Shown one piece after another: positions 1-27,616 of a DNA stretch of 27,616 bases. The notes beneath the pieces were generated by a model. It saw nothing but the letters and a program-made list of their open reading frames with translations. It made no database searches and was not told where the DNA came from. The DNA is from a virus (taxonomy: Duplodnaviria > Caudoviricetes): positions 1 to 27,616 of IMG/VR virus record IMGVR_UViG_3300026258_000013; one strand, written 5' to 3'. Both the position numbers and the translations under genes were made by a program. Positions within the stretch are counted from its first letter, which is position 1; each line of letters starts with the position of its first letter.

Positions 1-495
1 CATTTTATAACTGACCAAAATTTTACAATAGGTGGTTGGTTTTATAGAAATTCAGCCGGTGGTTCCGCTGGCTATGAAACTTTATGGGCTCAGGGGTATT
101 CCCCAGCTGTTAGATGTCAAATTTACGGAGCTGGTGGCAGCGCAAATGGAAATAGACTTTATATATATTTACACAATGGGTCTTCTGGTAACACTTATGA
201 TACAGGTATAGATTTGCCTACAGGCGAATGGTTTCATTTAATGAAAACATATGATCTTTCGGCGGGTACTGTTAAGGTTTATTTAAACAGTGCTTTGAAG
301 AAAACACAAAGTACAATTACGGGTAATATTTATAGCTCTGGAAACAGTGATGCTCTTTTTAGAATAGCAAAAAATTCAACTAATAGCAACGGCTACATAA
401 ACGGTAAAATTTCTCAAGTAAGAGTTTATGATTCAGTTTTAACAGACGCACAAATTGTGGATGATTATTCTACACACGATTATTTATATATTTAA
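1..495 (+). CDS. LamG/concanavalin A-like domain tail fibre protein, 5'-truncated by the window
   Basis: Frame 1 is open from base 1 (HFITDQNFTIGGWFYRN...) through the tracked 214..495 ORF. LamG hallmarks: FTIGGWF, GEWFHL..TYD, VKVYLNS, INGKISQVRVYDSVLTDAQI. Confidence 0.75.
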   Translation, partial: HFITDQNFTIGGWFYRNSAGGSAGYETLWAQGYSPAVRCQIYGAGGSANGNRLYIYLHNGSSGNTYDTGIDLPTGEWFHLMKTYDLSAGTVKVYLNSALKKTQSTITGNIYSSGNSDALFRIAKNSTNSNGYINGKISQVRVYDSVLTDAQIVDDYSTHDYLYI

Positions 496-513
496 ATTTA
501 ATTAAATCAAATT

Positions 514-1464
514 ATGGAAATGTTTAGCAATGAGCTTTTAGAAGAGCGCATATGGGATTTGCGAAAAAATGAAAGCTTAAATATTTTAAAGCCTGTAGAA
601 AAATACGCTTTAGAAAGAATTAAAAGTGTTGGCTTGGAACACTCGTATGATGTTATTGCAAACGAAATACCTTATTTCAAAACGATGGGGTATACCGAGT
701 ATGCTAATTCTTTTATATTCCAGCCTTTAAATTTTGACTTTAGAGAAAAAATGATAGAAGAAGCTTTTTATGAAAAAAGCGATAATGTTTTAGACTACGC
801 TGGGTTTTTTAGGAATAATTTAATTAGCAACAATGCTAATAAATACAAAGATAGAAAACAAGAGTTTGAAAAAAATCAACCTAGAAATTATATTGTAGTT
901 TTACCCGGGTCAAATAAGATAAAGCAAAGAATATGTATGAACAAAATGGAATACATATACGAGAAGCATAAAGGGGATATATATTTTAAGCCACACCCGG
1001 TGAGCTCTTACCAGACGGTGGGCGAAATAATGGACAAGTTCGGTGAAGACCATGTTTTGGATAAAAATGTTGATTTATATCACTATTTACCAAAGACTAA
1101 AAAAATATATACAACCCATTTAAGTGAATCTGCTTTGTATGGCGTTATATTGGGAATTAAAATTGAACCAATTGATGTATATAATAGCCTTGAAGGTACT
1201 TCATTCTACAATATAAATAAATTGCTATTTAACTACCAAGATTTAGGTGATAAATTAATTAATGAAACTTTTTCTAACTATAAGTCTGGATTTGTAAACC
1301 CTGCTTTAGATAAAAATTGGAAAAAAACAATTAATAAGTATATTGAGTATACGCAAAAAAATAGATTAGCCTATAAGGACTGGTTTATTGTTAAAGAAAA
1401 ACCTAAAAAAGAGCCGTGTACAGAGTGCGAAGAAGCTAAAAAGCAAAGAGAAAAAAAACAATGA
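514..1464 (+). CDS. Putative GT-B glycosyltransferase, KpsC/KpsS (capsule synthesis)-like
   Basis: 316 aa. Motifs NKY, YIVVLPG, YFKPHP and KIYTTHLSESALYGVILGIKI resemble the xKxHP and 'vyt.sS..g.eall.Gk.v' motifs of Kdo/sialyl-transferase-like proteins. C-terminal CxxC. ATGA overlap with the next gene. Confidence 0.5.
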   Translation: MEMFSNELLEERIWDLRKNESLNILKPVEKYALERIKSVGLEHSYDVIANEIPYFKTMGYTEYANSFIFQPLNFDFREKMIEEAFYEKSDNVLDYAGFFRNNLISNNANKYKDRKQEFEKNQPRNYIVVLPGSNKIKQRICMNKMEYIYEKHKGDIYFKPHPVSSYQTVGEIMDKFGEDHVLDKNVDLYHYLPKTKKIYTTHLSESALYGVILGIKIEPIDVYNSLEGTSFYNINKLLFNYQDLGDKLINETFSNYKSGFVNPALDKNWKKTINKYIEYTQKNRLAYKDWFIVKEKPKKEPCTECEEAKKQREKKQ

Positions 1465-3662
1465 TAGGAACCACCCAGTTAATTAATGCATTTGGCGGGC
1501 CAGCCTCAACTACAGATAATGTAGATTATCCTGTAACAAATTTAGCATGTTATAAATTCGATAATACTTCTAAAAGCGAAACATCTACAACACATTACTT
1601 ATTTATAGGTGATGCTGGCAATCAAAGCTCGAGCGGAAGACTTAATTCTGTTGATGCTGAATTTACATATACAAGGCCAACCGGTTATAGTGAGTGGGGT
1701 GGTTCATGGGACACAAGTAATAAAACCGGGTCTGCTACTCAAACTTTTGAAGAGTCTAATAAAAAATGGACAAAATCAGGGACCTATTATAACGCAGTAT
1801 GGAGCACTAATAAATACCATAGTGGCAAATATTATGCTGAAATAGAGTTTTTAGGTGCTGAATTAATTTATGGTATTAGCAGGCTTACGTCAGCTACAGG
1901 AGCCGGTACAACTTTACAAAACGGTTCAGTTTATTACGGAAGTTGGGCTACACACTCCTGGAAATACAGCACTACTAATACTGCTGAGGGCGCTATTCTA
2001 AGTACTAATGATGTTATTGGTCTAGCAGCTGATTTTGATAATCAAATATTACAAGTTTATAGAAACAATGTTTTACTTGATACAGTTTCAATAGCGGCAC
2101 CTAACGGAACAGACACTAACGTAGAATACAGGGCGGGCAAGTTTGGTCAAGCCGCGGTATTCAATGGGAGCAATAGCAAAATTACAATTCCAAGTAGCCC
2201 TTTTAATATAACCACTTATAGTTTATCTTTTTGGATTAATGCTGCTACTTATAACCAATCAACTACATCTATTATTAATATAGGTTTAGATAATACGGGA
2301 GGTGCATGGAGTGGACTTGCTTTTGGTGTAAATGCTAACAAAGTATTTTATTATGGTGGGGATGTAACAGGCGTTGGCGGTACAGGATTTTTTACACAAA
2401 CAGGTACAACCAGTATAACAAATGGGGCATGGGTACATATTGCAATTATTGTAAACGGTACAGCAGTAACAGGGTATGTTAATGGGACACAAGACTCTGG
2501 GTTATCAAGAACTTTAGGTGCTAATATAACATATAGAGGTGGCTCTATAAATACAATAGGCGTTAGATCAGGCGCGTTTGGATCGTATGGGTATTGGAAT
2601 GGAAGTGTTGATCAATTTAGAGTATTTAGTTCCGCACTTTCAGCATCTCAAGTAACCCAACTTTACAACGAAATACCTGAAACAGATACATCTAACTTTA
2701 AGGCGGTGTTGTATACAGGCAATGATGGTGGTAGTAACAATACTTCGCAACTAATAAATAATGTTGGATTTAGACCTGACCTTGTTTGGATTAAGAATAG
2801 AGAGCATACATATAATCACATTTTAATGGATTCTGTAAGGGGTGATGATTTAATCCTACATTCAAATACTAATGATGTCAGTTCATCTGCTTACGGAGGT
2901 AGTTTAGCAATAGAAGATACAGGTTTTACAACAGGTAAAGGAGATGAAACTAATAAGGGATTAGCAAATTATAATAAATTTGTAGCTTGGTGTTGGAAGG
3001 GCGGAGGAAATGCGGTTACAGACAATTCAGGGGCTGTTAGCGCAGAGGTTAGCGCAAATACTGGTTTAGGATTTAGCATAGTAAAATATAATGATTCAGG
3101 CACAGGCGGTCAAACTGTAGCTCACGGATTAAATAGTCCCCCTGAAATTATGATCACAAAAACTACAGATACCGCTACTGATTGGTTTGTTTATACTACG
3201 CTTATAGATGGTGGTATGGACTATTTAAAATTGAATACTCTCGCTGCCGCTGCTTCAAGCAGTTTGGCTGTTCCAACAAGTGATTTTATATATTCAAGAG
3301 GGCAAAGTAGCACAAGCATAATAAATTATCTTTTCCATTCAGTAACTGGAGTTAGCAAGATGGGTACTTATACAGGGGCAACAGGTAACAAAACTGTTAC
3401 TATTGGATTTAGACCATCATTTGTTATAATAAAAAACACTTCAACAGCAAGTGCTGGTAATTGGAATATGATGGATAGTCGTAGAGACACAAGCAATCCA
3501 ATAGAGCTTAATTTATGGGCTGATACAAGCGGCACAGAGGCAACTGCGTCACAGTCCAATGTTTATGATGTTGATTTTGATGCTACTGGATTTACAATAA
3601 AAAACAATTATATTCCTTTTAACCAAAACGGAGAGGAATACATATATATGGCATTCAAATAA
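1461..3662 (+). CDS. Tail fibre / receptor-binding protein (LamG + SPRY + C-terminal phage fibre module)
   Basis: SPRY-like GKYYAEIEF...DVIGLAADFDNQILQVYRNN. LamG GKFGQAAVFNG...SLSFWIN...WVHIAI...NGSVDQFRVFSSALSASQVTQLY. C-terminal GFRPDLVWIKNR / VAWCWKGG / GFRPSFVIIK / YIYMAF motifs are typical of marine phage fibres. Confidence 0.75.
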   Translation: MIGTTQLINAFGGPASTTDNVDYPVTNLACYKFDNTSKSETSTTHYLFIGDAGNQSSSGRLNSVDAEFTYTRPTGYSEWGGSWDTSNKTGSATQTFEESNKKWTKSGTYYNAVWSTNKYHSGKYYAEIEFLGAELIYGISRLTSATGAGTTLQNGSVYYGSWATHSWKYSTTNTAEGAILSTNDVIGLAADFDNQILQVYRNNVLLDTVSIAAPNGTDTNVEYRAGKFGQAAVFNGSNSKITIPSSPFNITTYSLSFWINAATYNQSTTSIINIGLDNTGGAWSGLAFGVNANKVFYYGGDVTGVGGTGFFTQTGTTSITNGAWVHIAIIVNGTAVTGYVNGTQDSGLSRTLGANITYRGGSINTIGVRSGAFGSYGYWNGSVDQFRVFSSALSASQVTQLYNEIPETDTSNFKAVLYTGNDGGSNNTSQLINNVGFRPDLVWIKNREHTYNHILMDSVRGDDLILHSNTNDVSSSAYGGSLAIEDTGFTTGKGDETNKGLANYNKFVAWCWKGGGNAVTDNSGAVSAEVSANTGLGFSIVKYNDSGTGGQTVAHGLNSPPEIMITKTTDTATDWFVYTTLIDGGMDYLKLNTLAAAASSSLAVPTSDFIYSRGQSSTSIINYLFHSVTGVSKMGTYTGATGNKTVTIGFRPSFVIIKNTSTASAGNWNMMDSRRDTSNPIELNLWADTSGTEATASQSNVYDVDFDATGFTIKNNYIPFNQNGEEYIYMAFK

Positions 3663-3668
3663 AAAAAT

Positions 3669-4019
3669 ATGGCTTTAACAACAATAACATCAAGAGTAAT
3701 AGCTCCGGAGTTCACAACATCGTCGAATCTAACTTCTGCAGCATCTGTAGCTGTTGATTGGGATAGTTCACAAGTTTTTAGGATTACAGCTGGACACTCT
3801 ATAACTTTTACTTTTTCTGATTTTAAAATCGGAATGGTAAAAATTATTGTGGCTACAGGCGGTGGTGGAAGCCACACATTAACTTTTCCCACGGGATCTA
3901 TTAATTTGAGTGGAACTTATGATGACACGGCTGGTACTAAAAATTTTATACAAATAGTGTGTACAGATGATGATGGCTCACCTGAGTTTTTTTATACAAT
4001 ATCTCAGCCTACAACATAA
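3669..4019 (+). CDS. Small beta-rich virion/tail-fibre accessory protein
   Basis: 116 aa, Thr/Ser/Gly-rich beta-strand pattern, MALTTI N-terminus, follows the fibre gene, A-rich start context. Confidence 0.5.
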   Translation: MALTTITSRVIAPEFTTSSNLTSAASVAVDWDSSQVFRITAGHSITFTFSDFKIGMVKIIVATGGGGSHTLTFPTGSINLSGTYDDTAGTKNFIQIVCTDDDGSPEFFYTISQPTT

Positions 4020-4035
4020 TAAATAATTAAATTAA

Positions 4036-4449
4036 ATGGCGAAAAAAAGATTTAAAGATACAGGCGTTGGAAAATTTTTATTAGAAAAAATTCCTAACGT
4101 TGTTGGTGCAATAGCAGGTGACACACCAGTAGGTTCTGTTATACAAGCTATAATTGGCGGGTCTGATATGTCAGAAGCGGATAAAAAAATTGCACTTAAA
4201 AAATTAGATATTGAAAGAGCTGAGATAGACGGCACTACTAGACGTTGGGTTGCGGATGCAACTTCAGGGTCGTGGTTAGCAGCTAATGTTAGGCCTTTAA
4301 CATTAGTGTTTTTAACAATAAGTTATGTAGCTGGGTGGTATATGGGCTACCCATTAGATTCAATTACAGGCTTACTTACTATTGTTATTGGTGGCTATTT
4401 CGGTTCAAGAGGGGTAGAAAAAGTTTTTGGAAACAGTAAACACAAATAA
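4036..4449 (+). CDS. Holin (3TM/GTA-type holin-like)
   Basis: Motifs SWLAANVRPLTLVFL and LLTIVIGGYFGSRGVEK, two C-terminal hydrophobic helices, upstream of the endolysin. Confidence 0.7.
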   Translation: MAKKRFKDTGVGKFLLEKIPNVVGAIAGDTPVGSVIQAIIGGSDMSEADKKIALKKLDIERAEIDGTTRRWVADATSGSWLAANVRPLTLVFLTISYVAGWYMGYPLDSITGLLTIVIGGYFGSRGVEKVFGNSKHK

Positions 4450-4607
4450 TGAACGACTTAAAAATTTACGGCATAAACGTCGGAGCAGTTGCGTTTTCAG
4501 CGCTGCCGAACATAAACCCCACTTTGCAAACCGTAGTATTGGTTATGACAATAATATATACAGGGATGAATATTTATATGAAATTAAAAGATAGAAATAA
4601 ACAATGA
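4449..4607 (+). CDS. Small membrane protein (52 aa), not in the ORF track; possible holin/antiholin
   Basis: MNDLKIYGINVGAVAFSALPNINPTLQTVVLVMTIIYTGMNIYMKLKDRNKQ. The start overlaps the holin stop (TAATG) and the stop overlaps the endolysin start (ATGA). Two hydrophobic segments and a basic C-terminus. Confidence 0.75.
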   Translation: MNDLKIYGINVGAVAFSALPNINPTLQTVVLVMTIIYTGMNIYMKLKDRNKQ

Positions 4608-4948
4608 AATACTTTGAAGAGTCCGAATTTAACGGCTTTGAAATGATGGATAAAAAACTTCTTTCAATGCTAGACAGCTTGCGAGAAGTATATGGCTATC
4701 CAATAAAAATTACATCTGACTACAGAAGCCCGGAGCATCCTATAGAGGCTTCAAAAAAACAGCCCGGTGAACACGCATATGGTGCAGCAGTTGACATTGA
4801 GAGTGTTGGGGGCGAAAAAACATTTAAATTAGTTAAAGCCGCAATTGAAGTTGGTTTTACTAGAATAGGTATTAGCAGGAAAAGAGGGTTTATGCATTTA
4901 GGTATTGGGTACCCCGGCGCACCTAATACCACTATATGGACATACTAA
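4604..4948 (+). CDS. Endolysin, peptidase M15 family (Zn-dependent)
   Basis: ITSDYRSPEH...GEHAYGAAVDI...FMHLGI gives the R, H-x6-D and H ligand pattern of M15 peptidases. Confidence 0.8.
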   Translation: MKYFEESEFNGFEMMDKKLLSMLDSLREVYGYPIKITSDYRSPEHPIEASKKQPGEHAYGAAVDIESVGGEKTFKLVKAAIEVGFTRIGISRKRGFMHLGIGYPGAPNTTIWTY

Positions 4949-4958
4949 AATAAATTAA

Positions 4959-5177
4959 ATGAAATTAATTAGAAAAATTAGCATAGGCCAAGATTATAAA
5001 AACGAAGCTATGCATTATTCGGTAGGCCAGGAGGTTTACGGTGGGCACACAATATGCGATATAATTGAAGAAGAGGGTTCTTACCAAATATATATTGAAA
5101 AGAAAGGATCGCAATTGCCATGGAAACACTTTAATAAAAATATGGCCGTGTCTATAGAATACAATTTAGATTATTAA
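4959..5177 (+). CDS. Hypothetical phage protein (72 aa)
   Basis: Clean ORF filling the gap, A-rich start context, stop abuts the next start (TAAATG). Confidence 0.7.
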   Translation: MKLIRKISIGQDYKNEAMHYSVGQEVYGGHTICDIIEEEGSYQIYIEKKGSQLPWKHFNKNMAVSIEYNLDY

Positions 5178-5765
5178 ATGAAGTCATTATACAATTATAT
5201 TATATCAACAAATGACAGATACAATAATAAAACATCTGTTAACGGCAAAGAGCTTATATTAAATACCGAAATAACAGAAAGAGATTACGAATTTGTAAAC
5301 CGTATTGGTACAGTAATAAGCACGCCTATAAATATTAAAACCCCTATTAAAAAAGGGGACCGAGTTATAGTGCATCATAACGTATTTAGAAGATGGTATG
5401 ATGTTAAAGGAAATGAAAGAAATTCAGGGAATTACATAAATGAGAACAGATACTCAGTGTCGCCTGATCAGTTATTTGCGTATAACCAAAATAGCAAATG
5501 GCATTGCCCAAATATGTATTGTTTTGTAGAACCTTTAGAAAATGAAGACATATGGAGCACCGAGAGCGAACAAAAACTTTTAGGAGTGCTTACATATACT
5601 AATGACTATTTAAGCTCATTAGAAGTGTCCTGTGGAGATATTGTAGGTTTTACGCCAGAATCTGAGTATGAATTTAACATAGATGATAAAAAATTATATA
5701 GAATTTTATCAACTGAAATAACTATCAACTATGGACATAAAAAAGAAACGCAAACTTATTCTTGA
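5178..5765 (+). CDS. GroES-like co-chaperonin with two GroES-like domains
   Basis: Two copies of the GroES pattern: GTVISTP...IKKGDRVIVHH and GVLTY...VSCGDIVGFTPESEYEFNIDDKKLYRILSTEI. Confidence 0.6.
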   Translation: MKSLYNYIISTNDRYNNKTSVNGKELILNTEITERDYEFVNRIGTVISTPINIKTPIKKGDRVIVHHNVFRRWYDVKGNERNSGNYINENRYSVSPDQLFAYNQNSKWHCPNMYCFVEPLENEDIWSTESEQKLLGVLTYTNDYLSSLEVSCGDIVGFTPESEYEFNIDDKKLYRILSTEITINYGHKKETQTYS

Positions 5766-5991
5766 AGCTGCTGAAAATTCAATTAATGAATTAATAAAGG
5801 TAATGAATAAGAAAATGGATCCAGATGAACTTGATCCTGAAAAAGTAAAAATATCAGCCTCAGCTTATAGGCTCGCGATGGAAGATGCTATTGCGCTTTT
5901 ACAAAGAGTAGAAGAAATAAATGAAATGATGAACGAATCACCAAAGACTGCTAAGGATAGTTTTTATGGTGTAGAAAACAGAGCTAAATAA
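5731..5991 (+). CDS. Putative terminase small subunit
   Basis: 86-aa helical protein directly upstream of TerL and coupled to it (TAATG). Assignment is positional. Confidence 0.5.
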   Translation: MDIKKKRKLILEAAENSINELIKVMNKKMDPDELDPEKVKISASAYRLAMEDAIALLQRVEEINEMMNESPKTAKDSFYGVENRAK

Positions 5992-8228
5992 TGTATAAAC
6001 AAAGTCTATATGCTATACACTCTGCGCATTTGTCTACTAAAAGTGTAAAAAGAAATAATAAGCTAAAAAATTACAAGTACGGTTATAATGACGATCTTGA
6101 TTGTGTAGTAATAAGCAAAGATGGTACCATAGGTGAAATTTTTGAAATACAAGGATTACGTATTGCATTACCCGCAATACCAAAAAAAGTGTATTCAAAT
6201 AGCGAAAAACCTGAAGATCAAGTTTTTAAGCAAACCTTAAAACCCGCTACGCTATCAAAAATTAAATCGATACATGATTTTCAATTATATCCAGATGACA
6301 TTAAAGAAAAATATTACGAATATATTAATTCGGAGTTTGACCGCCGCAATGATGGTTACTGGTTTATGTGCAATGGCACAGCAACCTACATCACGGGAAC
6401 ACATTATATGTATCTCAACTGGACAAAAATTGATGTTGGCGCACCTGAATTTAGACAATCAAACAAAATATTCTTTTATTTTTGGGAAGCTTGCAAAGCG
6501 GATTACAGGTGTTATGGAATGTGCTACCTCAAAAATAGACGGAGTGGATTCTCCTTTATGGCGAGCGCAGAAACAGTTAACCAAGCTACAATATCAAAAG
6601 ACGCAAGGTTTGGGGTACTATCAAAGAGTGGGGGAGACGCAAAAAAAATGTTTACCGACAAGATTGTACCTATATCGATCAACTACCCATTCTTCTTTAA
6701 ACCAATACAAGATGGGATGGAAAGACCAAAAACTGAACTTTCCTACAAAATACCATCTAAAAGACTTACAAGAAATTCACTCAAAGCAACTGATCAAGAT
6801 GAAGTACAAGTTGGTGAAGGGCTGGACACTACAATTGACTGGAAGAACACGGGTGACAACTCCTACGATGGGGAGAAACTAAAATTACTAGTCCATGACG
6901 AATCTGGCAAATGGGAAAGACCTGATAATATACTAAACAACTGGCGCGTTACTAAAACTTGTTTGAGATTAGGCGCTAAAGTTGTTGGAAAGTGTATGAT
7001 GGGATCAACATCAAACGCTTTAGACAAAGGAGGGGATAATTTTAAAAAGTTATACTATGACTCAAAAGTCGAAAATAGAAACCGTAATGGGCAGACTGCT
7101 AGTGGATTATACTCTTTGTTCATACCTATGGAATGGAACTATGAGGGATTCATTGATAAATATGGATTTCCTGTATTCGATAGTCCAGAAAAACCTGTCG
7201 AAGGAATTGACGGGGAGCTTATCAGATATGGAGTTATCGATCATTGGGAGAATGAAGCAGATGGACTCAAAGAAAATAATGACGCTTTAAACGAGTTTTA
7301 TAGACAATTTCCAAGAAGCGAAAAGCACGCGTTTAGAGACGAAATAGAAAAGTCTTTATTCAATCTAAATAAAATATACGAACAAATAGATTTCAATGAA
7401 GAAATGACAATGCAGGGTTATGTAACCCGCGGGTCGTTTAGCTGGAAAAATGGAGTTAAAGATTCTGAAGTAGAATTTTATCCAAATAAAACAGGTAGAT
7501 TTAAATTATCCTGGATTCCGCCGGTTGAAATGCAAAATAACATAATAGTAAAAAACGGTATTAAACACCCAGGCAATAAAGATTTAGGTGCATTTGGTTG
7601 TGATAGCTATGATATTAGCGGTACAACAGACGGCAGCGGATCTAATGGGGCACTTCATGGGCTTACTACGTTTAGTATGCTAGCTGATGTGCCGTCTAGC
7701 CAATTCTTTTTAGAATACGTTGCTAGGCCACAAACAGCAGAAATATTTTTTGAAGATGTGCTTATGGCAATGATATTTTACGGAATGCCAATACTTGCCG
7801 AAAATAACAAACCTAGATTATTATATCATATCAAAAGAAGAGGTTATAGAGGGTTTTCAATGAACAGACCCGACCGATCTCGCAGAAAGTTATCTATAAC
7901 AGAAAAAGAATTAGGTGGTATACCTAATACTTCAGAAGACATAAGACAAGCTCATGCAGCTGCAATTGAAAGCTATATTGAAACCCATGTTGGGTTAAAA
8001 GAAAATGGTGATTGTGGCAAAATGTACTTTCAGAGAACATTAGAGGACTGGGCTAAATTTGATATTAATAAAAGAACAAAGTTTGATGCGTCTATAAGCT
8101 CTGGGCTTGCCATAATGGCATGCCAAAGACATTTATATGCATCCAAAACAACGAGAGAAGTTAAGAAAATAGACTTTGGATTTTCAAAATACAATAACCA
8201 AGGTTCAAAAAGTAAAATAATACAATAG
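5991..8228 (+). CDS. terL: Terminase large subunit
   Basis: 745 aa. Walker A-like LKNRRSGFS, Walker B LLVHDESGK, coupling motif GSTSN, RNase H-like nuclease start FGCDSYD, C-terminal FDASISSGLA. Confidence 0.9.
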   Translation: MYKQSLYAIHSAHLSTKSVKRNNKLKNYKYGYNDDLDCVVISKDGTIGEIFEIQGLRIALPAIPKKVYSNSEKPEDQVFKQTLKPATLSKIKSIHDFQLYPDDIKEKYYEYINSEFDRRNDGYWFMCNGTATYITGTHYMYLNWTKIDVGAPEFRQSNKIFFYFWEACKADYRCYGMCYLKNRRSGFSFMASAETVNQATISKDARFGVLSKSGGDAKKMFTDKIVPISINYPFFFKPIQDGMERPKTELSYKIPSKRLTRNSLKATDQDEVQVGEGLDTTIDWKNTGDNSYDGEKLKLLVHDESGKWERPDNILNNWRVTKTCLRLGAKVVGKCMMGSTSNALDKGGDNFKKLYYDSKVENRNRNGQTASGLYSLFIPMEWNYEGFIDKYGFPVFDSPEKPVEGIDGELIRYGVIDHWENEADGLKENNDALNEFYRQFPRSEKHAFRDEIEKSLFNLNKIYEQIDFNEEMTMQGYVTRGSFSWKNGVKDSEVEFYPNKTGRFKLSWIPPVEMQNNIIVKNGIKHPGNKDLGAFGCDSYDISGTTDGSGSNGALHGLTTFSMLADVPSSQFFLEYVARPQTAEIFFEDVLMAMIFYGMPILAENNKPRLLYHIKRRGYRGFSMNRPDRSRRKLSITEKELGGIPNTSEDIRQAHAAAIESYIETHVGLKENGDCGKMYFQRTLEDWAKFDINKRTKFDASISSGLAIMACQRHLYASKTTREVKKIDFGFSKYNNQGSKSKIIQ
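6274..6882 (+). CDS. Candidate nested (+1 frame) gene inside terL; putative exported protein
   Basis: 202 stop-free codons in a frame normally rich in stops; synonymous codon pattern avoids NTA+purine; signal-peptide-like N-terminus ending AMA|QQ. Alternative start at 6295. Confidence 0.55.
   Translation: MIFNYIQMTLKKNITNILIRSLTAAMMVTGLCAMAQQPTSREHIICISTGQKLMLAHLNLDNQTKYSFIFGKLAKRITGVMECATSKIDGVDSPLWRAQKQLTKLQYQKTQGLGYYQRVGETQKKCLPTRLYLYRSTTHSSLNQYKMGWKDQKLNFPTKYHLKDLQEIHSKQLIKMKYKLVKGWTLQLTGRTRVTTPTMGRN
7057..7290 (+). CDS. Second candidate nested (+1 frame) gene inside terL
   Basis: 77 aa, same codon-avoidance pattern, AT-rich start context tttaaaaagttatactATG with A at -3. Confidence 0.4.
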   Translation: MTQKSKIETVMGRLLVDYTLCSYLWNGTMRDSLINMDFLYSIVQKNLSKELTGSLSDMELSIIGRMKQMDSKKIMTL

Positions 8229-8231
8229 AAA

Positions 8232-10616
8232 ATGGCAGAAGCTACAGGACAAGTTACCCAATTTCCCAGCCAATCGGTTGACGATGCTACGAAGGCTAGC
8301 AGAGACTACGGAATGGAAGTGGCACGTGGTATACAAAACGAATGGTTTAGAAAATCGTCTGGCACGGGGAGGTTCGTACAAAATCAACGAGACTTCCACA
8401 AACTAAGATTATATGCTAGGGGTGAACAATCTGTTCAGAAATATAAGGATGAATTTTCAGTAAATGGCGATTTATCTTATCTTAACTTAGATTGGAAACC
8501 AGTGCCAATTATACCTAAGTTTGTAGATATAGTTGTTAATGGCATGCAAGATAGGCTATTTACGGTTAAAGCTTTTGCTCAGGATCCTACATCTGTTAAA
8601 GAAAGAACAGATTTTGTAGAAAGGATTGTGGAGGACATGCAGACACAAGAAATTTTAGCTTCTATCGAGCAAAATATGAATGTTGATGTTAGCAATACGC
8701 CAAAAGAGGAGTTGCCTTCTACTACAGAAGAACTAGAGCTCCATATGCAGGTAAGCTACAAGCAAGGTATAGAGATAGCGGAAGAACAAGCTATAGACAA
8801 TACTTTTAAAAGGAATGATTACCCTGAAATTAAGAAAAGGATAGACTACGACCAAACAGTCTTAGGAATATCCGCTGTTAAACATGGATTTAACAATACA
8901 GATGGTATAAAGCTAGAATATGTTGATCCTTCAAATTTAGTATATTCGTATACAGAAGACCCTAACTTCCAAGATGTATATTATTTTGGGGAAATAAAAC
9001 AAATAAAAACAAACGAGCTTAAAAAACAATTTCCAGGATTATCTGATGAGGAATTCAACGAAGCGGTTAAAAAATCTAGTAATTATAATAATTATGACTA
9101 CGCTACTGTAGAGGCTAATGACAATAATGATTCCAACACTTTAACGGTGTTGTATTTTAATTGGAAAACATGGGAAAAAAGCGTATATAAAATAAAAGAA
9201 ACATCTACTGGAGCTAAAAAAGCAATAAAAAAAGATGATAAATTTAATCCTCCAAAAGATCAAAGAGCTAGATTTGAAAGGATAGCGCAGGCAAGAGAAA
9301 CTATATATGAAGGGGTGATGGTTCTTGGAGCTAATAAACTTCTTAAATGGGAAAAAGCGACAAATATGGTTCGCCCCGAGTCTAACGCTAATATGGTAAT
9401 GATGAATTACGTGGTTAGCGCGCCTAGAATGTATAAAGGCAAAATAGAAAGTCTTGTTAGTAGAATGGTAACCTACGCTGATTTAATTCAGCTTACACAC
9501 TTAAAGCTACAACAAGTAATACAAAGAATGACACCATCTGGTGTTTATTTAGATGCTGATGGACTAGCTGAAATAGATTTAGGTAACGGAACAAGTTATA
9601 ATCCTCAAGAGGCTTTAAATTTATATTTTCAAACCGGTTCTGTTATAGGAAGATCTATGACGGTTGACGGTGATATGAACCCCGGAAAAATACCAATTCA
9701 AGAATTGCCTGGTGGGGGTGGGCAACAATCAACTTTATTAATACAAGCGTATAATTATTATTTAAATATGATACGTGATGTAACTGGTTTAAACGAGGCA
9801 AGAGATGGGTCTGATCCAGACCAATATGCTTTAGTTGGTGTCCAAAAACTTGCAGCAGCAAATTCTAATACGGCTACAAGACATATATTACATAGTTCAC
9901 TTTACACTACTACAGCATTAGCTGAGGCAATATCAATTAGAATTAAAGACGTTCTTGAATTCCACCCGCAAAGAGACGCTATGATTACGGGAATAGGAAG
10001 ATTTAGTGTAGGGTCGTTAAAAGAGATGCAAAACTTACATCTGCATGACTTTGGTATATTTTTAGAACTAGACCCTGACGAAGACGAAAAACAGCTTGTA
10101 GAGCAAAACATACAAATGGCTTTGTCTAGAGATCAAATACTGTTAGAAGATGTTATTGACATTAGGCAAATAAAAAATACAAAATTAGCAAATCAGTTAT
10201 TAAAGTATAGAAGAGGTAAAAAAGAACAAATAGACCAAACCAAAGCGGAAAGAAATATAGCTGCACAATCAGAAGCAAACGCTCAAGCGGCTCAAGCTGC
10301 TGAAATGGCAAAAGCTCAAGCTGAAACTATTAAGGTTGAGGCTAAGATGAAGTTAGCAGAAGCCCAATCTAATTTTGACGTTAAGAAATTAGAAAGTGAA
10401 GCTATAACTAAGAAAGAGTTAATGCAATTTGAGTTTGATCTAAATATGAAATTAAAAGAAATGGAGCTTGACGCTAAAAAAGAAATAGCTAATAGCAAAG
10501 TATCTTTATCGGACATTAGTGGTCCACCATCTTCAGCTAAGCCGCAAAAATCATTTGAATCTAGTGGCAACGATGTTTTAGGTGGGATTGATCTTAGCAG
10601 GTTTGAACCTAGATAA
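8232..10616 (+). CDS. Portal protein
   Basis: 794 aa directly after terL. YLNLDWKPVPIIPKFVDIVVNG, IRDVTGLNEARDGS and a long C-terminal coiled coil (barrel) are typical of podovirus portals. Confidence 0.85.
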   Translation: MAEATGQVTQFPSQSVDDATKASRDYGMEVARGIQNEWFRKSSGTGRFVQNQRDFHKLRLYARGEQSVQKYKDEFSVNGDLSYLNLDWKPVPIIPKFVDIVVNGMQDRLFTVKAFAQDPTSVKERTDFVERIVEDMQTQEILASIEQNMNVDVSNTPKEELPSTTEELELHMQVSYKQGIEIAEEQAIDNTFKRNDYPEIKKRIDYDQTVLGISAVKHGFNNTDGIKLEYVDPSNLVYSYTEDPNFQDVYYFGEIKQIKTNELKKQFPGLSDEEFNEAVKKSSNYNNYDYATVEANDNNDSNTLTVLYFNWKTWEKSVYKIKETSTGAKKAIKKDDKFNPPKDQRARFERIAQARETIYEGVMVLGANKLLKWEKATNMVRPESNANMVMMNYVVSAPRMYKGKIESLVSRMVTYADLIQLTHLKLQQVIQRMTPSGVYLDADGLAEIDLGNGTSYNPQEALNLYFQTGSVIGRSMTVDGDMNPGKIPIQELPGGGGQQSTLLIQAYNYYLNMIRDVTGLNEARDGSDPDQYALVGVQKLAAANSNTATRHILHSSLYTTTALAEAISIRIKDVLEFHPQRDAMITGIGRFSVGSLKEMQNLHLHDFGIFLELDPDEDEKQLVEQNIQMALSRDQILLEDVIDIRQIKNTKLANQLLKYRRGKKEQIDQTKAERNIAAQSEANAQAAQAAEMAKAQAETIKVEAKMKLAEAQSNFDVKKLESEAITKKELMQFEFDLNMKLKEMELDAKKEIANSKVSLSDISGPPSSAKPQKSFESSGNDVLGGIDLSRFEPR

Positions 10617-10649
10617 AAAAAATTATTAACTATTATATATTATTAAATT

Positions 10650-11876
10650 ATGGCAGAATGGAAAATTAAAGGTGCTGCTGAAGACGTTGAGCAAAAGTCA
10701 GCACAAGAGCAAGAACAAGCTGTTTTAGATAAAGCAGTTGAAGAGGGCAAAATAGAGCCTGAAGCCGCCGGCAAAGAGGCCGACGAGGTACCAAAAATTA
10801 ACTTAGACGAATTAAACAAAAAAGAGGACACCACTCAAGAACAAGAAGCAGAAGAGGTTCCTGTTGAAGATGTTCCTAAAGAGAACAAAGAAGCGGAACA
10901 AAAGCCACAAAAACAAGCCGAGGCTGAAGAAACAGAAAAGCAAGACTCGCCGCTTGAACTTATTAAAGACGAAGAAGAAGTGGTTGAGGCTGACCAGCCT
11001 AAAGTGGATGAAAGAGCTGCTAAAGTAAACGAGCAACCGAAACCTGCAGAACCAGAAGTTGTACTTCCGGAGAATGTTGATAAGCTTGTTAAGTTTATGG
11101 AGGAAACAGGTGGTAGTGTTGAAGACTTTGTTTTATTAAATAGAGATCTATCAAAATACAATGATGGCGATCTATTGCGAGAATATTATAAACAATCTAA
11201 ACCTTGGGACACACAAGAAATTTCTGAATATATGGAAGACAATTTTTCATATAGCGAAGAAGAAGACGACCCAAGAGAAATACGTTCTAAAAAAAGAGCG
11301 TTTAAAGAAGAGTTATTTAATGCTAAAAAGTTTTTAGAAGGAAACAAAGAGAAATATTATGCTGATCTCAAGTTGAAGAAGCAAACAGATATTCCTCAGG
11401 AGTACCAAGAAGCTTTAGAGTATTATAACACATATCAACAGAACGCTGAATCAAGCAAACAACTTACTGAAAGTTTTTTACAAAAAACAGATAGTGTGTT
11501 TAGTCAAGATTTTAAAGGTTTTGATTTTCAAGTTGGAGACAATAAGTACCGTTATAAAGTCAATAATATTAATGACACAAAAACGCAACAATCTGATATT
11601 AACAATTTTGTAAAACAATTTTTAGGTGACGACGGCCAAATTAATGACGCCAAGGGTTACCATAAAGCATTATTTACTGCGAGAAACGCAGATAAGTTAG
11701 CTGAACATTTTTATGAGCAAGGCCGTGCCGATGCTCTCCGCCAATCCGCTAAGGAGGCTAAAAATATAAATATGGACCCAAGGCAAGAGGGTGTTATTAA
11801 AACAGCTTCAGGCCAAAAGTTCAAAGTTGTTTCTGGTGATTCTAGTTCTAAACTAAGAATGAAACTAAGACAATAA
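10650..11876 (+). CDS. Putative capsid scaffolding protein
   Basis: Highly acidic, low-complexity N-half, helical C-half, basic C-terminus; lies between portal and major capsid. Confidence 0.65.
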   Translation: MAEWKIKGAAEDVEQKSAQEQEQAVLDKAVEEGKIEPEAAGKEADEVPKINLDELNKKEDTTQEQEAEEVPVEDVPKENKEAEQKPQKQAEAEETEKQDSPLELIKDEEEVVEADQPKVDERAAKVNEQPKPAEPEVVLPENVDKLVKFMEETGGSVEDFVLLNRDLSKYNDGDLLREYYKQSKPWDTQEISEYMEDNFSYSEEEDDPREIRSKKRAFKEELFNAKKFLEGNKEKYYADLKLKKQTDIPQEYQEALEYYNTYQQNAESSKQLTESFLQKTDSVFSQDFKGFDFQVGDNKYRYKVNNINDTKTQQSDINNFVKQFLGDDGQINDAKGYHKALFTARNADKLAEHFYEQGRADALRQSAKEAKNINMDPRQEGVIKTASGQKFKVVSGDSSSKLRMKLRQ

Positions 11877-11893
11877 CTTAAAAATTTATTACA

Positions 11894-13345
11894 ATGGCTA
11901 TTACAACTGGCATTGAACACTTGTCCCCTTCGGCAACTAAGGGGTCATTATTTCAAGGTAATTATATTACCGATTTTGATTTTACAAAGCAATTTCTACC
12001 TGATGTATACGAAAAAGAAGCTGAGATTTACGGAAATCGTTCTATCTCTTCTTTCTTACGTATGGTATCAGCTGAAATGCCTTCTACCTCTGATGAAATC
12101 AGATGGGTTGAGCAAGGAAGACTACATACTCGTTATAACAACGTAGCTATTGCTACTGCTAGCGGCACTGGGGAATCTGTATTTACAGTAACCTTTGCTT
12201 CAAAAGCTGATGGTACTGCATGGGCTGCGGGGGACGCTCCCGCTATTAGAGCTGGACAAACAATTATGGTACAAGGTTTAACCGCTGCAGGAGCCGCTAC
12301 AGGCCCTGTTGTTAAAGGTGTTGTTACTGTTGCTGGAGCTGCTGCTGCTGGTGATACTGGAACTTTTACTGCTGTTGCTTATACAGCTGCTAACTGGACA
12401 GGTGTTACTGGTGCATCTAGCTACTCTAAAGCGAACGTACTAGTATATGGATCTGAATTTGCTAAAGGAACTGACGGAATGGTTGGATCTTTAGATTCTG
12501 ATTACAGCTCTTATACTAACAAGCCTATTATTCTAAAAGATAACTATGCAATTAACGGATCTGACACTGCTCAGATTGGTTGGATTGAAGTTACTTCTGA
12601 AAATGGAGCATCTGGTTACCTATGGTATCTAAAGTCTGAGCATGAAACTAGACAAAGATTTGAAGACTACTTAGAAATGTCTATGGTAGAGTCAGTTAAG
12701 AAAACTGCTTCTGCAGGTACAGCCGCTGCTAATTACAGTGGTTCTGAAGGTTTCTTTGCTGCTCTTGAAGCTAGAGGTAATGTTTATGATGGACTATCTA
12801 CAGACTTAGCGTCTAATATGACTGGTTTTGATAACATCCTTAAGCAACTAGACAAAAATGGATCTATTGAAGAAAACATGATCTATAGCAACAGAGCTTT
12901 GTCTCTAGCTATCGACGATGCACTAGCTGCTAAAAATTCTTATGGATCAGGTGGTACTTCTTACGGAGTATTTAACAATTCTGAAGATATGGCACTAAAT
13001 CTAGGATTTTCTGGATTCAGAAGAGGCTCTTATGACTTCTATAAAACTGACTGGAAATATTTAAATGATTTTGCTACAAGAGGCGGATTCGGTGATGTTG
13101 AAGGAACTATTATTCCCGCAGGTACATCTACTGTATACGATCAAGATCTAGGTAAAAATATCAAGCGACCATTTTTACACGTACGTTATCGTTCTTCTGA
13201 AACTGATGACAGAAAAATGAAAACTTGGATTACTGGATCAGTAGGAGGTGCTTATACTTCTAGTTTGGACGAAATGAGAGTTAACTTCTTATCTGAAAGA
13301 TGTTTAATTACTCAAGGAGCCAACAACTTCTTCTTATTGAAGTAA
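11894..13345 (+). CDS. Major capsid protein
   Basis: 483 aa. QFLPDVYEKEAEIYGNRSISSFL, IRWVEQGRLH, LNLGFSGFRRGSYDFYKTDWKYLND, FLSERCL. Codon bias of a highly expressed gene; followed by a terminator. Confidence 0.85.
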   Translation: MAITTGIEHLSPSATKGSLFQGNYITDFDFTKQFLPDVYEKEAEIYGNRSISSFLRMVSAEMPSTSDEIRWVEQGRLHTRYNNVAIATASGTGESVFTVTFASKADGTAWAAGDAPAIRAGQTIMVQGLTAAGAATGPVVKGVVTVAGAAAAGDTGTFTAVAYTAANWTGVTGASSYSKANVLVYGSEFAKGTDGMVGSLDSDYSSYTNKPIILKDNYAINGSDTAQIGWIEVTSENGASGYLWYLKSEHETRQRFEDYLEMSMVESVKKTASAGTAAANYSGSEGFFAALEARGNVYDGLSTDLASNMTGFDNILKQLDKNGSIEENMIYSNRALSLAIDDALAAKNSYGSGGTSYGVFNNSEDMALNLGFSGFRRGSYDFYKTDWKYLNDFATRGGFGDVEGTIIPAGTSTVYDQDLGKNIKRPFLHVRYRSSETDDRKMKTWITGSVGGAYTSSLDEMRVNFLSERCLITQGANNFFLLK

Positions 13346-13354
13346 TTAGTTAAT

Positions 13355-13400
13355 ATAGCGATAGGGTGGTTACGGCCACCCTTTAGCTATTTATTTTATT
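13355..13400 (+). terminator. Intrinsic terminator after the major capsid gene
   Basis: Stem agggtggt-tacg-gccaccct (13363-13382), extended by atagc/gctat and followed by ttattttatt. Confidence 0.75.
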
Positions 13401-13410
13401 AAATTATATT

Positions 13411-14136
13411 ATGAAAAATTGGGAAATTAAAGATAGGACATATATCCTTAGAAATGGTATGTCCCCGTTAACTTACAAAATAAAAAGCACGGGCCTAATA
13501 TGGTTCGACGAAGAAACTGGGACAAATAGAGAAATACGATACGCAGATAATCAAAAATCTTTGTTTGTAGATGAACAAGATGGGTTTGCACAACTAAAAC
13601 ATATTGTCTTTCAAGACGGAGCGTTAGTAGTGCCTAGAAACCAACCTTTATTACAACAACTATTATCATTATATCACCCAGATAGAAACAACTTATGGGA
13701 AGAAATTGATAATGTTAAAGAAGCGGTAGACGATATAGATATTATAGAGTTAGAGTTAGAAGCGCTAAAACTAGTGCAAGAACTTGATATTGAGCATCTT
13801 GAAGCTATTCTTAGAACAGAAGTTGGGTCTGATATAGTTAACATGTCTTCTAAAGAAATAAAAAGAGACTGTTATTTGTTTGCTAAAAACGATCCAGAAT
13901 TATTTATTGAGGTTGCAAAAGACGAAGATATTAAACTTCGGAACTTAGCTAACCGATGCGTAGAGGCAGGTATTGTTAAACTAGCAGACGACAATACAGT
14001 ATTTAAATGGAGTAAAAATGGCAAGAAAATTATGACTGTGCCGTTTGATGAACATCCATATGCAGCGTTTGCACGATTCTTAAAAACAGATGAAGGGGTA
14101 GACGTTATGAAGGCAATTGAAAAAAAGCTTTCATAA
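13411..14136 (+). CDS. Conserved virion-module protein downstream of the major capsid gene
   Basis: 241-aa clean ORF in the position occupied by a conserved gene in crAss-like capsid modules; function unknown. Confidence 0.6.
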   Translation: MKNWEIKDRTYILRNGMSPLTYKIKSTGLIWFDEETGTNREIRYADNQKSLFVDEQDGFAQLKHIVFQDGALVVPRNQPLLQQLLSLYHPDRNNLWEEIDNVKEAVDDIDIIELELEALKLVQELDIEHLEAILRTEVGSDIVNMSSKEIKRDCYLFAKNDPELFIEVAKDEDIKLRNLANRCVEAGIVKLADDNTVFKWSKNGKKIMTVPFDEHPYAAFARFLKTDEGVDVMKAIEKKLS

Positions 14137-14143
14137 AACACTA

Positions 14144-14171
14144 GGTTATAGTTATTCGGTTAACTATAACC
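14144..14171 (+). other. Perfect 11-bp inverted repeat (RNA hairpin) in an intergenic spacer
   Basis: ggttatagtta-ttcggt-taactataacc; no U-tract follows on the plus strand. Confidence 0.7.
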
Positions 14172-14192
14172 ATCTAATAAATAAAAACAACA

Positions 14193-14903
14193 ATGGTAAG
14201 CATAGACAACGTTTATAAAACAGTATTAAACATACTTAATAAAGAAAATAGGGGGTATATAGTGCCGAGGGAATTCAATTCGTTGGCTAACCAGGCTCAA
14301 AACGAAATTTTTGAAAGTTATTTTTCTTTAAGAAACTATGTTGTTTCTAATGATTCCGACTATTCGGATATTAGAAAAAACGTAGAAGAAAAAATAGCTT
14401 TGTTTGAAAACGAAGAAACAATACCCGTTACAGGCGGTGGTTTCACTAATCCCGCAGGTAATACTACCTTAAGCTACTATGCTTACCCCTCTAATTTTTA
14501 TAGGCTAGGCACCGTTTCTGCAAATGCTATACACGTTACAGAAGTTTCTAGCCAAGATATAATGTATTTAAATAGAGCTCCGCTGACAAAGCCTACAATA
14601 AACAATCCTGTATATGTTAGGCACGAGGGTGGCTTAGTAATACACCCCACAACAGGAATATCTTCCATTCTTATAAATTACATAAGAAAGCCCGCTGAAG
14701 TAAAATGGGCTGGGGGTACGTTAAGTGGGCAAATATCTCCAAATACAGCGGCTCCAGGTTATCAGGATTTTGAATTACACGTTTCTGAAGAGCCAGAATT
14801 AGTTGTAAAAATATTAGCTTACGCAGGTGTAGTCATACGAGCAGCGGACATAACTCAGGCGGCTGCAGCAAAAGAACAACAAATTATACAATCTGAAAAA
14901 TAA
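14193..14903 (+). CDS. Head-tail adaptor / tail ring protein
   Basis: N-terminal helical pair (VYKTVLNILNKENRGY...FNSLANQAQNEIF), YPSNFYRL, INYIRKP and a C-terminal helix; P22 gp4 / T7 gp11-like architecture. Confidence 0.6.
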   Translation: MVSIDNVYKTVLNILNKENRGYIVPREFNSLANQAQNEIFESYFSLRNYVVSNDSDYSDIRKNVEEKIALFENEETIPVTGGGFTNPAGNTTLSYYAYPSNFYRLGTVSANAIHVTEVSSQDIMYLNRAPLTKPTINNPVYVRHEGGLVIHPTTGISSILINYIRKPAEVKWAGGTLSGQISPNTAAPGYQDFELHVSEEPELVVKILAYAGVVIRAADITQAAAAKEQQIIQSEK

Positions 14904-15853
14904 TGGCAGAATCAAGAAAAATATACACTAGTCAACAATATTACGCCAACTTTGAGGGTGATGCTGGTAATACCCCTGCCGATTTTAAAGGTTTAGGTTA
15001 TTACAGTAGGACTAGTTTAGAAGATATTGTAAATAACTTTATTGTTGCTTATGTTGGTGAAGAAAAAGCGCTTACAAAAGTACCTAGATATGAAGTAGAT
15101 TTTTGGGCTCAAAGAGGAATGCAAGAATTTAGCTATGATATATTGCATAGTGAGAAAAGCGTAGAAATAGAATTAGGTAACGCGCTGCAATTTCCTTTGC
15201 CTCAAGACTATGTTAATTATGTAAAAGTTTCTCACGTTGGGGAAGACGGCCGGAAAAACGTGCTGCTTCCTGTAAGGACGGTTGGTAACCCTACTGCTAT
15301 ATTGCAAGATGGTAGCCATAACTTTTTATATGATAGTGGTGGTGAAGTACAAGTTGGAGCTAAATCAACAGCTATAACCAGGTTCCAAGATCCTAATAAT
15401 CCTGCCAATAGATCTCAATCTGCGCAAGATTATTACAATAATAACTACAACGACGACAATTTTTCTTATTTTAACAAAAGATATGGTAGTAATCCAGAGG
15501 ATATGTCTGGGGCTGGAGTATTTTTTATAGATACGGCTAAAGGTATCATATTTTTTGATGGAACATTTAGTGGCAGAGATGACAATTTAATTATTTTAGA
15601 TTATATTTCTGACGGTTTGGCCGACAATGGAGACTTATCTAAAGTTTACATCCCGAAGCTTGCTGAGGACGCTTTATATGCTTACATGCTATATAATTTG
15701 TCTAAACTACGACCTTCAAGCGTTCAACTCGCTCCGTTGTATAAAAAAGAGGCTAGCTCAAAAATGAGAAATACAAAAATAAGACTTTCAAATTATAAAT
15801 CTGAAGAAATGGCTCAAGTATTGCGGGGCAAGGCTAAGTGGATTAAACATTAA
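14903..15853 (+). CDS. Tail tubular / ring protein
   Basis: SLEDIVNNF, AQRGMQEFSYD, LPQDYVNYVKVS, ILDYISDGL, PKLAEDALYAY. Second ring-type protein, coupled by TAATG. Confidence 0.65.
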   Translation: MAESRKIYTSQQYYANFEGDAGNTPADFKGLGYYSRTSLEDIVNNFIVAYVGEEKALTKVPRYEVDFWAQRGMQEFSYDILHSEKSVEIELGNALQFPLPQDYVNYVKVSHVGEDGRKNVLLPVRTVGNPTAILQDGSHNFLYDSGGEVQVGAKSTAITRFQDPNNPANRSQSAQDYYNNNYNDDNFSYFNKRYGSNPEDMSGAGVFFIDTAKGIIFFDGTFSGRDDNLIILDYISDGLADNGDLSKVYIPKLAEDALYAYMLYNLSKLRPSSVQLAPLYKKEASSKMRNTKIRLSNYKSEEMAQVLRGKAKWIKH

Positions 15854-15863
15854 ATAAAATTAA

Positions 15864-18464
15864 ATGGCAGAAAGCAAAAGAACATTCCAATCCGCAAGGA
15901 TGGATAAAGACATAGACGATAGGCTATTAAAACCCGGAAGCTTTAGAGATGGGCTTAATATATCTATTGATACGTCTGAAGATGCTAATGTAGGAGCTAT
16001 TGAAAACCTAAAAGGTAATGAATTAATAGCTAACCAAAATATATACGGGCTTTCAGAATCAAGCAATCCTAACGCACAAGTCGTAGGTTCTTATGCTCAT
16101 CCCGAAGAAGAAAAAATATATTATTTCGTTACAGGAGATCTTGTTGACGGAATATTTGAATATGATGCCGAAAATGGTGATATTAGTACAATAATAGTTG
16201 ACGGTAGAAAAAGCTTAGAATTAGAAAAATCAGAATTAACATTTTTAGGGTCAAAATCTAGTGCAACAATAAAACAAGACGGTACAATAGTGCCTAGTTC
16301 CAATATAGGGGGCGTTATATCTTTAACACCAGCTTTTCCTGCTAACACAACTGGATCTGCAATTTCACAAGTTGTTGCTTTAAAGGTTCAAGTCCCCAGA
16401 GGATATGCAAACGCAGGAAAATTTGTTTCCGGCGAAGTTAATGCTAGTCAACCATCAATAGGATCGCCAGAGGTGCAAACAAAAGCTGCTACTCGTATAG
16501 ATAATACTAATGGGACATTAAACGGCCTTTTAACTCATGATAGCGTTAATGTTACTTCGCAAGGTTTTTATTATGGATATAACACCAGCGGAACGGCTTT
16601 AACAATTTCCGAACTAAAAAACGGAGGTACTGGTATAACAAGATTTACCGTTTCAAGCTCTAGTATAAAACAAAGATTTAAAGCTAATATTGGCTCTCTT
16701 GTTGCCAATAAGCTAATAAGTTTTGCAGCTTTTGCAACTAATTCAATAGGAACAACAGATGGATTAGTAAAAACATTTTCAACAAGAAACACTGTATTGT
16801 CTTTAACCTCCTTGTCGTTTGCTTCCAGCACAATAGGAAGCGCGGGTGGGACTGCTTTTTTTACAGTCTCAGGTGTTGTGGGCAGTACTTATACTCTTGC
16901 GGGTACAGTCGGAGCCACCGCACCATCTGGCCCTTTTACTATGGGATCCAGCGGTTCTATTACACATTCAATTACAATAGGTGCTCAAGGAACGGGAGAC
17001 CCTCAAAGAACACCCACTGTTACTGTAACTCCTACAGGCTCTACAGCATTTTTGCCAACAAGCCTACAAGCTTTTGATACAATTACACAAGCGGCAGGAA
17101 CAGCGCAAACGTATAATTACTCATTAACACCATCGGCGTCTATAGGTAATTCAACATTAAAACAAACGGCTCTTTCTACCGGAAGTGCTTATACAGGGTT
17201 CTCAACAACACAAACCGCTGGATATTCAGCAACAGAAACGTTTTATATATTCCCTAATGCAGGTTACGAATTTGCAAACACTTCCTCTGTTTCTATAACA
17301 GGCTTGCCCTCGTGGGCTAGCGCTAGTGTTTCGCAAAACACAAATGGGGATAATCATACATATGTAAAAGTAGATATAGCTATATCTAATACGCCTACTA
17401 ACAATGATAGCGTAACTTACAATATAGCTGCGACCCCTACACAGGTAGTTACTACTTGGTCTGCTGGTTTATGGGCAGCCTCTACAAACCCTTCGGTAGC
17501 TATTAGTCCAACATCAGATAGTTCAATAAGCTTTACTGGGACTGGTACTAAAACTGCGTCTGACACAATTTCAATAACAGACAGTAGCAAATTTGTTTCC
17601 GGCGTTAATTCTACCACTAAAAATTCAACTTACGGTGGTGATATAATAACTGTTAGCTATTCAGGTGTGCCAACTAGTACAGGTGGCAGTTTAACTGCAA
17701 ACTTTAGCATTGCTATTCCTGCCGCTCAAAGAAAAAGCATTACATATTCTAGTGCTCCGATAGCTATTAGTTTAGCGGGCGCTACAGCAGCAAGTAATCA
17801 TACTTTAACATTTAATAGTGTTGGAAGTAATTTTGTAGCTGGGGTAGGCGCTAACTTGTTAACTAGTCATACTATTTCTTTAGCACCTGGTTCTACACAA
17901 CAAATTTCTGTTAATGTTCAACCAAATGACGGTTATAAGCTTACAGACGCAAATGCTTCTAGCGCAACGAATCTTCCTAGTTGGGTTACTTTAGTAAGTG
18001 AAACAGTAACTGATTATGGTATTTATAGTCATATTACCTATGTCTTTAATGTTACAGGACAAAGTGGGACGACTAGCGGATCTATAGACTTTAACGCAAC
18101 TCCTACGGCTGCTACAATGACTTGGAGTAATAAATTAGCTGTAGCTAGCCCTGGCGCGACTGGTATATCAGTAAGCGTAATAGATGATGGAACTTCATAC
18201 CAACATACTGGGCCCACGGGCAGTACAGATGTAAAATTCAGTTATAGTGGGGGAGTCCCAAGTTCAGTAACATACAGCGAGCCTTATAGTCAAACTGGTA
18301 CTTTTGCAAGTTCATTAAGCAACGGGGGTATAACTATATATCCAGCGAATCATCCTATCACTCCAAATCAAATATGGTGTTCTATAATTATAGACAATAA
18401 TTATAATAACGATGTTACAACACCGTCTAATTTTGCGCCAGTTAGGCTAACGTTAAATACTTAA
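15864..18464 (+). CDS. Tail stabilization/nozzle protein N-terminal fragment fused to Ig-like (FN3/BACON-like) arm
   Basis: About aa 1-115 match the start of this phage group's nozzle protein (RMDKDIDDRLL...RDGLNI...GAIENLKGN...KIYYFV...IFEYD). The remainder is Ser/Thr-rich beta-sandwich repeats. Confidence 0.65.
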   Translation: MAESKRTFQSARMDKDIDDRLLKPGSFRDGLNISIDTSEDANVGAIENLKGNELIANQNIYGLSESSNPNAQVVGSYAHPEEEKIYYFVTGDLVDGIFEYDAENGDISTIIVDGRKSLELEKSELTFLGSKSSATIKQDGTIVPSSNIGGVISLTPAFPANTTGSAISQVVALKVQVPRGYANAGKFVSGEVNASQPSIGSPEVQTKAATRIDNTNGTLNGLLTHDSVNVTSQGFYYGYNTSGTALTISELKNGGTGITRFTVSSSSIKQRFKANIGSLVANKLISFAAFATNSIGTTDGLVKTFSTRNTVLSLTSLSFASSTIGSAGGTAFFTVSGVVGSTYTLAGTVGATAPSGPFTMGSSGSITHSITIGAQGTGDPQRTPTVTVTPTGSTAFLPTSLQAFDTITQAAGTAQTYNYSLTPSASIGNSTLKQTALSTGSAYTGFSTTQTAGYSATETFYIFPNAGYEFANTSSVSITGLPSWASASVSQNTNGDNHTYVKVDIAISNTPTNNDSVTYNIAATPTQVVTTWSAGLWAASTNPSVAISPTSDSSISFTGTGTKTASDTISITDSSKFVSGVNSTTKNSTYGGDIITVSYSGVPTSTGGSLTANFSIAIPAAQRKSITYSSAPIAISLAGATAASNHTLTFNSVGSNFVAGVGANLLTSHTISLAPGSTQQISVNVQPNDGYKLTDANASSATNLPSWVTLVSETVTDYGIYSHITYVFNVTGQSGTTSGSIDFNATPTAATMTWSNKLAVASPGATGISVSVIDDGTSYQHTGPTGSTDVKFSYSGGVPSSVTYSEPYSQTGTFASSLSNGGITIYPANHPITPNQIWCSIIIDNNYNNDVTTPSNFAPVRLTLNT

Positions 18465-18473
18465 TAAAAAAAT

Positions 18474-21400
18474 ATGCCAAGCAGAATATTAAATTTTAGT
18501 GCTGATAGATTAATTACTGGTATAAACATCATAGATAATATGTTGTTTTTTACTGATAATGAAAATGAGCCGCGTAAAATAAATATAACTAAGTTTAAAG
18601 GAGAACTAATAGATCCCCAATCTAACGAAGTTATAAAAGTAACCCATCCAACCAATGGGGGCGCAACCGAAATATATGGCAGGGAATTTAAAGAGAGAGA
18701 TATATCTGTTCTTAAAGAGCACCCTATAGACCCTCTAGCGACCAGTTTAACCGATGCGGGGGATATTGATATTTCAGATATAAATAATTTTGCTCCGGAA
18801 TATGCGCCTCAAGACCCAAAAAATATTAAAGTAGTATATACTGGAGATATTAACTCTGTTTTGAAAAACACTCGTTTAAAAGCTAGGGTTGATTTTGGTA
18901 AAAATGTTATAGAAAATGGGTTTTACTTTACACAAACTGACCCCGGTGAGGGGGAAGAGGGTAAAGCGGCTTTAATAGTCCCAGCTAATAAGGTTGAGTT
19001 AAACAACATGCCTATGTTAGATATTACTGGTAGTGAAAAAACATTCGAACATTTAATTGATTCATCGTCACTTTCCGAAGGTTTTATATGGGTTGTAGCC
19101 TATGCTAAAGAAAAAGGTTTTGATACTGAGTATAGTAAAATGAGACGAATTTTAGTTGGTAACCCCAGTACTGCTAATAGCCCGATTACCAAACTAAATG
19201 TTAAGTTAGAGGCTAAATTTGTGGCCTCTCGCTTTCATCCTTATTTAAGAGCAGAGGCTAATTATGAAACACAAAGCCCTGACCAAGTTGGCAAAGATCA
19301 AGTTGGGTTTTATATCAGCAGGGGATATTCTTTTCCAACCGAGTCAATAACTTGTGAAGAATTAATTAAAGAAGCTCAAGAAGATTTTGGACAAGAGTTG
19401 CCAATTAGCGTTGGGGCAGATTCTCTTGTGGAGGATAAACAAATTTTTACATACACTTCAGAAAGACACAAGATTAATGTTGAAATTAACAATACATATT
19501 ATGTAGTGGCTTATATTGTATCTAATGACGGTAGTATTACTTATTCTACTCCCCTGTCTTCTGTTGTAACAGATCAAGTAACAATTACAACAACTCTTTT
19601 ACCAACAATAACTCATAATGAGTTTTCTTCTTTAGGGACAGGAGCCCTTTTGTCGGCATCAACTGCAAGATGGAGCTTTCAAAATTTAAGTGATATGCAT
19701 AAATTTGGGTTTTTAGTGTCTGACAACCTTTCAACAGCACAAGAACTAAGAGATGCTTTTTCTGAAGGTTTTGACGCTAACGGCAGGCCCGTAAAAGCTG
19801 GTCTTCCCGGAAACACTTTTAGGTTTATTTCAAAAGAAATACAAGATGATTTATCGGGGGCGCACGATTTTGAGTATAAAACGACAGAGGCTGATTTAAA
19901 TGGTAATATTATAAGTATACCAGGCAATGCAGATGGGGTTATACCTGCAGGCACAAATCTCCATGCATTAGCTTTTGTTCAAATGACTACCGGGCAAACA
20001 GGTTTTGCTGCAACAGCAAAAACCGTTAAAATAACTAACATCAGTGATTCGGCATTAATAATAACTAAAATGAAGCTGAAAGAGCTCAGCATCCCGTTTT
20101 GGAAAAACGATATGGAATTTGATGTTGAGTTAGATGTTGCTTATACACCGCCGAATTCATCAATAAAGCAAATTGGCGTTATATCTGATCTACCCAGGGG
20201 TGATGAAATTAATAAAGAATCGTTGAAATTTAGCTTTCGTTCAAAAAATGGAATTGGAGGTTTAAATAATTCAGACCCAGTCCCACACGTTAGCGATCCA
20301 AGCGGGTCAAACTCTATTTGGGATTTTACTGCAACTAGTAGCGCTACAGACCACCCAAATGTGGGTAAGTATTCTACGAAGTCAAATAACCCGCTTGTAA
20401 TACCACAATTATCAAAAGAAGATGGTGAAAGATATGCAGAGATTGGCAGAGAATTACGACAAGATGAGGACTACACTGACCAAATATTAGAAACAAGGCA
20501 TTTACAAGGTCTTTGTGCTTACGCGTTTATGGTGGTTGAACTTCAGGACGGTACAACTAAAAGATTTGAAACACCTATAAGGCAGGGCACGTGGGATGAC
20601 TTAGCAGGCGCCATCTACACTTCTAGCGGCCAATATGAACGTAATTCCGGGGCTCCTCAGGTAAACACATATAGTACCGAGCCTACGTCGGCAAATAGAA
20701 GGGAATGCGCAATTAACCTTACTGATGTTAGTTTTACTGCCTTAGGGTCTCTAGCCGCTAATGGGTCTAAACCAGATGTTTCATTAGAACCGGTAGCGGA
20801 GTTAGGGTTTTATGTAAGTACCATTCCAAAACCTGCGTTGGCTCAAGGAATTATTGATACAACAGGGGCGGCAATGCTAAACTGGATAGCTGACCCAGCT
20901 ACGGTTAAAATACCTCTTGCTGGATCAATAGCGGCATATCAAACCCACGGAAAGTCAAAGGATAATACTTGGAAAGACTTTCAAATAACAATAAATTCTA
21001 GTAATTTATCTGGCATAGCTGCAAATACAATTTATTATATAGCTGCGTATTGTATACCCGACCAAGAAGCTTTACCAACTATAGCGCCTTTCCCTACTTT
21101 GCTGCCTTGGGTGCAAAATGAGGTAAGGGCACGTAATAAAACAAAATTTGGGCAAATAAAGCAAGTTAAAACATTAACCACTGCTCTTGGAACAGCAACA
21201 ACTGTTGATGAACCACCAGCAGTAATAGCAGTACCGGTTAAAACTATACAAGACCACAGCCAGGTTTCAATATTTGGAAACGCAAAGCCCGGAAGCGCTA
21301 ATTATAGTATGCAAAATCCTGGGTTTTATATAAAGCCGTCACAGTATATTAACGCGGGTTGGAATACAGCACAAATAATAAATAATTTAGCTACTGATCC

Positions 21401-22331
21401 CACCAATAGAGTTACTGTAAACGCTACAGCATTTAATAAAGATAATGGCAGTTTTTTGGGGGTATTATCTGATATTAGCGAACCCCATCACTTTATTGCA
21501 TTTGCACAAACTGTTACACCAAACGGCACAACTAATACCGTGCACAGTACTAATTTTGGCGAGTTTGAAAACAATTCAGTATCTCCGCCCGCAAACGACC
21601 GATTTATTGACTTTGACACCCCAAGCGCTACTAGCAATGGAGTTTTAAACGCTGGGTGTAAAAGAGCAGAAGCGGTTGTTAACTCTGGAAATTTTGGGTT
21701 TTATATAGTCGGCAGAGAAGGGGGTAGTTTTAATGCTCCCGCAGACAATACTGCATTAAAAGCTATTATAGATAATCCTAGTGCGGGTGATATTGTACAA
21801 ACCATAACTTTAAATCAAGCCTTTACAAACCCATTCAGGGCAACGTTTAGTCCAAAAACAAACCATAAATATTATTTTGTTGCTTTTGCTACAACAACAA
21901 GCGGGAATTTTTCAATGTCCCCTGTTGGAATAATACCTTATAAGGCTGCTGCTAATCAAAAAATACAGCTTAGCGATTATATAGTACAGTTTGAACAAGA
22001 CGGATATACCTACAGTGGAAATCAAACCTCTACTGATATAACTGTTGCTACCACGCCAGCTGGAGCGCCTTGGAAATTTGAAATACTTTCGTGGGGAGGC
22101 CCTCTTTATATTGAACCTATTGTTTTTAAGGTAGGGACAGATAAGTTAAGAATACAAACCCAAGGGGTTGATACCCAAACTAGAAGTATGAGAATACGGG
22201 TTAGCTTGGTAGAAAATAGCAACGTTACTGCAGATATTCTTGTGGAGGTAAAAGGCCAATCTCAGTTTGGATATAACGATTTTAACAGTATACAAGACTA
22301 TGGTAAATCACCTTTTGCATCTTATTATTAA
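18474..22331 (+). CDS. Tail stabilization/nozzle protein middle fragment fused to about 7 FN3-like repeats and a BACON-like domain
   Basis: About aa 1-90: ILNFSADRLITGINIIDNMLFFTDNENEPRKINI...DISVLKEHP. Then repeated GF(Y)...(Y)(Y)xxA(Y/F) units. Confidence 0.65.
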   Translation: MPSRILNFSADRLITGINIIDNMLFFTDNENEPRKINITKFKGELIDPQSNEVIKVTHPTNGGATEIYGREFKERDISVLKEHPIDPLATSLTDAGDIDISDINNFAPEYAPQDPKNIKVVYTGDINSVLKNTRLKARVDFGKNVIENGFYFTQTDPGEGEEGKAALIVPANKVELNNMPMLDITGSEKTFEHLIDSSSLSEGFIWVVAYAKEKGFDTEYSKMRRILVGNPSTANSPITKLNVKLEAKFVASRFHPYLRAEANYETQSPDQVGKDQVGFYISRGYSFPTESITCEELIKEAQEDFGQELPISVGADSLVEDKQIFTYTSERHKINVEINNTYYVVAYIVSNDGSITYSTPLSSVVTDQVTITTTLLPTITHNEFSSLGTGALLSASTARWSFQNLSDMHKFGFLVSDNLSTAQELRDAFSEGFDANGRPVKAGLPGNTFRFISKEIQDDLSGAHDFEYKTTEADLNGNIISIPGNADGVIPAGTNLHALAFVQMTTGQTGFAATAKTVKITNISDSALIITKMKLKELSIPFWKNDMEFDVELDVAYTPPNSSIKQIGVISDLPRGDEINKESLKFSFRSKNGIGGLNNSDPVPHVSDPSGSNSIWDFTATSSATDHPNVGKYSTKSNNPLVIPQLSKEDGERYAEIGRELRQDEDYTDQILETRHLQGLCAYAFMVVELQDGTTKRFETPIRQGTWDDLAGAIYTSSGQYERNSGAPQVNTYSTEPTSANRRECAINLTDVSFTALGSLAANGSKPDVSLEPVAELGFYVSTIPKPALAQGIIDTTGAAMLNWIADPATVKIPLAGSIAAYQTHGKSKDNTWKDFQITINSSNLSGIAANTIYYIAAYCIPDQEALPTIAPFPTLLPWVQNEVRARNKTKFGQIKQVKTLTTALGTATTVDEPPAVIAVPVKTIQDHSQVSIFGNAKPGSANYSMQNPGFYIKPSQYINAGWNTAQIINNLATDPTNRVTVNATAFNKDNGSFLGVLSDISEPHHFIAFAQTVTPNGTTNTVHSTNFGEFENNSVSPPANDRFIDFDTPSATSNGVLNAGCKRAEAVVNSGNFGFYIVGREGGSFNAPADNTALKAIIDNPSAGDIVQTITLNQAFTNPFRATFSPKTNHKYYFVAFATTTSGNFSMSPVGIIPYKAAANQKIQLSDYIVQFEQDGYTYSGNQTSTDITVATTPAGAPWKFEILSWGGPLYIEPIVFKVGTDKLRIQTQGVDTQTRSMRIRVSLVENSNVTADILVEVKGQSQFGYNDFNSIQDYGKSPFASYY

Positions 22332-22350
22332 TATTACATTTTAAACTTTC

Positions 22351-25300
22351 ATGGCAGAGAAAAAAACACCATTTGAAAATATTTTTCCGTATTTAAGCTA
22401 TAGGTGGAAATACGACGACGGTGAATATTCGCCTTATGCCCCTTTTACAGAGGTGCAATTTTTATCAAAAATAGCTGATGATGAAGTGGAAAAGTTTGAA
22501 AATGGCTTTAATATATTTATGTCTAATGACCTAGAGTCTATCAATATTAATTATTTACCTCTAGGCGGGCCTGATGTTGTAGCTGTTGATATATTATATA
22601 CAGAATCTATTTCTTCAACTGTTTATGTTTTAAAAACAATTAATATACCTGAAGAAGATAGAATAAAAGAATATTATACTGATATAAATATAAACAAAAG
22701 AACTTTTGGTATAGCTTTGCCTAATTCGCAATTGAATAGACATTTTGACAGTGTGCCTAGAAAAGCCAAAGCTCAAGAGTTTACGGCTAATAGGCTCATT
22801 TATGGTAATTATTTACACAAGTTTGATCAAGAAGATTTAGACAATAACGGCATGGACGGGCCAATACGTATAGAGCCTTACGCAAAAAGTATTTTTTCCG
22901 AAAGAGCCTCAGGTCCTTCTGTAAAAACGAATAGAGACTATGATATTGGTGTTGTTTATATGGATCGTTTTGGAAGACAAGGGGGTTTGCTTACAGACAA
23001 AGCAAAACCAGGGTCAGAAAACAGCGGAGGATCTTCAATAAAAACAGATTTTACTTCTAACCGCAGAATAAAATTAGCAGCCTGCATAAAGTCTTCGCCC
23101 CCGAGCTGGGCAAAGTATTATAGGTATTATATAAAAGATGTTTCAACTTCATTTTTTAATTTAACAGCCTATAACACGTATATAGACGGAAGCGATGGGG
23201 ACACAAACTCCCCTAACGCATATTTGCAATTTAATTCCAAAGATAGGAACAAAGTAACTGAAGATTCTTTTTTAATACCAAGAAGACAAAATATTACTCA
23301 AGGGCTAGGGCAAATATCAGTGCCAGGACTAGGAAACACGTTTGGTATTGTTTATAATACTTTTAGTAGGTTACCTGTTTTAGCTATAGAAAATGAAGCC
23401 CCAGATACGGTTAAAGCGCAAGTACTAGAAAGAACAAACATTCCTATTGGCCTTAGCATTAGCGATGACTATTCTGAAATAGTTACCGGTTTTAACACAA
23501 CAAACGGAACGATTGCTCAGAATGATACTGTATTTTTTATAAAAGATAAAGTAAGAACCTGGGATGAACAAGGCATTGTTGGTAAAATAAATGCATATTT
23601 AACCAGTCAAGATCCTAGCGCAACATTATTTAATACAAAAAGCGGCACCGGAACCCAAACTGTAACTGTAAGTGGGTATGGGGAGAGGCTTGCTTTAGAG
23701 TTTGAATCAAACCTATATGTAAATAGTAAAAAAGTATTAGTTGATGAAATAGCATATGCTGGAAGCGGCGGGAGCCAGTCCCAAAGAAATGTTTTTAAAT
23801 TTACCTTAAGTAATCAAATAAACGATGCGGGTGAAACAATTTCAGCTACGGGGATAAACAATCAACCAGGTAACGGAGGGTTTACAATGAACGCCTCTGG
23901 GGAAGACGCTAGAATAAGATTTTCAAAATTTGGCATCTCAGAAGACGGTAAAAATAAATTAAAAGGTTCATTTTTTGTTAAAGTTCCAAGGGCAACCAAA
24001 TCGTTGTCTAGCAATTCAAGAGTTGGTACTACGGATATACCTATAGGACAAACTACGTTTAAAGATAATGGAGATGTAAAAGACTTAAATTTTGTTGATT
24101 TTGAAACAGAGCAAGGGGAAGACTCTAATTTAAATTTGTACTGGGAAAGTTCTAAAACTTTTAAGATTTCTGATGATGAAAACCTAAACGACCATGGTGA
24201 AATTAATGACATCCGATGGTCAAATTGTATAGCGACCATTGGAGGTGCTACAAACGAAATATTTTTAGAATCTACTAATATACAAGATAAATTTAATTCT
24301 ACTTCACTTGTAAAAAGCATAAGGGTCAATACTCCTGAAATTAATTTTAACGAAGAAAGAAGAAAAACTGGATTAATATTTTCAGGACTATATAACTCAA
24401 GAACAGGCATTAATGAACTTAATCAATTTAGTTTAGCTGATGGCATAACAAAAGATTTGGAACCTAATTATGGAGGTATTCAAAAACTACATGCTTTAGA
24501 CACCAACTTAGTTACGTTTACTGAGGACAAAGTGTTTAAAGTGTTAGCAGACAAAGATGCTTTATTTAATGCAGACGAGGGGGTTAATGTAACCGCTACA
24601 AATCTAGTGTTGGGACAAGCTATGACTTATCAGGCTAATTATGGTATAAGTACACACCCTGAATCTTTTGCTTTTGGTGGTGGTAATATATATTTTACTG
24701 ATGCTAAGCGTGGTGCTGTAATGCAGCTCACCCCTGCTAATGGCCAATTATTTCCAATTAGCAGTAACGGTATGAGCAACTTTTTTAGGGATAGAATTGG
24801 CACTGCTAATAAGCTAATAGGGGCCTATGATAGAACTAAAAGGACCTATGTGGTATCAATGCAAGGGTACAATGAATTAGATCCCGCTATTGGCTCTGAA
24901 ACATTTCCTAACGAAATAACGAACGCAACATTAGGATATAGTTTTCGCTCCAAAAGTTGGACAAGTAGGTATTCCTTTATACCCGAAACTGGATTAACTT
25001 TAAATAATAAGTTTTACACTTTTAAAGGGGGTAAAATCTATTTGCATAATTCAGATACATCGGGAAGAAATAATTTTTATGGTGTGCAGTATAATTCTGA
25101 AGTGGAGATAATTTTTAATGATAACCCCACATACATATCAGATTATTTATCTATGAATTACGAGGGCAGCCAAAATTGGGAAATAGTAAGTATACTAGCG
25201 GATCAAGAAGAAAATATTATAACAAACGCTAGGATAATGGATAATTTATGGTTCTTTAAAGAAGGTAAATATCACGCCTCAATTGTTGGAACCGTACCTG

Positions 25301-25488
25301 TATTTATTGTAGAACCAGGGTCTAGTCCTAACGCAGATGGATTTTACCCTTTAATACAGGATTCAACAAACACGCAAGATGTTGCTGGAGTAAAAGGATT
25401 TTTTGCTAAAGTAAGGTTTAAAAACCCTGATACTGATAAACGAGAATTATTTGCAATAACAACAGAATATTATATTAGTCAAACTTAA
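22351..25488 (+). CDS. Tail stabilization/nozzle protein main (C-terminal) fragment
   Basis: FPYLSYRWKYDDGEYSPYAPF, VPRKAKAQEFTANRLIYGNY, IGVVYMDRFGRQ, FSGLYNSRTGINELNQF, YGISTHPESFA, YFTDAKRGAV, WTSRYSF, KEGKY, ELFAI: beta-propeller nozzle motifs. Confidence 0.75.
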   Translation: MAEKKTPFENIFPYLSYRWKYDDGEYSPYAPFTEVQFLSKIADDEVEKFENGFNIFMSNDLESININYLPLGGPDVVAVDILYTESISSTVYVLKTINIPEEDRIKEYYTDININKRTFGIALPNSQLNRHFDSVPRKAKAQEFTANRLIYGNYLHKFDQEDLDNNGMDGPIRIEPYAKSIFSERASGPSVKTNRDYDIGVVYMDRFGRQGGLLTDKAKPGSENSGGSSIKTDFTSNRRIKLAACIKSSPPSWAKYYRYYIKDVSTSFFNLTAYNTYIDGSDGDTNSPNAYLQFNSKDRNKVTEDSFLIPRRQNITQGLGQISVPGLGNTFGIVYNTFSRLPVLAIENEAPDTVKAQVLERTNIPIGLSISDDYSEIVTGFNTTNGTIAQNDTVFFIKDKVRTWDEQGIVGKINAYLTSQDPSATLFNTKSGTGTQTVTVSGYGERLALEFESNLYVNSKKVLVDEIAYAGSGGSQSQRNVFKFTLSNQINDAGETISATGINNQPGNGGFTMNASGEDARIRFSKFGISEDGKNKLKGSFFVKVPRATKSLSSNSRVGTTDIPIGQTTFKDNGDVKDLNFVDFETEQGEDSNLNLYWESSKTFKISDDENLNDHGEINDIRWSNCIATIGGATNEIFLESTNIQDKFNSTSLVKSIRVNTPEINFNEERRKTGLIFSGLYNSRTGINELNQFSLADGITKDLEPNYGGIQKLHALDTNLVTFTEDKVFKVLADKDALFNADEGVNVTATNLVLGQAMTYQANYGISTHPESFAFGGGNIYFTDAKRGAVMQLTPANGQLFPISSNGMSNFFRDRIGTANKLIGAYDRTKRTYVVSMQGYNELDPAIGSETFPNEITNATLGYSFRSKSWTSRYSFIPETGLTLNNKFYTFKGGKIYLHNSDTSGRNNFYGVQYNSEVEIIFNDNPTYISDYLSMNYEGSQNWEIVSILADQEENIITNARIMDNLWFFKEGKYHASIVGTVPVFIVEPGSSPNADGFYPLIQDSTNTQDVAGVKGFFAKVRFKNPDTDKRELFAITTEYYISQT

Positions 25489-25497
25489 TTAAATTTA

Positions 25498-25902
25498 ATG
25501 CAATTACAAGTAAGAAAATTAATTGAAAAAGATTGGGACTTCCTGCCTTCGTGGTGGGAAGCATACAATCAACCAGTACCACAAAGAGACTTTTTGCCAG
25601 ATAATGGTTTAGGTGGCTTTATGGTATGTAAAGAACATGACCCTATTGCGGCTATGTTCCTTTATACAACGAATTCAAAGACTGCAATTCCAGCTATAGT
25701 TATCTCAGACAAGTATTATAAAGATAATGATAGAAGTGACGCATTACAGTTATTGGTGAACTTTACAACAGATTTTGCAAAAGATATGGGGTACAAGTAT
25801 TCATTTGCTTGGGCAAAACCAGGCATATTATTAGAAAAATATAAACAATCAGGATTCACGGTGGATAAAACACCGAGTTATGAATTAATAATACAATACT
25901 AA
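25498..25902 (+). CDS. GNAT-fold acetyltransferase-like protein
   Basis: 134 aa. VRKL..KDW N-terminus, AKDMGYKYSFAW...LLEKYKQSGF C-terminal GNAT-like motif. Positioned after the nozzle, like T7 gp13. Confidence 0.55.
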   Translation: MQLQVRKLIEKDWDFLPSWWEAYNQPVPQRDFLPDNGLGGFMVCKEHDPIAAMFLYTTNSKTAIPAIVISDKYYKDNDRSDALQLLVNFTTDFAKDMGYKYSFAWAKPGILLEKYKQSGFTVDKTPSYELIIQY

Positions 25903-25904
25903 AT

Positions 25905-26606
25905 ATGGGATCAATAATAAGTGGAGTAGGACAAATAGCTGGTTCTTTAGTAGGAGGTGGAAAAAGAAGGGCCGAACAAAGGGACGCCACATCCGAATTT
26001 CAAGCTCAAAAGCAGGCATTTCAAGATTTTCAATTTCAAAATACATATGCTGGTCTTGAAAATGTTGCAGAAGATTTAACTGTAAATCAACAAGCGTCAC
26101 AATTCCAAGCACAACAAACAGACGCTGCATTAGCACAGTCTATGCAAGCAGCAATTGCTTCAGGCGGAGCACCCGGAGGCGCCCAAGCTATAGCGCAAGC
26201 AGCTTTACAATCTAAAGCAGGCATATCAGCAGATTTAGCAAGACAAGAACAAGCTAATGAAATGGCACGGGTGAAAGCGGAGCAACAATTACAGCAAGAC
26301 GAAGCAGCTGGTGCAGATGTTCTACAAACTAGACAATATGACCAATCTCAGCAATTGCTGAATATGGCAGCAGATAGAAAGCGAATGGCGGATGCTGCAA
26401 GAGCTCAAGCAACACAACAATTAGTTGGAGGGATTGGGGAGCTAGCGGGTGGTATAGCTACATTCGGAGCTGCAGACGGGTTTAAGCACCTTAAAAACTT
26501 AGGAGATGGCTCTACCTTAGGTGATGTATTTAAAGCGGGTGCAGGCCCTATGTCCATGATAGATCAATTACTTGCAGCAAAAATTAACCAGATGAATAGA
26601 CAATAA
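25905..26606 (+). CDS. Putative internal virion / DNA ejection protein
   Basis: Gly-rich hydrophobic N-terminal helix, Gln/Ala-rich coiled coil, second Gly-rich helix LVGGIGELAGGIATFGAA; resembles P22 gp7 / T7 gp14-type proteins. Confidence 0.55.
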   Translation: MGSIISGVGQIAGSLVGGGKRRAEQRDATSEFQAQKQAFQDFQFQNTYAGLENVAEDLTVNQQASQFQAQQTDAALAQSMQAAIASGGAPGGAQAIAQAALQSKAGISADLARQEQANEMARVKAEQQLQQDEAAGADVLQTRQYDQSQQLLNMAADRKRMADAARAQATQQLVGGIGELAGGIATFGAADGFKHLKNLGDGSTLGDVFKAGAGPMSMIDQLLAAKINQMNRQ

Positions 26607-27616
26607 TGGCAAAATTTGGAACTATACACAATTGGCTAGACTACGATAGTATTCGTATGGCCGGCGTAACAAAAGAAATGGCCAATATTGTTGGCAAAAG
26701 CATTGGAGCCGCTAGCGTTTTAGGCGGAGAGGTTGTAGATCAAGCTTTTAGAAACTACGAAACTAAAGAGAAAGGAAGCTCATTTGGAGACGACGAAACT
26801 ACTTTGCAAAATGAAGATGAACAACAAAAAGATTACGTATCTAATACCGGCGATACTGGATCTAGTGTTGAAGAAAATGTGCATGATGGGGATCCGCACT
26901 TCAACCCTACCGATACAACTGAAGAGGTATCAAACAAAGTTTCTTTTGACAACAAAACTACTTCGCAAAATCAAGATGAAGAAGTAGTTGAAGAAGAAGT
27001 AGTTGAAGAAGAAGTAGTTGAAGAAGGGCGGTCAATTTGGGATAAGGTATATGATAGTCTGAATGCTGGTAACGCATACCCTACAGTAGATGGTAAGTAC
27101 ACGCCAGCAAAGGGTTGGTTGGGATCCTTGGGTTTCACTAATAAAACCGTCCAACACAATGCAAAATTGGGTACAGTTGGAAGAATTGCAGACCAGTTTA
27201 AAACTTACGGAGACCATAAAGACCAACTTAAGTTTTTAGGGTCTTTACCTAAAAGCGAGTTGGAGTATTTTGCTAAAATACTTAAGATATCCCCAAATAA
27301 AATAACAAAAATGATAGCTAGGCAAGAAGAGATGGAGGAGCAAGGAATAGCGCGAAAATTAGCACCACCTGTAGGCTTCAAAGATTTAGCAAAACAAATT
27401 AGCAACCTTGACCCGACTATGAGAGTGTTAGGGAGTAATCCAAATCCACCAACAAACCGTTTAAACCTTGCGGATTCTCCAAGTAAAACTCCTTTTCCAA
27501 GGTTGTCACCGCTGGGTAGATACAAGGAAACTCCGCTGAACCAAATGCAAGACATGCTAGAATATGGGACTATATCCGAGGCTAGCATGCCCGATTATTT
27601 AGGTAGTATTGGCAAA
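26606..27616 (+). CDS. Putative internal virion protein, 3'-truncated by the window (not in the ORF track)
   Basis: ATG overlaps the upstream stop (TAATG). The frame is open to the window end: MAKFGTIHNWLDYDSIRMAG...EEVVEEEVVEEEVVEEG...DYLGSIGK. Confidence 0.7.
   Translation, partial: MAKFGTIHNWLDYDSIRMAGVTKEMANIVGKSIGAASVLGGEVVDQAFRNYETKEKGSSFGDDETTLQNEDEQQKDYVSNTGDTGSSVEENVHDGDPHFNPTDTTEEVSNKVSFDNKTTSQNQDEEVVEEEVVEEEVVEEGRSIWDKVYDSLNAGNAYPTVDGKYTPAKGWLGSLGFTNKTVQHNAKLGTVGRIADQFKTYGDHKDQLKFLGSLPKSELEYFAKILKISPNKITKMIARQEEMEEQGIARKLAPPVGFKDLAKQISNLDPTMRVLGSNPNPPTNRLNLADSPSKTPFPRLSPLGRYKETPLNQMQDMLEYGTISEASMPDYLGSIGK
26978..27025 (+). repeat. 15-bp tandem repeat, 3 copies plus 3 bp (GAAGAAGTAGTTGAA; EEVVE)
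   Basis: Exact copies read directly from the sequence. Confidence 0.9.

Follow-up and report, generated by a model that had tools for sequence, protein, structure and literature searches.

The terminase large subunit gene (terL) of an uncultured marine phage contains in its +1 frame an open reading frame (ORF1; 6274-6882, + strand, 202 aa) that, on the evidence of codon statistics and comparison with homologues, is supported as a real gene overprinted on terL and kept open in most relatives; the codon choices point to selection on this frame. With a probability that we put at about 0.4, its product may be an exported, predicted-disordered basic protein that helps to break the host outer membrane at lysis in phages without a separate spanin.

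In the DNA analysed (hereafter the window), a virus record of 27,616 bases, holin-like genes, an M15 endolysin gene, a GroES-like gene and a small gene are followed by terL (frame 0; 5991-8228, + strand; phrog_6681, E 3e-165), the portal gene and virion genes. The nearest cultured terL sequences are those of the Flavobacterium Elemovirus (45%) and of Cellulophaga phages (37%), from which we infer a Bacteroidota host. The lysis cassette (4036-4948, + strand; matches to phrog_3427, phrog_894 and PF08291, and to phrog_920 at E 5e-4) comprises two holin-like genes (4036-4449 and 4449-4607) and an M15 peptidase endolysin (4604-4948), and lies ~1-2 kb upstream of terL on the same strand. When the window's genes were screened for hydropathy and Cys, no spanin-like gene was seen. 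Contigs of several DNA runs agree near letter for letter over the terL region, without a single indel, and the ORF1 frame is therefore not an assembly error. Contigs from small shares of the RNA runs X15-X17 and X20 lie over terL; these are silent on frame, strand and level.

The ORF1 frame and its conservation

ORF1 occupies terL codons q95-297 (q denotes the terL codon number, with the window's terL as reference) and has an alternative start at 6295. It covers the terL sequence K-N-R-R-S-G (q181) and stops just short of L-L-V-H-D-E (q299), which we take to be the Walker A and Walker B motifs. The encoded protein is basic, with a pI of 10.1 and 32 K+R versus 9 D+E.

The stop-free +1 run extends over 213 codons (6241-6879). 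An earlier note on this DNA had regarded a run of such length as unlikely to arise by chance, as is borne out under two null models: neither in 5000 codon resamplings nor in 5000 synonymous permutations were 213 codons ever reached, and for these the 99th percentiles were 105 and 109 codons, respectively. The probability of no stop within ORF1 is 1.3e-7, and among 90 gene-by-frame tests in the window only the ORF1 frame lay at the permutation floor, the runner-up having p=0.015. The hand counts of NTA codons given earlier are exact, i.e. 12 of 13 before a pyrimidine and 0 of 16 before a purine within the run, and 7 of 9 before a purine just upstream; in the window's other genes 550 of 1015 are NTA.

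Openness of the +1 frame across related terL genes, the comparison on which the earlier note had made its proposal depend, was assessed in three partly overlapping sets of homologues, all picked on terL protein and not on ORF1. In set 1, the number of +1 stops in q113-224 was 0 in 44 of 80 homologues, 1 in one and 2-7 in 35, with 4.6 expected in each. The core was open in 43 of 48 loci in set 2 (C-terminal terL query; of 78 new loci, 48 extend over the region) and in 69 of 76 in set 3 (79 loci without the window's own contig, 76 covering the region), including all 15 of the closest homologues (at least 90% identity), which are open over q95-296. Stop counts are thus bimodal among homologues chosen on terL, and each of the five annotated records from outgroups contains 4-11. 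ORF1 status requires 8 changes on a terL tree of 147 sequences, thinned at 95% identity, at least 7 of these changes being forced by well-supported branches; the simplest reading is one gain followed by repeated losses, the deep nodes of the tree being weak.

For codon statistics, 80 loci found with ORF1 itself were added and the whole thinned to 111 sequences, comprising 76 carriers of ORF1 (20 in the window's clade and 56 others) and 33 non-carriers, with two one-stop sequences left out. The reduction in synonymous variation that had been anticipated is not seen over the mature part of ORF1, where the ratio is 1.09-1.43 of expectation; it is lowered, to 0.72-0.76, only over q127-144. The frame ends between q225 and q331 in carriers, none of the 76 ending before q225. 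This leaves an always-kept mature part reaching q224 (6379-6663, + strand; with a weakly conserved M-E-C-A-T-S-K at 6514-6534) and a dispensable C-terminal tail (6664-6882, + strand), where the synonymous rate is 1.3-1.4 of expectation. Non-preferred codons are fixed at terL codons 141, 161, 176 and 178 in the 56 other carriers, and stops directly past the leader (codons 147, 149, 180 and 190-201), which are common in non-carriers, are avoided in carriers; ~90 mature residues therefore seem to be needed.

The A/T-rich start context of ORF1 (6260-6273, + strand) is, as had been noted, identical in its 9-mer and spacing to that of the gene at 514, AATTAAATC-N5-ATG preceding both. It scores -1.4, compared with a mean of +1.0 in 17 relatives, 3.3 ± 3.1 for real starts and -4.3 ± 3.7 for background. 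An ATG is present at codon 95 or 102 in 20/20 members of the window's clade; start contexts of the other carriers score near background, and 4/56 are without ATG.

Predicted leader and mature region of ORF1

ORF1 begins with a predicted signal peptide (residues 1-35; 6274-6378, + strand), in which Cys32 (6367-6369) is followed by A-M-A (6370-6378) and then by Gln36. In the AF2 model a confident helix is present at residues 2-35 alone (block pLDDT 70-86 over residues 1-30). T-ending codons are over-represented in the leader and under-represented immediately beyond it: the fraction of third-position T is 0.61 over q108-123 in the window's clade (0.38-0.39 in the other groups) and 0.69 over q127-139 in the 56 other carriers (0.44 in non-carriers), the positions of enrichment implying that the leader of the window's clade is displaced upstream by 14 codons. 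The spacing from Met to Cys is 31 in both, i.e. q95 to q126 and q109 to q140, respectively.

The first Cys of the leader is forced by a terL Met codon, but the residues flanking it are not. ACT is used at terL codon 135 in 55/56 carriers versus 12/33 non-carriers, and the TAC, TTG/CTG and CAG codons required for T-C-S after q140 are found in 49, 46 and 40 of 56 carriers versus 11, 7 and 8 of 33 non-carriers; the rare TTC codon that yields G-S-C occurs in all nine basal clade members. Selection thus acts on the leader. Of 75 distinct members of the window's clade, 55 have G-S-C and 20 G-L-C. The G-L-C forms have Ala three residues past the Cys in 20/20 cases and A-Q, as part of A/V-x-A-Q, in 19/20, whereas A-Q is present in 2/55 G-S-C forms, both close kin of the window's subclade. 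A tree of 34 rows built outside the leader, 10 of them G-L-C, rejects a single G-L-C clade (p-AU 4e-23) and has five changes of signal type, four of them forced; the G-L-C state looks to have had at least three origins after one recombinant-looking row is taken into account, and older recombination is possible.

We read this pattern, which is one of sequence motifs, as a repeated switch from a putative lipoprotein leader to a putative signal-peptidase-I site exposing Gln. Such a switch fits the Q-rule for Bacteroidota SPase I substrates, as set out in the part of PMC5837995 available, the features present being a basic n-region, a hydrophobic core, small residues at -3 and -1, and Gln at +1; the lipid anchor would thus be optional. 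The earlier proposal of a Gln-type signal peptide therefore stands for the window's lineage, with its A-x-A|Q, but as a derived state, since most relatives are lipoprotein-type. Its hydrophobic core is, in the window's genome alone, no more than is expected by chance (P=0.47), and the evidence for it comes from homologues; the window's leader is the weakest (KD15 1.66) among those whose start is correctly placed. The Ala-Ala encoded by CGC CGC, to which significance had been attached, is not conserved in relatives. The motifs at the Cys, T-G-L-C in the window and [IT]-G-S-C or T-C-T-C/I-C-T-C in relatives, depart from the lipobox [LVI][ASTVI][GAS]C as given in the accessible text of PMC6139136, those of the relatives being near to this consensus. 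Overall, an export signal on ORF1 is supported by these comparisons of predicted sequences.

Beyond the leader, C-ending codons that make the +1 product hydrophilic are enriched over q143-224 (20/20 and 54/56 carriers versus 11/33 non-carriers), a shift that takes mean hydropathy from +0.3 to -0.4. AF2 gives pLDDT <50 for residues 34-202 and a pTM of 0.19 for the whole model, and the mature protein is thus predicted to be disordered; its sequence is loosely constrained. Selection for positive charge or amphipathicity was not found, neither the net charge (0.05-0.08 per residue) nor the helical amphipathicity exceeding that of non-carriers; the basic character therefore comes free with the frame. 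The hydrophobic moment of ~1.3-1.5 at residues 67-108 is likewise not above that of non-carriers, and AF2 places no confident helix there. A C-terminal transmembrane segment is absent from the window's ORF1 (KD15 0.78) and present in at most 1 of 72 members, two mis-started rows being set aside.

Searches of Pfam, PHROGs and NCBIfam (E 0.01-0.05) gave no family match for the window's ORF1, Pfam searches with 72 and 83 members of the nested frames gave scattered matches in one or two members and nothing more, and ESM Atlas gave no usable match for ORF1. Protein database searches returned 200 and 13 matches; the 16 sequences inspected are the nested frame itself or terL/+1 chimeras, the latter probably arising from indel errors, with no standalone copy among them. 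No shared RNA structure was found over ORF1.

A second nested frame

The earlier note had proposed one nested gene. That proposal holds for ORF1, with the proviso that only about its first 130 codons are always kept, but it missed a second +1 ORF within terL (ORF2; 7057-7290, + strand, codons 356-433, 77 aa), which has an alternative start at 7087 and no signal peptide. ORF2 has 0 of 9 NTA codons before a purine and a probability of no stop of 4.3e-4, a post hoc value. Codons q345-410 have the lowest synonymous rate in terL, and in the conserved core of ORF2 (terL codons 363-396; 7078-7179, + strand) the rate falls to 0.45-0.65 of expectation in each of the four groups, below that of any window of codons past q435 and as low as in none of 20,000 random site sets. 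Among the 56 other carriers, 10 of 21 sites with fixed non-preferred codons fall in the ORF2 region versus 2 in the last 310 codons, and at q363, 375 and 390 variation falls on the first base and spares the third, the pattern to be expected if a +1 protein is encoded. Stops observed versus expected in q345-409 are 0 versus 44.7 in the 20 members of the window's clade, and 8 versus 90.5 and 3 versus 48.9 elsewhere; in a control clade ORF2 is broken in 7/7. Judged by these substitution patterns, ORF2 is under stronger constraint than ORF1.

In the window's clade the ORF2 frame continues to q433, and the start at q356 scores near real starts. Entry into ORF2 by frameshifting was considered and rejected: 11 of the 56 other carriers are without ATG at codons 345-367, 10 of these are open with GTG at codon 347, and a normal start therefore suffices. 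The proposal that ORF1 and ORF2 form one protein through a recoded stop was also rejected, since ORF1 ends in TAA and a forced TGA is present at terL codon 336 in all three groups. Both ORFs occur in 96 of 147 sequences, ORF2 only in 37, ORF1 only in 6 and neither in 8; they are thus not obligate partners. The RNA consensus index over ORF2 is ~0.2 in two groups, indicating no shared fold, and 0.71 in the window's clade, which may reflect only high identity; a nucleotide element is the less probable reading of the constraint on this region.

ORF2 gave no family match in PHROGs or NCBIfam. ESM Atlas returned unnamed eukaryotic clusters at 0.92, to which no weight is given. AF2 predicts two helices at low confidence (pTM 0.29), with no Foldseek match in PDB at E 0.001. 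ORF2 likely encodes a separate small cytoplasmic protein of predicted helical structure, gained and lost independently; a role in lysis timing or packaging control is a guess.

Candidate roles of ORF1

Nested frames in a terminase gene have a precedent in T7, where, in the available text of PMC8365609, two +1 ORFs inside gene 19 (19.2 and 19.3) are called hypothetical with a potential lysis function. The earlier note drew this parallel, and the two-ORF layout is indeed alike, but without homology: hhalign gives probabilities of 0.8% and 0.1%, and the T7 products have 85 and 57 aa, compared with 202 aa and a predicted export signal for ORF1. T7 belongs to an unrelated phage group, so the layout would be convergent. 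On a nested gene in the terminases studied here, nothing relevant was present in the portions of the literature searched.

The products of lambda Rz1 and of T7 18.7 (inside 18.5) are, as described in part of PMC6139136, likewise encoded out of frame within another gene near lysis genes, with a lipoprotein-type leader; the host gene of ORF1 is, by contrast, terL and not that of an i-spanin, and ORF1 has no obligatory partner, is much longer, has been lost repeatedly, and in the window's lineage has A-x-A|Q in place of the lipobox. Like u-spanins of the T1 gp11 type, ORF1 is a predicted exported envelope protein, and its occurrence tends to coincide with the lack of a u-spanin-like gene, but it is without a C-terminal transmembrane segment and its C terminus is variable. 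The disruptin gp28, also cationic, serves to disrupt the outer membrane in phage phiKT, which has no spanin (10.1101/515445, seen in part); it is a 56-aa amphipathic helix, whereas ORF1 is predicted to be disordered, has an export leader, and is no more charged or amphipathic than the same region of non-carriers. T5 Llp is similar in being a phage lipoprotein that acts in the periplasm, but it is early, compact and acylation-dependent and adjoins the receptor-binding gene, none of which fits ORF1. As far as the accessible parts of the sources go (PMC6139136, 10.1101/515445 and 10.64898/2026.03.26.714494), ORF1 thus lacks the defining features of o-spanins, u-spanins and Llp.

The functions suggested earlier included a lysis regulator, an outer-membrane lysis factor and an exclusion protein; the second has modest comparative support, and positive evidence for the other two was not obtained here. 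A u-spanin-like gene near the endolysin was recognized in 5 of 7 ORF1-less genomes versus 0 of 6 carriers, in a small tally made by eye in which three of the five are distant outgroups and from which G002-G004 were left out. The ORF1-less L045 has a clear example (145 aa, with a lipobox and a C-terminal transmembrane segment), G005 and phi18:3 have a gene with an N-terminal signal and a C-terminal membrane anchor, and the Elemovirus and Manatee Spring records encode a protein with an N-terminal transmembrane segment and a β-strand-like end, a possible u-spanin-like gene. No such gene was seen near the endolysin in the window or in the carriers G006, G009 and G010 (100% complete) and G007 and G008 (81-83%). 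None was found in the ORF1-less L194 and G001 (98% complete) either, so the largest ORF1-less clade is unexplained. A stricter lipoprotein screen of loci with at least 2.9 kb of upstream sequence gave 1/26 ORF1-less loci versus 1/94 carriers, and no cluster of upstream genes cleanly replaces ORF1 (96 carriers and 22 non-carriers). In carriers L109 and L115 the endolysin is adjoined by an 84-aa gene whose product is hydrophobic at both ends, an observation that counts against a lysis role. In the available part of PMC8776804, u-spanins are listed for two other flavobacterial phage families, and none is mentioned for Gundel or Calle.

The 5/7 versus 0/6 tally tips the balance towards an accessory role in outer-membrane lysis over four alternatives; the nearness of ORF1, on one strand, to a holin-endolysin cassette in which no spanin was seen also speaks for this role. 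The strongest of these, though improbable, is that ORF1 is an exported superinfection-exclusion or progeny-protection protein which, like T5 Llp, blocks the phage receptor from the periplasm. Its predicted export, fast evolution, non-essentiality and repeated loss would suit such a role, as would late expression if, as part of 10.64898/2026.03.26.714494 has it, Llp probably acts chiefly by guarding progeny from receptor in cell debris. According to the same source, however, Llp has a compact fold held together by disulfides and depends on acylation for the assembly of a functional complex, whereas mature ORF1 has pLDDT <50, has apparently dropped the lipid anchor on several branches and is not adjacent to a receptor-binding gene. 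Less likely still is that the product itself matters little and that the frame is kept for its translation or export, e.g. by tuning TerL output or loading Sec, Lgt and Lol. A rate of evolution in the mature sequence that equals or exceeds the synonymous rate, with the strongest constraint on the leader, is in keeping with this, but the account leaves the avoidance of post-leader stops and the fixed mature codons without a reason.

Slightly less probable again is that ORF1 is the o-spanin of a separated two-component system, working with a 91-114 aa coiled-coil protein with an N-terminal transmembrane segment encoded near the lysis genes of relatives. Separated systems are common (118/677 phages in the available part of PMC6139136), the candidate partner is present in G006, G008, G009 and G010, and 55/75 clade members have the lipobox-like G-S-C; against this, the partner is also present in the ORF1-less G001 and G002 and has weak unknown-function or holin matches only, the window has no linked co-occurring i-spanin, and 20/75 clade members, the window included, have Leu before the Cys. 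Very improbable is that no protein is made and that the frame is open as a side effect of the conserved residues of the ATPase, of codon preference or of a nucleotide element. A number of Cys, Gly and Trp residues of the +1 product are indeed forced by terL Met and Trp codons, and relatives have long +1 frames in other conserved enzymes too; but the same amino-acid context gives 2-7 stops in 35/80 homologues, NTA is avoided before purines only, and neither the reversal in T-ending codons at the end of the leader nor the lack of a shared RNA structure is as this account would predict. The probability left over falls to other envelope roles.

For the outer-membrane lysis role itself, the steps proposed differ in their likelihood. 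Translation would very probably start by internal initiation at 6274 on late terL mRNA, and the product would probably be exported by Sec, retaining a lipid anchor in most relatives, whereas in the window's lineage cleavage at A-M-A|Q would yield a free periplasmic chain. We lean towards a mode of action that depends not on a fixed fold but on bulk properties of residues 1 to 90-100 of the mature chain; that the benefit lies in weakening the outer membrane is a tentative suggestion, held to the same degree as the role as a whole. It is rather unlikely, though worth stating, that ORF1 represents a new kind of outer-membrane lysis factor, i.e. an exported unstructured polypeptide with an optional lipid anchor, born by overprinting the terminase ATPase and taking the place of the u-spanin across a large marine group of Bacteroidota phages, in tandem with a more conserved hidden gene and belonging to a +1 coding layer that extends genome-wide through core enzymes.

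ORF1 provides a natural and well-sampled example of how a gene is born, remodelled and lost within another gene that is among the most conserved in phages, with a leader that has moved by 14 codons, a repeated change from lipoprotein to Gln-type signal, and at least 7 changes of status. The two-ORF layout repeats, in an unrelated terminase, that of the unexplained T7 genes 19.2 and 19.3. Putative envelope genes thus escape standard annotation in a marine phage group that is widespread, ~12,000 stored stretches matching the terL patterns, and ORF1 is a testable candidate for the means by which spanin-less Bacteroidota phages may cross the outer membrane.

Start region of ORF1 and apparent recombination within terL

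In terL homologues that carry ORF1 (the 202-residue +1 frame at 6274-6882, plus strand), terL codon 105 (about 6303-6305 in the window) is a near-invariant AAA, with 1 change compared with 7.7 expected; this near-invariance is absent in homologues lacking the open frame. In other clades, where the start is at codon 109, this AAA may belong to the region that directs initiation. The terL of one related locus, L248, looks to be recombinant, in that its 5' part is of the window type and its 3' part of the L108 type.

Other long alternative frames

The window has four other long alternative frames, one in the +2 frame (16742-17074, p=0.015) and three antisense (9144-9482, p=0.015; 10815-11132, p=0.015; and 23862-24410, p=0.14), none of which is significant across 90 tests. 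Long +1 open frames are also present within enzyme genes, located outside the window, of two closely related ORF1 carriers, G007 (L346) and G008 (L347; terL identity 96-97%). These lie in the genes for ribonucleotide reductase alpha (122 codons), ribonucleotide reductase beta (108 codons) and primase-helicase (141 codons) in both genomes, and for thymidylate synthase (107 codons) in G007 (p≤0.005-0.015; 200 permutations, with 22 and 20 ORFs tested, respectively). In the terL of the distantly related cultured Cellulophaga phage phi38:1 (L164), an 87-codon +1 frame with Met first occupies codons 345-431, exactly the position of ORF2, the second +1 frame in the window's terL (7057-7290, plus strand); it may be a chance occurrence or an ORF2 counterpart.

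Exported and lysis genes of relatives

Clusters of exported proteins occur near the lysis genes in ORF1-less G001 (53381-56839) and in the carriers G006 (49361-52142) and G010 (near 65340-67200); their members include a coiled-coil protein with a TM segment, a secreted protein resembling thioredoxin in which Gln follows the signal, and a 346-398-residue protein with a β-barrel-like end, the G001 cluster having in addition a 608-residue lipoprotein-like gene. M15 and amidase queries gave no match in the large ORF1-less clade represented by G001, where a 155-residue phrog_1501 protein (L327:19268-19732) is, as a guess from its position, the putative endolysin. At the ORF1-less locus L045, the gene directly after the endolysin (395-832) encodes a 145-residue product without a PHROG match; its lipobox and C-terminal TM segment make it a clear candidate u-spanin (unimolecular spanin).
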